Source: a virus. Taken from it: 64,000 nucleotides of DNA. A model generated the notes under the pieces. That model was not told the DNA's origin and did no database searches. It saw only the letters and a program-made list of their open reading frames with translations. The stretch lies in IMG/VR virus record IMGVR_UViG_3300020185_000013, positions 66,480 to 130,479 of that record, one strand, 5' to 3'. The translations under genes and the position numbers were made by a program. The number at the start of each line of letters is the position of its first letter. Positions within the stretch are counted from its first letter, which is position 1. Positions 1-64,000 of this stretch are shown one piece after another.

Positions 1-2
1 GA

Positions 3-1115
3 CTAGAAGCTGACCCAAAGAAAATTAACTATTATAATGACGGAAATGAGCCATTAACTGGTAACATTGGTTCAATTAGAGATTTTATCAGCGATGCAAA
101 ACAATCGTGGGCAGAATTTATTTACCTATACGATGAGAGAGATGGTAAATGGTATATGGCTGATACTTATGAAGATGATAATATGGTTCCAGCTTTTGAA
201 GCATTTATCGGTGAAGCAGTTGTAGTTACTGGTAAGAGAGATGCTAAAAGAGTTATGACAGCATACGTTAAATTCTTTGAGAAATATCCAGCTTTAAGTA
301 AAAAGGCTATAGGTGTTCCAGTTAAACATCATGTCGGTGCTGTTAGAGAATTATATGCAGAAGCAATGATTGACGCTAACTTTTCTAGAGAGCTCCCAGC
401 AACTAAAAGAGCAATTCCTGGCGTAGTTTACTCAATCGATGTCAAGGTTGCAGAATTAAATAATGCATCTATTAGAATTTCAGCAGGTAAATTAATGGAT
501 ATCTGTGCAGCAAACGGTAGTATTATATCAGGTGCAGCTAAATTCTCAGGTATAGCAATTGTTGAAGGTACTGCAATGTACTTAGATTCAATTGGATATA
601 CTAAAGAAGCTGAAGATTTAATGGCTAGATTCAACAAAGCTTTTAATGAATCTGCTCAAACAATGGAAGAAAGAATTGCTGAAGGTAATGCATTTGGTTC
701 CGCAAGAGCAAAGGCAATTGCTGCAGGTAAAAGCGAATTTGAAGTTGATGGTAAAACATACAAACTTAAAGGAGTAGATGCTGATGATAAAGAGAATGCT
801 GAAGAGTTTGCAAATGAGTCTGAAATCAATGGAGAACATACAAATCCAGCTGGTTATCCATCTCCATCCGGAGACTCTGAAGATGTTGAAGAAACTGAAA
901 GAGAAGAGGTTGAAGTAATGGGAGAGGCTAAAGTTACTGAAGCTGAAGTAAAATCAGATGATGAATTTAAAGAGTATGCATTCACAGTACTTCAAAAAGC
1001 ATTTGGTGAAGACTTTGATGATGCTAAAGCACAAGAAGTAGTTGATGGTATTCTTTCAAAATCTGATGGAGACTATGGAGCTGCTGTTGGTATGCTAACA
1101 TCATCTTTAGGATAA
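3..1115 (+). CDS. 5'-truncated modular protein, putative virion internal (cargo) protein
   Basis: Frame is open from base 3, so the ORF starts before the window. Contains VPAFEAFIGE, an AF..ARAKA...G..EF..DGKTY module also in 4761..6917, and an acidic C-terminal region. Confidence 0.6.
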   Translation, partial: LEADPKKINYYNDGNEPLTGNIGSIRDFISDAKQSWAEFIYLYDERDGKWYMADTYEDDNMVPAFEAFIGEAVVVTGKRDAKRVMTAYVKFFEKYPALSKKAIGVPVKHHVGAVRELYAEAMIDANFSRELPATKRAIPGVVYSIDVKVAELNNASIRISAGKLMDICAANGSIISGAAKFSGIAIVEGTAMYLDSIGYTKEAEDLMARFNKAFNESAQTMEERIAEGNAFGSARAKAIAAGKSEFEVDGKTYKLKGVDADDKENAEEFANESEINGEHTNPAGYPSPSGDSEDVEETEREEVEVMGEAKVTEAEVKSDDEFKEYAFTVLQKAFGEDFDDAKAQEVVDGILSKSDGDYGAAVGMLTSSLG

Positions 1116-1140
1116 AAAATTAAAAAAAGTTTGGCCTAGA

Positions 1141-1172
1141 TTTTTCTATGTCAAACTTTTTAATTATATTTG
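1141..1172 (+). promoter_or_regulatory. Class I (host-sigma/early-type) promoter motif T-run TATGTC-N12-TATATTTG
   Basis: TTTTTCTATGTCAAACTTTTTAATTATATTTG; about 10 copies with the same spacing in the window; TATATTTG matches the Bacteroidota -7 consensus TAnnTTTG. Confidence 0.75.
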
Positions 1173-1179
1173 TAACTGA

Positions 1180-2475
1180 ATGAAATTATTACTATCATAT
1201 AGCGACTTTTTAGTTGAAAAGGCAAACCAAGACCTAAATGAGTGGAGAGATTCTCAACTTGTTATGGAAGGAGGTGCTGCTGGTCATATGTCACACCCGT
1301 TTGATGATAAATCTCTTACGTTTGGCGACTTTAAAAAACTAATCGAGGCAGGTCTTAAAGGAGAACTTAACTTCGAAGAAGAAGCAACTGAAAAGACGGA
1401 TGGTCAAAACGTATTTGCAACCATCCAGGATGGAGAGGTAAAGTTTGCACGTAATAAAACTGAGCTTAAGAATCCAATGTCACTGCAAGACTTTAAGAAA
1501 AAGTTTGAAGGTCATCCTAGTAAACTTGTTCAGGACACTTTCCAATTAGCTGCAGAGGATTTAGCGTCTCAACTAATTAAAATCTCACCAAAAGATCAAG
1601 AGAATTTCGATAATGGTAAGAACTTCATGAATATGGAGTTAATCTACTCAAAGAACCCAAACGTTATTCACTATGACCGTGATGTAATACAGTTCCACGG
1701 CATTAAGATAACTGACGGTGAGGGTAATATCATTGGTGAAGACACAAAGCCAGCTAAGAGCATCGCAAGTGCTCTCGATAAAGTAGAGGCTACTATTGGT
1801 AAAACATTTACATTCATTCCACCTCAAATTGTAAAACTTGGTAAAGATTTAGATTTTGAAGCTAATAAAGACAAGTTTATTAAAAAGGTAGAAGACCTAC
1901 GTAAACAATATAACTTAACAGATGCTGATGAGGTTTCTCGTTACCATGAAATGTGGTGGAGAGAGCAAATTGAATCTGTATTTGGAGATCTTCCACAAGA
2001 CATTAAAGAGGGCCTACTATTAAGATGGGCATACGATGATAAGAAATCTCTAAACATGAGAAGTCTTGCTAAAACTATTACGCCAAAACAGGCAGATGCA
2101 GTTAAGCAATTCGATAAGAATGATGTTAAGAAGAAATATAAAGAAAACATTAGACCGTTTGAAGATCTTTTCTTAGAACTAGGAAGTGTTATTCTTAAAA
2201 ATGCTTCTAATTTTGTTGCAGCTAATCCAAGTGCAGAAATGCAAAGGCTACATAAAGAGCTTAGAGATGAAGCAGCTAAGATTAAAAAAGGAGGTAATAT
2301 CGATCAAATCTCGAAGGTTGAAGCTGAATTAGCAAGACTTGACCGTATTGGAGGCATTGAGTCTATTATTCCAACTGAAGGTATTGTATTTACATATAAG
2401 GGCAAAATTTATAAATTAACAGGTACCTTTGCTGCAATTAACCAGCTAATGGGTATTATAAAATTTGGAAGGTAA
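1180..2475 (+). CDS. ATP-dependent ligase-fold (RNA ligase-like) nucleotidyltransferase
   Basis: Motif I TEKTDGQN (KxDG), motif III MELIY, IIIa QFHG, motif IV TEGIVF, motif V YKLTG; N-terminus MKLLLSYSDFLVE. Confidence 0.65.
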   Translation: MKLLLSYSDFLVEKANQDLNEWRDSQLVMEGGAAGHMSHPFDDKSLTFGDFKKLIEAGLKGELNFEEEATEKTDGQNVFATIQDGEVKFARNKTELKNPMSLQDFKKKFEGHPSKLVQDTFQLAAEDLASQLIKISPKDQENFDNGKNFMNMELIYSKNPNVIHYDRDVIQFHGIKITDGEGNIIGEDTKPAKSIASALDKVEATIGKTFTFIPPQIVKLGKDLDFEANKDKFIKKVEDLRKQYNLTDADEVSRYHEMWWREQIESVFGDLPQDIKEGLLLRWAYDDKKSLNMRSLAKTITPKQADAVKQFDKNDVKKKYKENIRPFEDLFLELGSVILKNASNFVAANPSAEMQRLHKELRDEAAKIKKGGNIDQISKVEAELARLDRIGGIESIIPTEGIVFTYKGKIYKLTGTFAAINQLMGIIKFGR

Positions 2476-2476
2476 C

Positions 2477-2743
2477 ATGAAACATGTAAAATTATTTGAA
2501 GGATTTCTTAGTGAAAGAAAGGCTAGTCATTATATGGCTGAACTAGTTGACATACTATCAAACCCAGATTCAATGGAAATGATGCCAGAAGAATTTGTAG
2601 ACTATCTTGTATCAAACTATGCAGTTGATGCCGATACAGCAGGAGACATTTTCGATATGTATTGGTCTCTAGGAGCTAAAGACAGATTTCATTACAATGA
2701 TGATCAATGGATTAAGTTCCTTAATAAATTAGGAGTTAAGTAA
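2477..2743 (+). CDS. Small protein with MKHVKLFEGFLSE N-terminal motif
   Basis: ATG at 2477 is preferred over the track start at 2465 because it begins the shared motif. Confidence 0.7.
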   Translation: MKHVKLFEGFLSERKASHYMAELVDILSNPDSMEMMPEEFVDYLVSNYAVDADTAGDIFDMYWSLGAKDRFHYNDDQWIKFLNKLGVK

Positions 2744-2745
2744 TC

Positions 2746-2895
2746 ATGAAACACGTAAAACTATTTGAACAGTTTCTAAACGAAGCTTCAGTTTTAGATC
2801 GTAACTCAATGATGGGTTGGATCACAGCATATATTGACGGACCTAGAACAATGGTACGATGCAGGCACAGTAATGATCTGGCCAGCTTAATTTAA
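2746..2895 (+). pseudogene. Short MKHVKLFEQFLNE-motif ORF (49 aa), probably internally deleted or frameshifted
   Basis: Not in the ORF track. A shifted frame at 2852..2890 reads WYDAGTVMIWPA* with phage-typical codons. Confidence 0.5.
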
Positions 2896-2901
2896 ATTAT
2901 T

Positions 2902-4740
2902 ATGGCGCTACAAAACTTAAAGACATATTATAGCGAGTCAAATACTAATGACTTTCAAGCGATGCTTAAACTTCCATGTGTTGTTACTGAGAAGTTACAA
3001 GCGTCGTCTTTTCATGTTCAATCAACAGTAGAAGGCTACAATTACTTCAAGAGTGGAAGTAAAAAGCCAATGAATGCAGTCGATAGAACAATCGTAAAAT
3101 ACTACGAATCGGCAATTAGCCACTTTGATTCAATCAGTGAAGATAACAAAGAGGAAATGCCAAAAGACTGGAAGTTTGGATTTGACTATATGATAGATTC
3201 AAAAACGGTAAATATCAAATACGATAGAATACCAAAGAACAACTTAATGTTAACACACATTCAAGTTTTAAATCCAGCAGATCATTCTCTTATTAAAAAG
3301 GTAATTAGAGACCCAAAGATTCTTAATAAATGGGCTGATGTACTAGAGGTACAAAGACCACAGGTTCTATTTAGTGGAAGTTTAAATGAGTTCCAAAGAG
3401 AACAACTTTCTGAATTAATGGCTCTATCAGATGCTGAGTATGTTAAAGTATTTGAAGATATTACATTCTCAAGAAAAATGTACAATATCTTTAACCCAGC
3501 AATGAACTCAACTGCGTTAAATGAGGGTCTTGATGGAACTATTGATTCAATTGTGATTAACTTTTTTGATTCTACTTCAGTTAAGAACTTTAAGATTTGT
3601 GAAGATGTTGTAATCAAGAAAGAAGAAAGAGAACCATCTCATATGTACCAGCTTTCACTTCTAGATCTAGTTGAATATTTTACAACATATGATATTGAAA
3701 GCATCGAATTAAACGAAGAGAAAGCAGATCAAAGATACATTGAATTAATTTCTAAACTATTCAATGCATATGTTTCAGAAAACGCTACCAAATATGTTGG
3801 AGTAACATTTGATTCAGCTGATTTTGCTTCTTCTCCAGAATTTAAACTTAACACTAAGTTTATTAAGAACGAGAAGACAATTGAGTATGTTTCAAATGAG
3901 GTTCTCGAGGAACTATATAAAATAGCGCTTGGCTCTTTTAGAAAAAGAAGGGTTAAAGAAACACAGATCATTAATGCTGATCTAATGAGACAGATCAACG
4001 AGATTGTCGATAAGATCGATAATTCGATTATGGCAAAAAGCAATGAAGCATCGGTTATGACATTCAAAACGTATTTACAAAACCAAGGACTAAAACACCA
4101 GGAGAGCCCAATTACTGAAGCTCTTAATGTTAAATATCCTGAACAACAGAAGCTAGTTAATATGTTTGTTGGTAGATTCCAACCATTTACACTAGGACAT
4201 GCAAAGGTATTAGAAACGATCCATAAGCAAAATGGACATCCAGTTGTAATCTTCCTAATTAAGTCTAAAACTAAGAAGAAAGAAGATGCATTCTCTAGAC
4301 CTTATGATGAGGACACTCAAATTGAAATGCTAAATAAGTTAAAGTCAAAATATCCAATCGAAAAGGTTTATGTACTACCAACCGCAGGCATCGACCATCT
4401 ATTTAATGCAATGAGAGCAGATGGATATGAGCCTGTACTATGGGGTACTGGAACTGATAGACTTAAAACATATTCGCATCAAGTCGATAAACCAGTTTAT
4501 AGAGAAGATTTAGGTGTTAGAACTGATTTTGGTCTATTCGAAATTCCAAGAACTGGTAAAAACATTTCAGCAACTCAGGTTAGAAATGCGATGTTAGCTG
4601 GAGATGAGAAACTATTTAAGAAGTTAACCCCAAGCGAAATCCATGGAATGTATGATGAACTAAAGGCTAAGCTAGAAAAGTCGATGGCTGCTAATGAAGC
4701 ATCACTACTGACGTTCAACGAGTTTATTAAGAATATATAA
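2902..4740 (+). CDS. Fusion of degenerate ligase-fold domain and HxGH-type nucleotidyltransferase (cytidylyltransferase/NMNAT-like)
   Basis: N-terminal VTEKLQAS (KxDG altered) and IDSIV; C-terminal VGRFQPFTLGH, GTDR and ISATQVR motifs. Confidence 0.7.
   Translation: MALQNLKTYYSESNTNDFQAMLKLPCVVTEKLQASSFHVQSTVEGYNYFKSGSKKPMNAVDRTIVKYYESAISHFDSISEDNKEEMPKDWKFGFDYMIDSKTVNIKYDRIPKNNLMLTHIQVLNPADHSLIKKVIRDPKILNKWADVLEVQRPQVLFSGSLNEFQREQLSELMALSDAEYVKVFEDITFSRKMYNIFNPAMNSTALNEGLDGTIDSIVINFFDSTSVKNFKICEDVVIKKEEREPSHMYQLSLLDLVEYFTTYDIESIELNEEKADQRYIELISKLFNAYVSENATKYVGVTFDSADFASSPEFKLNTKFIKNEKTIEYVSNEVLEELYKIALGSFRKRRVKETQIINADLMRQINEIVDKIDNSIMAKSNEASVMTFKTYLQNQGLKHQESPITEALNVKYPEQQKLVNMFVGRFQPFTLGHAKVLETIHKQNGHPVVIFLIKSKTKKKEDAFSRPYDEDTQIEMLNKLKSKYPIEKVYVLPTAGIDHLFNAMRADGYEPVLWGTGTDRLKTYSHQVDKPVYREDLGVRTDFGLFEIPRTGKNISATQVRNAMLAGDEKLFKKLTPSEIHGMYDELKAKLEKSMAANEASLLTFNEFIKNI
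4731..4739 (+). promoter_or_regulatory. Class III (late-type) promoter motif GAATATATA
   Basis: Motif recurs a short distance upstream of virion gene starts. Confidence 0.55.
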
Positions 4741-4760
4741 AAAAACAAATTTTATAAAAA

Positions 4761-6917
4761 ATGTCAAATTTTAACGACTTTATTAACAACTTAGACGAGT
4801 CTAGAAAGATTACTCTAAAGAGAAGATATACTGAAAACCATCCGGCAATTGAGGCTGGAAAGGTTGCAAGAGTCAGAAATAAAATGCTAGAAGCTATTGC
4901 TGATGGTAAGATTACTCAAGAAGAATTCAATGCAATCTTAAAAGAGTTTTCTACAGATTCTGGAAAATGGATGCGTAGAAACGCAAAATACTTCTCGGTA
5001 TCTGAAGATGGTATTTCACTTTCAACCTTTGGTAAAAGAGCACTTTCATCAGTTACAGTAAATGAAAGCGAAGAAATTCTATTCGAAGCAACCGTCGAAA
5101 TGGACGCAATGGATCCAGATAACAAAGACTTCTTAAAGTTCTTAAAGAAGCATAGAGTTAAGATTATTAATAAAGAAATGGAAGGTCCAGGTGGTGGAAC
5201 TCCAGTTATTACAATGCAAGGTAAAAGAAAGGATCTTGAGGCAGTATTAGCAGACGAAGAGTTTGGTTGGGCTGATCTAGATCTAGCAGAATATATTGAA
5301 GAATCAGTAGTTACTGAAAACTATGAAGTGATCTATAGCGATGGTGTAAGTGCTATGAAAAAATTCAGAAGTGAAAAACAAGCTCTTGACTTCATGAAGC
5401 AAACCATTGCTTCTAACAAGAAATTAAGAGATATAGCAGTCTACAAACCGGGTATGCATTCAACTACTCAAACTGAATTAGTTGTTAAATTCTGGGGAGA
5501 TGGTTCTTATTTAGATAATGTTTCTAAGAAGGATCCAGAATTAGCTGCTAAGAAATTAGAAGAATCAGTAGATGCTGATCATGTTGAAGAGGGTAGAGCA
5601 TTTGTTGCAGCTGCTAGAAAGGCAAAAGATGAAGGCAAGGAAGAATTTGAATATGATGGCAAAACTTACCCAGTAACTATCAAAGAAGAAACAGAAACAG
5701 AAGATATAAAAATGGAAAACAAAAGAATGTTTGAATCATTTACTAATTTTGTAAATAATTTATCAGTGAACGAAGATGTATTCGCTGATTTAGAAGCTGC
5801 TATTTCAGACATGGACTTTGATGCATATCAAAACCTAGCATTTGAATTTGGAGTAGACGATGGAGATCCAAACCAAATGATGGATTTTATTTACAATGAG
5901 CTTGACAAGAAGGGAGCTAAACTACTAATTAAGAACATTAATAAAGGAGTTTATGAATCTGTAGTTAACGAGGCATTTAGTTCAATGAAACTACAGTCAA
6001 TCTTAACAAGTGCAGGTTCTATGCCAAAAGATTTTGCTAAGGCTTTTTACCAAATGGCTAAAATCCAATTAGATAAAGTTCAAGATGTTGATATTATCGA
6101 AATAGATCCAGAGCAGGCTAGAAAAGAAAAGAGAAAAAGCGCAGTATACCTATACTTCACAACAAATGAAAAACCAAACCCATATGCTGGTAGAAATTCT
6201 TGGGGAGTTACAACAATTCCAGGAAACACACTGCTTGGAGCAACTAATGGTTCAAACGAATGGCTAGCTACAGATTACGCAAGATCTTGGGGATCTGATA
6301 GAACAAAGACGTTATCTAAAACTAAGAGAAATGACGGATCTGGTTTCGGAAAAAGTGCAGCTAATGATACTTGGGGTTCAGGTATTTCAAGTCTATCTAA
6401 AGTTGCTGAACTTGCTGATAGAGCATACGTTCTAGACTTAGATATTTTAAGAGCAAGATATTCATCAACCGCAAAAAGAGATGAAAGAACCGCTGCTAAA
6501 AAAGGAGCAACTGCGTTCCAGAGTGATAAGGACTTCAAGAAACAAAATCTTGACAGATACCATACTATTTTAGCAGACAGAGCAGCTTCAATGCCAGTAG
6601 ACAAAGAGGTTCTAAAAGCAATTGATGTAGTTACCTCTCAAATTAAAGATGGTTTAGCTACTGGTGAAAAAGGAAAGTATGGAGACGTTATTATTGGAAA
6701 GGATCCTAAAGGCCGCGAGGTTAAACTAAGAGATGCTTCTAACGTAATGCAAAATCTTCTTGATGACTTTAACAGATATGTAGATTACACTGAGCAAGCA
6801 AAGCGTGAGGAAGAGGCAGGTTATGGTAGCGATTACTATGCAAGAGAAGTGAAGAACTATGCTAAGTCAATTAAAGACAGAATCTCTAAGATTGAAAAAA
6901 TGGATTACGTTTGGTAA
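4761..6917 (+). CDS. Large modular putative internal head polyprotein
   Basis: Modules separated by ESVVTE/ESVVNE-like linkers; internal KRMFESF..F...VNE motif; late motif upstream. Confidence 0.55.
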   Translation: MSNFNDFINNLDESRKITLKRRYTENHPAIEAGKVARVRNKMLEAIADGKITQEEFNAILKEFSTDSGKWMRRNAKYFSVSEDGISLSTFGKRALSSVTVNESEEILFEATVEMDAMDPDNKDFLKFLKKHRVKIINKEMEGPGGGTPVITMQGKRKDLEAVLADEEFGWADLDLAEYIEESVVTENYEVIYSDGVSAMKKFRSEKQALDFMKQTIASNKKLRDIAVYKPGMHSTTQTELVVKFWGDGSYLDNVSKKDPELAAKKLEESVDADHVEEGRAFVAAARKAKDEGKEEFEYDGKTYPVTIKEETETEDIKMENKRMFESFTNFVNNLSVNEDVFADLEAAISDMDFDAYQNLAFEFGVDDGDPNQMMDFIYNELDKKGAKLLIKNINKGVYESVVNEAFSSMKLQSILTSAGSMPKDFAKAFYQMAKIQLDKVQDVDIIEIDPEQARKEKRKSAVYLYFTTNEKPNPYAGRNSWGVTTIPGNTLLGATNGSNEWLATDYARSWGSDRTKTLSKTKRNDGSGFGKSAANDTWGSGISSLSKVAELADRAYVLDLDILRARYSSTAKRDERTAAKKGATAFQSDKDFKKQNLDRYHTILADRAASMPVDKEVLKAIDVVTSQIKDGLATGEKGKYGDVIIGKDPKGREVKLRDASNVMQNLLDDFNRYVDYTEQAKREEEAGYGSDYYAREVKNYAKSIKDRISKIEKMDYVW

Positions 6918-6936
6918 TCAAAAATAAAATAAAACG

Positions 6937-7254
6937 ATGAAACACGTACAATTATTTGAGCAGTTCGTAGATGGAACAAACTCAACAGTTAATGAAAATA
7001 AATACGCTAAAGCTGGCAAATTAGGTTATAATGACCAATTCTTAGGAAGAAAATCTCTTTCTAAAACTTTAGCAGTAGACTTAGGTTTAAATCCAAACCA
7101 CGAGTTTGGCGGTGGAGACTGGTTAGGTTTTGACTATGTATCACTTTATGCAACAGGTGGTAAAAAAGCAGGAACTATCTTAGATGACGCTTTAACAGGA
7201 AAGTACACTTACGACGAGTTAAAGGCTGCAGCTGCAGAATTCTTAGGACTATAA
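6937..7254 (+). CDS. MKHVQLFEQF-motif protein
   Basis: Shared N-terminal motif and STVNE linker. Confidence 0.7.
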   Translation: MKHVQLFEQFVDGTNSTVNENKYAKAGKLGYNDQFLGRKSLSKTLAVDLGLNPNHEFGGGDWLGFDYVSLYATGGKKAGTILDDALTGKYTYDELKAAAAEFLGL

Positions 7255-7260
7255 TAAGTT

Positions 7261-7860
7261 ATGCCAAGTACATCTAAATCGCAACAAAGACTAATGGGAG
7301 TCGCATATGCTGTTAAATCTGGCGATATGCAAATCTCTGATGTTGATATGACATATAGAGATAAGGTAAAAGATCTTGTTGATGGTATGACACTCAAACA
7401 ATTAAAAGATTTTGCAGAAACTAAGCACGAAGGATTACCAGAAGTTGCAGAAAATATCACACCTGCTAACATCGGTGGAATGGGGCCAGTCATGCTCCCA
7501 ACTTCATCAACAAATGGCTCTGGTGATGTTCCTGCAGGTCAAGGTGATGCGAAGCAAGAATATAAAAAGAAACGTAAAAAGATGAAATACGTAAAAACAT
7601 TTGAATCTTTCTCTTCAGTCAATGAAGAGTATATTGAACTTCCAAGTCTTGATGTACCTTCAACTGACCTAATCGAAGCATTTAAAGAGTGGTATAAAGA
7701 TACTGCTGACAATTGGGAAGAATTCAAAAACGACATGGCAGAAGATTCAGTTGATGAAGCTGCTAAGAATGCTCAAATGGAAATCTTAGCCTACCTTTCT
7801 AACGAGATGAATAACATTATTAGAGATAGAAAGTTTAAGGTTAGAATGGACCTTAAATAA
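7261..7860 (+). CDS. DUF3008-like N-terminal domain plus internal MKYVKTFESF module
   Basis: MPSTSKSQQRLMG..A..KSG...M..KQLKDFA.TK resembles DUF3008 (from recall). Confidence 0.55.
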   Translation: MPSTSKSQQRLMGVAYAVKSGDMQISDVDMTYRDKVKDLVDGMTLKQLKDFAETKHEGLPEVAENITPANIGGMGPVMLPTSSTNGSGDVPAGQGDAKQEYKKKRKKMKYVKTFESFSSVNEEYIELPSLDVPSTDLIEAFKEWYKDTADNWEEFKNDMAEDSVDEAAKNAQMEILAYLSNEMNNIIRDRKFKVRMDLK

Positions 7861-7871
7861 AGAAACTAATT

Positions 7872-8402
7872 ATGAAACACATAAAATTATTCGAACAGTT
7901 TATCAACGAATCTCATTTTACTGCAGGCGACAGCGTAGAATGTATTGATAGCGGAATGATCGGATCAGTTATTGGATCTACTGGAAATGGTGATGAAGAA
8001 ATCTATATTGTCTCTATTAATGGAGAAACTAAAGAGTATTCACCAGAAGAGCTAACACTGGTAGAGTCAGTACTTAATGAAATGGACTCAGAAGCTGCTT
8101 TACTTTTAGCAGATGAGGTTAGTGGTGAAGTATACACTGCAAAACTAAAAGGCAAATCAGCTACTATTAAAGCAACGACGACAACTAAAACTTGGGATGA
8201 TGGTGTTCCAGTTCTAAAAGATTTAGCTAGAGGCAGTGCAAAGTCAGTCAAGTTTGAACTATATCAAAGACCTTTTAAAGTGATTCATGACGTAGCTCAC
8301 GATTGGTTCTACTTTACAGATGGTGGAAAATGGTATGGTCTGCATAGTAATGATGGCTATTATGAACCAAGTGATTTACCATTTGAAATGACACTTGATT
8401 AA
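7872..8402 (+). CDS. MKHIKLFEQFINE-motif protein with SH3/KOW-like first module
   Basis: F..GD.V......G.V pattern followed by an ESVLNE linker. Confidence 0.6.
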   Translation: MKHIKLFEQFINESHFTAGDSVECIDSGMIGSVIGSTGNGDEEIYIVSINGETKEYSPEELTLVESVLNEMDSEAALLLADEVSGEVYTAKLKGKSATIKATTTTKTWDDGVPVLKDLARGSAKSVKFELYQRPFKVIHDVAHDWFYFTDGGKWYGLHSNDGYYEPSDLPFEMTLD

Positions 8403-8424
8403 TTCACATTATTTAAAATAATTT

Positions 8425-8465
8425 AAGCCGAGATTTTTTAGTCTCGGCTTTTTTGTTTATATTAG
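8425..8465 (+). terminator. Intrinsic terminator overlapping a class I promoter motif
   Basis: AAGCCGAGA-loop-TCTCGGCTT plus T run; TATATTAG at 8458-8465. Confidence 0.7.
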
Positions 8466-8470
8466 CTTAG

Positions 8471-8592
8471 GAAACAAGCGTGAACCTTCACATATAAGTA
8501 ATGTACCCCTTGCCACAAATTACAAAGCTACTCATATGGTAATCTCATATTTAGAGGCAAAGTGAGAAACTTCTCAAAAATCGGGTATATAA
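8471..8592 (+). promoter_or_regulatory. Two class II motifs GAAAC-N17-TATAA upstream of the polymerase N-half
   Basis: 8471-8497 and 8566-8592, both with a 17-nt spacer. Confidence 0.7.
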
Positions 8593-8617
8593 ACAACATA
8601 ACTTTAAAAATAAGCGA

Positions 8618-10018
8618 ATGCTATTAGATATAGAACAAAAAGACCAAGAAATCATCGTCTCATATTACGATAAAGAAGGTAAAGTAGCATTTAAAAGATA
8701 TCCAATCTCTCAGTTTGAAAACTGGGTAGTCACTGAAGAAAAAGATAAGTGGAAAGACGGAACATTTAGAAACTGGGACGGTCGACCAATTAAAAGACAA
8801 CGTGCCCGTAACTTCAACAAGTTCTCATTAGTGTATTTTATGGACTCTCTTCCTGAAAAAGATCAGGAAGAAATCTTTGCATTTAATATGCCAAAGACCT
8901 ACTTTGTCGATATTGAGACTGAGATTGTTGATGGTTTCCCAAAAGCAGAAGAGGCAAAGAGTAGAATTCTTACCTTTTCGATTATCACACCTGATCGTAA
9001 GGCAATTGTGCTAGGTCTTGATGATTTATCTAGCGAACAAATTAAGAAGATTGAAGATGACACACTGAAACACTTCAAGAAATACGATCAAGATTGGGAA
9101 TTCAGTTACTATAAATTTAAGGACGAATACAATATGCTGTACACGTTCTTACATAAATTTATGCCAAAGTTCCCAATGATGACAGGTTGGAACTTTATTA
9201 ACTATGACTGGCAATATATTGTTAATCGATGTAGGCGTTTACAAATTGACCTGACTGAAGTTGCGATCACTGGAGAACTTGATAAGACTGACTCAAGACC
9301 CCTACATATGGGTATTCTTGATTATATGCAACTTTATGATAAGTATGACCGAAGTGTAAAAGTAAAAGAGTCAAATAAACTTGACTTTGTTGCTGGGCAG
9401 GTTCTTGACGTTGCAAAGATCAAGTATACGGGTGGTCTACAAGATTTATATGAGAATGACTTCCAAAAATACGTATTCTATAATGTAGTCGATTCTATTT
9501 TGGTATACTATATTGACCAAAAGCTAAAATCGATGGAAGTAATTATGACATTGGCAACTATTACAAAAATGCCATTGTATAAAGCAGCTTCTCCAGTTGC
9601 TGTAACCGAAGCATTGATGGCCCGTAAAATGGCTGAAATGAATCGTAAAATTGGAGTTGACTATAATCAAGAGGATAACAAAAAAGACGGCAAGTACGCA
9701 GGTGCATTTGTAAAACAACCATTAGTTGGTTACTATTCTGGTGTAAGTGCATTTGACTTTGCGTCACTATATCCTTCAGTAATGAGACAATTTAACATCT
9801 CACCAGATGCTTACGTTGACCTTATTCCAGAGAATGAAATTGAAGAGCGTCGTAAAAACATAGATGAAATTGTTTGTGAAAATGGTGTAGTATATAAGAA
9901 AGAAGATTCGATCTTGAAAAAGATTCTTAGCGATTTATACGCACAGAGGAAACAATATAAGTCTATATCATATGATTATTATGAAAAGGCTCATGAACTT
10001 AAAAAAATATTTAAGTAA
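8618..10018 (+). CDS. Family B DNA polymerase, N-terminal half (3'-5' exonuclease plus motif A)
   Basis: ExoI DIETE, ExoII GWNFINYD, ExoIII YNVVD, motif A FDFASLYPS; ends in the fingers helix. Confidence 0.92.
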   Translation: MLLDIEQKDQEIIVSYYDKEGKVAFKRYPISQFENWVVTEEKDKWKDGTFRNWDGRPIKRQRARNFNKFSLVYFMDSLPEKDQEEIFAFNMPKTYFVDIETEIVDGFPKAEEAKSRILTFSIITPDRKAIVLGLDDLSSEQIKKIEDDTLKHFKKYDQDWEFSYYKFKDEYNMLYTFLHKFMPKFPMMTGWNFINYDWQYIVNRCRRLQIDLTEVAITGELDKTDSRPLHMGILDYMQLYDKYDRSVKVKESNKLDFVAGQVLDVAKIKYTGGLQDLYENDFQKYVFYNVVDSILVYYIDQKLKSMEVIMTLATITKMPLYKAASPVAVTEALMARKMAEMNRKIGVDYNQEDNKKDGKYAGAFVKQPLVGYYSGVSAFDFASLYPSVMRQFNISPDAYVDLIPENEIEERRKNIDEIVCENGVVYKKEDSILKKILSDLYAQRKQYKSISYDYYEKAHELKKIFK

Positions 10019-10081
10019 CCAGGACCCAAACTTGTTGGATAGCAGAATATATAAACAACTAGCTGGTAAAATCCAACAATC

Positions 10082-10111
10082 AAAAGGTCTAATTCACTTT
10101 AGACCTTTTTT
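10082..10111 (+). terminator. Intrinsic terminator-like hairpin before nrdB
   Basis: AAAAGGTCTAA-ttcact-TTAGACCTTTT followed by TT. Confidence 0.65.
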
Positions 10112-10139
10112 AGTCTAAAAAATAAGGTAATATTAGAAT

Positions 10140-11144
10140 ATGTCACTATTTGAAGAACGAATTGAATTTAAACCATTTGAGTACCCGGTATACTACACCG
10201 AAGGTTGGCTCAAACAAGCACAAGCATTTTGGTTACACACTGAAATCTCAATGCAAGGAGATGTTAAAGATTGGAATGAAAGATTAGAAGAACACGAAAA
10301 GAATTTAGTAGGAAATATATTATTAGGATTTGCTCAAACAGAATGTGCAGTTTCAGATTACTGGACTGGTATGGTTACTAACTGGTTTCCAAAGCATGAA
10401 ATTAAGCAAATGGCAATGATGTTTGGTTCACAAGAAACCATTCACGCAACGGCATATTCATACCTAAATGAAACACTAGGATTAGAAGACTTTACAGCGT
10501 TTCTACATGAACCAGCAACTGCTGATAAATTTGAACACTTAACTTCAGTTGAAGCTGATTGGTCTTATGAAGATTTAGCATCAAGTTCAGAAGCTAGAAA
10601 GCAGGTAGCTAGATCACTGGCAATCTTCTCTGCTTTTGCCGAAGGAGTTTCACTATATTCATCATTTGCAGTTTTATATTCATTCCAGATGCGTAACCTT
10701 CTTAAGGGGATTGGTCAGCAAATGAAATGGTCAGTTCGTGATGAATCACTACACAGCAGAATGGGATGTCAATTATTCCGTCATATGTGTGAAGAATATA
10801 CTGAACTAAAAGAAGAGGTAAGGGACGATGTTGTACGTGCTGCTGAATTAATGGTCGAAATGGAACATAACTTTATTAATAAAATGTTTGAAATGGGAGA
10901 CCTTGAAAACATGAAGGCAGAAGACCTTAAACATTTTATCGTTAAAAGAGCAAATGAAAAGATTGCTGAACTAGGTTACAGTGATGGACCATTTATGAAG
11001 TACGATGAAGATAAAGCATCTGAACTTGATTGGTTCTACCACTTAACTGGAGGAACAACACACACTGACTTTTTTGCAATTAGACCGACTGATTACTCAA
11101 AAGCAGGAGAAGACGAAAACTGGGACGAAGACGATATCTTTTAA
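10140..11144 (+). CDS. nrdB: Ribonucleotide reductase class I beta subunit
   Basis: QETIH..AY and RDESLH iron ligands, EGVSLYSSF, C-terminal HTDFF..RPTDYS. Confidence 0.95.
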   Translation: MSLFEERIEFKPFEYPVYYTEGWLKQAQAFWLHTEISMQGDVKDWNERLEEHEKNLVGNILLGFAQTECAVSDYWTGMVTNWFPKHEIKQMAMMFGSQETIHATAYSYLNETLGLEDFTAFLHEPATADKFEHLTSVEADWSYEDLASSSEARKQVARSLAIFSAFAEGVSLYSSFAVLYSFQMRNLLKGIGQQMKWSVRDESLHSRMGCQLFRHMCEEYTELKEEVRDDVVRAAELMVEMEHNFINKMFEMGDLENMKAEDLKHFIVKRANEKIAELGYSDGPFMKYDEDKASELDWFYHLTGGTTHTDFFAIRPTDYSKAGEDENWDEDDIF

Positions 11145-11161
11145 TCCCCAACACTATTTAA

Positions 11162-13003
11162 ATGATTAACTTTTTTAAAAATAATGACAAGAAAATGAGC
11201 GAAGACGCCAATGGTATTAATCATGGTGAAGCTTTAGGCTGGGAACTCGGAGTAGATTTTCCAACATGGGCTAACACTGAAATCTATGTAAAGACAATTA
11301 GCAACGGTTACCTTTTAGAGGGTGAAACTCCAAAGGATGCATATTGGAGAGTTGCAACAACTGTAGCAAAAAGGTTACAAAAACCTGAAATGGCTAGCAA
11401 ATTCTTTGACTATATCTGGAAGGGCTGGTTAAATCTTGCTTCTCCAGTACTTTCAAATACTGGAACTGAGCGTGGTTTACCAATCTCTTGTTTTGGTATT
11501 GATGTTGCTGATTCAATTCATGATATTGGCTCAAAGAATCTAGAAATGATGCTACTTGCAAAACATGGAGGCGGTGTTGGTATTGGAATTAATCAAATTA
11601 GACCAGCAGGTGCTAAGATTCAAGGTAATGGTACAAGTGATGGTGTAGTTCCATTCTGTAAAATTTACGATTCAACGATCCTAGCGACTAATCAAGGTTC
11701 TGTTCGTAGAGGTGCAGCTTCAGTAAACATTGACATTGAACACAAAGATTTCTGGGAATGGCTAGAAATTCGTGAGCCAAAGGGAGACGTAAACAGACAG
11801 TCTCTTAATCTTCACCAATGTGTTATTGTTCCTGATGGTTTTATGGACAAAATCAAACAGGGAGACAAAGAGGCACGTAAAAGATGGGCAGCTCTATTAA
11901 GAAAGCGTAGAGCAACTGGAGAACCATACATTATGTTTAAAGGTAATGTAAATAATGCCAATCCAGATGCTTACAAAAACAATGGTCTTAAAGTTTACAT
12001 GACCAATATCTGTTCTGAGATTGCACTACACACCGATGAAAATCATTCATTCGTATGTTGTCTAAGTTCATTAAACCTTACAAGGTATGATGAGTGGAGA
12101 GACACTGATCTTATTTACACAGCTACTTGGTTCTTAGATGGCGTTCTTGAAGAATTTATCCAGAAGGCAAAATACATGCGTGGATTTGAGAACTCTATTC
12201 GCTCAGCAGAAAAGGGAAGAGCACTAGGACTTGGAGTTCTAGGATGGCACACTTACCTACAAGACAGAAACATTCCTTTTGAAGGACTAGCCGCACAATT
12301 TGAAACTCGTAAGATTTTTAGTGAGTTAAAGACCGAAAGCGAGAAAGCAAGTCGTGATATGGCGAAAGAGTATGGTGAACCTCTATGGTGTGTTGGTACT
12401 GGAATGCGTAACACTCACCTTAGAGCCGTAGCTCCTACTGTTTCTAATAGTAAACTAAGTGGTAACGTTTCTCCAGGTATTGAACCATGGGCAGCAAACG
12501 TATTTACTGAACAAACTGCAAAAGGAACATTTATCCGCAAGAACCCTACTCTTGAGACGGCACTTGAAGCAATTCGTAAAAACACAAAAGATACATGGGA
12601 TAAGATCCTAGAAGACGGTGGAAGTGTTCAAGGAATTGACTGGATGGATAACTACTATGTACATCATGGAGAATTAGAGGGCATTCCAATCAATAAAGAT
12701 GAATTGTCTGAAGAGGACATGAAAGATTTTATTCCGATGAAAGATGTTTATAGAACATTTAAGGAAATTAACCAAATGGAATTGGTACGTCAAGCTGGAG
12801 TTAGACAACAATATGTTGACCAGGCAGTTTCATTAAACCTAGCGTTCCCAAATACAGCGGATCCTAAGTTTATTAACCAAGTTCACCTTGAAGCGTACGA
12901 TCAAGGTATAAAGACACTCTATTACATGAGAACGGAGAGCGTTCTACGAGGAGACATTGCAACCAGAGCAACGGATCCAGATTGTTTATCATGTGATGGA
13001 TAA
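11162..13003 (+). CDS. nrdA: Ribonucleotide reductase class I alpha subunit (short, no obvious ATP cone)
   Basis: ISCF, TNICSEI, CCLSSLN, APTVS, KTLYY, C-terminal CLSCDG. Confidence 0.95.
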   Translation: MINFFKNNDKKMSEDANGINHGEALGWELGVDFPTWANTEIYVKTISNGYLLEGETPKDAYWRVATTVAKRLQKPEMASKFFDYIWKGWLNLASPVLSNTGTERGLPISCFGIDVADSIHDIGSKNLEMMLLAKHGGGVGIGINQIRPAGAKIQGNGTSDGVVPFCKIYDSTILATNQGSVRRGAASVNIDIEHKDFWEWLEIREPKGDVNRQSLNLHQCVIVPDGFMDKIKQGDKEARKRWAALLRKRRATGEPYIMFKGNVNNANPDAYKNNGLKVYMTNICSEIALHTDENHSFVCCLSSLNLTRYDEWRDTDLIYTATWFLDGVLEEFIQKAKYMRGFENSIRSAEKGRALGLGVLGWHTYLQDRNIPFEGLAAQFETRKIFSELKTESEKASRDMAKEYGEPLWCVGTGMRNTHLRAVAPTVSNSKLSGNVSPGIEPWAANVFTEQTAKGTFIRKNPTLETALEAIRKNTKDTWDKILEDGGSVQGIDWMDNYYVHHGELEGIPINKDELSEEDMKDFIPMKDVYRTFKEINQMELVRQAGVRQQYVDQAVSLNLAFPNTADPKFINQVHLEAYDQGIKTLYYMRTESVLRGDIATRATDPDCLSCDG

Positions 13004-13058
13004 AGACGGTGAGGTTTGAAGACCTCGTCTTAGGACCGTTACATCGTTAACGGATTTT

Positions 13059-13090
13059 AGCCAGGGAATTCGCTACTCCCTGGCTTTTTT
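13059..13090 (+). terminator. Intrinsic terminator after nrdA
   Basis: AGCCAGGGA-loop-TCCCTGGCT plus T run. Confidence 0.8.
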
Positions 13091-13094
13091 ATGT

Positions 13095-13121
13095 GAAACA
13101 GTTTGGCTAGCCCTCATATAA
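13095..13121 (+). promoter_or_regulatory. Class II motif GAAAC-N17-TATAA
   Basis: Exact spacing; precedes the clamp/polymerase C-half operon. Confidence 0.75.
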
Positions 13122-13151
13122 TAATCAAATTCTTTAAACAAATAAAAAAAT

Positions 13152-13895
13152 ATGAAACTAGTAATTGATCGAGTTGACCAACACGCTTTGACTGATTTTA
13201 TCAATCGTGTGAAGTTAATTGATTCTTTCATCTATTTGAAGATGGACGAGAATCGCATTACTTCTGCAGTTTATCTTCCACAAAGAGATGCTGTGAAGTA
13301 CCACGCAGTTAACACTGACACAATCTTTAAGCTTTCATCAGTTCCGAAAACTGATAAACCAATAAAGATTGCATTCTTTGACGGTGCTAAAGTTATTGAT
13401 GCTATTAAGCACTTCGATGCTGATGCAATTAAAGGTGAAATTCAGTTCATTGAAAACGATGAAGACATGGTTGCTTCAACACTTCGTCTATTCAATGATG
13501 AACTTGAAATCACATTGTCTTGTTCTGAACCATCTCTTGGTTTTAAAGATCTTACTCAAGAGCAAATTGAAGGTATCTTCTCGAAAGATGGTAGTGAATT
13601 TAACTTTGAATTGGACACTTATTCAATTGGTAAAGTTAAGAACCTATTTAGTCTTGATAAAGACGAAACATTTGCAATCAATGCAAACGCTAAAGGCGTA
13701 AATGTTAAAGGTAAATCATTCAACGTTGTAATCAACCCAGAGAGCAATGGCAAAGGTGAAGTTACAGTATACAAGAAGTATTTGAACTTGCTTGACAAAG
13801 AAGAGCAAACAGTTTACATTTCTTCTTCAAAAGTTGTATTCGCATCAAAAGACAGCGAAACACTTCTAACTGTATCAACCTGCCAAAACGCTTAA
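13152..13895 (+). CDS. Sliding clamp (gp45-like)
   Basis: 247 aa, adjacent to polymerase; C-terminal K..LNLL....TVYISS pattern similar to T4-like clamps. Confidence 0.6.
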   Translation: MKLVIDRVDQHALTDFINRVKLIDSFIYLKMDENRITSAVYLPQRDAVKYHAVNTDTIFKLSSVPKTDKPIKIAFFDGAKVIDAIKHFDADAIKGEIQFIENDEDMVASTLRLFNDELEITLSCSEPSLGFKDLTQEQIEGIFSKDGSEFNFELDTYSIGKVKNLFSLDKDETFAINANAKGVNVKGKSFNVVINPESNGKGEVTVYKKYLNLLDKEEQTVYISSSKVVFASKDSETLLTVSTCQNA

Positions 13896-13896
13896 T

Positions 13897-15099
13897 ATGA
13901 ACATAGAAGAGTTAAAGAATAAACCAACCGATCAATTAAGTAAAAGTGAAGCGGAGTTCCTCATAAACTATTATGAGGAACTTTCCGCTAAGTACACTGC
14001 TTATGAACAGGCGGTAAAGGTAACTTTGAACTCGATCTATGGTGCATTTGGTAACAAGTGGTTTCACTTCTTCAATATTGATATTGCAGAATCTATCACA
14101 TTACAAGGTCAAAATGCGATCCTGTATTCTGAAAGTATTCTAAACAAGTACTTTCAAGAGTTCTTTCATAAGGATACGATGGTTCATGAACACTTCAATA
14201 TTAAGGTAAAACACCAGCTTGAACGACCATCAGTAATCTATATCGATACTGATTCTTGTTATGTTCAGTTTGAAGAAATGTACAATTCAATTGAGTGGTT
14301 AGGAGAACCTCTTTCAATCGATACATTTATCATTGAGATTTATGCCCTTAGACTAAAGGACTATATCATTAAAGCAATGGAAAAGTATGCAGAAAAGAGA
14401 AACACTGACAACTTCTTGGTATTTGAACTTGAAACTGTAGCATATGGTGGTATTTGGATGAGTAAGAAAAAGTACATTCAAAATATTGCATGGGATGATA
14501 AACTTGAATCAACCGATCGTCACCCTTCATTAAAGAAGATTAAGACAATCGGATTCGATACTATTCAGTCATCTACACCAACTTTTGTTAGAGGTAAATT
14601 AAATGAAGCTCTTAAAATCCTATTTAAGAAGCATGAGAAACCAACAGCAGAAGATCTACAAGAACTTGTTACTTTCATGAAGCAAACGAAGAAAGAATTC
14701 AAACTTGCAGATATTGACGATATTGCGTTCAATAAGAGAACTAATAATATTGAAAAGTATATCGTTGATGACCAAATTGAACTTCAGTTTGGATCGAAAT
14801 GTCCACCGAATGTAAAAGCGGCAGGATTCTACAATTACTTATTGAACAACAATAAAAAATATAAAAACAAGTATAAACTAATTGGTAACGGGGAGAAGTT
14901 AAGAATCTATCATGTGAAAGGTAATATAAGTGATATGTTCGCATATATGCCAAGTGAACATCCTTATGAGTTTGCTCCACCTGTAGATTATGACACTCAA
15001 TTTGAAAAGTCGATGATTGATCCACTTAATCGTGTACTAAAAGCAATTGGACTTCAGACTCTTGATACTAATCTAATTTATGCTTCAGCATTATTTTAA
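13897..15099 (+). CDS. Family B DNA polymerase, C-terminal half (motifs B and C, thumb)
   Basis: KVTLNSIYG, YIDTDS, KKKY, C-terminal ASALF. Confidence 0.92.
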   Translation: MNIEELKNKPTDQLSKSEAEFLINYYEELSAKYTAYEQAVKVTLNSIYGAFGNKWFHFFNIDIAESITLQGQNAILYSESILNKYFQEFFHKDTMVHEHFNIKVKHQLERPSVIYIDTDSCYVQFEEMYNSIEWLGEPLSIDTFIIEIYALRLKDYIIKAMEKYAEKRNTDNFLVFELETVAYGGIWMSKKKYIQNIAWDDKLESTDRHPSLKKIKTIGFDTIQSSTPTFVRGKLNEALKILFKKHEKPTAEDLQELVTFMKQTKKEFKLADIDDIAFNKRTNNIEKYIVDDQIELQFGSKCPPNVKAAGFYNYLLNNNKKYKNKYKLIGNGEKLRIYHVKGNISDMFAYMPSEHPYEFAPPVDYDTQFEKSMIDPLNRVLKAIGLQTLDTNLIYASALF

Positions 15100-15101
15100 T
15101 T

Positions 15102-15269
15102 ATGGACTTAGAACAGCAAATTATCGACCTACACAAGCAATATCCAAACGATATGGAGCTTGGAGAACAAGTAAGAATAATGGCTTGGTCATTAATGAAG
15201 AAAGAAAATGACCCAAACCAACTAAGCCTCTGGAGTGAAGAGGAACTCGATGCTTTAGGGAATGCTTGA
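15102..15269 (+). CDS. 55-aa hypothetical with QLSLW motif
   Basis: Translated by eye: MDLEQQIIDLHKQYPNDMELGEQVRIMAWSLMKKENDPNQLSLWSEEELDALGNA; fills the operon gap. Confidence 0.6.
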   Translation: MDLEQQIIDLHKQYPNDMELGEQVRIMAWSLMKKENDPNQLSLWSEEELDALGNA

Positions 15270-15450
15270 TTATAATCAACTTTCAGAAGAGCAAAAACAA
15301 ATCGTACGAGAATATCAAGCGATTCACTCACGGCTGCATGAACTTGAGGAACAAATGGAAACCTTAAGTGCTGAAGCCAAACAATTGATAGGACAGCTAG
15401 AAGCTCTCCGAGAAAAAGATAAAAAAATTAATAACAATGGCGAAAAGTAA
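15262..15450 (+). CDS. Small coiled-coil hypothetical
   Basis: Heptad-like ORF overlapping both neighbours. Confidence 0.6.
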   Translation: MLDYNQLSEEQKQIVREYQAIHSRLHELEEQMETLSAEAKQLIGQLEALREKDKKINNNGEK

Positions 15451-16546
15451 ACAATTTAGCTTTGATGACATTAATGCTGAGCTAGCAAACTTGAATCCAC
15501 TTGGATCAGTTATGTCAAACTCTAGTTTTAGTGATGTTACTGAGTGGATTGACACAGGTAATTATCACCTTAATGCATGTGTTTCAGGTTCTCTATTTGG
15601 TGGATGGCCAAACAACAGATCATGTTCGATTGCAGGACCTTCTGGTACAGGTAAAACCTATCTGATCCTAAACTCTATTCGTAGAGCAATCGATATGGGC
15701 TACAACATTATCTTCTATGATTCAGAAGCAGCAGTTGATAAAACCCTTATGAAAAAGTTTGGTATTGATACTGATAAAGTAAACTACCAACCGATTAATA
15801 CGGTACAGGAGTTTAGATCTTCAGTAACTACAATTACGAAGAGAATGCAAGAGGCAAAGAGAGGCGGTGCAGAACTTCCAAAGATGATGATTATTCTTGA
15901 TTCTGCTGGTAACCTTGCAACTCAAAAAGAGATTGATGATGCAGTTAGCGGTTCTGAAAAGAGTGATATGACGCGTTCAAAGATCTTGAAGTCAATCTTC
16001 CGTATCATTATGACACCAATGGCTGACCTTAAGATTCCATTCTTATTCACAAACCATACGTACCAGACACAAGACTTTATCTCTCGTCAGGTTGCAGGCG
16101 GTGGAACAGGACCAGAATATGCAGCTTCTATTGTACTATTCTTAGGAAAAGCACAACTTAAAGATTCTAGTGGTGAAAAAGCTGGTATTATCGTTAGCGC
16201 AAAACCAAATAAGAATCGTTTTGCTAAACCGCATCCAATCAAGTTCCACCTACATTTTAGCGAAGGAATGAACCGTTATGTGGGATTAGAACAATACATC
16301 GATTGGGAAGAGATCGGTATTGCAAAAGGTACAATTGAAAAAGGCGAAAAGATACCTAAAAAGACAGCACGTAATTGGATCTGTAAGCATCTTGATGAAA
16401 CAGTACCAAACAATGAATTCTTTACTGAAAAAGTATTTACTCAAGAGGTCCTAGAAAAGATCGAGAAGAAGATTCACCCACTATTTAACTATAATACTGA
16501 GGTTGAATTTGATTTTGATGAGTTAATGGAGGAAACTGAAGACTAA
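15437..16546 (+). CDS. uvsX: RecA/UvsX-like recombinase
   Basis: Walker A GPSGTGKT, YDSE, IILDS, NHTY, GGGTG. Confidence 0.9.
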   Translation: MAKSKQFSFDDINAELANLNPLGSVMSNSSFSDVTEWIDTGNYHLNACVSGSLFGGWPNNRSCSIAGPSGTGKTYLILNSIRRAIDMGYNIIFYDSEAAVDKTLMKKFGIDTDKVNYQPINTVQEFRSSVTTITKRMQEAKRGGAELPKMMIILDSAGNLATQKEIDDAVSGSEKSDMTRSKILKSIFRIIMTPMADLKIPFLFTNHTYQTQDFISRQVAGGGTGPEYAASIVLFLGKAQLKDSSGEKAGIIVSAKPNKNRFAKPHPIKFHLHFSEGMNRYVGLEQYIDWEEIGIAKGTIEKGEKIPKKTARNWICKHLDETVPNNEFFTEKVFTQEVLEKIEKKIHPLFNYNTEVEFDFDELMEETED

Positions 16547-16558
16547 TTTCTTCTATAA
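16532..16558 (+). promoter_or_regulatory. Class II motif GAAAC-N17-TATAA upstream of the helicase
   Basis: Exact 17-nt spacing. Confidence 0.65.
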
Positions 16559-16577
16559 GCTTAAATAATTTAGACCT

Positions 16578-17894
16578 ATGCAATTCGGACAAGACTTCGA
16601 GAAAATATTCTTTAGAATCTCATTAGAGAAGCCTAAGTATCTTCAATCAATTAAAAGCGGTTACTATACCTCTGAAGAAATTGATATTTTGAGCTATCTT
16701 GCTAATAAGTTCTATGTTAAGTTTAAAGAGACTCCAGGAAAAGAGCAACTTAAACTTCTAGTACAAAATTACAAGAAGGCAAAAGAAAAGATTACTGACG
16801 GTATTCTTGATGTTATCTTTGATGTTGATCTTGCCCAATATGATGAAGAATGGCTTACCTCAACTGCAGAATCTTGGATTAAGTGGAGAACATTTGATAC
16901 CACTCTGATTGATACAATCGAGTATATTAAGACAACACAGGTTACACCCGACAATGCGGATAGTATTATCCAAAAGGTAAAAGGGTTAATTAACGAGAGA
17001 AACAATATAACATTTAACTCAGACCTTGGTCTAGACTTCTTTAATCCAGAAGATCACGATCAAAAAGAAGCTGAAAAAGTTAGCTCTGGTTATAACTTCG
17101 TCGATCGAGTACTTGGCGGTGGTTATGATAAAGGTGGTAACCTAGTAGTTTATGCTGGAGAGCAAAACATTGGTAAATCAATCTACTTGGCAAATGATGC
17201 TGCAAGTTTTGTAAAAATGGGAGTTAACACTGTTGTAATTACAGCAGAAATGGCAGCTCACAAATTTGTAAAACGTATTGGTTCTAATCTTCTATCAATT
17301 AATATTAGTGAATATTCTGATAAGGCAAAACAAAAAGAGTACATACAACGTCGACTTGAAACAGTCGGTGATGGTTTTACTCCTCCAGGCCAGTTATTCA
17401 TTAAGCAAATGCCAACATCACAAGCAACGGTTCTTGATATTGATGCATACATTACTCAACTTGAAGAAGAAAAGCAGATTAAGATTGGAGCAGTTGTAAT
17501 TGACTACATTAACATCTTGGCAAACTATCGTAATCCAAACAGTGAGAACACTTACTTAAAGATTAAACAAATTGCAGAAGATTTAAGAGCAATGGGTCAA
17601 CGTCATGATTGGTTAATTGTAACAGCAACTCAGATTACAAGAGGAGGTTATAATTCAAGTGACATCTCAATGGGAGATATTGCAGAATCAGCTGGTCTTT
17701 CACACACTGCCGATGTAATGTATGGTATTATTCAAGATGATTTAATGCGTGCAAGTGACGAATACTGGCTCAAAATCTTAAAGATGAGAGATGGTGAAGG
17801 AAAAGGAACAAAATGTAAACTAAACATTAACTGGAATTATATGCGTCTGGTAGAAACAGAAGATATAACAAACAGTAATCTACACGGAATATGA
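16578..17894 (+). CDS. DnaB-family replicative helicase (gp41-like)
   Basis: GEQNIGKS, ITAEM, VIDYI, TATQITR, IAESAG, KMRDG. Confidence 0.9.
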   Translation: MQFGQDFEKIFFRISLEKPKYLQSIKSGYYTSEEIDILSYLANKFYVKFKETPGKEQLKLLVQNYKKAKEKITDGILDVIFDVDLAQYDEEWLTSTAESWIKWRTFDTTLIDTIEYIKTTQVTPDNADSIIQKVKGLINERNNITFNSDLGLDFFNPEDHDQKEAEKVSSGYNFVDRVLGGGYDKGGNLVVYAGEQNIGKSIYLANDAASFVKMGVNTVVITAEMAAHKFVKRIGSNLLSINISEYSDKAKQKEYIQRRLETVGDGFTPPGQLFIKQMPTSQATVLDIDAYITQLEEEKQIKIGAVVIDYINILANYRNPNSENTYLKIKQIAEDLRAMGQRHDWLIVTATQITRGGYNSSDISMGDIAESAGLSHTADVMYGIIQDDLMRASDEYWLKILKMRDGEGKGTKCKLNINWNYMRLVETEDITNSNLHGI

Positions 17895-18331
17895 TAGAAA
17901 GAGATAAAATATTTGACAATAATTTTGAATCACCAGACTTTGAGATTTTACCTAATTTCTCATTTGATTTGGACCCTTCTTGGAAAGACGATCGATCTGA
18001 AGAGGACAAGATTCATTATGATATGATCGCACGAGAAATACACAAGCTGGTTACGGCCTCTAGATTTAAGATCTTTAATGAAATCGACGACCACGGGAGA
18101 AGCGTAAAATTAAAAAAGGTTGAAATCAACGACGTATATGGATATATTGTCGGTGAGATGCTAACAAAATACAGTAGAATTGACCTATTCAGCGAACTAT
18201 GTGTCTATTTTGATATTAACCCAACTAAGTTTTATAATTCACTTTCAAACATTTACAAAGAAGATTTAATTGAAGAGCTAGACCTCAAGACAGGAGTCCT
18301 TGGAAAGAAGAACATTAACAAGTTATTCTAA
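17891..18331 (+). CDS. Possible gp33-like late transcription co-activator
   Basis: C-terminal pattern LC.YFDI.P.KF..SLS..YKE.LIEE...L..K...KLF resembles gp33. Confidence 0.4.
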   Translation: MIERDKIFDNNFESPDFEILPNFSFDLDPSWKDDRSEEDKIHYDMIAREIHKLVTASRFKIFNEIDDHGRSVKLKKVEINDVYGYIVGEMLTKYSRIDLFSELCVYFDINPTKFYNSLSNIYKEDLIEELDLKTGVLGKKNINKLF

Positions 18332-19440
18332 TGATTGATTCTAAAGTTTTTAACGAGGGTGCAAACAGGGTTTGGATCCTCGGAGATTTACACTTCGGAG
18401 TTCGGGCAAATTCTCAAGAATGGCTCGATATCCAGAAAGAATTCTTTGAAAAGTACTTTATACCAACTCTTAAAGAGCATGTAAAGCCAGGTGATGTATT
18501 GGTTCAGGTTGGAGATACGTTTGATAACCGACAGTCGATCAATATTAAGGTACTAAACTATGCTGTAAATCTGTTTGAAAGGTTAGGTAATATTTTACCA
18601 GTTCATGTTATTTGTGGTAACCATGATATTTGGGCTAAGAAGAGTAACGAAATTACTTCAATTGATAGTTTGAAATGGATCCCAAATGTACAGATCTATA
18701 AAGAACCTCAATTGATGGACTGGAATGGTCGTAAGGTTTTAATGATGCCATGGAGACGTGATACTGCACATGAAACTGAAACACTTGCCGAATTTCCGAC
18801 TGCTGAAATAGTATTTTGTCATTCTGAAGTAAGTGGAATTTACCTAAATGCAAAAGTAAAGAACGCGCACGGTACTAGACCTAATGTTTACTCAAAGTAT
18901 ACTCGAGTTTACAGTGGACATATTCACTATCGACAAGAGAATGGAAAGCTCTTATTGGTCGGTACTCCATATGAATTAACACGCTCAGATAGAGGTAATC
19001 AAAAAGGATTCGATCTAGTTGATTTAGAAGACATGTCAGAAACATTCTTCCCGAACAACATATCACCAAAGTTCTTGAAGTTTAATATCACGAAGTTATT
19101 CGATATGACTCTCGGTGAATTTAAGGATCAGATTAGAAATAATTTTATTGATTTATATGTTCCAAGTAAAATTGCAACATCTAATTCGTTAAGTGAATTA
19201 ATTAATAAGATTCAAAATATTGGTCGAAGATTAGAACCGAACATTTATCAAGAGACTGATATTATTGATAAGGACTTCCACGATCTTGATGACGAGATCT
19301 ATAAGAATTACAATATATTAAACCTTTGCGAATCGTACGTTGAAAACTTAAATTATGACGACGATACGAAACAAAAGTTAAAATATAAACTAAAACAGTT
19401 ACACGACCTTTGTGCGTATAACCACGATATTGACAGATGA
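18331..19440 (+). CDS. Recombination endonuclease subunit (gp47/Mre11/SbcD-like)
   Basis: GDLHFG, GDTFD, GNHD, SGHIH. Confidence 0.9.
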   Translation: MIDSKVFNEGANRVWILGDLHFGVRANSQEWLDIQKEFFEKYFIPTLKEHVKPGDVLVQVGDTFDNRQSINIKVLNYAVNLFERLGNILPVHVICGNHDIWAKKSNEITSIDSLKWIPNVQIYKEPQLMDWNGRKVLMMPWRRDTAHETETLAEFPTAEIVFCHSEVSGIYLNAKVKNAHGTRPNVYSKYTRVYSGHIHYRQENGKLLLVGTPYELTRSDRGNQKGFDLVDLEDMSETFFPNNISPKFLKFNITKLFDMTLGEFKDQIRNNFIDLYVPSKIATSNSLSELINKIQNIGRRLEPNIYQETDIIDKDFHDLDDEIYKNYNILNLCESYVENLNYDDDTKQKLKYKLKQLHDLCAYNHDIDR

Positions 19441-21107
19441 GAATAGACTCTATAGCATTTAAGAATTTTGCAAGTTACGGAAATAAGGTACAACGAATAG
19501 AATTTGAGGATGATTTCTCAGAATTGTTTTTGACCTTAGGAAAGAATGGAGATGGAAAGACAACAATTGCAAATGCTATCATCTTTGCCCTATATGGTAA
19601 AGTTGAAGGTGTTAAGTTAGGTGATCTTCCAAACCGAATCAATGGTGAGCTTTGGGTACAGATCAAACTTAAATGTGGAACTATTGAAGTTGACATTGAG
19701 AGAGGACTAAGTCCAACTATCTTTAATGTTAAACTAAATGGTGTAGAATTCGACAAGGCTGGTAAAAAGAGCGTTCAAGACTATCTTGAAGAAGAGGTAT
19801 ATGGAATTCCTTACCATGTATTTAAGAACATTATTATCCTATCAATTAATGATTTCAAATCGTTCTTAACAATGAGTAATAGCGATAAGAAACAAATCAT
19901 TGATAAGATGTTTGGTTTCTCTGTATTAAATGATATGCAGCAGAAAATCAAAGATGAGAGAAAGAATGTCAGACTTGAAATAGCAGGCTATGAATCAGAA
20001 TTGAACCAAATTATGGAATCAATTCAATCAGTTCGTCATAAATTAAATACTCTACTTGAAGAATCTTCTCAAAAGAATAAGGAAAAGATTGAAGAGCTTA
20101 AGAATCAGCTGACCCAATTAAATGAAGATGCTAAAGGTCTTAAACTTGAAAAGGACGAGCTAACCAAAATTATTGGTGAGTCAAAAGAAGAATATGACGA
20201 TGCTAGATCTGAAGCTTCAAAACTAAAGCACGAGATTGAGTATCTGAAAAAGAAGATCGATCTTTATGAGGGTGGTAACTGTCCAACATGTGAGACCAAA
20301 CTTGATAGTGAATGGCATACTCAAAAACTTGACGAGTTCCAGGACCAGTTAAAAGAAAGTGCAACTGGAATTAAGGAACAAAAAGACAAGATGGATGCTA
20401 CTAAGGGCAGAATCGATGAACTTTCAAATCAAAAGAAAGGAATTGAATCAAAGGCATCCAATATTAAATATGAGATGCAGTCTCTTAAGAATGAACTAGT
20501 CAAAATTAAAGATACGTCAAGCAGTGATCAGTTCGAACATTTAAAAAAGCTAATCGAAGATTTTGAAGATAAAGAAGCTAAGAAGTCTGCTGAATCAAGT
20601 AAATTGTCGAATGATTATCAATTTATGGAAATGGTTGAGAACATCCTGGGTGAAGACGGTGTTAAAAACTTAGCAGTAAAAACAATTCTGCCAGGTTTAA
20701 ATACTAACATTGCCGCGATGACACAAACAATGCACTTACCATTCCATATTAAATTTGATGAGAAGTTTAATTGTATTATTAATCATTTAGGAGAGGAGAT
20801 TAACCCAATGACCCTTTCTACCGGTGAACGTAAAAAAGCAGACTTTATTATTATCATTGCGATTATTAAAATCTTAAAGTTACGTTTCCCACAACTAAAC
20901 CTACTATTCCTTGATGAATTGTTAAGTTCGGTTGATAATGACGGAGTACACAATATCTTAAAGATCCTATCACAGGTTATTAAAGAGAACAAGATTAATA
21001 CATTTGTAATTAACCACACTGTATTACCGCATGAAATCTTTGATAAGAAGGTACAGATCTATAGAGAGAATGGTTTCTCTAAATTCGAAATCGAAAGAAT
21101 TGAGTAG
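19437..21107 (+). CDS. Recombination ATPase subunit (gp46/Rad50/SbcC-like)
   Basis: GKNGDGKT, coiled coil with CPTC hook, LSTGE, LFLDE. Confidence 0.92.
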   Translation: MRIDSIAFKNFASYGNKVQRIEFEDDFSELFLTLGKNGDGKTTIANAIIFALYGKVEGVKLGDLPNRINGELWVQIKLKCGTIEVDIERGLSPTIFNVKLNGVEFDKAGKKSVQDYLEEEVYGIPYHVFKNIIILSINDFKSFLTMSNSDKKQIIDKMFGFSVLNDMQQKIKDERKNVRLEIAGYESELNQIMESIQSVRHKLNTLLEESSQKNKEKIEELKNQLTQLNEDAKGLKLEKDELTKIIGESKEEYDDARSEASKLKHEIEYLKKKIDLYEGGNCPTCETKLDSEWHTQKLDEFQDQLKESATGIKEQKDKMDATKGRIDELSNQKKGIESKASNIKYEMQSLKNELVKIKDTSSSDQFEHLKKLIEDFEDKEAKKSAESSKLSNDYQFMEMVENILGEDGVKNLAVKTILPGLNTNIAAMTQTMHLPFHIKFDEKFNCIINHLGEEINPMTLSTGERKKADFIIIIAIIKILKLRFPQLNLLFLDELLSSVDNDGVHNILKILSQVIKENKINTFVINHTVLPHEIFDKKVQIYRENGFSKFEIERIE

Positions 21108-21140
21108 GATATATAGTATATCTGAAAAATTATCATATAG

Positions 21141-21956
21141 ATGGCAACATATAACCTTAAATTCAACAAAGACGACAGTGTAGTTAGGCACCTAATTATT
21201 GGCCTACTCGCTGACTTGAATCAAAAGTTAAGTTTCCATCGTCAGGTTTCGAATGATAATAGAGTCGAGGTAGATGTACCATTCTACTATTCTATTACAG
21301 GAGACGAAAACTTCTTACGTGATGAATTTCTATTCACAACGATCGGTGGAGTAAATTGTGTACCTGATGGACAAAAAGCAGATGGTAATTACGACCAAGT
21401 TCCAAGAGGAATTATCAATATAACTTCACTTAATGTCGATCCTTCAAAACTGGTAAACAAGAGAAATCTTGGTCAATACTCAGTCCTTGATAAGGACGGT
21501 GTAATGCAGAGTTATGTTGCTGAATTTAGTATGATTCCAATCGTGTTAGGATTTGATGTTACAATTGTAGTTTCAAGTCAACTTGACCTATTTAAAGTTA
21601 CTGAGGCGATCATTAAAAAGATGTACCGTGCTAATTACTATAATGTAGAAGTTGGACATCTTGAAGAGGGACTTTACAGAGTTTCTTCAGAGTATGCAGT
21701 ACCTGATGATTATAGTTTAGAAAGACCGGTTGAATTCGGATTTGGCGAGAAAGAGGACTTTAGAGTTACCTTTCCTCTAGAAATCAATTCATTTATTCCA
21801 TCATTTGACTTCTCAACTGCAAGGCATGCTGGTAATAGAATGGAAGTTATTGGAAGCTTTAATAATACACAAAATGGAGAAGTTGAAGGACCAGATGCTC
21901 CACTACTAGGAGACAACTATAGTGTTACTGGTCGAGAAGTTCCATTTAAAGAATAA
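21141..21956 (+). CDS. Tail terminator/sheath stabiliser (gp15-like)
   Basis: VPFYY, PRG and P....FDV.I pattern; GATATATA at 21108. Confidence 0.55.
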   Translation: MATYNLKFNKDDSVVRHLIIGLLADLNQKLSFHRQVSNDNRVEVDVPFYYSITGDENFLRDEFLFTTIGGVNCVPDGQKADGNYDQVPRGIINITSLNVDPSKLVNKRNLGQYSVLDKDGVMQSYVAEFSMIPIVLGFDVTIVVSSQLDLFKVTEAIIKKMYRANYYNVEVGHLEEGLYRVSSEYAVPDDYSLERPVEFGFGEKEDFRVTFPLEINSFIPSFDFSTARHAGNRMEVIGSFNNTQNGEVEGPDAPLLGDNYSVTGREVPFKE

Positions 21957-21992
21957 ATACTTGATATATAAAGAAAATTAAAAAACCATAAA

Positions 21993-23207
21993 ATGGCTAC
22001 AGTTAAGAAAAATATCTTCACGATTTGCTTTGAGTCTGGCGAGAACTCTAAAGTAGTTTATACTGCTGGAAAATTCTTCAACGTAACAGAGAGCGGAGTT
22101 TCACCAATGTCGACTGCAAACAATCCACTATTGGAAGACCTAGCATATTCACTGAAGAACTTTAATGTAACAGAAGAGGGCTTAAGCTTTTACTACGATT
22201 TAAAATCTAAGTCTATCAAAAGAATCACTGAAGGAATTGTTTCAGCAGAGTTTCAGCAAGAAAAAATGAATGAGTCGGTTGAGTCTTTCAACGAATTGAT
22301 CGAGCTTAACGCAAAACTTTCTGAAGTAGAAGCTCTAAGAAAAGAGCACAAACTTGCTGGTAACGAAGCTGCAGTTTCTGAAGCGATCAACATTATTTCG
22401 GAAATCAAAGCATCGATTGCTAAGGTTAAGGAAACAGCAACAGTTACTCTATACAGATACGTTGCAGAAGAAAATAAAGTATACGTTAACAATACTGAAA
22501 CAGCTCTAGAAAATTTCACAGAGAATATGTTTGCTGCTGGTTACATTAACTACGCAGACAAAGCAATTCTAAAAAAGTTCGAAGCCGCTGCAAATAACTT
22601 TGATAAGTATTCAGTCGCTGAAAACCTAACAGAAATTACTGAAGATGTAATTACTGTTTCAACATTTAGAGTTAACGAAAAAGCTTTCGTTTACAAGAAC
22701 AACGTAGAAACGACAATTACAGAATTTAAAGAACTATCTGCGGTAGCAGCTATCGATTATATTTCTGAAAAGACAGGAGAAGATGTATCATTCATGTTCG
22801 AAGACGTCCTACAGGCAAAACTAGAATTAAGATCTAGATTAGATGCTAAAATCGAAGAGACTTTAGGGTTAATCGCGTTCTTAAAAGATCAGAGAAATAT
22901 TCTAGCAGAGGCTAATAAGAATATCCCAGAAATTAAAGAAGCTGATAAATTAATTAGTTCTGAAATTGCTAACTTCGAAAGAATCATTTCTATTTTAGAG
23001 AATGATGAGTTAACAAGAAACGACGGATTTACAAGTGGCATACTAAGCACTGAATATGAAGGCCATGCAGCTGGAACAGAAGTAAAAGTAGATGCATTAG
23101 ACTATACAACTGCTGGTAAAGACGATATGATTACAGTTGTTATCGGAGAAAGCAATGTTAAAGTACTGAAAAAACATGTTGAGATTAGTTCTAAAGAAAC
23201 AATCTAA
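21993..23207 (+). CDS. Hypothetical late (probably virion) protein
   Basis: GATATATA at 21963; Glu-rich, helical. Confidence 0.55.
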   Translation: MATVKKNIFTICFESGENSKVVYTAGKFFNVTESGVSPMSTANNPLLEDLAYSLKNFNVTEEGLSFYYDLKSKSIKRITEGIVSAEFQQEKMNESVESFNELIELNAKLSEVEALRKEHKLAGNEAAVSEAINIISEIKASIAKVKETATVTLYRYVAEENKVYVNNTETALENFTENMFAAGYINYADKAILKKFEAAANNFDKYSVAENLTEITEDVITVSTFRVNEKAFVYKNNVETTITEFKELSAVAAIDYISEKTGEDVSFMFEDVLQAKLELRSRLDAKIEETLGLIAFLKDQRNILAEANKNIPEIKEADKLISSEIANFERIISILENDELTRNDGFTSGILSTEYEGHAAGTEVKVDALDYTTAGKDDMITVVIGESNVKVLKKHVEISSKETI

Positions 23208-23230
23208 TAAACATAGTTATTAACAATAAG

Positions 23231-23271
23231 AAAAGGGCCAATTGGAAACAATTGGCCCTTTTTGTCTATAA
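23231..23271 (+). terminator. Strong hairpin terminator overlapping a class II promoter
   Basis: AAAAGGGCCAATTG-GAAA-CAATTGGCCCTTTT; GAAAC at 23245, N17, TATAA at 23267. Confidence 0.8.
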
Positions 23272-23289
23272 TCTAAAACAAAATAAATT

Positions 23290-23466
23290 ATGAGTTTATT
23301 ACAGATACTTATTATTCTTGCCTTTGGCCTTTGGGGCTACAAGAATTTTGAAAATAAAAATAGAGAGCCATGGAGAGGATTCTTATGGGGATTCTTTTTA
23401 GGCCTGATTGGTGTCGCTATTACCTATATGTTTATCACTAAAGAAATCGAAGAAAATAATGGCTAG
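23290..23466 (+). CDS. 58-aa two-helix membrane protein
   Basis: Translated by eye: MSLLQILIILAFGLWGY...GFLWGFFLGLIGVAITYMF...; not in the track. Confidence 0.6.
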   Translation: MSLLQILIILAFGLWGYKNFENKNREPWRGFLWGFFLGLIGVAITYMFITKEIEENNG

Positions 23467-23833
23467 AAAAAAGAACTACCTAAACAATAGAGACCTTTAT
23501 GATGAAATCGTAAAGTCAAAGGAACAGGATCAGCTTACACCAAAGGCTGAAAAAATGCTTGTTATGTTGGCTGAACGCGCAATTCGTAAATTAACCTATG
23601 TTAGTGAAGACGATAGAAACGATTGTTTACAATTTGCGCTATTAGATTTATTAAAGTATTGGAGAAACTTTAACCCAAAGTATACGAATGCCTTTGCATA
23701 CTTTACTGAGATTGCAAAGCGTGGATATGCGAAAGGTTGGAATAAAATCCACCCTAAAAAATACAAGTCTACCCTATCGCTTGATAAAAATAGCGGAAGC
23801 TCAGATCATGAGGGTGGATTGTTCAATATCTGA
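23459..23833 (+). CDS. Late-transcription sigma factor (gp55-like)
   Basis: NYLNN.DL, D....A....LKYWRNFNP...NAFAYFT.I; ATG 23459 preferred. Confidence 0.8.
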   Translation: MARKKNYLNNRDLYDEIVKSKEQDQLTPKAEKMLVMLAERAIRKLTYVSEDDRNDCLQFALLDLLKYWRNFNPKYTNAFAYFTEIAKRGYAKGWNKIHPKKYKSTLSLDKNSGSSDHEGGLFNI

Positions 23834-24309
23834 TGTCAATAAAGAATGTAAAACCAACTAAAAATTCAGGATTTAACCAAGGATATTTCACACCAACATA
23901 CCCGCAGAAATACCTTGGCAAACCTCCTATTATCTACAGGTCATCATGGGAACGCAAATTTATGATTATGTGCGACTCTAGAGATGATGTCGTGGCGTGG
24001 TCCAGCGAACCTGTAGAGATTAAATATTGGTCTACATTAGATTCTAAAGTCAGAAAGTATTACCCTGATTTTTATATGAAAGTACAAAAAGGTGAAGGTA
24101 TCTTTGAAGAATTTCTGGTAGAGATTAAACCATCAGAACAACTTAAAAAACCACAACCTCCAAAAAAGAATTCTAAAAAGGCTCTTAACTCATATAAGTT
24201 TTTAGCCGAACAGTTCGTTATTAATCGCGATAAATACATATATGCTAAAAAGTGGGCGGAAGAAAGAGGTTGGCGATTTATTGTCTTAACTGAAAAGACA
24301 CTTAAATAA
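23833..24309 (+). CDS. Head completion nuclease (gp4-like, TnsA-like fold)
   Basis: YRSSWE..FM..CD, WSSE, YYPDF, EIKP, F..LTE. Confidence 0.85.
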   Translation: MSIKNVKPTKNSGFNQGYFTPTYPQKYLGKPPIIYRSSWERKFMIMCDSRDDVVAWSSEPVEIKYWSTLDSKVRKYYPDFYMKVQKGEGIFEEFLVEIKPSEQLKKPQPPKKNSKKALNSYKFLAEQFVINRDKYIYAKKWAEERGWRFIVLTEKTLK

Positions 24310-24908
24310 TGGGTGAAATCAAACGACAAATCAGAAAACTAAGTAAAGGCGCCGGTGGTAAACCATTGGCTAGAAGATCTGCTGAAAAGTGGTTTAGTGC
24401 TGGCAAAAGAAAAAGGTCAGATAAGTCAGTATCTTCAACCGGTCAAAGATTTAGACCTGGTAAAATTTATGTGTTTGAATATAAGACACCAAAGGGAATA
24501 GACCGTTTAGAATGGTGGGATCAGAATCCGGTTGTACTTGCATTAGATCCATATAAGGGAAACGACGTTGGAATTAACCTTAACCTTTTACCAGTTACAG
24601 TAAAAGAAGAAATGCTAGACTTGGTATATGACAGAATGCAGGGTCAAATTAAAAGTCAAACAATGGGATCTAAATCTGGAGATGCGCAAAGACAAGGACA
24701 GATACAATTTAGTTATGAAGGTGCAAGGTCATTCTTAAAAAGATATGGATATGATTTTGCAATTAGACAATACATACCGAATCTAAAGTCAAATCAAGCA
24801 GTAATTGCTTATGAAAATTGGGCAAATATTGCACTTTGTGATTTTATAGATTTAAATGGAAGTAGTGTTGCTAGTGTCAGAGCCCAATTTAGAAAACATA
24901 ACAGATAA
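24309..24908 (+). CDS. DNA end-protector (gp2-like)
   Basis: PGKIY.F.Y, WD..P.V, GINLNLLP, RQY. Confidence 0.7.
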   Translation: MGEIKRQIRKLSKGAGGKPLARRSAEKWFSAGKRKRSDKSVSSTGQRFRPGKIYVFEYKTPKGIDRLEWWDQNPVVLALDPYKGNDVGINLNLLPVTVKEEMLDLVYDRMQGQIKSQTMGSKSGDAQRQGQIQFSYEGARSFLKRYGYDFAIRQYIPNLKSNQAVIAYENWANIALCDFIDLNGSSVASVRAQFRKHNR

Positions 24909-24945
24909 CAAGAATATATACTAAAGAATATAATATTAACCTACA

Positions 24946-26541
24946 ATGGCAGGATTTACTAATAACAACAATGGTCCATTAAGTACCAATAAAAGACCTT
25001 TTAGACTTTCAGATTCTCTGAGAGCTCTTTCGTCGTTTGGTATGAGATATGACGACCTTGTATTAAGACAGTCTCAAGCAATTGGTCCAATGGAGGATCA
25101 AATAGGTTATGGTCAAATGAACCCACTTGGATGGGACAATGATGATATCTATGGAGCTTTTGCTGCTCTTTCAATGACCGATATTAACCTAAAGAAAAAC
25201 ATTCCATTCTTTGATAAAGACTATGTTGGAAAAAGAGACGACTTAAGAAGATTCTCGATGAATGATGAGATTGAGGATATCTTAGACATTTTAAGTGATG
25301 AGACGATTGTTTATGATGATAAGAATTTCTTTTGTCAACCTGAAATTTTAGGAATGGATGCATCTGGAGATGTTGAAAAGGACCTTAACAAATACTTTAA
25401 GCAAATCTATCAATACTTTGGATTCACTCAAGATCAATCAGCATGGTACTATTTTAGAAAGTTCTTAATTGATGGTTACCTTGCATTTGAAATTATCTAT
25501 TCACCGGATCAAAAGACCGTAATTGGTTTTAAAGAACTTGATCCAATCACACTAGTACCTGGTTATAATAAAGAGGACGGTAAGAAAGTTTGGATTCAAT
25601 ATAAGGACGATCCAATCAAGCAGAGAAAACTATACGATTCTCAAATTGTATACATCTCATATTCGTCAATTACAACCGCATCTAGAGTTTCATACGTTGA
25701 AAGATTGGTTAGATCGTATAACCTTCTTCGCATCATGGAACACACTCGAGTGATTTGGGCTACAACTAACTCGAGCTTTAGAATGAAATTCATTATCCCA
25801 GTTGGGGGTAAATCTAAAACACGTGCTAAACAATCGCTAGCTCAATTGATGCATTCATATAAAGAGAATGTTGAATTTGATTGGGATAGTGGAACTCTAC
25901 AAACTGATGGTAAACCAATGCTACAGTTTAATAAAGAGTACTGGCTACCAAGTAAAGAGGGAGAGAGCCCTGAAATTGAAACACTTGGAGGAGACGGACC
26001 AGACCTATCAGATACAGAAGCACTAAAATACTTTGCTGATAAACTAAAACACGTTTCAAAGATTCCGTATTCACGTTTCCTATATGAAGACGGCGGTGGT
26101 GATTTCAATATGGCTGCTGATGGTATGATTCGCGATGAAATTAAATTCTCTAAATTCGTTAAGCGTTTAAGATCTACATTCCAAGAGATTTTGGTTAAGC
26201 CATTATACTTGCAAATGTGTCTTAAGTACCCTGAATTTGAGAACGATCCACAATTCAAAACTCAAGTTGCTCTAAGATTTAACGAAGAGAACGTATTTGC
26301 TGAACTTAAGAATTACGAAATAATGGAGCGTCGCCTAGACTTTATTGGTCAAATGCGCGATAGTCTAGTAGAAACCAATCCAGAAACAATGGATGAAGAA
26401 TACTTCTTCGATATGGACTTCCTAGTTAAGAAATACTTAAAAATCAACGATGATGATTTAGCAGCTAATGCAGCAGCAAAAGCATCGAAAGCAGCAGAAG
26501 AGGCTGGAGAGGAACCAGAAGACGAAATGGGCGGATTCTAA
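24946..26541 (+). CDS. Portal protein (gp20-like)
   Basis: FRKFLIDG, ELDP, YWLP..EG...EIETL.G, L....KIP.SR, RDEIKF.KF..RLR. Confidence 0.92.
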   Translation: MAGFTNNNNGPLSTNKRPFRLSDSLRALSSFGMRYDDLVLRQSQAIGPMEDQIGYGQMNPLGWDNDDIYGAFAALSMTDINLKKNIPFFDKDYVGKRDDLRRFSMNDEIEDILDILSDETIVYDDKNFFCQPEILGMDASGDVEKDLNKYFKQIYQYFGFTQDQSAWYYFRKFLIDGYLAFEIIYSPDQKTVIGFKELDPITLVPGYNKEDGKKVWIQYKDDPIKQRKLYDSQIVYISYSSITTASRVSYVERLVRSYNLLRIMEHTRVIWATTNSSFRMKFIIPVGGKSKTRAKQSLAQLMHSYKENVEFDWDSGTLQTDGKPMLQFNKEYWLPSKEGESPEIETLGGDGPDLSDTEALKYFADKLKHVSKIPYSRFLYEDGGGDFNMAADGMIRDEIKFSKFVKRLRSTFQEILVKPLYLQMCLKYPEFENDPQFKTQVALRFNEENVFAELKNYEIMERRLDFIGQMRDSLVETNPETMDEEYFFDMDFLVKKYLKINDDDLAANAAAKASKAAEEAGEEPEDEMGGF

Positions 26542-26557
26542 AAAAGATAAATAGTTT

Positions 26558-26929
26558 ATGAAATACGTAAAATTATTTGAGCAGTTCATCAAAGAGAACA
26601 CAGCAAAACCAAATCCAGATTCGGATGTTGTTGCTGATGACATCACACTTGAAGATGAAAGAGTTATTAGCTCAGCTGAAATCATTGGCGCTATAATTAA
26701 TAGTGAAAGTGAAAAAGAGCTAGAGGATTACTTTTATGATAAATATGGTCAAACTGCATTTAGAGCAGGAGAACTAGCTGGGATTAAACAACTTTGGAAT
26801 GAATACCAAGCCGAAGTTAAAGAATTAGAAGCTGAAGAGGAAGGAGAGGCTCCGGCTACAGAAGGAGAACCTGAAGCTGAAGGAGAATCTGAAGATGGTG
26901 CAGCTGACGATATTCTAGACGACCTATAA
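26558..26929 (+). CDS. Prohead core-like acidic protein with MKYVKLFEQFIKE N-terminus
   Basis: Lies between portal and protease (gp67/gp68 position); GATAAATA at 26546. Confidence 0.6.
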   Translation: MKYVKLFEQFIKENTAKPNPDSDVVADDITLEDERVISSAEIIGAIINSESEKELEDYFYDKYGQTAFRAGELAGIKQLWNEYQAEVKELEAEEEGEAPATEGEPEAEGESEDGAADDILDDL

Positions 26930-26978
26930 AAGTTTATCATAATAAAAAGATATATAAAAAAACAATAAAACTCAAAAT

Positions 26979-28979
26979 ATGGAAAATATGAAGGATCTTT
27001 TGATTGTAGAGATGTCATCGAACGCTCTTTCTGTAGAAAATACAGAATCAAAAGACTATGTTTTGGAGGGTATCTTTGGTGAAATTGATGTCAAAAACAA
27101 GAACCAAAGAATTTATACTGAGGACGAATACGTACCTCAAATTGAAGCTCTTCAGCAGAAAATCAAGTCAGGTAAACTGTTAGGTGAATTAGATCACCCA
27201 TCACAGTTTGATGTTTCTTTAAAGAACGTTTCACACGTTATCGAGGAACTATACTATGACGGTGAAAAGAAGCAAGTAAGAGGTCGTATCAGACTTTTAG
27301 ATACTGATGCTGGTCGCCAAGCAAAAGCATTAGTTGATGCGGGCGTACCTCTACAAATCTCATCAAGAGCAGCTGGTGCAGTTGAATCAAATGGTCAAGT
27401 AAAAATCAAACAACTATTTACTTATGACCTAGTAGCTGATCCAGGATTTGAAAACGCTGAACTAAAGCGCGTTAACGAATCTTACGGTTTTACTACTGAA
27501 GGTGGCTTGTATATTTATGAGATAAATAAAGAACAAGAAAACATTACAACAACTCAAATTATAGAAAATCAAGAAATGGCAGACTTTGTAAAAGCTGACG
27601 ACTTCAACAAGTACACTGAGTACCTTGCAAATGAAATCAAGTCGTTAAAAGAAGCAATCGAAACAACGAACCAGCCTGTTGAGAGTGAAGTATCTGAAGC
27701 AGATCTAAACGCTGTTAGAGAGCACAACGACCACATTGTTGAGAACTTTAACAATCTTTCAGAGTACGTTAAGTACCTTGCAGAAAAGCTAGATCAATCA
27801 ATTCAATACTCTGAGCATGTAGCTGAAAAAGCTGATCAAGGAATTCAGTACTCTGAAGAAGTAGCTGAAAAACTAGACCAGTCAATCCAATACACTGAGC
27901 ATTTAGCAGAGGGTATGGAAAAGGTAAAAGAATACGCTAACTATTTAGCTGAAGCTCACAATGAGAACACAACTTCAGGCGAAAAGTTAATCGAGTACGT
28001 TGACTACCTAAAACAAAATCTACAGTCAGTAACTGAATACGCTCAGTACATTGCTGAATCTATCAACGAAAATCTAGTAGTTGAAGAATTAGGCGAAGGA
28101 TCAGATGATGAAGGTGCTGCTAAGGATATGGAAGAAATCGAAAAGAAAGATTCTGAAGTTGGTAACAACGCTGAAGAAGGAGATGTAGAAGGAGAAGAAG
28201 TAGCTCTACCTGCAGAAGAAATCGAAGCAGAAGACACAAAAGTAAATACTGAAGCTGATAAGAAAACTACAGATACTTCAGCTGAATTAGAAGCAGATCT
28301 AGAAGGAGATGCAGACGATGCTGGTAAAGAAGTAGTTGAATCTTCTGAAGAAGTTGAAGAAACTGAAGAAGTAGCTGGAGAAGAATCTGCTAAAGACATG
28401 GAAGAAATCGAAGATGAGCACGAAGAAGAAATGGAAGAAGAAGTTTCTGCTGCTGAGGCTTACAAAAACGAAATCTCTAGCAAACTAAGCTCACTAGTTG
28501 AAGCTGCTACGAAGAAAGAAAACGAAAATCCATCATTCTTTAAAATCGTTTCTTCAAACGTTCAAGAAAAGTACAACGCACTTAACGAAGATGCTAAGAC
28601 TGAAGTTAGAAGAGCAGTTTCTAAGAGAGGCTTTATGACTGAATCACAAATCGAATCAATCATCGAAAGCTCTAATCTAATCGTAGAAAACAGAAATGCT
28701 GAACCGTTCTTCATTACTGCAATGCCAGTAGAATACAAAGAAGCATGGGAAACTCTATCTGAATCTAAGAAGAATCAAATCATGGCTCAATCTAAGTACC
28801 ACAAACTTGGAACTGAGTACCAGGTAAGAAACTTCTGGCAAACAAGAGACCTTAGAGAGACTGCTCCAGTAATGGAAAAGCTTGAAATGGTTAAAGAATC
28901 TAAAGAAGAAGAAAAGAAAGGTCTAGGATATGATATAACTTCATATGCTGAACAATTCAAAAAGAGATTCAATAAATAA
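26979..28979 (+). CDS. Prohead protease (gp21-like) fused to scaffold (gp22-like)
   Basis: N.RIY, GELDHP, ISSRAAG, DLVADPGF, then long acidic coiled coil with YxExxAE repeats. Confidence 0.85.
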   Translation: MENMKDLLIVEMSSNALSVENTESKDYVLEGIFGEIDVKNKNQRIYTEDEYVPQIEALQQKIKSGKLLGELDHPSQFDVSLKNVSHVIEELYYDGEKKQVRGRIRLLDTDAGRQAKALVDAGVPLQISSRAAGAVESNGQVKIKQLFTYDLVADPGFENAELKRVNESYGFTTEGGLYIYEINKEQENITTTQIIENQEMADFVKADDFNKYTEYLANEIKSLKEAIETTNQPVESEVSEADLNAVREHNDHIVENFNNLSEYVKYLAEKLDQSIQYSEHVAEKADQGIQYSEEVAEKLDQSIQYTEHLAEGMEKVKEYANYLAEAHNENTTSGEKLIEYVDYLKQNLQSVTEYAQYIAESINENLVVEELGEGSDDEGAAKDMEEIEKKDSEVGNNAEEGDVEGEEVALPAEEIEAEDTKVNTEADKKTTDTSAELEADLEGDADDAGKEVVESSEEVEETEEVAGEESAKDMEEIEDEHEEEMEEEVSAAEAYKNEISSKLSSLVEAATKKENENPSFFKIVSSNVQEKYNALNEDAKTEVRRAVSKRGFMTESQIESIIESSNLIVENRNAEPFFITAMPVEYKEAWETLSESKKNQIMAQSKYHKLGTEYQVRNFWQTRDLRETAPVMEKLEMVKESKEEEKKGLGYDITSYAEQFKKRFNK

Positions 28980-29072
28980 GGATATATAAAAAGATATCGA
29001 CGATAGGGCGACAGAAGCAGAAAGCCCAAATATGTCGAGTTTAAACAACAAACAAAAACAAAAATCTGAAAA

Positions 29073-30530
29073 ATGGCAAATTTAATTAATGAGGCAGAAA
29101 TCAGAAGTACTTGGGCTCCTGTAATTGAGGAAGCAACTGGTATCAATGATTCTAACAAGCTGGCTTGGATGTCAACTTACTGTCACAACCACAAGCTATA
29201 CGAAGATGCTAACATGATGAGCTTAGGTTCAGTTGGTTCTTTCAATAGCATGAACATCGGAGGTATGGGCGCTGTAGTTCTACCAGACACGGCAACTGGA
29301 TTTGACGCACAAAGAGGTTCTGGAGACAAAGCTCCAACTCTACTTCCACTAGCAATGCAAGTTGCTGCACAAACAATCGGTCTAGATTTAGTACCGGTAA
29401 TCCCAATGGCAGGTCCAATGGGTCTTTTATCTTACCTAGACTTCGTATACGAAGGTGGTAGAACTGATAACGACGTAACTCCAACTTACGTAAAAGTTGA
29501 TGGTACTGGCTTATCTGTTAAAAACGACGGTCTATCTCCAGCATCTGATTACGCAGTATTAGTTGGTACTTCACGTCTAGACGGTGTAGGTATCTACAAA
29601 ATCACTGAAGCTGGTGAAGCTGCAGTAGCAGCTGGTGGTACTATCGCAGGTCTATTCAACGGTACTAAGATTGTAGTATCTCTAGTAGCTGCTCTAAACG
29701 ACCACATCCCAGGATTCTCTGGTAATGAGAACGCTGATGAGGATCTACTAGATGCTTCTCCATTCTCAAGAGAAGTTGGTGAAAGAACTCCTGATAACAT
29801 CATGGGTCTTTCTCTATTCAGCAAATCAGTTGAAGCTGAGACTTTCCAAGTTGCAGCTGCAGTAACAAGAGAGCAAGTTCAAGACCTTAAGCAATTCGGT
29901 GTTGACGCAGTAGCTCAAGTTGAAGCAGTTTTAACTAACGAGTTAACTCAGTCAATCAACTCTTACATCCTAGGTACTATGAGATCTATGGCTGAATCTA
30001 AATTAGGTGCTCTAGCACTTGATTACTCAATCGTTGGTGGTAACACTTACGGTGATCACAACAGAAGAATCTTAACTCACGTACTTGCTGCAGCGAACTT
30101 AATCGCTAACAGAGGTCGTAGAGGTGCAGGTAACTTCGCAGTAGTTGATGCTAAAGTAGCTTCAGCTCTACAAGGAGTTGCTGGATTCGTTCCAAACCCA
30201 ATGGCTAACACCATTTCACAAGTTGCAGGTGCAATCTACCCAGTAGGTTCTGTAGCTGGTATCAATATCTACACTGATCCAAGACTTCCATTCGATGGAA
30301 AACAAGTTGCGGGAGAGGAAACTCACGAAGTTCTAGTAGGTAGAAAAGGTGATGGTAACGGTGCAGGTCTAGTATTCATGCCATACCTAATGGCTGAATC
30401 AGTACAGACTATCGCTGAAGGTACAATGGCTCCTAAGGTAGCTGTTAAATCTAGATTCGCTCTAGTAAAAGCAGGTTTCCACCCAGAGACTCAGTACCAC
30501 AAATTTAACATCACAGGTCTAGAACTATAA
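29073..30530 (+). CDS. Major capsid protein (gp23-like)
   Basis: W.P..E, V.PM.GP.G, EQ.QDL, T..IN..I, RRG.GNF, FMPY, KSRF; GATATATA at 28981. Confidence 0.93.
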   Translation: MANLINEAEIRSTWAPVIEEATGINDSNKLAWMSTYCHNHKLYEDANMMSLGSVGSFNSMNIGGMGAVVLPDTATGFDAQRGSGDKAPTLLPLAMQVAAQTIGLDLVPVIPMAGPMGLLSYLDFVYEGGRTDNDVTPTYVKVDGTGLSVKNDGLSPASDYAVLVGTSRLDGVGIYKITEAGEAAVAAGGTIAGLFNGTKIVVSLVAALNDHIPGFSGNENADEDLLDASPFSREVGERTPDNIMGLSLFSKSVEAETFQVAAAVTREQVQDLKQFGVDAVAQVEAVLTNELTQSINSYILGTMRSMAESKLGALALDYSIVGGNTYGDHNRRILTHVLAAANLIANRGRRGAGNFAVVDAKVASALQGVAGFVPNPMANTISQVAGAIYPVGSVAGINIYTDPRLPFDGKQVAGEETHEVLVGRKGDGNGAGLVFMPYLMAESVQTIAEGTMAPKVAVKSRFALVKAGFHPETQYHKFNITGLEL

Positions 30531-30559
30531 TCTTACGATTAATTAGTATAACCTATATT

Positions 30560-30590
30560 GAAAGGGTCTCTTCGGAGACCCTTTCTTTTT
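30560..30590 (+). terminator. C(UUCG)G terminator after the capsid gene
   Basis: GAAAGGGTCTC-TTCG-GAGACCCTTTC plus TTTTT. Confidence 0.9.
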
Positions 30591-30623
30591 GTGATATATA
30601 AGGGTATATTAAGCCAATTCAGT

Positions 30624-31310
30624 ATGATTAGTATTATTATGCTTTCGAACCTCATGTCATATGAAGGTTCTAGAAAGGATCCAGAGGCTAAATTTATTAG
30701 AGCTGTTGATTCCTACTTAAATCAAACAACATCATATCCAAACGAATTAATTATTGTTAGCGATGGTTGTGATATTACCAATCAATTGTATCAAGAACAT
30801 TTTAGTGAAACTGGAAGGGTCAAGCTGATTAAAATGCCCAAATCAGAAGAGGGTGTTTTTCCAGGTACTTATCGACAGGTTGGAATAGACAGTGCCCAAT
30901 ATGAAATTATATCCTATTTAGATAGCGATGATATTTTACTACCTAATAGAATTAATCAATGTGTTAATTTATTAAGAGCATCTGGTAAAAAAATGATTCT
31001 AGACCAATATTACATTTTTCCAGATACTCAACGTGTTAATTCAGAACACCTACAAACTGCTAAAATAATCTCTAAATTTACTCTATATGGTATTAATTTT
31101 AGAAGAGTTAAGTCAATGTGGAAAGGATCGACTGCACAGCTAGTACATTATAAAGACATAAAATCAAAATGGACTGATGCTAAAAGAGGCGAAGATGCTA
31201 ATTTTATAAACTCAATATGTGGCGAGTTTATGTATAATAAAAACCAACTTATGCTACCAATTGATGGATATGCAGTATGTCACCATCCAATATTTGGGTT
31301 TGATGTTTAA
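30624..31310 (+). CDS. Glycosyltransferase family 2
   Basis: ISIIM, ELIIVSDG, R..GI..A, YLDSDD, GED; ATG 30624 after GATATATA at 30593. Confidence 0.85.
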   Translation: MISIIMLSNLMSYEGSRKDPEAKFIRAVDSYLNQTTSYPNELIIVSDGCDITNQLYQEHFSETGRVKLIKMPKSEEGVFPGTYRQVGIDSAQYEIISYLDSDDILLPNRINQCVNLLRASGKKMILDQYYIFPDTQRVNSEHLQTAKIISKFTLYGINFRRVKSMWKGSTAQLVHYKDIKSKWTDAKRGEDANFINSICGEFMYNKNQLMLPIDGYAVCHHPIFGFDV

Positions 31311-31342
31311 GATATATAGACTATAAATAAAAGAATACAAAA

Positions 31343-32293
31343 ATGAAGCTATCTAAGAAATTGATGCTATTTGAAGAGTTTACCGAGGTAAAGACTGATG
31401 TTGATGTTAAGGTAGACACTAATGTAGATTTAGGGGCTAAAGGTGAAATCATCCAGGATGTCGATACTATTATTTCTAAACTTGAAGATCTTGCTAACAA
31501 TCTAGGTTCTGATAGAGTTGGAACTACTGAAACTGCAAATGAGTCTAATGAAATTCTTGTTGAAGGCGCCGCTGATCAATTAATGAGCGCCGAATTATAT
31601 ATGTTACCATTAGTAGCTGCCGGTTTAGTTGGAGGTGCAGCAGTTGGAGTTGGAGTTCTTATAACAAAGGCAATAAAGAGAAAAAAGATCAAGAAGCTTT
31701 TTAGTAAAGAGATTGAAAAGCCTAGACTAGAAGCCATGAAGCTTAAAATTCAAAAGGCTAAATTAGAAGGCGATGCTAAGAAAAAAGCTGAAGATAAAAT
31801 TAAGGATCTTGAAACTGGGGCATCTACAATGCAAAGTTCACTCGGTGAAAAGTACCCAAATTCAAAAGATCTTTTAGCTGCTCTTAATGCTGATCTTAAT
31901 TTTAAGATAACATCTACCCTTATAAAATCAGGAGCTCTTTCCACATCAGAACTTGAAAAGGCTAAGCAAACTAATGCAAACGCACAGAAAACTATTGAAA
32001 CTGCAAATGCAAATGCAGCTGAACAAAAAGAAAAAGGAAAAGATTTAGCAGCAAACGCGACTGACGAAGAAAAGGATAAAATCAGAAAGGCTGCAGAAGA
32101 GGCTAAAGAAAAAATGAATGACAAGGAAGACAATCCAAAGGTTAAAGCTGCTGAGGATAAAATTAAAGAATATGAAGATGCTATTGAACAACTGAGTAGT
32201 AAAAAAGATAAAGCATCTCAAGATAAAGTAGGAATATTACAAGCAGCGCTTGCTAATAAAAAGAAAGAATTAGAGAAGTTAAAAGAATCTTAA
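31343..32293 (+). CDS. Putative internal virion protein with hydrophobic helix and coiled coil
   Basis: KKLMLFEEFTE N-terminal motif, LPLVAAGLVGGAAVGVGVLI segment, GATATATA at 31311. Confidence 0.55.
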   Translation: MKLSKKLMLFEEFTEVKTDVDVKVDTNVDLGAKGEIIQDVDTIISKLEDLANNLGSDRVGTTETANESNEILVEGAADQLMSAELYMLPLVAAGLVGGAAVGVGVLITKAIKRKKIKKLFSKEIEKPRLEAMKLKIQKAKLEGDAKKKAEDKIKDLETGASTMQSSLGEKYPNSKDLLAALNADLNFKITSTLIKSGALSTSELEKAKQTNANAQKTIETANANAAEQKEKGKDLAANATDEEKDKIRKAAEEAKEKMNDKEDNPKVKAAEDKIKEYEDAIEQLSSKKDKASQDKVGILQAALANKKKELEKLKES

Positions 32294-32799
32294 TCTAATC
32301 GCTTTTTAGCATTTTTACGAGCTAATTTAAGGAACTCCTGTCTCTCATTGAGCAGGAGTTCTTTGCATTTCTTGCGAAACTCAATTGAACTCTTAAGAAT
32401 ACGGCTATCAACCATCGGAGCCTTTAAAATGTCATGGTATTCTGGATGGATAAAGTTTTCTAGGTCGAAATTCATAAATTTGGCCCTAATTGGTTTACCA
32501 GATATCGCACAAACCCAATCGATTTGATTATAGTTGTTCTCAAGTGTCTGCTTATCAACCGCTGCACTGCTTTCCCAATCCCAATATAACTTTAATGCCG
32601 CAGAATCTTTTACCGAAGGTCTCTGTATTTTAAGAGCACACTCAACAAATTGATCGCTTTCAGCCCATCGGTAGATATGCTTGTGTTTAATTAAAAACTG
32701 TCGAAATGATTTTGGCAAATACTGAAGGACAATCCCAAATCTGGCCCCCTTCTTATTAGAGCTTCTTACGATATTAATCTTCGAGTAACTTATTGCCAT
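32290..32799 (-). CDS. Hypothetical protein (only credible minus-strand gene)
   Basis: Fills the gap between + strand genes; ATG 32799 is preceded by GAATAAATA on the minus strand. Confidence 0.65.
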   Translation of the reverse strand: MAISYSKINIVRSSNKKGARFGIVLQYLPKSFRQFLIKHKHIYRWAESDQFVECALKIQRPSVKDSAALKLYWDWESSAAVDKQTLENNYNQIDWVCAISGKPIRAKFMNFDLENFIHPEYHDILKAPMVDSRILKSSIEFRKKCKELLLNERQEFLKLARKNAKKRLD

Positions 32800-32816
32800 A
32801 TTTGTATTTATTCGTG

Positions 32817-32843
32817 GAAACAAAATGGCCTAGGCTCATATAA
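32817..32843 (+). promoter_or_regulatory. Class II motif GAAAC-N17-TATAA upstream of the clamp loader
   Basis: Exact spacing. Confidence 0.75.
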
Positions 32844-32860
32844 TTAGCAAAGACTTTTGT

Positions 32861-33817
32861 ATGCAATCAATAAATCAACTCTTTACAGAGAAATACCGTC
32901 CAAAAAATTTGGATGAGTTGATCCTACCGGATCGAGTTATGAATAAGTTCAAAGATGGCTTAGTACAGAACATGTTATTTGCAGGTTCACCAGGTACTGG
33001 AAAGACATCGACTGCGAAAGCAATTGTAAATCAATTTGAACTTCCATACCTCTATATTAATGCATCTACCGATACTTCAGTTGAAGTTATCAGAACCCGA
33101 ATCATTGACTTTTGTTCTACTGTTTCGATTATGGATAAAGCAGGATTATTTAAGGTAGTGATTCTTGATGAGGTTGATGGTGTAAGTGATCAGTTCTTTA
33201 AAGCACTTCGCGCAACAATGGAAACATTCGCAAGTAATAGTCGCTTTATTGCAACTTGTAATTACATCAATAAGTTACCAGATCCAATTCTTTCACGTTT
33301 TGAAGTAATTAACTTTGACTTTGATAAGGAAGAAGAGGCTGAATTAACAAAGAAATACATTCGTCGAGTGTATGATATCTGTGGAAAGGAAGAAATGACA
33401 ATTGAAAAACCAGCACTGGTTGAATTTGTTCGTCGTAATTTCCCAGATCTTCGCAACACTCTTAATAAACTACAAGGCTTCAAAACACAAGGTACAAATA
33501 ATATTACCGTAACCGATGTGAAGAAGTTTAATTCAGTTTATAAAGACGTATTTGAGTTAATTTTTAATGAAACGGATCCAGCAGAAAATTATAAAGTGTT
33601 GGTGAGTAACTACTCAAACCGGGTAGATGATGTATTGGCGGCATTAGGCGCCGAATTTGTGGAATACATACAACAAGAGAAACAACAAAGCGTTAAGAAC
33701 ATACCGCAAATTATTGTATCAGTTGCACAACACCAAGCACAAAGAGTACATGTGATTGACCCGGTAATAACGATGTTAAGTTGTGTGTATTCTCTACAGA
33801 CGATTATAAGATCTTAA
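32861..33817 (+). CDS. Clamp loader large subunit (gp44/RFC-like)
   Basis: EKYRP, GSPGTGKTS, INAS, ILDEVD, SRF, FPDLR. Confidence 0.92.
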   Translation: MQSINQLFTEKYRPKNLDELILPDRVMNKFKDGLVQNMLFAGSPGTGKTSTAKAIVNQFELPYLYINASTDTSVEVIRTRIIDFCSTVSIMDKAGLFKVVILDEVDGVSDQFFKALRATMETFASNSRFIATCNYINKLPDPILSRFEVINFDFDKEEEAELTKKYIRRVYDICGKEEMTIEKPALVEFVRRNFPDLRNTLNKLQGFKTQGTNNITVTDVKKFNSVYKDVFELIFNETDPAENYKVLVSNYSNRVDDVLAALGAEFVEYIQQEKQQSVKNIPQIIVSVAQHQAQRVHVIDPVITMLSCVYSLQTIIRS

Positions 33818-33834
33818 AAAAATATTGCTACAGA

Positions 33835-33866
33835 TTTTTTTATGTCAAGAAAAATGATTATATTAG
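33835..33866 (+). promoter_or_regulatory. Class I motif TATGTC-N12-TATATTAG
   Basis: Exact spacing. Confidence 0.75.
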
Positions 33867-33887
33867 ATCTGTAAAAACAACATAACA

Positions 33888-35153
33888 ATGAAAGTGGGAA
33901 AACATACATTACTTATCGACGGTAATTACTTCATCTTTAGTAGATTGTTCGTAATGCCAAGACCAAAAAGCGGAATGCTTCTTGGTGATGACAAAGCAAA
34001 GGCACAGTTTATGCGTAAGCTGTCAATTGACTTTGCATCTGAAATGCGTAAACTTCAAGGGTTTGTCGATGATGTTGTAGTCACCGTCGATTCTAAATCT
34101 TGGCGCAAAGACCTATACCCACAAGCTGATTATAAAGGTACTCGTAAACAGGACAGCTCAGTTAATTGGGAAGCTGTTTATGATGTATATGTAAATTTCC
34201 AAGAAATCTTAAAATCAAAGGGTGTTACAGTTCAACAAACTTCAGGTGCAGAAGCAGATGATGTTATTTTCGGCTGGTCAGTAACTCTTAATGATCGTGG
34301 TAAATCTTGTATTGTATGGACTGGTGATCGTGATTTGATTCAACTTGTTAATCACTCAACTGCAAACGATGCTCATACAATCTGGTACTACAACTCTAAA
34401 AAGAGTCTTTATGTCTACCCAGGATTTCAAGCAGATATGGATCGCTTAGCATCTGATGCTCTTAGTGATGATGAAATGCTATTTAATATGAGTGGTTCGC
34501 ATGTAACTCGTGATGACTACCAACGTCAAATCCTAGCATGGATTCAAAAGAATAAGATTCAAACTACAGAAGTTGATTGCGATGAGTTTATCTTTAAAAA
34601 GGTTCTAGTTGGCGACAGTAGCGATAACATTGCTTCAGTTGTAACATGGCAAAAAGAAATGAAGAATGGTAAACTTCGCAACTACTCAATTACCGATAAA
34701 ATGGCAGAAAAGATTTGGGAACAATATGTCAAAGAATTCGATACTTTCGAAATTGACTACTTATTCTCAGATGCTCAAAAAAGTAGATTGTCAGACATTA
34801 TCCATCGAGTAGTTGGTAAGAGTTCACCTGCTTTAATTAAAACGGCTCTCAGTAGTAATATTGGACTAATGGTTCTACATAACCACATTATACCAGAAGC
34901 AATCCAAAAGGCAATCTATAAAGAGATTGACTCTTTATGGGAAGGAGCTGTTGAAAATATGAATGTTCTATTCGATAAGGATAAGATTCTAGAAGGAACT
35001 CATTGGTTGGATGGTTCAAGCGAACCTGCTGGTATGGATCCTTTTGCTGGCATGGATATTCCTCAAGAGCCAAAACCAATGAAGACAATTGGCAAAAAGA
35101 AGGATGAAACAAAAGCAAAGCCAAAGACTAAAAACTTAAATAACCTATTCTAA
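33888..35153 (+). CDS. 5'-3' exonuclease / T4 RNase H-like (FEN family)
   Basis: LIDGN, YKGTR, EADD, TGDRDL.QL, GDSSDNI. Confidence 0.88.
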   Translation: MKVGKHTLLIDGNYFIFSRLFVMPRPKSGMLLGDDKAKAQFMRKLSIDFASEMRKLQGFVDDVVVTVDSKSWRKDLYPQADYKGTRKQDSSVNWEAVYDVYVNFQEILKSKGVTVQQTSGAEADDVIFGWSVTLNDRGKSCIVWTGDRDLIQLVNHSTANDAHTIWYYNSKKSLYVYPGFQADMDRLASDALSDDEMLFNMSGSHVTRDDYQRQILAWIQKNKIQTTEVDCDEFIFKKVLVGDSSDNIASVVTWQKEMKNGKLRNYSITDKMAEKIWEQYVKEFDTFEIDYLFSDAQKSRLSDIIHRVVGKSSPALIKTALSSNIGLMVLHNHIIPEAIQKAIYKEIDSLWEGAVENMNVLFDKDKILEGTHWLDGSSEPAGMDPFAGMDIPQEPKPMKTIGKKKDETKAKPKTKNLNNLF

Positions 35154-35323
35154 TGATACCAACGCTTGAAGAACAAATTCACATCGAAGAGATTTTAGCT
35201 GAAGCAAGAGCTTATGGTCTTGATTGGGAAGTTAAGTCTTGGGCGATGCAATTCATGAAAGATAACCCTGAAATGCCACTAGTAGATGCATATCAACTTG
35301 CATATATGGAGTGGGTTAAGTAA
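35153..35323 (+). CDS. 56-aa hypothetical
   Basis: MIPTLEEQIHIEEILAEARAYGLDWEV...AYMEWVK; TAATG overlap with the upstream stop. Confidence 0.6.
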   Translation: MIPTLEEQIHIEEILAEARAYGLDWEVKSWAMQFMKDNPEMPLVDAYQLAYMEWVK

Positions 35324-35325
35324 CT

Positions 35326-35754
35326 ATGCTAGACGAAACTAAACTATTTGACTTCGTGAAAATAATGTTCACGAGGCCAGCAGACTATAAGAAAATAAAA
35401 CAAATCAACAAGAAGCGACATCACTTTATGATTAATCGCTTCTTTTCTATCAAATACCCAGCAAACTCACAGTTATTTAATGTTAATGGTATTAATGGTG
35501 GAAATGTAGTTGAGAGTTGGTCAATCGTTGCTTCTCGATTTAAGAGCGTTCCCGGTTGGATCTACACTAAAACCAAAAAGGCACCAGCCAATAAACAGGA
35601 TAAATATATTCCAGATCCTGTTGCTGTTCGGCTTTTTATGGAAAAGAATGAGATCGGAAAAAGGGAATTCGAAGAATTAAAAACCTTTGCAAAAGATCAA
35701 TTGTATGACGATTTGCAAAAAATTGAGAAGCAAATAGATGTTTACTCCAAATAA
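35326..35754 (+). CDS. Possible clamp loader small subunit (gp62-like)
   Basis: FMINR.FS motif and size. Confidence 0.5.
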   Translation: MLDETKLFDFVKIMFTRPADYKKIKQINKKRHHFMINRFFSIKYPANSQLFNVNGINGGNVVESWSIVASRFKSVPGWIYTKTKKAPANKQDKYIPDPVAVRLFMEKNEIGKREFEELKTFAKDQLYDDLQKIEKQIDVYSK

Positions 35755-36388
35755 AAACAACTTTACTGAAATTGTCGACATTGTACTATACCGCTATAAT
35801 TCAGTGGATAGTAAACTGTGGTCTCTTATTAAAAGAGAATCTGGTCATAAGAAATTAGACCAGGATAGTTTATTAGTTAGTGCGGAGGCTATTAATAGAA
35901 TTATATTAATTCACTTTAGATCTGAAGTAAACAAGTTTCAGTCTATTGAAGGTGCAATGGTGTATAAAGAGGCTACCACTATTTACTTTATGTGGAAAAT
36001 GCTGAATGAAATCAAATCACTAAAGTGGATCAAAATTAACCTTATTAAAAATGCCAACTATTCAAGAGTTGTAAACATGGATGAGATGAAGACGATTAAG
36101 TTTTCAATCAAAACAATTAGAGGAACGTTTAGAACCTTTGATTACTTTGCAAATAGCCAACTTCCTCTCGTTAATCATATTTTATATAAGTCAAAAATAC
36201 TAGGAGCAAATCAACACTATCGAGTTGTCAGAATGTCGAGCTTTTTATCAGCACTTGATAATTTTCTAATGAACAACAATAGCAGTGAATTTGCACTTCC
36301 AGTCAGTACAATTATTAACGAACTCGAAGATTTTGAGAATGACGATCCAGAAGTTCTCATTATTACTGATTATGATTCAGATATATAA
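35738..36388 (+). CDS. Hypothetical protein
   Basis: ORF only. Confidence 0.55.
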   Translation: MFTPNKNNFTEIVDIVLYRYNSVDSKLWSLIKRESGHKKLDQDSLLVSAEAINRIILIHFRSEVNKFQSIEGAMVYKEATTIYFMWKMLNEIKSLKWIKINLIKNANYSRVVNMDEMKTIKFSIKTIRGTFRTFDYFANSQLPLVNHILYKSKILGANQHYRVVRMSSFLSALDNFLMNNNSSEFALPVSTIINELEDFENDDPEVLIITDYDSDI

Positions 36389-36408
36389 AGAAAATATATC
36401 TAATCAAC

Positions 36409-36795
36409 ATGCTTAAAATTGGTAAAAGAGAGGGACTAGTATACATTTCAGTTATTTTATGGGTGTTAATGGGGATCCTTGGCGCTATTAAAGGTGCCGA
36501 TTTACAACAACTTGCAGTTTACTTTGGTTCTCTAACAGCATATGTTGCGACCTATATCTGGGCAGAAACTAAAAGACCATCTGAAAAGACAGGTATTTTA
36601 GAGAAGGGTCCAAGCTCAAGAAGAGAAATGATGATATATGTTGTTACTGGAATATGGGCAATTGCTGGAGTAGTTGCTATCTGGTACGCTGCTAATTTAA
36701 CAGATCTAGCAGTTTACTTTACATCACTTACCGGTTTTGTAGCAAGTTGGATTGCAGGAGAAGTTTACACTCCACAAGATAAGATTAAGAAATAA
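36409..36795 (+). CDS. Four-helix membrane protein with internal duplication (holin-like candidate)
   Basis: LAVYFGSLTAYV..YI.AE and LAVYFTSLTGFV..WI.GE; GATATATA at 36380. Confidence 0.5.
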   Translation: MLKIGKREGLVYISVILWVLMGILGAIKGADLQQLAVYFGSLTAYVATYIWAETKRPSEKTGILEKGPSSRREMMIYVVTGIWAIAGVVAIWYAANLTDLAVYFTSLTGFVASWIAGEVYTPQDKIKK

Positions 36796-38750
36796 TGGCA
36801 AATAGTTTTACCGCAACACAGATCGGCGATTCATTTGTCGCTAAAACCAAAGACCCACAGCATAATGCACTGAGCATTAGTGCATGGGAAATACTAGTTG
36901 GTGTTAGTAATGACAATACAGTTGGTAAATTACAAGTTACTGACGGGTCAACCTCTGTAGTTGGAGTTGGTACAAATTTAACCCTGCAAAGTGGAGACCA
37001 ATTCATTATTGGTAACTTAACATTTACGGTTGATAATGTAATTGACGCAAATAATTTCACAATCACTGAAATTGCTCCAGTAACTGGACTATTTAACTTT
37101 TATTTACCAGAAAATTCAAACAATTATTTTAACTATCAATTTAGATGGTCTCAAAGTAATCTTCCAGATGGAGGTCAATTTAGTGAGTTTAGAGAGTTAA
37201 CTAGTAACACAGGCCCAAATGACCTATTAGGACTTACATTCGACCCAGAAATTCCAGTTTGGATTGATGTTAGATTTGAAGCTGAAAGACTTTCACAGGG
37301 AAGTTCAATTAGTCTATTAAGTTGGAGATTTGATTACTTAACGACTGAAGGTGTTGTAGTTTCATGTCCTAACTGGTGTGGAGAATGTACTGATCCATAT
37401 GCAATGGACGGCTGTGCAAATATTGTAATTGACTGTGATGATGCACTATACAATCCATATAACTTAAGAAAGCCCTATTCATATTACAGACAGCTAAGTG
37501 CTCTCACAAATCAAATGTGGGGTCATGAAGTAAGATACTTTAGAGTTGAACCAGACCAGAGAAGTAGAGACGTGATTCTAATGGAGTACTCACTATACAA
37601 TGTTGTAGAAGAGGCAGTGATGAAGGTAATGGTTCCAGATAATGCATTTCCAACTAGAGAATTTAACTTCGATATTTTTGGAATGGACTTTGAAGAGTTT
37701 GAAATCCACGTTACTGGTGAAGCATTTACAACAGCATTTGGAACAGGAATGGAACCAAGAAGTAGAGACTACCTATTCTTTCCAATCTTAAATAGAATGT
37801 ATGAGGTAAGTACAGTTGCACTTGCCGACCAATTCAATGCTCAGTTAACCTATTGGAGAGTTCAACTTAGAAAATGGGAGGACAGAACAAGTTCAATTCA
37901 TACCGATACTACAATTGAACAAGAGGTTGATGATTTAACAACTGGAATTGAAGAGGTATTTGGAGAAGAGATTCAACAAGAATTTGAAAAGGTTACAAAA
38001 CCACAGCAGTTTAAAACTGTTTACCAAGAACTTGACGATTCTATTAGATACAGTAAACATCCATCACTTCAAATCCAGGATGCTGAGATTAGAAACAAGT
38101 GGACAATGATTTCAAAGAATAATTATATGTTGAATAAGGCAGATGTTGGAGAAAGATACGCTCTAACATATAATGCCCTTTCAAAATTAACCACTTCTGA
38201 GAATCTGGCGATTACTGCTTGGTTTAGACCACAGTTTACGGCAGCAGATACTGCAAACTATGTGTTCATCGATGGTAGAGCAGACTCTGATTTTACTAAG
38301 GGACTTGCGGTTGCAACTACACAGACTGAAATGAATGTAACCATTAACGGAGTAAACTATCAACTAGTGTACCCGAATAAATTGGAGTTTAATGTTTGGT
38401 ATGCAGTCGTTGTGAATGTTAATAATACACACGGTGATTTAAGTCTAAATGTTTATCGACTGGATCCAAATTCAAATCTTGGCCTTGCACATAAGAAGAA
38501 TTCAACATTTACTAATTTTGTAGATCAGACATTTACGCTACCTTCTACTGAATGGAATGCAGAAAAAGGATGGAGCCTTTCAGCAGCTCCACTAAACGTA
38601 ACAAACATTAGATTGTTCGAAAAGGTAATTGAGGCAGAGCAGCACATGAATGTTCTACAACAATATGTAGTTCGTGATGCTGATCTAGCGATTATGACTG
38701 ATAACGCAATTCCATCAATTCAACTAAGACAATACAGCAACCCAAGGTAA
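36795..38750 (+). CDS. Neck protein (gp14-like core) with extra beta-rich domains
   Basis: G.EVRYF, D.IL.E, FG.D, P...D.LFFP....MYEV; LamG-like C-terminal pattern. Confidence 0.55.
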   Translation: MANSFTATQIGDSFVAKTKDPQHNALSISAWEILVGVSNDNTVGKLQVTDGSTSVVGVGTNLTLQSGDQFIIGNLTFTVDNVIDANNFTITEIAPVTGLFNFYLPENSNNYFNYQFRWSQSNLPDGGQFSEFRELTSNTGPNDLLGLTFDPEIPVWIDVRFEAERLSQGSSISLLSWRFDYLTTEGVVVSCPNWCGECTDPYAMDGCANIVIDCDDALYNPYNLRKPYSYYRQLSALTNQMWGHEVRYFRVEPDQRSRDVILMEYSLYNVVEEAVMKVMVPDNAFPTREFNFDIFGMDFEEFEIHVTGEAFTTAFGTGMEPRSRDYLFFPILNRMYEVSTVALADQFNAQLTYWRVQLRKWEDRTSSIHTDTTIEQEVDDLTTGIEEVFGEEIQQEFEKVTKPQQFKTVYQELDDSIRYSKHPSLQIQDAEIRNKWTMISKNNYMLNKADVGERYALTYNALSKLTTSENLAITAWFRPQFTAADTANYVFIDGRADSDFTKGLAVATTQTEMNVTINGVNYQLVYPNKLEFNVWYAVVVNVNNTHGDLSLNVYRLDPNSNLGLAHKKNSTFTNFVDQTFTLPSTEWNAEKGWSLSAAPLNVTNIRLFEKVIEAEQHMNVLQQYVVRDADLAIMTDNAIPSIQLRQYSNPR

Positions 38751-38813
38751 TTAATGTGGGACCAATATTGGATCTCAAGGTAAACTTGGATATATAGACT
38801 ATAATATAATATT

Positions 38814-39473
38814 ATGAGCGATAAGAAACGAACAATAAGTGACCAGGCTGACGAAATACGCAGAGAACTGGATGACTTGATTGGAGATAATGAAAGTTTA
38901 GACATAGATCAGGATCCTACCGATACTGCAATTATGAAGCAACCAACATCGCTCCCTCCAGTAAATTACGGGGATATCAAGTTAAAATCAACAAATAAGG
39001 CAAAGAAGACAATCACAAGTCTAATGAAGTTCTATCTTGATTCAGATATCATTGAGAAGGACGAATATATTCAAGCTAAGAAAAAGATGGATGAGATGAC
39101 AATGTCCTCTCTAATCTATCAGCTTCAAGCCGGTGAAAGAGCACTAACAACACTATTAGAAACTATTGAAGCAGGGGAACTTGCACCAAGAATGTTTGAG
39201 GTGTTAGCAACCTTACAGAAATCAATGCTCGACATTATTAAGTCACAAACAATGTACTTAATGGCAGCTGAAGAATCAACAAAGAGAATTGCCCGCGACA
39301 TCGAAATCTATAAGAAACGAGATGATACTCGAGAAATTGAAGAGAGCGGAGGTGATGTTGGAAATAAAAACATTCAGAGAGGTACTAAAGACCTAATGGC
39401 TGCAATTCAAGCTGGAATTAAGAACGGTACTAATGAAGAAGACATTGAAGACGTAGAAATTACAGAAGATTGA
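38814..39473 (+). CDS. Terminase small subunit (gp16-like)
   Basis: PRMFEV.A.L and GT.DL motifs; upstream of TerL. Confidence 0.7.
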   Translation: MSDKKRTISDQADEIRRELDDLIGDNESLDIDQDPTDTAIMKQPTSLPPVNYGDIKLKSTNKAKKTITSLMKFYLDSDIIEKDEYIQAKKKMDEMTMSSLIYQLQAGERALTTLLETIEAGELAPRMFEVLATLQKSMLDIIKSQTMYLMAAEESTKRIARDIEIYKKRDDTREIEESGGDVGNKNIQRGTKDLMAAIQAGIKNGTNEEDIEDVEITED

Positions 39474-39474
39474 T

Positions 39475-39879
39475 ATGAAACCCGTAAAAATATTCGAGAA
39501 ATATAAATTAGATAAAGATATTCAATTTATAATTGATGAAATTTTATCAGAAAATGGTTATGATAGTTGGGAAGATTTCCTAGAAGATCAATCATTAGGA
39601 GATTGTCAAGGTATTATATCAGAAGTTTCAAATATAATTAAGTCAAATAAACTAAAGGGATTTAAGTCTGTTTTTGGTGAAATTGAAATAATAGATATGG
39701 CACATGACGAAAATGATTTAGGTAAAATTATGACACATCATTGGATCATGTATAAAAAAGAGATTTTAGATTTTAGTAAAGGCACATTAAAAGATTTTAT
39801 TGATTCAAATGATTATACTTCAATATATGCAGATACAGATGCATTAGACTTTAATCCTATCAGAATAACTAATATATGA
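39475..39879 (+). CDS. Possible transglutaminase/papain-fold protein inserted between terminase genes
   Basis: GDC...G...HHW......ILD (Cys-His-Asp order); MKPVKIFE N-terminus; very AT-rich. Confidence 0.45.
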   Translation: MKPVKIFEKYKLDKDIQFIIDEILSENGYDSWEDFLEDQSLGDCQGIISEVSNIIKSNKLKGFKSVFGEIEIIDMAHDENDLGKIMTHHWIMYKKEILDFSKGTLKDFIDSNDYTSIYADTDALDFNPIRITNI

Positions 39880-41705
39880 GCGATTACGTAGGAGATAATA
39901 GATGGATCCCGAAAGAAGAGGGTGATGTACAGTCAGATAGAATTGTTTGGTCTACTAGACAAGTGGACGACCTGATGGTTGCACTTGACCAGGGTTATCG
40001 TCCAAAAGTTAAAATGCCCTTTTATGAGGGTAAGCAATTCTTAAGAAAGGGTAATATTGTCTTTGAATATACTGATGATGAAATTGCAGAACTTGCAAGA
40101 TGCGCAACTGATATTGTATATTTTGCTGAGAAATATGCGGTAGTAATGACCGATGATGGTATTAAAAGGGTAAAACTTCGTGAATACCAAAAAAGGATGC
40201 TACGTAATTTCCAAAGTGAAAGATTCAATATTGTACTTGCATCAAGACAGATGGGTAAAACCGTAACAGCATCGATTTATAATGCATGGTATGTTACATT
40301 TAATACTGATAAGAACACTCTTCTACTTGCAAATAAAAGTGATACGACAAAAGAAATCATTGATAAGGCAAAAGTAGTACTTGAGAACCTTCCATTCTTT
40401 ATGAAGCCAGGTATTATTAAGTACGATGTAATGAATGTTCGTTGTGATAATGGTTGCCGTTTAATTGGACAATCTACAACGGCAAAGGCAGGTATTGGTT
40501 TTACCATTCATAACCTGTACATTGATGAGTTCGCACACATTCACCCATCGATTGCCGATTCTTTTTATGAAAACGTTTATCCTACACTATCAGCTTCGAA
40601 AGTATCAAGACTAACGATTACTTCGACTCCAAATGGTTTCAATAAATTCTATGAAATCTATGCTGCCGCTGAACGTGGTGATAATGAGTATTCCTCAATG
40701 CGTATCGACTGGTGGGAACACCCAGAACGCGATGATGCATGGTACCAACGAGAACTTGGAAACCTTGGTTCAATTGAAGCATTCAATAAGCAATATGGTA
40801 ATGAATTCGTAAGTTCTTCAAACCTGTTAATGGATCCTGTCGATATGAAAAGGATGAGAAAGAGAATGAAGAAATATGTCTATCATGACCTAGAAGAATT
40901 TGAAAACATTGGAATTGACGTTGAAGGATTTTTAGCATGGGATCCTGAATTTGATATTGAAGATGCAAGATTTAGTGAAAACTTCTGGCTATTTGATGTT
41001 GATATTGCTGAAGGAAATGGCGGTGACTATTCAGTAATTAATGTGTTCCAAGTTTCTCCAATGGATTTTAAAGAGATTGAAAATGTTAATAATCCAGGAG
41101 CAATGTATGATTTCTTTAAATTAAAGCAAGTTGCCCGTTTTAGAAGTAATGAGCATGTAATTGAAGATTTTGCAAAAGTACTATATACACTTGCACTAGA
41201 CGTATTCTACAATGAGAACGTAAAAATGATCGTTGAATATAACACATATGGTTCAGTTCTATTCCAGTACTTAAGAACAGTTTTCCCACAACGCAATGAC
41301 TTTGATGAAGAGATGGTGATTAGATTTAGACACCGCCACGATGCAAGAACCCTAAAGCCTGGTATTAAACTAAAATCAGATAATAAAGCAATCTTTTGTC
41401 AAAACTTTTCAAAGCTCTACAAAAATAATAGAATTGACATAACCGATGATGAAACCATTTCTGAAGCAAGTTTATTTGGTGTCCTACCAAATGGAAGTTA
41501 TGGTGCTCAAATGGGTAACGATGACCTTATTATGACATGTATTACAGCAACTGAATTCTTTAATACTACCGATTACGCCGATTACATTGAAGAGCTTCTT
41601 GATTTTGTCGACTCGGAACTTCAATCAAAAATGGAAGAAGTCTTATATAAAGACATGGAAAGTGATGGTGATCTTCAATATGATATTTACGATCTATTGA
41701 AATAA
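39876..41705 (+). CDS. Terminase large subunit (gp17-like)
   Basis: LREYQ, SRQMGKT, IDEFA, STPNG, D.AEG.GGDYS, NDD. Confidence 0.95.
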   Translation: MSDYVGDNRWIPKEEGDVQSDRIVWSTRQVDDLMVALDQGYRPKVKMPFYEGKQFLRKGNIVFEYTDDEIAELARCATDIVYFAEKYAVVMTDDGIKRVKLREYQKRMLRNFQSERFNIVLASRQMGKTVTASIYNAWYVTFNTDKNTLLLANKSDTTKEIIDKAKVVLENLPFFMKPGIIKYDVMNVRCDNGCRLIGQSTTAKAGIGFTIHNLYIDEFAHIHPSIADSFYENVYPTLSASKVSRLTITSTPNGFNKFYEIYAAAERGDNEYSSMRIDWWEHPERDDAWYQRELGNLGSIEAFNKQYGNEFVSSSNLLMDPVDMKRMRKRMKKYVYHDLEEFENIGIDVEGFLAWDPEFDIEDARFSENFWLFDVDIAEGNGGDYSVINVFQVSPMDFKEIENVNNPGAMYDFFKLKQVARFRSNEHVIEDFAKVLYTLALDVFYNENVKMIVEYNTYGSVLFQYLRTVFPQRNDFDEEMVIRFRHRHDARTLKPGIKLKSDNKAIFCQNFSKLYKNNRIDITDDETISEASLFGVLPNGSYGAQMGNDDLIMTCITATEFFNTTDYADYIEELLDFVDSELQSKMEEVLYKDMESDGDLQYDIYDLLK

Positions 41706-41755
41706 AACCAAATCACAAGGATATATAATATAGAAAAAAAACAAAATATAGAATT

Positions 41756-44659
41756 ATGGCATTAAGTCCTCAATTACAGCAATTCAAGAGCTCTGGTGTT
41801 TACCGTCTTGAATTCGACAAATCTCAAACCGTTAACATTCCGGCAGAGACTATTAGACTTGTTGTTGGACACTCAAAGAAGGGACCTTACAATACTCCTA
41901 TCTTTGTAGAAGACACTGAAACTTTTATTCAGATCTTCGGTTCAATTGATAAATCTTTAGAGAGAAAAGGAATGTATTTCCACAGATCTGCGATCGAAAC
42001 TCTTACAAGAGGTCCTATCTTAGCACTGAACTTAACTTCAGCTAACGATACTGACAAGGCGTACTGGGTTTCTCCAACGACTAACGGTTCTGTTCAAGGA
42101 AATCCTGCTATCACTGGAGAAGCTCTTTATAGAGACATTTTTAACAGAGATAAGTTTTGGATTCCACAAGATGAAAAACTTCTAAACATTGCAGGAAATA
42201 CTTCAGCAACGTCTGATAACGCAATTTCATTTACAAACATCAAACAAGATCCAATCACTGTAGTAGTTACTCAGGCTGGAGATACTAGAGGCTTTGATGT
42301 TACTGCAAGAGAATGGTACGGAGAAGGAAACGCTCCAGAAGGAGTTGACGATCTAGACTACATCTCAGATTACATGGTAGATGTTTACGTATTTAAAGGT
42401 AGATTCGTAACTTCTGAGTTAAACAACGATCCAACTTATGGTAACTACTTTAACTCGAATGGTATTATCCCTGAGCAATTCGGTGCATTCGCTAACCTAA
42501 GAGAAGTATCTCTACTAGCAAAATACACTGGTTCTCTAATTCCAGACTTCCAAGATAATGAAGGAAGACAATACTACATCGAGACAATCATTAACTCTGA
42601 ATCAAGAAGAACTGGTCTTTTTGCAGCAGTTAACGAAGATGCACTTGATAGAATTGATTTCGTTGGTGAGGCATTCGATATCCACCAAGATTACGAAATG
42701 CTATCACATGTAGTTGTTCAACAACAACCAAACCAACTAAACGATCCAAGAGCTGCTGCTTTTGAAAACATCGTTTCAGTTAATGGCGATACAATGGAAA
42801 TCTCAGTAGCTGCTGGTAACTTTGCAACAATGCAAACTGCGGGTCTAGTTGCTGGTAACTTCTTAGTAGCATCAATTGCTGGCGAATACACTGAAATTCT
42901 TTCAGTTTCACACAATGCAGGTACAGGAATCGCAACAGTTGTTTGTGAAGACGATATCAGCAAAACTTACTACGAAAAATACTCAGCAGGGATCGATCCA
43001 GCTCCTTATGCTGCTGCAACTTTCGTAGGTTCAGACCTAGTATTAAACTACGCTGGTCCATTCACTGGAACTGCAGCAACATCTTACCACGATCTAGCAG
43101 CAGGAGCTTACTTACCTTCAGTTAATGCTGGAGAATATGCTAAAATCCTATCAGTTTCTGATGATGGTAACGGTACAGTAACTATCGTACCTGTAGGTAA
43201 CGGTCAGTTCTCAGCAGATTTAGCTGACGCTACCGGTGCTAATTCACCAATGGATGTATATGACCAAGCAGTTAACACAGTATTCGATCTATTCGAAATT
43301 GGTGTTAATGAAAGAACATACTTCTTCCCAAGCACTAGCGGTACTGGTTGGACATTTGAAAACGCAGCAACTGCTGGAGAATTCAAATACACTTACACTG
43401 TTCCAGCTGGACAGCCTGAAGATACTCAAATTAAAGATGGTATCAAAGTTGGAATGTATCTTCCAATTCAAGGTAGCGATAAACTTGCAAGAATCCTTGA
43501 AATCAGAAGAAAATTCGAAGCTGGTGTAAATGGTGGAACTGATGATAGATACACCTACACATTTATCTGTCACAGAGACGTACCAGTAGAACCAAACTAC
43601 GCGTTAGGTTCATTCAACTCAGCATCTGATGCTTACAAAACTTTTGTTCTTGAAGCAGCAGAAAATAGCGAGAAAACAATTAGCGAACTTCTAGCAGTTT
43701 TAATTCCAGGTAATGGAGTTTCTAACACACTAGCAGATAAAGACGCAATCACGTTCAGATACCTAGTAGATACTTTTGGTTCTTACGACTCGGCTAGCGG
43801 AATCTTAAACAAGAGAGAATTTACTCTACTTGCTAAAGAGAGACAAAATGTTTCTGCAATTCTAAACGCACCGATGGTAAAAGAATTTAAAGCTTCCATG
43901 GATCCATCATTTATCGATGAGAACACTGGAGAATTCAAGACTAGCTACATTCCAACTGGAGGTAACCTAAACTTGAACCCACAGTCTCTATATACTCTTC
44001 CATCAATCAACGATGGAGCTAGTTATGGATTCTACTTCTCACCAGGTCTAAACGTAGTAGAGAATGGAAGAACTAAAGTAATTCCACCAGCAGCATTCGC
44101 ATCAAATAACTTTATTGATAAGTATACTGAATCTTTACCATGGTCGATCGTTGCAGGTCCAAGACGCGGAGTACTAAGCGGTAGTGGAGTACAAGGAGTT
44201 GAATATGCATTTGATAAAAATGATAGAGATAACCTAGAGCCATTCGGAATCAACCCAGTTGTATTCGAAAGAGGTGCTGGAATCGTAATCAAAGGTAACA
44301 AGACTGCACAGCAAACAATTCAATCAGCATTATCTTCTGCTCACGTAAGAGAGGTATTGATCTACATTGAAGATGGTCTAGCTGCAATCTTACAGAACTA
44401 CCTATTCGAGTTCAACACTGCTCAAACTAGATTAGAGATTAAAACTCTAGCTGACTCATTCATGGAATCAGTTAAGAAAGACCAAGGTATTTACGACTAC
44501 AGAAATATCATGGACACTTCAAACAATACAACTGATGTAATTGATAACAATATGGGTGTCCTAGATACTTACGTTGAGCCAGTTAAAGGTCTTGAAATCC
44601 TAGTTTCTAGAGTAACAGTACTAAATACTGGAGACATTGAATCAGGTAATTTCTCATAA
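41756..44659 (+). CDS. Contractile tail sheath (gp18-like) with large insertion domains
   Basis: SGVY..E.D.S, KGP.N.P, AGPRRG, INP, GNKT, FEFN...TR. Confidence 0.9.
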   Translation: MALSPQLQQFKSSGVYRLEFDKSQTVNIPAETIRLVVGHSKKGPYNTPIFVEDTETFIQIFGSIDKSLERKGMYFHRSAIETLTRGPILALNLTSANDTDKAYWVSPTTNGSVQGNPAITGEALYRDIFNRDKFWIPQDEKLLNIAGNTSATSDNAISFTNIKQDPITVVVTQAGDTRGFDVTAREWYGEGNAPEGVDDLDYISDYMVDVYVFKGRFVTSELNNDPTYGNYFNSNGIIPEQFGAFANLREVSLLAKYTGSLIPDFQDNEGRQYYIETIINSESRRTGLFAAVNEDALDRIDFVGEAFDIHQDYEMLSHVVVQQQPNQLNDPRAAAFENIVSVNGDTMEISVAAGNFATMQTAGLVAGNFLVASIAGEYTEILSVSHNAGTGIATVVCEDDISKTYYEKYSAGIDPAPYAAATFVGSDLVLNYAGPFTGTAATSYHDLAAGAYLPSVNAGEYAKILSVSDDGNGTVTIVPVGNGQFSADLADATGANSPMDVYDQAVNTVFDLFEIGVNERTYFFPSTSGTGWTFENAATAGEFKYTYTVPAGQPEDTQIKDGIKVGMYLPIQGSDKLARILEIRRKFEAGVNGGTDDRYTYTFICHRDVPVEPNYALGSFNSASDAYKTFVLEAAENSEKTISELLAVLIPGNGVSNTLADKDAITFRYLVDTFGSYDSASGILNKREFTLLAKERQNVSAILNAPMVKEFKASMDPSFIDENTGEFKTSYIPTGGNLNLNPQSLYTLPSINDGASYGFYFSPGLNVVENGRTKVIPPAAFASNNFIDKYTESLPWSIVAGPRRGVLSGSGVQGVEYAFDKNDRDNLEPFGINPVVFERGAGIVIKGNKTAQQTIQSALSSAHVREVLIYIEDGLAAILQNYLFEFNTAQTRLEIKTLADSFMESVKKDQGIYDYRNIMDTSNNTTDVIDNNMGVLDTYVEPVKGLEILVSRVTVLNTGDIESGNFS

Positions 44660-44686
44660 AGATATATAAAATAAAGAACATTAACA

Positions 44687-45244
44687 ATGGCATTACCACA
44701 CTATAGAGAAGATCAAACAAGCAAGAAGAACAAACACTTCGAACCGGTACAGAGTAACCTGTTTGAGGTAAGTATTCTTCCACCAGATGGAGTAGCTGGC
44801 GCAGACCTATTACTCCAGCATATTAACTCGATCGGAGGTCTTGAGGCTTTATATCGTGAAGTTGCTGCAGTAGAACAAAAATACAAGTTCGCTACTAGAT
44901 CTTATGCTGGTATGCCGGACGGTACTGCAGTTGACATCACAGTTAACTTCTCACTGAACCTTAATGATTCAAACCAAGCTTACGTTTATAAAACACTAAG
45001 AGAATGGTACAGAAAACAATACAATCCAGAAACCGGTGAAATGGGTCTGAAAAAGGATTACGTTGGAACTCTTGTAATCGTTCAATTTAACAGAGCTGGT
45101 GATATCTACAGAAAAGTAACTCTAGAAGATTGCTTCATTACTTCCGCATTAGGATTTACTGGAGAGCTTAGCTACGAGACTACTGACCCTGCAGCTCTTG
45201 AAGTTGTATGGAGATGTGATACTTTCTCTGAAGAAATTAACTAA
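44687..45244 (+). CDS. Tail tube protein (gp19-like)
   Basis: NLFEV, W....YNP.TG, Y....I.QF.R.G; follows the sheath gene. Confidence 0.85.
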   Translation: MALPHYREDQTSKKNKHFEPVQSNLFEVSILPPDGVAGADLLLQHINSIGGLEALYREVAAVEQKYKFATRSYAGMPDGTAVDITVNFSLNLNDSNQAYVYKTLREWYRKQYNPETGEMGLKKDYVGTLVIVQFNRAGDIYRKVTLEDCFITSALGFTGELSYETTDPAALEVVWRCDTFSEEIN

Positions 45245-45257
45245 GATAGATAAGTAA

Positions 45258-45290
45258 AGGGGAAGGATCCTAGGTCCTTCCCCTCTTTTT
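45258..45290 (+). terminator. Intrinsic terminator
   Basis: AGGGGAAGGA..TCCTTCCCCT plus T run. Confidence 0.8.
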
Positions 45291-45322
45291 GCACAGAAAA
45301 CATATTAAAATATCAACATATT

Positions 45323-45550
45323 ATGTCTATAAAAAATCATAAGTTAACTAAGAAACTTCAAGTTCTCTTAACGGAAGATGAAGTTACTCAGGTTAATAGA
45401 CTGATACTGATGGATGCGATTGAAACTGAGACCCGTCCCATTTCCGTCAGTGCATTCATTAGAGGTCTCATACAAAAGGAATTAGAGAATAAAATTCCAG
45501 AACAAAGGTCAATAACTAAAGAACAAATTCGAAAAATCAATAACTCATGA
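45323..45550 (+). CDS. Small protein, possibly ribbon-helix-helix
   Basis: K.QVLLT.DE...SVSAFIR.LI pattern. Confidence 0.45.
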   Translation: MSIKNHKLTKKLQVLLTEDEVTQVNRLILMDAIETETRPISVSAFIRGLIQKELENKIPEQRSITKEQIRKINNS

Positions 45551-46527
45551 GTGAAGAAATCAACAGAAATGGCGAAGATCTAGCAAGAGAGCTAGAAGCT
45601 AGAGAAAGACAAGCTTCAACTCCATCTGATCAAACTGCATCAATGGAAGAAGCAATTAACAAACAGGGCTTAGGTTCTGTTAACATGGACAAATTTAAAC
45701 CAGATTCGGCAATTGCACCGGATTTAGCACTGGGATGGTATGAACTACCAATGACTAGCCTGCCATCTGAAGGCAGATTTTACCCAGCGGATATGATAAT
45801 TAAAATTAGATCTGCTAAAGTTGCTGAAATCAGACACTTTTCAACAATTGATGAAAATAATCTTTTAGACGTTGATGAAAAATTAAATGCAATTGTAGAA
45901 TCATGTACAATGGTTACTTCAAAAACAGAAAGAGTATCATATAAAGATATTTGTGAAGAAGACCGTTTTATCTTAATTCTATCAATTAGAGATTTAACTT
46001 TTCCAGAACCTGAAAATAGTTTAAAGGTTGATTGGTCAGATAAAAATGGCAAATCACACGAAGTAGAAATTAAGAGAGAATACTTTGATTACTTTAGAAT
46101 TCCTGAAGATATTGAAAAGTATTATAGTGCAGAATCTAGAGGCTATGTTATTAGAACTAGAACTTATGGCGAAATCTTCATGAAACCACCATCAATTGGA
46201 GTAATGCAAGAAATCACTAAGTACATTAAAGAACGTAGAGATAAAGGTCAATCAATCGATCAATCGCTTATTCAAGTAGCTCCATATGTTGCTACAGATT
46301 GGAGAAGATTTAATCAAAAAAGACTTTTTGAACTAGAAGTAGAGATGAATGGTTGGGATAATAAAAAGTACTTATTACTTTATAAATTAGCAGAAAAAGT
46401 AAAAGTTGGTATTAAGCCAGAAATGACCTTAACGATTGAAGGCGAGGAGGCTTTCATTCCAATTAACTTTCGCGACGGCATCAAGTCTCTTTTCATTGTT
46501 CAAGATCTCGCTGGAGAACTTCTTTAA
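45547..46527 (+). CDS. Baseplate hub/tail assembly chaperone (gp26-like)
   Basis: LPSEGRFY, D...I...IR, ends GIKSLF; lies between tube and tape measure. Confidence 0.65.
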   Translation: MSEEINRNGEDLARELEARERQASTPSDQTASMEEAINKQGLGSVNMDKFKPDSAIAPDLALGWYELPMTSLPSEGRFYPADMIIKIRSAKVAEIRHFSTIDENNLLDVDEKLNAIVESCTMVTSKTERVSYKDICEEDRFILILSIRDLTFPEPENSLKVDWSDKNGKSHEVEIKREYFDYFRIPEDIEKYYSAESRGYVIRTRTYGEIFMKPPSIGVMQEITKYIKERRDKGQSIDQSLIQVAPYVATDWRRFNQKRLFELEVEMNGWDNKKYLLLYKLAEKVKVGIKPEMTLTIEGEEAFIPINFRDGIKSLFIVQDLAGELL

Positions 46528-46744
46528 GATTAGGTTTTGGATTTATAAACACCTACATCTACAGCCAAGTGAACTTAACAATATGGAATACTACGAGTAC
46601 CATTATATTGTCAAAGACCTTGCTGAATATGTTAAGAAAGAAAACGAAGCACAAAAAGGACAACAGGATCAAGCAGGCTCAGCAATGGGCAACATGAAGG
46701 TACCAAATATAAAAGTACCTAAAATGAGCGTTCCTAAATTCTAA
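46496..46744 (+). CDS. gp51-like chaperone; start uncertain (TTG 46496 or frameshift fusion)
   Basis: SLENFFK.RF....H....SEL.NM.YYE..Y.V..L resembles T4-like gp51. Confidence 0.55.
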   Translation: MFKISLENFFKIRFWIYKHLHLQPSELNNMEYYEYHYIVKDLAEYVKKENEAQKGQQDQAGSAMGNMKVPNIKVPKMSVPKF

Positions 46745-46747
46745 TCG

Positions 46748-46777
46748 AGAAAGGAGAGCTTAAGCTCTCCTTTCTTT
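46748..46777 (+). terminator. Hairpin terminator, immediately followed by GATATATA
   Basis: AGAAAGGAGAGC..GCTCTCCTTTCT. Confidence 0.75.
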
Positions 46778-46820
46778 GATATATAATACTAGATTATAGG
46801 TCTAAAAATAAAAGAACACT

Positions 46821-49382
46821 GTGACCGAAAAGCAATTTACAGCAATATTATCACCGGCACAAAAGCTAGCAAGCGTTGCGTCAAATATTGAAGAAAAAGT
46901 AACTATGATGTATGAGCTTTCAGTAGAAAGCTTAAAGCAGAATGAAACACAAGTTACTGAATTAAAACAGCAAACTTCTATTCTTAAGGACATTAAAGAC
47001 CTTTTAAAAGGTCAGAATAAGGTCATTAACGAAGGAGGTAAAAAGGGCAGTGGATCTTTTGCAGGGTTGGATAAGTTAAATAAAGACACTGTTGGTATAG
47101 CAGCAATGGCAATGATAGGAATATCAGCGGCAATTGTTGCAAGTGCTGCAATGTTTACTTTAATCCCCAATGTTTCACCAGCACAATTATTAACGGCACT
47201 AGCGATTTCAGTTGCCTTTATTCCAATGTCAATCGCATTTTCTAAGATTGCGAGTATTTTAGCAAGTGTAAAAGGAACAAAAAGTGCTACTCTACCAACT
47301 GGATTAAAGCTAACCGGATCTGATAATTCTGGATTCATGCAATTAGCAGGGGCTGCTCTACTTTCAATGGTAGGTATGTCATTTGCAGTCGCAATGTCAT
47401 CTTGGATATTACAATTAGTTATGCCAGTTTCAATGGCTCAAGTTGGTACGGCATTCTTTATAGGACTTGCAATGGTAGGACTTGCATATGGATATGCTCA
47501 AGTCGTAAAGGCTCTTGCTGGAGTTAAAGAAAAAAGAACTGGAAAGGTAAACTCTGGTGACATATTCTCAATGGTTGGAGGCGCTTTAATTTCAATGGTA
47601 GGTATGGCAGTTGCAGTTACCATGTCATCTTGGATATTACAAATGGTTATGCCAGTTTCAATGGCTCAAGTTGGAACTGCATTCTTTATAGGACTTGCAA
47701 TGGTAGGTATGGCATATGGATATGCTCAAGTTGTCAAGGCTCTTGCTAGAGTTAAAGAAAAAAGAACTGGAAGAGTTAATAGTAAAGACCTATTTTCAAT
47801 GGTTGGTGGTGCGCTGCTTTCAATGGTTGGTATGGCAGCTGCTGTTACTGTATCTTCATGGATAATGCAAATGATTGTTCCAGTTTCAATGGCACAGTTG
47901 GGAACTGCATTTGCAATAGGTATTGTAATGATAGGCGCAGCATATGCATATAGCTTAATTGCTAAATCTACTAAAAGATTAAAGATTAAAGACGTGCTTA
48001 TGGCTACTGCTACAATTCCATTAATTGCAATTGGATTAACTGCAGCTGCATGGATCTTTACATTTTTACCAGATACATTTAAAGCTCCTCCATTAGAATG
48101 GACTCTTAAGGCTGGAGCAGCACTTGTTGTTTTTGGATTAACATTCGTTGCAATGGTAAAAACAGTAGCTAAACTACCACTCAAAGACATATTAATGGGC
48201 GTTGTTGGCATGGCTGCAGTTGCTGTAGGTATTCTTGCAGTTGCTTGGATCTTTAGTATTCTACCAGATACATTTACTGAAGTCCCAATGGGATGGGTAC
48301 TTGGATCAGTAGTTGCCCTAATTGGATTTGGTGTTGTAGTCGGTGTTATTGGTGCTATTATTATGGCTACAGGAGGTACTGGTCTTGCAGCAATTGCTCT
48401 AGGGGTTGTCGGAATGATTATAATTGCAGCTGGTATACTTGCAGTTGCATGGATATTATCATATGTACCTGCTGGTAAATTGGCTGAGGTTGCAAAGGGG
48501 TTAACTGACGCGCTACTGACTCCAGTAAATGGTATTGTTGATATTCTTGCTCGTTTAAAAAATGAAATTGGAGTTGAAAATCTTGTTCCTCTTGCAGGAG
48601 GTATTCTTGCAATTTCAGGATCTCTTATTGCTCTTGCAGCTGCCACTGCTGGAGTTGCAGTTGCTGGACTTGGAGCCTCTATTGCAGAAGCTGGATCAGC
48701 CATAATTAGTATGGTTACTGGAACTAAAAAACCAGATGGACCAATACAAATTCTAGAAAAATTGACAGACATGGCCTCGTCAATCCAAAAAAGTGCTAAT
48801 GCCATGAAACCATTATCTGAAAGTTTTAAAAGTCTTATTGACCTAGCAACTGTCGATAATATCAATAAACTCAGAGACCTGTCGCTAGCTCCATTGTTGC
48901 TTCAAGGTCCAATGTATCAAGCGACTGGTATGCATATGTATCAATATTTTCAAGAGTACCCAAAATTCTTAAAAGACGTTGCAAAAGGTTTTGAAGCTAT
49001 TAAAACTGCACAGTCTGGAATGGATATGCAAATAATGGATAAGACAACTGAAATGATTAAGGCTCTTGCATATCTAAGTGAATTTGGAGGAGACAATGCA
49101 ATGGAAAAACTTGGAGAATCATTAGTTAATGCAGTTAGCGAGCTGTCAGAAATGATTAATAAGTTTGGATTTGAGATTGCTACTCAGACTAAAAATGGTG
49201 CTAAATCTTCAGGTGCTCTTGAAAAAGCAACGGGAGCTATTTCTAGCTTTGTTTCTAAATTTACAGGAGATGGTAGCGACTCTTCATCAACTCCTCAAAT
49301 CTCTAACTCTGATATGGGAGAGGTTGTTGATGCAATTGAAGAACTACAAAGAATAGTTAAGAGAAATAAAGGATTTGCATAA
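46821..49382 (+). CDS. Tape-measure-like protein
   Basis: 853 aa, Ala/Gly/hydrophobic helical repeats, position after the chaperones. Confidence 0.7.
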   Translation: MTEKQFTAILSPAQKLASVASNIEEKVTMMYELSVESLKQNETQVTELKQQTSILKDIKDLLKGQNKVINEGGKKGSGSFAGLDKLNKDTVGIAAMAMIGISAAIVASAAMFTLIPNVSPAQLLTALAISVAFIPMSIAFSKIASILASVKGTKSATLPTGLKLTGSDNSGFMQLAGAALLSMVGMSFAVAMSSWILQLVMPVSMAQVGTAFFIGLAMVGLAYGYAQVVKALAGVKEKRTGKVNSGDIFSMVGGALISMVGMAVAVTMSSWILQMVMPVSMAQVGTAFFIGLAMVGMAYGYAQVVKALARVKEKRTGRVNSKDLFSMVGGALLSMVGMAAAVTVSSWIMQMIVPVSMAQLGTAFAIGIVMIGAAYAYSLIAKSTKRLKIKDVLMATATIPLIAIGLTAAAWIFTFLPDTFKAPPLEWTLKAGAALVVFGLTFVAMVKTVAKLPLKDILMGVVGMAAVAVGILAVAWIFSILPDTFTEVPMGWVLGSVVALIGFGVVVGVIGAIIMATGGTGLAAIALGVVGMIIIAAGILAVAWILSYVPAGKLAEVAKGLTDALLTPVNGIVDILARLKNEIGVENLVPLAGGILAISGSLIALAAATAGVAVAGLGASIAEAGSAIISMVTGTKKPDGPIQILEKLTDMASSIQKSANAMKPLSESFKSLIDLATVDNINKLRDLSLAPLLLQGPMYQATGMHMYQYFQEYPKFLKDVAKGFEAIKTAQSGMDMQIMDKTTEMIKALAYLSEFGGDNAMEKLGESLVNAVSELSEMINKFGFEIATQTKNGAKSSGALEKATGAISSFVSKFTGDGSDSSSTPQISNSDMGEVVDAIEELQRIVKRNKGFA
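47350..47950 (+). repeat. 228-nt (76-aa) tandem repeat, about 2.6 copies
   Basis: TCAATGG anchor at 47364, 47592 and 47820. Confidence 0.85.
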
Positions 49383-50086
49383 TGGCAAATGACTCACTTC
49401 ATTTTAATTCTCCAGGTAGCACATTCTCTAAAATAAATGCGAATGGTAATCCAAGTGCAATTAATCCTCCACCAACTCAAATAACTTCTCAAATTGATAC
49501 AACATCTGGCATAAATAAGTCAATTTCTCAGACTGAATCAGCAGCTGATCAAAAAAATGCTGAATATAGATCTATTAGAGAAAAAGAGATGGTTGATCCA
49601 AGCGTGCAGGCAAATTCAGAAATTAATAATAATATTAAGAATCCTAAACCTGTAAACTTTGAAAACACAACAGATACTGATATAAGTCCGAAATATGGTA
49701 GTTTAGAGCCTCAACCTAGAAGTCCAAATATTGATATTATTGAAACTAAAACTTCAAGAAATAGTTCAGATACTGAACAGGGTTTGATAGAAAGGACTGC
49801 AATGTCAAAAATGAATACTTGGATGTCTGACGCTGGATCTAATTCTCAAGAAATCAAAGGTGTAGAACCAAAAGATCCAGATACAAAGACACAGAAGAGT
49901 AAAAAGACTGGAGTAGGAATGGTACCTGCTCTTGATAGAAATCGAGAGAAAACTTCTATTCCAGACTCTAATAAAAGACCTCAGCCTTCTAACCCTAACA
50001 TTGGGAGCGGCCCAGCACCAACAAAGCCAGTTGGCCCAAAGTTAAAAGTTCCTAAAATTTCTGTTCCAAAAATGAAACTACGTTAA
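49382..50086 (+). CDS. Low-complexity S/N/P/K-rich hypothetical
   Basis: ORF coupled to the tape measure stop; ends KVPKISVPK. Confidence 0.55.
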   Translation: MANDSLHFNSPGSTFSKINANGNPSAINPPPTQITSQIDTTSGINKSISQTESAADQKNAEYRSIREKEMVDPSVQANSEINNNIKNPKPVNFENTTDTDISPKYGSLEPQPRSPNIDIIETKTSRNSSDTEQGLIERTAMSKMNTWMSDAGSNSQEIKGVEPKDPDTKTQKSKKTGVGMVPALDRNREKTSIPDSNKRPQPSNPNIGSGPAPTKPVGPKLKVPKISVPKMKLR

Positions 50087-50100
50087 ATTAGCTCATATAA
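50074..50100 (+). promoter_or_regulatory. Class II motif GAAAC-N17-TATAA
   Basis: Exact spacing; a second copy at 50335-50361 precedes tRNA-Arg. Confidence 0.7.
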
Positions 50101-50118
50101 CTACCAAACAGTTTAAAT

Positions 50119-50361
50119 ATGGTACTTACACAAAATAACGTTTACGACAGCTCAACAGTAGAGGCAAGCTCTTATAACTATAAAGAGCAAATATTAACAG
50201 TCTTATTTAATCACGCAACCTACGTATACTACAACGTGGATGCAGAAGCATATCAAAACTTTGCGACTGCAGATTCTCAAGGTCGTGCCTTGAACCTGTT
50301 CATTAAGGGCAAATACGAATTTGAAAAAATTAATGAAACAAAACAGGAGGAAACTGTATAA
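50119..50361 (+). CDS. KTSC-domain protein
   Basis: SS.....Y......L.V.F....Y.Y..V....Y..F..A.S.G...N..IK..Y. Confidence 0.85.
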   Translation: MVLTQNNVYDSSTVEASSYNYKEQILTVLFNHATYVYYNVDAEAYQNFATADSQGRALNLFIKGKYEFEKINETKQEETV

Positions 50362-50374
50362 ATACTAAACGAAT

Positions 50375-50448
50375 GGACTCGTAGCTCAGCTGGATAGAGC
50401 ATCTGCCTTCTAAGCAGACGGTCACAGGTTCGAATCCTGTCGGGTTCA
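50375..50448 (+). tRNA. tRNA-Arg(TCT)
   Basis: Cloverleaf: GGACTCG/CGGGTTC, TCTGC-CTTCTAA-GCAGA, TTCGAAT; no encoded CCA. Confidence 0.95.
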
Positions 50449-50480
50449 CTAATAAAAATCCCAGACGTGTACTTTAATTT

Positions 50481-51065
50481 ATGGCTGACTTAAATGTAAT
50501 TATTATCGACAACTTTTACGACGATGCAATGGCAGTTCGTGAAATGGCTCTTAACATGGACTTTGGAGTTGATGGAAACTATCCAGGTCATAGAACCTCT
50601 CCAGCATATACGGAGTCGACTAGACGATTAATTCAAGCGGCCGTAAGACCGGCAGCAGGTGAGATCACTTATTGGCCTGAAGATTATACCGGAGCATTCC
50701 AATATACAACGTCGCGAGACAGAAGTTGGATTCATGCAGATGATGGTACAACTTGGGCTGGAGTGATCTACCTAACGCCTGATGCACCGCTTTCGGCAGG
50801 AACTGGTCATTTCAGACATAAAGCTACAGGTCTAGACAAGGCACCGAAGAATCCCGACGGTAGTGTTAATAGAGAATTGTTGGCAGAAATCAATAAGGAC
50901 TCTCAAGACATGACTAAATGGGAAATGACTGATCGAATTGCCAATAAGTTTAACCGATTGATTCTTTACCGCGGTGATATCTTCCATATGTCACTTGACT
51001 ATTTTGGACAGGACATGCATGACGGTCGACTATTTCAAACCTTTTTCTTCAGTACTGAGAGATAA
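50481..51065 (+). CDS. 2OG-Fe(II) oxygenase-like protein (DUF6445-like)
   Basis: IDNFY, IHAD, GVIYL, GT, NRLILY, FH, distal R. Confidence 0.75.
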   Translation: MADLNVIIIDNFYDDAMAVREMALNMDFGVDGNYPGHRTSPAYTESTRRLIQAAVRPAAGEITYWPEDYTGAFQYTTSRDRSWIHADDGTTWAGVIYLTPDAPLSAGTGHFRHKATGLDKAPKNPDGSVNRELLAEINKDSQDMTKWEMTDRIANKFNRLILYRGDIFHMSLDYFGQDMHDGRLFQTFFFSTER

Positions 51066-51150
51066 TGGACAATAATTTTATCTACTGGGAAGAGTCTTGG
51101 AATTCTGAAGACTCTAATGAGCAGGAGACTGAAAAGTAAAGTGCTTTTTA

Positions 51151-51181
51151 TTTTTTAGTCTTGTTTTTTTGTTTATATTAG
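51151..51181 (+). promoter_or_regulatory. Class I motif variant; ATG only 4 nt downstream (possible leaderless mRNA)
   Basis: TTTTTTAGTC..TATATTAG then CAAT-ATG. Confidence 0.6.
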
Positions 51182-51185
51182 CAAT

Positions 51186-51872
51186 ATGAGAATAACATTT
51201 ATAAGCGACACTCACACTAAACACCGACAGTTAAACCTGCCAGGTGGAGACTTGCTTGTTCATGCAGGTGACTTAATGAACAGCGGATATCTTAAGCATG
51301 AGATCACAGACTTTTGTAAGTGGTTTGAGGCTCAAGACTATGATCGGTGTCTGTTTATTGCCGGAAACCATGATCGTCTATTTGAGACTCTCCCAGAAGA
51401 GGTCGCAGAAATTGTAAACGAATATGGTATACATTATCTTCAGGACAGCCAATATCTATATGGAGACTTTCCAGATGAATTAGTAAAGATTTACGGTTCT
51501 CCATGGCAGCCTGAATTTTATAATTGGGCATTCAATCTTCCAAGATGTGGCACTGAATTAGAAAAGGCTTGGGAAGCAATTCCAGAAGATACTGATATCC
51601 TAGTTACTCATGGTCCTCCACAAGACCACCTTGATGTCAGCGGACCACCTTGGAACACTCCACATTTAGGGTGTGAGTTACTGCGAGTAAGAGTAGATAA
51701 GATCAAGCCGAAGATCCATGTGTTTGGTCATATCCACGGGAGTGCTGGTTATAAATTTCATGACGGTACTCACTTTATCAATGCTTCAGTATTGAATGAA
51801 GAATACAACGTAGTTAACCAGCCAATCACAGTAGATTGGGATCCAGTAACAAACGAACTACAATTTGTATAA
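51186..51872 (+). CDS. Calcineurin-like metallophosphoesterase (intact motifs)
   Basis: SDTH, HAGD, GNHD, THGPP, FGHIH. Confidence 0.9.
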   Translation: MRITFISDTHTKHRQLNLPGGDLLVHAGDLMNSGYLKHEITDFCKWFEAQDYDRCLFIAGNHDRLFETLPEEVAEIVNEYGIHYLQDSQYLYGDFPDELVKIYGSPWQPEFYNWAFNLPRCGTELEKAWEAIPEDTDILVTHGPPQDHLDVSGPPWNTPHLGCELLRVRVDKIKPKIHVFGHIHGSAGYKFHDGTHFINASVLNEEYNVVNQPITVDWDPVTNELQFV

Positions 51873-51907
51873 ATGTTAATAACTTTCTTAAAAAACTTAC
51901 CACGGCA

Positions 51908-51939
51908 TTTTTCTATGTCGTGGTTTTGTATTATATTTG
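51908..51939 (+). promoter_or_regulatory. Class I motif TATGTC-N12-TATATTTG
   Basis: Exact spacing. Confidence 0.8.
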
Positions 51940-51964
51940 TATAGTAAGTTAAAGATAAATCATT

Positions 51965-52201
51965 ATGGCCAAGAAAAAAGAAAAACAGGTAATCGCAGTT
52001 AAGAGTCCTAAAGTTGGAGAACAATATGCTTTTTATTTTGCTGGAGGTAAAATGCACGGTACATTAGTTTCAAAAAATGAAAAGTTGACTAATCATTATA
52101 GCGAGCCTTGGTTTACATTTGAAGTTGAAAAGGGAAGCTACGGTCATGAAAGAACAATGAAATATCCAGTTTCAATTTATGACATTACGGGTAAGGTCTA
52201 A
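51965..52201 (+). CDS. Small hypothetical
   Basis: ORF after a class I motif. Confidence 0.6.
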   Translation: MAKKKEKQVIAVKSPKVGEQYAFYFAGGKMHGTLVSKNEKLTNHYSEPWFTFEVEKGSYGHERTMKYPVSIYDITGKV

Positions 52202-52230
52202 AAAATAATTTGAAAAAACTTGCACAAAAG

Positions 52231-52262
52231 TTTTTTTATGTCAAGTTTTTTGTTTATATTAG
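52231..52262 (+). promoter_or_regulatory. Class I motif
   Basis: TTTTTTTATGTC-N12-TATATTAG. Confidence 0.8.
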
Positions 52263-52286
52263 TAGTATAAGTTAAAGATAAAGTTT

Positions 52287-52577
52287 ATGTCAGTTCAAAA
52301 AATTATAGTTCACACTCAGTATTTAGAAAACTATGGCTTCCATGAAGGAGGCGAGCATTGGAAGCCTAAAGGCGGTTATGACTTCTATGTCATGATGGAC
52401 CTTGATCTTGTTATGTACAGTGATCCTAAAGCGATCTTCAGTGAGATGCTGAAAGCCAAGTGTAATGAACTTAATAAGTTTGAATACATAGACTATAGTG
52501 TCCAGTGGGAAGAACCTGAGCTCCTGGGTACTCAAGAAGATTACATTCAGGTCAATCAAAAACTTGAAACAATTTAA
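52287..52577 (+). CDS. Small hypothetical
   Basis: TQYLENYG...HWKPKGG; after a class I motif. Confidence 0.65.
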   Translation: MSVQKIIVHTQYLENYGFHEGGEHWKPKGGYDFYVMMDLDLVMYSDPKAIFSEMLKAKCNELNKFEYIDYSVQWEEPELLGTQEDYIQVNQKLETI

Positions 52578-52593
52578 ATAAATCACCACAGGA

Positions 52594-52625
52594 TTTTTTT
52601 ATGTCAAGAATTTTGTTTATATTAG
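52594..52625 (+). promoter_or_regulatory. Class I motif
   Basis: TATGTC-N12-TATATTAG. Confidence 0.8.
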
Positions 52626-52648
52626 TATAGTAATTAGAAGTTAACAAT

Positions 52649-53041
52649 ATGAAAGTACAACAATTCACCAAAACAAATCTTCGTCAAATCAACGACGAAA
52701 TGCAACAAGCAATGAAAGCCGTAGCCGCTAAGTACGGACTTGAAATCAAACTGGGAAACACTCGTTTTTCTGGAAATAATGCAAGCTCAAAATTTGAGAT
52801 GATGACCATTTCAGAAAGCGGAAACGTAATGACGAAAGAAGCTCTTGACTTTAATCGTTATAAGAATTATAAAGACATCAATGCTAATTTGTTCGACTCT
52901 TTCCAATACCAGGGTAATACTTACACAATCATAGGTTATAAGCCTAGAAGTAGCAAATACCCAATCTTGGCTAAGTGTTCCGAAGACGGCAAAACATATA
53001 AACTACCTATTAACCTTGTAAATCGTTACACTAATGGATAA
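52649..53041 (+). CDS. Hypothetical protein
   Basis: ORF after a class I motif. Confidence 0.65.
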   Translation: MKVQQFTKTNLRQINDEMQQAMKAVAAKYGLEIKLGNTRFSGNNASSKFEMMTISESGNVMTKEALDFNRYKNYKDINANLFDSFQYQGNTYTIIGYKPRSSKYPILAKCSEDGKTYKLPINLVNRYTNG

Positions 53042-53372
53042 TGTATTAGAAATCATCAAAGACAAAGAAGAAGCTAGCTATATGACTAGCGGAACTCACC
53101 TCCAAGACCATCTGTATGGAGTAACATATGCTCAATTGGTAAAAGCATTCGGACAGCCACTGTATGGTCCTGAGGATAGCGGAGATGGCAAAGTACAATT
53201 TGAATGGATATTCAAACATAACGGAGAAGTATTCACCCTGTATGACTGGAAGACCTACGATATGGAGTACACGATTAACGAATTGACTACTTGGAATATT
53301 GGCGGAAAAACATATGCTGGCAATTTCACTGAAGATATTATGAACATGATAAACGAAACTGTAAATGCCTGA
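53034..53372 (+). CDS. Hypothetical protein
   Basis: Y..LV..FG.P, DGKV..EW, TLYDWK, WNIGG. Confidence 0.65.
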   Translation: MDNVLEIIKDKEEASYMTSGTHLQDHLYGVTYAQLVKAFGQPLYGPEDSGDGKVQFEWIFKHNGEVFTLYDWKTYDMEYTINELTTWNIGGKTYAGNFTEDIMNMINETVNA

Positions 53373-54228
53373 ATTAGCAGAACTTAAACTAACCGCCGAT
53401 TATATCAATAAGGCGTCAAAAGGTCGTACTTATACTGATATTAAAAAGAATCCAGCACATAAGGGCAAAGTATTTGAGGTACCATACAACGAGTTTAGTA
53501 TTAGCGCAAAGAGCCGTGGAAAGGAAATGGTTCTCTATATTCATGACCTATTGACTGAAAATAATTTACCAGTTCGATGGACAATGGGAATGGCTGGTCA
53601 CTTCAGGCTTTCGAAAACTGGAGAGGAGAATAAACATGCACATATGATGTTTACGTCAACTGATGGTTATACCTTGAGTTTTGTGGATGTACGTCGTTTT
53701 GGGAAATGGAAGCCAGGTTTTGAATGGTCAGATAATCGAGGACCAGACCCAACATCTGAAGAGGAAGCATTTAAACAAAACATTTACGATAACTTGCATA
53801 AACGTGAATTTGACAAGCCACTTAATGAGGTACTAATGAATCAAAAGTACTTTAATGGGATCGGCAATTATTTACGTGCTGAAATTATCTATCGAATGGA
53901 AGACCTATATCCATTCACCGATACCAGAACAGTGATTGAGAATCGAGGAGATGAGTTGTTTATGCTATGTAAAGCAGTTCCAGACCTAGCCTATGTTATG
54001 GGCGGTGGAGAAATCAAGGACTGGAAGAATCCATTTAAGAATGAGACCGACTACATGCGAACACGTTCCGACTTCTTTTTATGCTACGGAAATGAAACAA
54101 TGTCACAAGTTGTGGATAAAACAGGTAGAAGATTTTGGTATCATCCTAAATGGGACACTATTGATATGAACTCTGAATGGGACCATTATTCAGGATTACC
54201 AAACCCTAAAGCATACGAAAACATATGA
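53365..54228 (+). CDS. Fpg/Nei-family DNA glycosylase/AP lyase
   Basis: N-terminal MPELAE, RGKE, GMAG, D.RRFG, LMNQ..F.GIGNYLR.E. Confidence 0.9.
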   Translation: MPELAELKLTADYINKASKGRTYTDIKKNPAHKGKVFEVPYNEFSISAKSRGKEMVLYIHDLLTENNLPVRWTMGMAGHFRLSKTGEENKHAHMMFTSTDGYTLSFVDVRRFGKWKPGFEWSDNRGPDPTSEEEAFKQNIYDNLHKREFDKPLNEVLMNQKYFNGIGNYLRAEIIYRMEDLYPFTDTRTVIENRGDELFMLCKAVPDLAYVMGGGEIKDWKNPFKNETDYMRTRSDFFLCYGNETMSQVVDKTGRRFWYHPKWDTIDMNSEWDHYSGLPNPKAYENI

Positions 54229-54698
54229 AATTAATACTAGTAGGTAAAGCAGCGTCTGGAAAAGACTATCTAAAAACAAAACTTCGCAACAAAGGATTCG
54301 TATCTGGTGTAAGTCACACCACACGACCACCTAGAGTTAATGAAGTTGACGGAGTTGATTATCACTTTGTTAGCGATGAAACATTCCAACAAATGGTTCA
54401 GAACGGAGAGTTCATCGAATACATGTCATTTAATGGTTGTTATTATGGTCAAACTGAAGAAGACTATAACAAAGCTGATGTTATGATTATGAGTAAAGAT
54501 GGATTAGATCTTTTACCCCAAAAGTTTAGAGAGCAGGCAATTGTTGTCTATCTTGACATTCCTAGAAAAGCCCGCATTGAGCGCTTAAACTCTAGAAATG
54601 ATATTAACGATAGCGTACATCGTAGATTACAGGCAGATGAAGAACAATTTAAGGACTTCAAAGACTACGATATCCGCATTACCAATGATAATTTTTAA
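54225..54698 (+). CDS. Guanylate kinase-like
   Basis: GKAASGKD, SHTTRPPR..EVDGVDYHFV, YG. Confidence 0.85.
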   Translation: MKLILVGKAASGKDYLKTKLRNKGFVSGVSHTTRPPRVNEVDGVDYHFVSDETFQQMVQNGEFIEYMSFNGCYYGQTEEDYNKADVMIMSKDGLDLLPQKFREQAIVVYLDIPRKARIERLNSRNDINDSVHRRLQADEEQFKDFKDYDIRITNDNF

Positions 54699-54736
54699 GA
54701 ATATATAAAATCCGAATTTTTTAATTTTTCACAAAT

Positions 54737-55267
54737 ATGAGTAACATCGAAACACTACAAAACAAAAGAACTGAACTTGAAAAACAAGTTGAAGAATTGC
54801 AATTGCGTAATGCAGAGCATGAGTTCGAAATTGATCTAGAAGAGCGCAGAATCGTTAAGACGGTTATGGATCACCTAGATAAAGGCTACACTTGGAAGAC
54901 TCAAAATGCTGCAGTTGTAGTAACCCTTTACGATCGCTTGAAAAAGCAACACAAAGAACTTACTTCTGAAGATGAAGGTGCAGTTGTAAAACTTCGCGGT
55001 CATGAATTGAATGGTCTTTACCAAGCACTACTTGGAGTTGAAGGAACTGGAGTTGAAAACGCTCGCAGATTCATCAAAATGCTAACAATGGTTGGTGAAG
55101 CAGTTACTGACGCAATGAAAGTTCTAGGTGAAATGAACAAAGAGGTTCAAGATCTACATGGTGAACTTTCTGAACTTGACCAAGACATTCAAGCACTTCA
55201 AGCTGCTGAAGCTACTGAAAGCGTAGAACCAGAACTAGAAGTAGTTACTGATGAAACAGAAAAGTAA
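54737..55267 (+). CDS. Coiled-coil hypothetical
   Basis: GAATATATA at 54699; heptad pattern. Confidence 0.6.
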   Translation: MSNIETLQNKRTELEKQVEELQLRNAEHEFEIDLEERRIVKTVMDHLDKGYTWKTQNAAVVVTLYDRLKKQHKELTSEDEGAVVKLRGHELNGLYQALLGVEGTGVENARRFIKMLTMVGEAVTDAMKVLGEMNKEVQDLHGELSELDQDIQALQAAEATESVEPELEVVTDETEK

Positions 55268-55787
55268 GAGCCAAAAGCGAATCGAGCTTTTAGATCTTGT
55301 TTCTGAATCAATCACACAGGATGATGTCTTTAATGTAATTGACTATAGAAATAAGAGTGAGGATCAGATAAAGCAATTTATCTATCCTCACCTTGTTGAT
55401 GACCTTGCACAGTACATGGTACAGGAACAGGGAATCGATAAAGCAGTTGCAAAGGACAAAATCAAAAAGTCACTTAAATGGGAGGGTAATGTCAATACGA
55501 CAATTAACCATATCCTGTTTATGGGAACTCAGAATCGACCAGATATGATTCTTGAGATTAATGGACTTAAGATTGCGATTGAATTTAAGAGAGGAGATAA
55601 GGGCTCAGATTTAAGATCTGGGATAGGCCAATCAATGGTCTATTCAACTCACTATGACTTTGTCTTGTACCTATTTATAGATACGTCAAAGGATAAGAGA
55701 ATCGTAAATGCCAGAGGAGGAGTCAATGAAACTGAATTCGTTGAGCTTTTATGGGATCAGTTTAATATTAAATTCGTTACAATTTAA
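55251..55787 (+). CDS. PD-(D/E)xK nuclease-like protein
   Basis: E...RPD.......AIEFK.....G.GQ...Y. Confidence 0.7.
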   Translation: MKQKSKSQKRIELLDLVSESITQDDVFNVIDYRNKSEDQIKQFIYPHLVDDLAQYMVQEQGIDKAVAKDKIKKSLKWEGNVNTTINHILFMGTQNRPDMILEINGLKIAIEFKRGDKGSDLRSGIGQSMVYSTHYDFVLYLFIDTSKDKRIVNARGGVNETEFVELLWDQFNIKFVTI

Positions 55788-56302
55788 TGCGAAGATTTGT
55801 AATCTCTAACCTACAACTAGGTAGACCAAATGCGATCAAAAACTACGATCGCCCATTTGATAATGTAGATCAGATGGACTCACACATTATTAACCAGTGG
55901 AACTCTGTTGTTAAGGACGGAGACCTAGTATATCATATTGGTAATTTTGCATGGGATCCTAAGACTGTACAGAATGCAATCAGTAAATTGAATGGAACTA
56001 TTTGGTTTATTCCAGGAGAACTGGATGGGGCAGTTCTAGAGCTTGGCTCAAAAAAGATGCTATCTGACGGTAGTTCTGTGTGTGAAAGAATCATGCCACT
56101 CCATAAAATGAAAGTTACCCTTTCATACTGGCCAATGAAAGAATGGCCAAACAAATCTGACGGCTATTGGTCAATAATTGGTCATCCTGGAAAAGAGTAC
56201 AAGTCTGACCCAAAAGAGATGACAATTAATGTTAGTGCTGACCTGTGGAAGTTTAAACCACAGGAACTACAACCCCTGCTAGGTATTTTCCAAGACCTGT
56301 AA
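55787..56302 (+). CDS. Calcineurin-like phosphoesterase homologue with degenerate metal ligands
   Basis: SNLQLG, RPF.NV..MD...I..WN..V...D.VYHIGNF, PGELD, SYWP, GHPG. Confidence 0.7.
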   Translation: MRRFVISNLQLGRPNAIKNYDRPFDNVDQMDSHIINQWNSVVKDGDLVYHIGNFAWDPKTVQNAISKLNGTIWFIPGELDGAVLELGSKKMLSDGSSVCERIMPLHKMKVTLSYWPMKEWPNKSDGYWSIIGHPGKEYKSDPKEMTINVSADLWKFKPQELQPLLGIFQDL

Positions 56303-56328
56303 CTTTTTTTGATTTTTTTCACAAAAAG

Positions 56329-56360
56329 TTTTTCCGTTTGGAAAAAAAGGTTTATATTAG
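56329..56360 (+). promoter_or_regulatory. Class I variant promoter upstream of the ECF sigma
   Basis: TTTTTCCGTTTG-N12-TATATTAG. Confidence 0.6.
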
Positions 56361-56380
56361 CATAGTAAAATAAAAACAAT

Positions 56381-56992
56381 ATGAGCAAGAACAAAAAATC
56401 GTACAAAGCATTAGGACTAGAATTCTACAACACTCGCACTGAAAAAGCTTACAGTGAACTTTATAAGCGCGTTCGACCAGGACTTAAAAGCTACATTTGG
56501 AATATATTGAAAGACGAAGAAGCAGTTGAAGATGTTCTTGCAAATACACTGCTTAAGCTTTGGACTAAAATTGACCAATACAAACCAGAATACCAAATCA
56601 CAACTTGGTTATATCGTATTGCATTCAATGAAAGCTTAGGTTACATTCGCGAACGTAATAAAAAGTACAGCATTGATGGTATGCGAGAGCTTGGAATTGA
56701 AGTAAACAATAATTCAACTCTTAACGAATCTCTTTCAGTTCTAATTGAAGATGCAGAAATGCTGCGTACTGAATCTGATTTTTGGGAAGAAGAAAACGAA
56801 CTAATGGCTCAATATGAACTTGCACTTCGTTGTATTCAAGCCCTAAAACCAATGTATCGTGATATTCTATCAGATCGATTAATTGGTAAAATGAAATATG
56901 AAGATATTGCGTCAAAATATAACGTGCCTTTACAGACAGTTAAGAACCGTATTCGTAGAGGTAAATCTCTCGTTGCAGAATCAATGAAATAA
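56381..56992 (+). CDS. ECF-type sigma-70 factor
   Basis: EDV...T.LKLW, TWLYRIA.N, Y.DIA....PL.TVKNRIRRGK. Confidence 0.9.
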   Translation: MSKNKKSYKALGLEFYNTRTEKAYSELYKRVRPGLKSYIWNILKDEEAVEDVLANTLLKLWTKIDQYKPEYQITTWLYRIAFNESLGYIRERNKKYSIDGMRELGIEVNNNSTLNESLSVLIEDAEMLRTESDFWEEENELMAQYELALRCIQALKPMYRDILSDRLIGKMKYEDIASKYNVPLQTVKNRIRRGKSLVAESMK

Positions 56993-56993
56993 T

Positions 56994-57929
56994 ATGGAAG
57001 GTAAAAAGATCTTCATTACAGGTGGAGCCGGATATCTCGGCTCCAACCTTGTTTCTAGGTATTATGATAAAAATGAAATCACCGTATATTCTCGTGATGA
57101 GGCAAAACACTATTACCTCAAGAAAAGGTTTCCAAATGTCAACTGCGTTGTTGGTGATATCCGCAACTTTGACTTAATGAAAAGAGCGGCTAAAGGACAT
57201 GATATTGGTATCTTTGCTGCTTCTTTAAAACAGATAGGTGCGGTCGATCAGAATGTCGAAGAGGCGGTTCGTGTAATTGTTGATGGCGCAATTAATTCTC
57301 GCAGAGTTGCGGAAGAGGTTGGCATGGAGGCTGCATGTTTTATCTCATCAGATAAGTCTAGAGCAGCAACCACACTATACGGTGCTATGAAATTTGTTGC
57401 AGGAGAAAGCTTTATTGTTAACTCACATAGAACTGAAACCCGTTTATCTTCTGCTATTTATGGTAATGTACTTAATTCAACTGGTAGTGTCATCCCGTTA
57501 ATGTGGGATGCAATTAAAAGAGGATATGAGTTAACACTTTACTCCGATAAGATGACCAGGTTTATGATCGATATCAACGAGGCAATGGATCTTATTGAGA
57601 TGGGACTTGAAGTTGATGGTTATAATGTTGTACCAAATCTAAAAGCATTTCTTATTAAGGACCTATTTGAAATCTTTGCTGATAAGTTCGGTCTTAAATA
57701 TAAGATGGGAGTACCTAGAATTTCAGAAAAGCTACACGAAATGATGATTTCAGCTGAAGAGGCTCCGAGAACCTATTTTAACCAGGAAAAGAATGCCTTT
57801 TTCATGCACTATGAAAATTTAGCACAGGATCCAATTAACTTTGAATTTACAAGCGATAATGTCGCAGTTTCTAAGCTAGAATTAGAACAAATTTTACAAC
57901 AACATAATTATTTTAAAGATGAGCTATAA
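56994..57929 (+). CDS. NDP-sugar 4,6-dehydratase (PseB/CapE/FnlA-like SDR)
   Basis: ITGGAGYLG, YSRDE.K, GDIR, A.LK, SSDK, YGAMK, YGNV..S.GSVIP, MTRF, EKLHE. Confidence 0.88.
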   Translation: MEGKKIFITGGAGYLGSNLVSRYYDKNEITVYSRDEAKHYYLKKRFPNVNCVVGDIRNFDLMKRAAKGHDIGIFAASLKQIGAVDQNVEEAVRVIVDGAINSRRVAEEVGMEAACFISSDKSRAATTLYGAMKFVAGESFIVNSHRTETRLSSAIYGNVLNSTGSVIPLMWDAIKRGYELTLYSDKMTRFMIDINEAMDLIEMGLEVDGYNVVPNLKAFLIKDLFEIFADKFGLKYKMGVPRISEKLHEMMISAEEAPRTYFNQEKNAFFMHYENLAQDPINFEFTSDNVAVSKLELEQILQQHNYFKDEL

Positions 57930-59157
57930 AAAAAGAACAGAGTGTGCTGTCTGTAGAAACAAGGAATTAAAGACCATTATGAAATATGGCGAGGTTCCAT
58001 TAGCTGGATATTTTCCATCTGATCTAGACGTTGTGATGGATTTTACATATAACATGGATCTTGTCTATTGTGAGAGTTGTACATTGGTACAAACTGACTC
58101 AATGGTCGACGCTAGCGTTCTGTTTGAAGACTACAGATATATGTCTTCAATTGGATTAACGGGTCATTTTAATTCGGTTGCTAAAATGTTAGTCAATGAT
58201 TATAACCCAAAAGATGTCCTAGAAATAGGCTCGAATGATGGCGTATTGTTGCTACCATTACAAGAACTTGGAGTAAACGCGGTTGGGGTAGATCCTGCTT
58301 CAAATGTAGTTGATGTTGCGATTGAGAAAGGATGTAACGTTTACAAGGATTACTTTTCTGAAGAATTTGTAAAACAGAATAGCCTAGAAAATAGCTTTGA
58401 TATGATTGTGAGCAATAATTGCTTTGCGCATATTGACGATATCCATTCTATTGTAAGAGGGGCAAAACTTGCCCTGAAAGCAGATGGTAGAATGTCAATT
58501 GAAGTTCATTATATTAAAGACTTAATTAATAAGACTCAATACGAAACAGTATACCACGAACACCTATACTATTATTCTGTAACTGCTCTAAACAATCTAT
58601 TTAAGCAGTACGGAATGACGATTGAAAGAGTAGACTTTATTCCAATTCATGGAGGTTCTATTAGAGTAATCGTTAATAATCAGGATCTTGAATTGAGTAA
58701 TCAAATTAACAAGATATTAAGTGAAGAGCGGGAATTAGGCTTAACTTCATTTAATCACTTTAAACATTTTGGAGATATTTCAGTCGAGCACATTAATTCA
58801 GTAAAGAATACAATTATCCGTTTAAAAAATAGCGGCGCAAAGATTGCCGGATATGGTGCATCTGGAAGGGGTAATATCTTTTGTAAGCTCTGTAATTTAA
58901 CACCTGACTTAATTGACTATATTGTTGATGAATCTCCAGAAAGAATGTGGAGATTTACACCAAACACTGGCATTCCAATCTTACCAAAAAGTGAACTAGA
59001 AAATAATAGACCAGACTACATATTCATATTTGCATGGAACTATTCAAAAATGATAATCGACAAGCTAAAAGGACAGGGCTTTAAGTTTATTATCGCATTT
59101 CCAGAACTTGTTATCGTCGAAGACTCTAAAGAGCTAGACGAAAAAGTATTTATATGA
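57919..59157 (+). CDS. NDP-sugar C-methyltransferase
   Basis: N-terminal CxxC...CxxC zinc motif, EIGSNDG, N.FAH, YHEH..YYS, HGGS, GYGA..RG, FAWN. Confidence 0.88.
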   Translation: MSYKKRTECAVCRNKELKTIMKYGEVPLAGYFPSDLDVVMDFTYNMDLVYCESCTLVQTDSMVDASVLFEDYRYMSSIGLTGHFNSVAKMLVNDYNPKDVLEIGSNDGVLLLPLQELGVNAVGVDPASNVVDVAIEKGCNVYKDYFSEEFVKQNSLENSFDMIVSNNCFAHIDDIHSIVRGAKLALKADGRMSIEVHYIKDLINKTQYETVYHEHLYYYSVTALNNLFKQYGMTIERVDFIPIHGGSIRVIVNNQDLELSNQINKILSEERELGLTSFNHFKHFGDISVEHINSVKNTIIRLKNSGAKIAGYGASGRGNIFCKLCNLTPDLIDYIVDESPERMWRFTPNTGIPILPKSELENNRPDYIFIFAWNYSKMIIDKLKGQGFKFIIAFPELVIVEDSKELDEKVFI

Positions 59158-59909
59158 TCAGTTTAGACCGTAAATTAAAGGTACTTATTTTAGGACATAG
59201 TGGAATGCTTGGCCATATGGTTAAGCTCTATCTTGAGCAGTTTTACGAGATTGAAACAATTGACCATCGCTGGCCAGGATTTCAATTTAGAGAAGCTGTT
59301 CATCATTCGGATGCAGATTACTTAATAAACTGTATTGGCGCAATTCCACAACGGACTGATAATTTTCATGTTAACATTGAATTGCCTATTTGGTTAGATA
59401 GTAACTTTAACGGTCGTATAATTCACCCTAGTTCTGACTGTACTGTAGTAGAAGATGAATATAGCATGTCAAAGGTAAGTTCAGAAGACTGGCTCATGCA
59501 ACATGGACTACGAACTAAGATTATTAAGACTTCAATTATTGGTTATGAATTAGCCGGTAACGCAAGTCTAATGGAATGGTTCTTATCAAACAGCGACGGA
59601 GAAGAGACTCGAGGTTATACTGATCATTTTTGGAATGGCTCAACTACTCTACAATGGGCAAAACATGCTGAATTAATGATTGAACGATGGAATAAGCAAA
59701 TGGACCTAACCATTATCGGCACACATACTTCTTCAAAGCATCATATCCTTAGATTACTAAATTCCATATTTAACAGGAACATTAATGTAATACCATATGA
59801 AACTGGTAAACCTGTAAACAAAAGCCTAGATCTGGATATAATGTATGGAAGTCTCGAAAATCAAATTAGAGAGATGAAAGAATTCTATGAAGCTAAGAAG
59901 ACCAGATAG
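59154..59909 (+). CDS. RmlD-like NAD(P)-dependent sugar reductase
   Basis: LGHSGMLG, INCIG, N..LP, SSDC, Y..SK, TSIIG, L.EWF. Confidence 0.8.
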   Translation: MISLDRKLKVLILGHSGMLGHMVKLYLEQFYEIETIDHRWPGFQFREAVHHSDADYLINCIGAIPQRTDNFHVNIELPIWLDSNFNGRIIHPSSDCTVVEDEYSMSKVSSEDWLMQHGLRTKIIKTSIIGYELAGNASLMEWFLSNSDGEETRGYTDHFWNGSTTLQWAKHAELMIERWNKQMDLTIIGTHTSSKHHILRLLNSIFNRNINVIPYETGKPVNKSLDLDIMYGSLENQIREMKEFYEAKKTR

Positions 59910-60930
59910 AATAGCAATTTGTTTTGTTGATGGAAACATGGACCGAACTCTTGAGCAGGTAAAACAGCTCGAGGGAATAGAAGAGGACTTTATTGTGGAA
60001 TGGAATTATAGAGCCTCTAAATTTAGTGGTCCCTATTCTAATTTCTCACAGTTAGTTAATGAAGCTGTCGTTGAAACACAATCTGAGTTTATGGTTTTTA
60101 TTAATCCAAAGACCAATATTAACAGAAGTGATGTCAACACTATAATAGATGACCTATGTAATGGTTTTGCTTGGAGTTCAATTTGTTCATTTGGATTTTG
60201 GGCAACTACAAAAGAGCTTTTTCGTAGAATTGGAATGATGGATGAAAGGTTCATTGGTTCAGAATACGAAGACAATGACTTTGCCGTAAGAATGAAGCAA
60301 TTTGGAAAGGCAATTAACTGGCGATTTGAACTTCAAAAATATCCATGGAGACAACCTATACTTCCGCAAATGAGAGGATCTACTGCTACTCTCTATCCTA
60401 CTAAATGGCATATTGTTGATGGTGTCTATTATAGAACTGATCAGTTTAGAGAGGAGAAAAGATTACCAAAGATAATTCAGGATCAAGGTAGGTTAGATAT
60501 TTTTAATAGTTGGATGGATTGGAGTGATACCCTCAGTGATAGAGTTAGTCATGTTTTCCGTGAGGCTGGTGCTGCAATAGTTTCTGATAAAATAGTTAAC
60601 ACTTCTAAAATCAAAGCAATAACCACGTTTAGAATTGAATATGTTAATGAATCTGTTAAGTTTGTTTTCTATTCTGACATTCCAACCAAGTTAATGGTTA
60701 CTGTTACAAATGGAACTCCAATCGGTGAAGAGAAATTAGTATACGATCAACATATAGATTTAGAATCTAATGCCTGGTGGGGAAATACTCTTAAACCCAA
60801 CACATATGATATTAGAGTGTTCCATGAGGGTAAATTGGTACTAAATAATATGGCATACGTTCCTAATAGAAATCCAATCTTAGAGTATTCTTTAGGATTA
60901 AATGTTACCCAATTCTCTGATGATATATAA
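59887..60930 (+). CDS. Glycosyltransferase family 2-like
   Basis: IG.MDERF....YEDND...R. Confidence 0.6.
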   Translation: MKLRRPDRIAICFVDGNMDRTLEQVKQLEGIEEDFIVEWNYRASKFSGPYSNFSQLVNEAVVETQSEFMVFINPKTNINRSDVNTIIDDLCNGFAWSSICSFGFWATTKELFRRIGMMDERFIGSEYEDNDFAVRMKQFGKAINWRFELQKYPWRQPILPQMRGSTATLYPTKWHIVDGVYYRTDQFREEKRLPKIIQDQGRLDIFNSWMDWSDTLSDRVSHVFREAGAAIVSDKIVNTSKIKAITTFRIEYVNESVKFVFYSDIPTKLMVTVTNGTPIGEEKLVYDQHIDLESNAWWGNTLKPNTYDIRVFHEGKLVLNNMAYVPNRNPILEYSLGLNVTQFSDDI

Positions 60931-60950
60931 ACAAAATATATCATCAAACT

Positions 60951-62906
60951 ATGGCTTTTTGGACAAGACCATTTGCATACAATACAACAGGTAGTACAAT
61001 ACCTGGAACTAAACAATTCGGAGATTTCGCGATTGGATATCCGACAGTCGGTTATGAAAATACAGGACTTAAATGGTATAAAGCTCCGGACGAAAGTTTA
61101 GGATATATTATTGCCAGACCTGATCCAACTGGAAGATTAGCAGCTGACGATACAATTGCATATCTAGGATTTTGGAGATCTGAAGGAAGAACAGAAGCAG
61201 CATTTATTGAATTGGTTGTTAGAGCAACTGGTCAAAGTTTTACAACTGGAGACAATGCACACACCTGGTTAATTGACAACGGGTACTGGTCTTCTTGGAG
61301 AACATTTGCAAATAGACCTTTATTTAGCGATCAAACAATAGACGGTGATACAAAAGGATTTACTAGAGTAACTGATGTTTCTGATTTAAAGAAAAAAGCA
61401 GCGCCGACTCTTAATCCAGATGGTAGCTACACCTCAGGTTTAGTACCATATACTAATGATAATATTGATTTCAACAATCTTACAGTCGACGATCTACAGT
61501 GTATTACTTCAGTTGGAGTTGATTATCCTAGCGACTCTGTAGGTATTTCAACAACTGCCGGAGTTCCATATGGTCCTGTTAGATACTATGGAACGCTTGA
61601 AGTAGGTAATAAACTTTTTCAGGCAACCGGAGCAGTCGATACTCCACTAGCAAATAAAAGCATTATTACAATTTGGCAGCCAAGAGATTATGTAAGGGGC
61701 GGATATACTAGAAATTGGATTCACTCTACTAATTCAAGTGCAACTGCTGGAGAAACAGTTTATGAATACCATATTGTAACTGATGGCGATGGAGTAATTA
61801 CCAAATTAGTTCAATTCCAAGTAATTAATGAATCTGATGCTAATTGTCCAACTGCATCGACTAGCGGAACTAGCGGAACCTCAGGAACTAGCGGAACCTC
61901 AGGAACTAGTGGAACCTCAGGAACCTCAGCAGCTATTTGTTCAGATCCAAACCTCATCGTTCAAGTTAATGATGGACCTATTGGACAACCTGTAGAACCA
62001 CTTGTAACATATTATGGTTCACGTGCCGCAATGATTTATAATAATGTAACTCCTAGTACTTATCAAGCAGGCACCACGGATTATACTGTTAACTTTACAA
62101 TTAATAGTTACAACTTCCCGAACAGAGGAGATGCTGTGAATTGCATTACCTCAGCAACTGGTGAAACAACACTCGGAGTTTGGAATCTTAAGAAGGGTAA
62201 AAGTAATCCAAATAATAACGTGATTGGCGTGGATGATCAGGTTACAGCAGGTCAAATGATGTACCCTGCTTATTTAACAAAATCAGATCAGGCGTACTTT
62301 ACACCAATGTATGGTGAAAATAATCCATTCCGTCCATTTAACCTATATTTTACAAATACTGATATCAATACTGGTGGTACCTATGCTAGAACTGAGCTTA
62401 GAATTAACTCAGTAGACGCCGATGGTAACGACAGAGAAACTCAATTAGACCAACTAGTTGGAAATTCAGGTATTCTAACATTTAGACAGAATCCAATTTG
62501 GAAAACTAACACGAGTGCAAATGATGTTGACGCATGTTGGTACACTGTTGAAAATTATGCAAGCTATAGATTTGACGCTGACGCATTCTATAAAGTACTA
62601 CAGTCTGACGGTTCATATACATACTACTATAGCCCTGCAGCACCGGCAGGTAATCCAAACCAATTTAATCAAATTCTTACTTCAGAATCTAATATGGGTG
62701 GTTCAGGATCTTGGTATGGACAATCGTACAATGGTTCATTACAGCGCGCAGTAACACCTGATGGTGGTGTAACAACATACGATGGTGTTAGACCTAATAT
62801 TAATGTTGGGTCAATTCAATGTAACGGCTTTACATTTAACGTAGGAACTTATCAATATGACTTTGATTTTAACTTCCCAATCTCAATTAACGTTGAATTA
62901 GATTAA
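60951..62906 (+). CDS. Putative fibre/adhesin-like virion protein
   Basis: GATATATA at 60922; T/G/N-rich beta content; (TSG)n linker. Confidence 0.5.
   Translation: MAFWTRPFAYNTTGSTIPGTKQFGDFAIGYPTVGYENTGLKWYKAPDESLGYIIARPDPTGRLAADDTIAYLGFWRSEGRTEAAFIELVVRATGQSFTTGDNAHTWLIDNGYWSSWRTFANRPLFSDQTIDGDTKGFTRVTDVSDLKKKAAPTLNPDGSYTSGLVPYTNDNIDFNNLTVDDLQCITSVGVDYPSDSVGISTTAGVPYGPVRYYGTLEVGNKLFQATGAVDTPLANKSIITIWQPRDYVRGGYTRNWIHSTNSSATAGETVYEYHIVTDGDGVITKLVQFQVINESDANCPTASTSGTSGTSGTSGTSGTSGTSGTSAAICSDPNLIVQVNDGPIGQPVEPLVTYYGSRAAMIYNNVTPSTYQAGTTDYTVNFTINSYNFPNRGDAVNCITSATGETTLGVWNLKKGKSNPNNNVIGVDDQVTAGQMMYPAYLTKSDQAYFTPMYGENNPFRPFNLYFTNTDINTGGTYARTELRINSVDADGNDRETQLDQLVGNSGILTFRQNPIWKTNTSANDVDACWYTVENYASYRFDADAFYKVLQSDGSYTYYYSPAAPAGNPNQFNQILTSESNMGGSGSWYGQSYNGSLQRAVTPDGGVTTYDGVRPNINVGSIQCNGFTFNVGTYQYDFDFNFPISINVELD
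61860..61929 (+). repeat. 9-nt coding repeat (Thr-Ser-Gly), about 8 copies
   Basis: ACTAGCGGA/ACCTCAGGA units. Confidence 0.9.
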
Positions 62907-62915
62907 AATCAATTT

Positions 62916-62943
62916 GAAACCTTTTAAGATTTAAGAATATATA
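62916..62943 (+). promoter_or_regulatory. Overlapping class II (GAAAC-N17-TATAT) and class III (GAATATATA) motifs upstream of the leader ORF
   Basis: GAAAC at 62916, TATAT at 62938, GAATATATA at 62935. Confidence 0.6.
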
Positions 62944-62964
62944 CTACCTAACAAATATTAAACA

Positions 62965-63051
62965 ATGCAACACAATCTAACATATAACTTTAGTTATTCT
63001 AAGCAGATTAAGGGCTGGAGCCCTAATCTTGTTGGATTCCGTGCTGTTTGA
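62965..63051 (+). CDS. 28-aa putative attenuator leader peptide MQHNLTYNFSYSKQIKGWSPNLVGFRAV
   Basis: ATG in phage-typical AAACA-ATG context; TGG-AGC at 63016-63021; followed by a terminator and tRNA-Trp/tRNA-Ser. Confidence 0.6.
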   Translation: MQHNLTYNFSYSKQIKGWSPNLVGFRAV

Positions 63052-63075
63052 TATTAGACTTAACTTTTTGACGAC

Positions 63076-63110
63076 AATGGGTTCCAATTTTATTTGGAAC
63101 CCATTTTTTT
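63076..63110 (+). terminator. Intrinsic terminator (putative attenuator hairpin)
   Basis: AATGGGTTCCAA-TTTTAT-TTGGAACCCATT plus T run (7 T, 63104-63110). Confidence 0.85.
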
Positions 63111-63135
63111 ATGTCAAGTTTTTTGTTTATATTTG
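63104..63135 (+). promoter_or_regulatory. Class I motif upstream of tRNA-Trp, sharing the terminator T run
   Basis: TATGTC-N12-TATATTTG. Confidence 0.75.
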
Positions 63136-63154
63136 TTGAACGTTCTTTACATAT

Positions 63155-63228
63155 GCGTCTATAGTTCAATGGTAGAATAGCGGTCTCCAAAACCGTTGAT
63201 CAGGGTTCTAATCCTTGTAGGCGTGCCA
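63155..63228 (+). tRNA. tRNA-Trp(CCA)
   Basis: GCGTCTA/TAGGCGT, GCGGT-CTCCAAA-ACCGT, T-loop TTCTAAT, encoded CCA. Confidence 0.92.
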
Positions 63229-63234
63229 TTTTTA

Positions 63235-63318
63235 GGAAGGGTGGCAGAGCGGTAATGCAGCAGCCTGCTAAGCTGTGGTCGGTTTTTCGATCCCTGGGTT
63301 CGAGTCCCAGTCCTTCCG
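63235..63318 (+). tRNA. tRNA-Ser(GCT)
   Basis: GGAAGGG/TCCTTCC, GCAGC-CTGCTAA-GCTGT, long variable arm, G discriminator. Confidence 0.92.
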
Positions 63319-63348
63319 CAAAAAAACTTTAAAAAAAGTTCATCAGGA

Positions 63349-63380
63349 TTTTTTTATGTCAAAGTTTTTGTTTATATTAG
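63349..63380 (+). promoter_or_regulatory. Class I motif
   Basis: TATGTC-N12-TATATTAG. Confidence 0.8.
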
Positions 63381-63448
63381 CTAAGTAATCATCCAATAGA
63401 GATAGACAGATTTAATAGAGACAGCAAACCTTAATTAAATTAATAACT

Positions 63449-63646
63449 ATGGAAAAGATGATGACAAAACAAGAAAAAGAAGCAATTGTAAAAGAGTTAC
63501 TCGGCGATATGGTCGATACTTGCGAGAATTGCGAAGAGAAATTAGGTGTTTGGACTACAAACCCATTTCTTGAAGATGTTTGTAACGAAGTAGAACACCA
63601 GTTCCTTTGTAACGAATGCCATCACGAATTGATGATGGACATCTAG
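63449..63646 (+). CDS. Small CxxC...CxxC zinc-binding hypothetical
   Basis: CENC...CNEC. Confidence 0.55.
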   Translation: MEKMMTKQEKEAIVKELLGDMVDTCENCEEKLGVWTTNPFLEDVCNEVEHQFLCNECHHELMMDI

Positions 63647-63669
63647 GTTCTTTGACATGATGGTTTTAA

Positions 63670-63743
63670 AGTCTTATAGCTCAGTTGGTTAGAGCACTAC
63701 ACTGATAATGTAGGGGTCCGCAGTTCGAGTCTGCGTAAGACTA
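63670..63743 (+). tRNA. tRNA-Ile(GAT)
   Basis: AGTCTTA/TAAGACT, CTACA-CTGATAA-TGTAG, TTCGAGT. Confidence 0.95.
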
Positions 63744-63745
63744 CA

Positions 63746-63910
63746 AAGAGGAGAAGAAAGGCGACGGAATGCTTTGAAGTATCTTGATGGGATGTTCAAC
63801 CTGATAGAGAACAGAATGCACCGCACTGCTCACACTAACGCTACTGCTAGTTTGAAGATTGCACCTATGGTGTTGACACTAGAAGAACCTTGGCGGTGAG
63901 GGAACCTCTT
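63746..63910 (+). ncRNA. Candidate structured ncRNA of about 165 nt between tRNA-Ile and tRNA-Tyr
   Basis: Closing stem AAGAGG/CCTCTT, internal helices, visibly higher GC than other spacers. Confidence 0.45.
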
Positions 63911-63915
63911 AATAA

Positions 63916-63996
63916 TGTGAAGTTGAGCAATTGGTTGGCTCGACGGATTGTAAATCCGTTCCGAAAGGCTTGGGGGTTCGAGTCCCTCCTTCACAA
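63916..63996 (+). tRNA. tRNA-Tyr(GTA)
   Basis: TGTGAAG/CTTCACA, ACGGA-TTGTAAA-TCCGT, variable arm, GGGGG-TTCGAGT-CCCTC. Confidence 0.9.
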
Positions 63997-64000
63997 CAAA

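Follow-up and report, generated by a model that had tools for sequence, protein, structure and literature searches.

A candidate leader-peptide attenuator in front of tRNA genes in a family of related marine phages

Leader-peptide attenuators control amino-acid operons in Escherichia coli, as with trpL, hisL, pheL and leuL. T-box elements need no translation; their leaders of about 200-300 nt contain a Stem I, and they control synthetase and amino-acid genes. In the arrest peptide TnaC, the residues W12, D16 and P24 are conserved. Attenuation also reaches beyond amino-acid biosynthesis, with the pheM leader of pheST, which attenuates an aminoacyl-tRNA synthetase operon, and the mgtL/mgtP-type leaders as examples. 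PMC3641672 belongs to the literature on such leaders. An inducible tRNA array, the trn operon of Anabaena PCC 7120, is described in parts of PMC8421152 and PMC10272220. In flavobacteria, the likely host group of the phages considered here, leader-peptide attenuation has been inferred (in a portion of PMC9723704).

Why and when phages use their own tRNA genes is an old question. The roles proposed in excerpts of the literature are codon compensation, the replacement of decaying host tRNAs and the escape from tRNA-cleaving defences. No published account of an attenuator in front of phage tRNA genes was found in the literature, with the supplementary leader-candidate tables of PMC9723704 and PMC7366714 lying outside the scope of this search.

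The locus was analysed in a stretch of 64,000 nt of the virus record IMGVR_UViG_3300020185_000013 (positions 66,480 to 130,479), here called the window. The original prediction had named a promoter, an open reading frame, a hairpin, a terminator and two tRNAs, and all of these were found (Table 1). Only the start of the promoter, given as 62916, was off by 1-2 nt. Two frames on the minus strand, 62977-63087 and 63023-63190, were not considered further, since the plus strand carries all 147 called genes.

Table 1. Features of the leader unit and the adjoining tRNA genes in the window
Feature	Coordinates	Strand	Details
Late-type promoter, special subclass	62915..62944	+	TGAAAC 62915-62920, 16 nt spacer, ATATATA 62937-62943
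Long leader hairpin, 5' strand	62954..62982	+	MFE and centroid folds; candidate anti-antiterminator
Leader reading frame, 28 codons	62965..63051	+	MQHNLTYNFSYSKQIKGWSPNLVGFRAV; ATG 62965, TGA stop 63049-63051
Hairpin P1	63005..63029	+	TGG (63016-63018) and AGC (63019-63021) at the tip; fold, covariation
Proposed antiterminator segment	63032..63042	+	TTGGATTCCGT; complementary to terminator 5' arm 63077-63087 (ATGGGTTCCAA)
Intrinsic terminator	63076..63111	+	12-bp stem 63076-63105, 6-nt loop, T run; -17.8 kcal/mol
Class I promoter-like element	63104..63135	+	T run, ATGTCAA, TTTTTTGTT, TATATTTG; would bypass the attenuator
GTTCTTTACATA motif	63142..63153	+	just 5' of tRNA-Trp
tRNA-Trp(cca)	63155..63228	+	62 bits
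tRNA-Ser(gct)	63235..63319	+	54.9 bits

From this layout we propose that a trp-like, ribosome-coupled transcription attenuator of the leader-peptide type gates late transcription into the phage tRNA genes, a reading to which we give a probability of roughly 0.55. Like the trpL type, the unit has a short frame in the leader and an intrinsic terminator 5' of the genes that would be regulated, an upstream segment that can pair with the 5' arm of the terminator, a strand further upstream that is predicted to sequester this segment, and a codon for a rare amino acid just upstream of it. It differs in its output, which is tRNA genes and not biosynthetic enzymes, and in its phage late-type promoter. 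Moreover, Trp is represented in the leader by one codon and not by several in tandem or in a run, this codon is found in a nested hairpin at the 1:2 tip and not in segment 1, and the placement of the stop codon is not uniform in the family.

With the pheM and mgtL/mgtP-type leaders the unit would share a short frame through whose translation the state of the translation apparatus or of charged tRNA controls the transcription of genes outside amino-acid biosynthesis; those leaders control cellular protein-coding genes, whereas here the element is viral and the products are tRNAs. The trn operon, as far as the same parts of its two accounts go, is likewise an accessory tRNA array expressed when translation is impaired, but it is a cellular element whose transcription is repressed by TrcR, and the main text of PMC10272220 contains none of the words leader peptide, attenuation and terminator. 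A T-box would also combine a terminator/antiterminator switch that reports tRNA charging with a UGG-containing element. The phage leader, in contrast, measures about 110 nt and has a conserved open frame, and we rejected a T-box-like reading of the UGGA loop because this loop is not conserved beyond group A, the group of the window. An Rfam cmscan of 62800-64000 with E up to 10 returned the tRNAs and chance-level matches only, with no leader family and no T-box among them. An arrest peptide of the TnaC type was rejected as well, since the spacing from the Trp to the end of the peptide varies from 9 to 21 residues; no Asp or Pro is conserved.

The steps of the proposed mechanism are all deduced from anatomy and folds. 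Transcription would start at the late-type promoter (TGAAAC...ATATATA), and the first 150 nt or so of the transcript hold the 28-codon frame. When the leader is not translated, one long hairpin would bury the start codon together with the antiterminator segment, the terminator would form and transcription would stop. When a ribosome loads early and lingers near the TGG at the hairpin tip, it would keep the long hairpin open. The segment 63032-63042, thus free, could pair with the 5' arm of the terminator, and the RNA polymerase would read on into the tRNA genes. A fast ribosome that reaches the stop codon would cover the segment, leading to termination.

Relatives of the unit were collected in several ways. 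A blastn search with 62700-63460 against the phage collection returned tRNA pieces only (11 records). With the tail-fibre protein as an anchor, three viral loci were obtained, one of which (L003) differs in its downstream region and carries no tRNA. A tRNA-Ser pattern scan (10 stretches) showed the leader only in the contigs of L001 and L002, and a scan for the hairpin tip matched the same two contigs only. The scan for the promoter plus ATGCAA gave 108 stretches, from which two new members (L128 and L186) passed the filter, the others having short or unrelated frames. L205, from the five stretches of a group-A pattern scan, was discarded as a chance match, and so was L209, from the four stretches of a TGAAAC...ATATATA...AACAATG scan, with a frame of two codons.

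Altogether, the unit of late-type promoter, ATG, frame of 24-35 codons, TGG hairpin, terminator and tRNAs was found in 11 distinct sequences from five groups of related marine phages. Its structural core of mini-gene, TGG hairpin, antiterminator segment and terminator recurs as one unit in all five, which are not fully independent because they share ancestry. An intrinsic terminator stands between the frame and the tRNAs in all 11 sequences, and at the loci L014-L098 each of the five distinct strong terminators located at most 60 nt upstream of a tRNA follows this mini-gene. Since the unit is kept in related phages, the tRNA output is probably tied to how well ribosomes translate.

The reading frame, whose conservation had been put forward as a check, is open and homologous in all five groups; its translation is predicted, and a random off-frame ATG stays open for at least 24 codons with P = 0.185. 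Exactly one in-frame TGG lies inside the hairpin in every group, and in the eight sequences in which TGG codons were counted there is one per leader, with no codon runs of any kind. The distances from ATG to TGG are 52, 40, 43, 43, 49 and 40 nt, so that all differences are multiples of 3. In groups A, B and C, the TGG is located 15-18 nt upstream of the antiterminator segment. Conservation does not extend to the peptide itself, which is 46% identical between the window and L128, where the nucleotide identity is 76%. The window and L002 leaders differ by four non-synonymous and no synonymous codon changes, L087 and L090 by three and none. Contigs from four of six metatranscriptome runs extend over the fibre gene as far as 62913 and also match the tRNAs, where most of them come from other organisms; they leave 62938-63071 uncovered, which is no evidence either way.

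The leader was then considered as an RNA. In the window, both the MFE and the centroid fold contain a long hairpin (62954-62964 with 63045-63055, 62967-62969 with 63042-63044 and 62974-62982 with 63030-63038) that is predicted to cover the start codon and to sequester the antiterminator segment on its 3' strand. Without the terminator, the leader folds far better than its shuffles (z = -4.83), none of which equalled it in 200; the z-scores are -3.74 for L128, -2.91 for L087 and -2.31 for L080, and only about -1.4 in groups C and D. A long hairpin that sequesters the segment is predicted in every member. The helix at 62974-62982 is specific to the subgroup of the window, and L128 and L186 use another upstream partner. 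Because the position of the 5' partner differs between the window and L128, the sequestering helix has no column-wise covariation. All groups have a predicted hairpin that holds the in-frame TGG; in P1 (alignment A2), four of the ten pairs are changed on both sides yet remain paired, and 94% of the cells are paired.

The pairing claimed for the window, TTGGATTCCGT with ATGGGTTCCAA, is present: 10 of 11 positions pair, two of them as G-U, with one T-T mismatch and -11.3 kcal/mol. Taken alone it is unremarkable, as an equally good match arises when the 108 nt upstream are shuffled by mononucleotides (995 of 20000 shuffles, about 5%). The strongest partner of the terminator 5' arm is not the proposed segment but CTGGAGCCCT at 63015-63024, with -15.1 kcal/mol, a duplex matched by only 2 of 2000 dinucleotide shuffles. 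This is also the strongest upstream duplex at the 17 hairpin-plus-T-run sites of the genome, where the next reach -13.4 and -11.7 kcal/mol and the ordinary strong terminators only -3 to -11.7 kcal/mol.

It is the relatives that make the pairing convincing. L128 and L186 carry TGGAACCCGTG at the same codon positions as TTGGATTCCGT, and 11 of 11 positions pair (one G-U), giving an antiterminator of -19.2 against a terminator hairpin of -16.2 kcal/mol. A T-to-C change in the segment of L001 and L002 converts a G-U to a G-C pair, and the duplex of L001 has -13.5 kcal/mol; those of L087 and L080 have -16.4 and -15.6 kcal/mol. The terminators differ between groups, and in three of the five the last part of the frame contains a segment complementary to the 5' arm of the group's own terminator, with TTGGATTCC/TGGAACCC against GGGTTCCA in the group of the window, ATGAGGCCT against AGGCCTCAT in group B and CGGGCTC against GAGCCCG in group E. 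This complementarity was equalled by 2 of 2000 shuffles for the window, 1 for L087, 7 for L080 and 11 for L023 (2000 each), and when it was compared with 18-21 other terminator arms, the duplex with the own terminator ranked first in 7 of the 11 sequences. In groups C and D, it was not significant (74/2000 and 1450/2000 shuffles; rank 11). The claimed antiterminator is upheld as a predicted pairing that is cognate in three groups; the match in the window by itself stays near chance.

Folds were also computed with the ribosome footprint masked, as suggested along with the original prediction. When the RNA is folded as a nascent chain, 7 of 10 sequences form the antiterminator. It formed in none of the window folds, ribosome-masked or nascent. 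A terminating ribosome with a footprint of 28 nt at the stop codon would mask the segment fully in the window and in part in group B. With the same footprint the masking would fail in L128, L186, L030 and L080 (4 of 10 sequences).

The promoters around the terminator set the conditions under which such a switch could act. Of the 34 copies of ATATATA[ACG] in the genome, 26 lie in intergenic DNA, which accounts for 6.6% of its length; the form that bears TGAAAC occurs only three times. At the mini-gene, the distance from ATATATA[ACG] to the ATG is 28 nt, typical for the genes of this phage, and across the family the ATG lies 21-22 nt past the ATATATA motif. The TGAAAC...ATATATA promoter heads the mini-gene in 9 of 11 sequences and lacks TGAAAC in L001 and L002; the count comes from a script that covered 10 sequences, eight of them with TGAAAC, and L128 was added by eye. 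In relatives without the mini-gene, the same promoter type is located directly 5' of the tRNAs.

The class I element is repeated across the intergenic regions of the genome, and its TATATTTG agrees with TAnnTTTG, the -7 box of flavobacterial sigma-A promoters given in a section of PMC9723704. The original prediction had warned that this promoter bypasses the attenuator. The warning applies to the window and its group, where the promoter 3' of the terminator makes read-through dispensable, and does not extend beyond group A, the only one of the five groups with such a promoter. Since it also drives the tRNAs, the switch in the window would control late read-through only. No promoter separates the terminator from the tRNA in groups B, C and E, where 7-9 nt lie between the stem and the start of the tRNA; in group D, this distance is 21 nt.

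As to what the proposed attenuator would sense, the signal is most likely that translation has become slow in general, with the single Trp codon as a possible site, and not a census of the tRNAs encoded downstream. A narrower version, which we regard as a tentative possibility, takes the single in-frame UGG as a dedicated sensor: a shortage of charged tRNA-Trp late in infection would make the ribosome pause at this codon on the hairpin tip, the antiterminator 15-18 nt downstream would be exposed and late transcription of the tRNAs would follow. Host shut-off, tRNA decay or a tRNA-targeting defence have been considered as causes of this shortage. Such a sensor would amount to a feedback loop in which the virus measures the decoding capacity of the cell and tops it up. 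If the wider reading of a ribosome-coupled attenuator is true, the phage regulates its tRNA supply via ribosome feedback, and the classical attenuation of amino-acid and synthetase operons extends to tRNA genes and to viruses.

Alternatively, the switch could be real and yet work independently of the ribosome. P1 or the long hairpin might be bound by a protein or an RNA, or a constitutively leaky terminator might fix the ratio of leader RNA to tRNA precursor, with the short RNA perhaps acting in trans; terminated attenuator RNAs with trans functions are known, according to a portion of PMC6614838. P1 is conserved as a structure and not as a peptide, its loop TGGA is invariant in group A, and the position of the stop codon is inconsistent with a masking of the antiterminator in the four sequences named above. 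However, between the groups the loops differ (TGGA, TAT, CTAAG, ATTTA and GTAT), which fits poorly with a common binding partner. Despite indels, all five groups have retained an open frame with TGG in phase, and the mini-gene has a spacing between promoter and ATG and a start context like those of real genes. We consider such a ribosome-independent switch doubtful.

According to the original prediction, what the leader monitors is precisely the tRNAs that follow it, with TGG reporting on tRNA-Trp and AGC on tRNA-Ser(GCT), so that loss or cleavage of the host tRNAs induces the phage replacements. In the window, L128 and L186, TGG-AGY is indeed followed by tRNA-Trp and tRNA-Ser(gct) in the same order. 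The leaders are rich in TGG, TGY and AGY, and tRNA-Trp, tRNA-Cys and tRNA-Ser(gct) are most often the first tRNA. With one leader per group, the first two downstream tRNAs read 16 leader codons, where the genome codon usage predicts 4.9 (Poisson 5e-5); without Trp, the count is 13 against 3.9. When the assignments of leaders to tRNA pairs were permuted among the groups, however, 20 of 120 permutations reached the observed cognate count, so the enrichment characterises the family as a whole and does not follow the tRNAs from group to group; codon-to-tRNA tracking across groups was rejected on this basis. L001 and L002 keep TGG AGC with tRNA-Trp absent downstream. In the L087-type phage, the leader keeps its TGG, and blastn with the tRNA-Trp of the window gave no match in the 170-kb contig (about 70% complete). 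The codon after TGG is AGY, TAT, ATA or TTT whatever tRNA follows, the tRNA order is not mirrored in groups B to E, and L074 equals the window in its frequency of AGY although it lacks a tRNA-Ser(gct) in the vicinity. The mirroring of tRNAs by leader codons is hence improbable.

The remaining explanation, an ordinary small late gene with an ordinary terminator, incidental complementarity and tRNAs made from other promoters or by unregulated leakage, would suit the near-chance 10/11 match of the window, the class I promoter that serves the tRNAs, the normal late promoter in front of the mini-gene and the terminator-plus-class-I cassettes that recur throughout the genome, but it is very unlikely given the cognate complementarity in three groups with unrelated terminator sequences, the unconserved peptide, the tRNAs that abut the terminator in groups B, C and E, and the weaker upstream duplexes of the genome's ordinary strong terminators.

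The family offers natural variants for comparison, with strong or weak antiterminators, with or without the bypass promoter and with or without tRNA-Trp, and such a switch would make the question of phage tRNA use testable with a short reporter construct. Motifs like GTTCTTTACATA are also located 5' of the tRNAs at 63647 and in the relatives.

All 147 called genes of the phage lie on the + strand of a single contig of 130,479 bp (G+C about 35%), of which the window is the terminal 64 kb; four of its five tRNA genes stand at the genome end. Since the tail sheath is nearest to the sheaths of Tenacibaculum, Flavobacterium and Prevotella phages (33-38% identity) and Shine-Dalgarno motifs are absent at the gene starts of the genome, a marine bacterium of the phylum Bacteroidota is the probable host. 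Ahead of the tRNA genes, the original prediction had placed a tRNA-sensing attenuator with a short leader frame, the mini-gene. Every feature it named there was found, and the coordinates are collected in the table.

Coordinates of the leader and of further elements in the window
Feature	Position	Remark
TGAAAC	62915-62920	promoter upstream element
ATATATA	62937-62943	promoter motif
Leader frame	62965-63051	28 codons
TGG AGC	63016-63021	tip of hairpin P1 (63005-63029)
CTGGAGCCCT	63015-63024	better partner of the terminator 5' arm
Antiterminator segment	63032-63042	partner 63077-63087 (terminator 5' arm)
Terminator	63076-63105	12-bp stem and T run
tRNA-Trp(cca) and tRNA-Ser(gct)		downstream of the terminator
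Class I elements (examples)	1148, 33842, 52238, 52601, 63111, 63356	
Gene of a 65-residue protein	63449-63646	downstream of the leader
GTTCTTT(G)ACAT(G)AT.GG	63142-63153, 63647-63663	
tRNA-Ile to tRNA-Tyr stretch	63746-63910	
Late-type motif in inverted repeat, terminator	10019-10139	

Of the 34 copies of ATATATA[ACG] in the genome, 26 fall within the 6.6% that is intergenic, and the motif stands 11-50 nt ahead of most nearby called gene starts, the tail sheath gene among them. By analogy, we read it as the late promoter of the phage; the late promoter of T4 is TATAAATA. At the mini-gene, the distance from motif start to ATG is 28 nt, as is usual in this phage. TGAAAC is found 14-16 nt upstream of the motif at just three promoters genome-wide, one being that of the mini-gene. 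The other two lie beyond the window, in one 296-nt intergenic region, at 61682 and 61832 of the genome. A second element, 3' of the terminator, consists of a T run, ATGTCAA and then TTTTGTTTATATT(A/T)G. This class I element (T run, ATGTCAA, TTTTGTTTATATTAG) is repeated across many intergenic regions, mostly joined to a terminator hairpin whose stem varies with compensating changes. Its TATATTTG agrees with the flavobacterial sigma-A -7 box TAnnTTTG, as given in PMC9723704, and the element is probably a host-type, early promoter.

Related leaders were collected with two anchors. The upstream fibre gene led to the contigs L001 and L002, whose leaders are 92-94% identical to that of the window. 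The gene of the 65-residue, zinc-ribbon-like protein (CxxC...CxxC type; relatives 57-100% identical, some JGI copies named 'YlaI') led to 80 metagenome loci and 5 viral loci, where it lies inside highly mosaic tRNA clusters. Screening of these loci and two pattern scans gave 11 distinct leader sequences in five groups: A (window, L001, L002, L128, L186), B (L087 type, L090, L023), C (L030), D (L074) and E (L080). In all 11, the gap between ATATATA and ATG is 21-22 nt, a frame of 24-35 codons is open, and a terminator and then tRNA genes follow. Each leader has a single in-frame TGG, located in a predicted hairpin (TGG counted in 8 sequences). Nine of the 11 carry TGAAAC 14-18 nt ahead of ATATATA; it is absent from L001 and L002. 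The loci L014, L016, L017, L041, L083 and L086 are without the mini-gene unit; there, the tRNA directly follows a coding gene or a promoter of the same type. L014, with a 100% identical 65-residue protein, has no mini-gene and no tRNA-Trp or tRNA-Ser upstream. The tRNA content also varies between near-identical relatives: tRNA-Trp is missing from L001 and L002, and tRNA-Ile from L001 as well.

The terminator stem ends 7-9 nt before the tRNA in groups B, C and E and 21 nt before it in D, with no promoter in between; therefore these tRNAs would be made by read-through only. Group A has a class I-type promoter 3' of the terminator, so the caveat of a separate promoter beyond the terminator holds for the window. 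In the loci L014-L098, the 60 nt ahead of the tRNAs yielded 5 distinct strong terminators, all 5 after a mini-gene of this type; a sixth match was a tRNA arm.

The predicted antiterminator pairing is present in the window at 10 of 11 positions, which 995 of 20000 shuffles also reached and which is thus within chance for the window alone. It is weak (-11.3 kcal/mol versus -17.8 for the terminator). With CTGGAGCCCT, the terminator 5' arm forms a duplex of -15.1 kcal/mol, the strongest upstream duplex among the 17 hairpin-plus-T-run sites of the genome; the runners-up have -13.4 (a weak hairpin within a gene) and -11.7. Shuffles equalled the upstream duplex in 2/2000 cases for the window, 11/2000 for L001, 1/2000 for L087, 11/2000 for L023, 7/2000 for L080, 74/2000 for L030 and 1450/2000 for L074. 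L128 and L186 carry TGGAACCCGTG at the codon positions of the predicted segment, which pairs 11/11 with CATGGGTTCCA (-19.2 kcal/mol; terminator hairpin -16.2). The group B terminator differs (AGGCCTCAT...) and the matching ATGAGGCCT lies inside the frame; group E has GAGCCCG in the terminator and CGGGCTC in the leader. When each leader's own terminator arm was compared with 18-22 arms from other groups and the window's genome, it took first rank in 7 of the 11, a second or third place in L090 and L023, and the 11th in L030 and L074. Both substitutions in the segment between close relatives kept the pairing: T to C in L001/L002 replaces G-U by G-C, and C to T in L090 replaces G-C by G-U.

Without its terminator, each leader is predicted to fold into one long imperfect hairpin with P1 at the tip, the start-codon region paired to the frame end and the antiterminator segment on the 3' strand. 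In the group A alignment of P1, 4 of 10 pairs changed on both sides yet remained paired, and the fraction of paired cells is 94%. The z-score of the fold reaches -4.83 in the window, -3.74 in L128, -2.91 in L087 and -2.31 in L080, and only -1.38 in L030 and -1.42 in L074. The strand sequestering the antiterminator lies at differing positions in the window and L128, without column-wise support. The minimum-energy fold of the full-length leader contained the terminator every time. In the nascent RNA, with the 3' arm not yet made, the antiterminator was predicted in 7 of 10 sequences; it was absent for the window and L001, in which the long hairpin retains the segment, and from the L090 fold when unmasked. 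With its A site on the stop codon, a ribosome would cover the window's segment and, in part, that of group B, and would leave the segment uncovered in L128, L186, L030 and L080. In groups A, B and C, TGG precedes the segment by 15-18 nt, which is roughly where the 3' edge of a ribosome would lie while it decodes TGG.

A random off-frame ATG in the genome stays open for at least 24 codons with P = 0.185, and the leader frame is open in 5/5 groups. The ATG-to-TGG spacings vary by multiples of three only. All 4 codon differences between the window and L002 and all 3 between L087 and L090 are non-synonymous, and the window and L128 peptides agree at 13 of 28 residues, with a nucleotide identity of 76%. 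Since the frame is open in all groups with TGG in register and the peptide drifts, the data fit a leader whose translation, and not its product, would matter.

The leaders contain 16 codons that the first two tRNAs behind them read, versus 4.9 predicted from genome usage; when leaders were reassigned to tRNA pairs, 20 of the 120 arrangements did equally well. In L001 and L002, the class I element leads directly into tRNA-Ser(gct), and TGG AGC is retained despite the missing tRNA-Trp. Nor was tRNA-Trp found in the 170-kb L087-type contig by blastn with the window tRNA-Trp. The leader family is rich in TGG, TGY and AGY and tends to lie ahead of tRNA-Trp, Cys and Ser(gct), which shared descent can explain. 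A mirroring of the downstream tRNAs by the leader codons is thus not supported. Comparison among the relatives supports an attenuator architecture before the tRNAs, with ribosome coupling as the most likely candidate mechanism.

A literature search for phage tRNA and attenuation found no relevant report. The nearest printed system found is an Anabaena tRNA array induced by translation stress (PMC8421152); PMC10272220 describes it as repressor-controlled, and attenuation terms are absent from the main text of that paper.

Some further observations concern the same region. The terminator loop reads ATAAAA in L001 (8151-8156) and TTTTAT in the window (63088-63093) and L002, an inverted complement, which is a small inversion inside the hairpin. 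GTTCTTT(G)ACAT(G)AT.GG, also present in L023, L030 and L128, ends a few to about 20 nt before several tRNAs and may be a promoter, processing signal or cassette boundary. The first ~45 nt of the tRNA-Ile to tRNA-Tyr stretch are kept in L001, up to the contig end, though its tRNA-Ile is missing. Elsewhere in the window, a late-type motif stands between the inverted repeat TTGTTGGAT/ATCCAACAA and is followed by a terminator ahead of the next gene, which may be another regulated leader.
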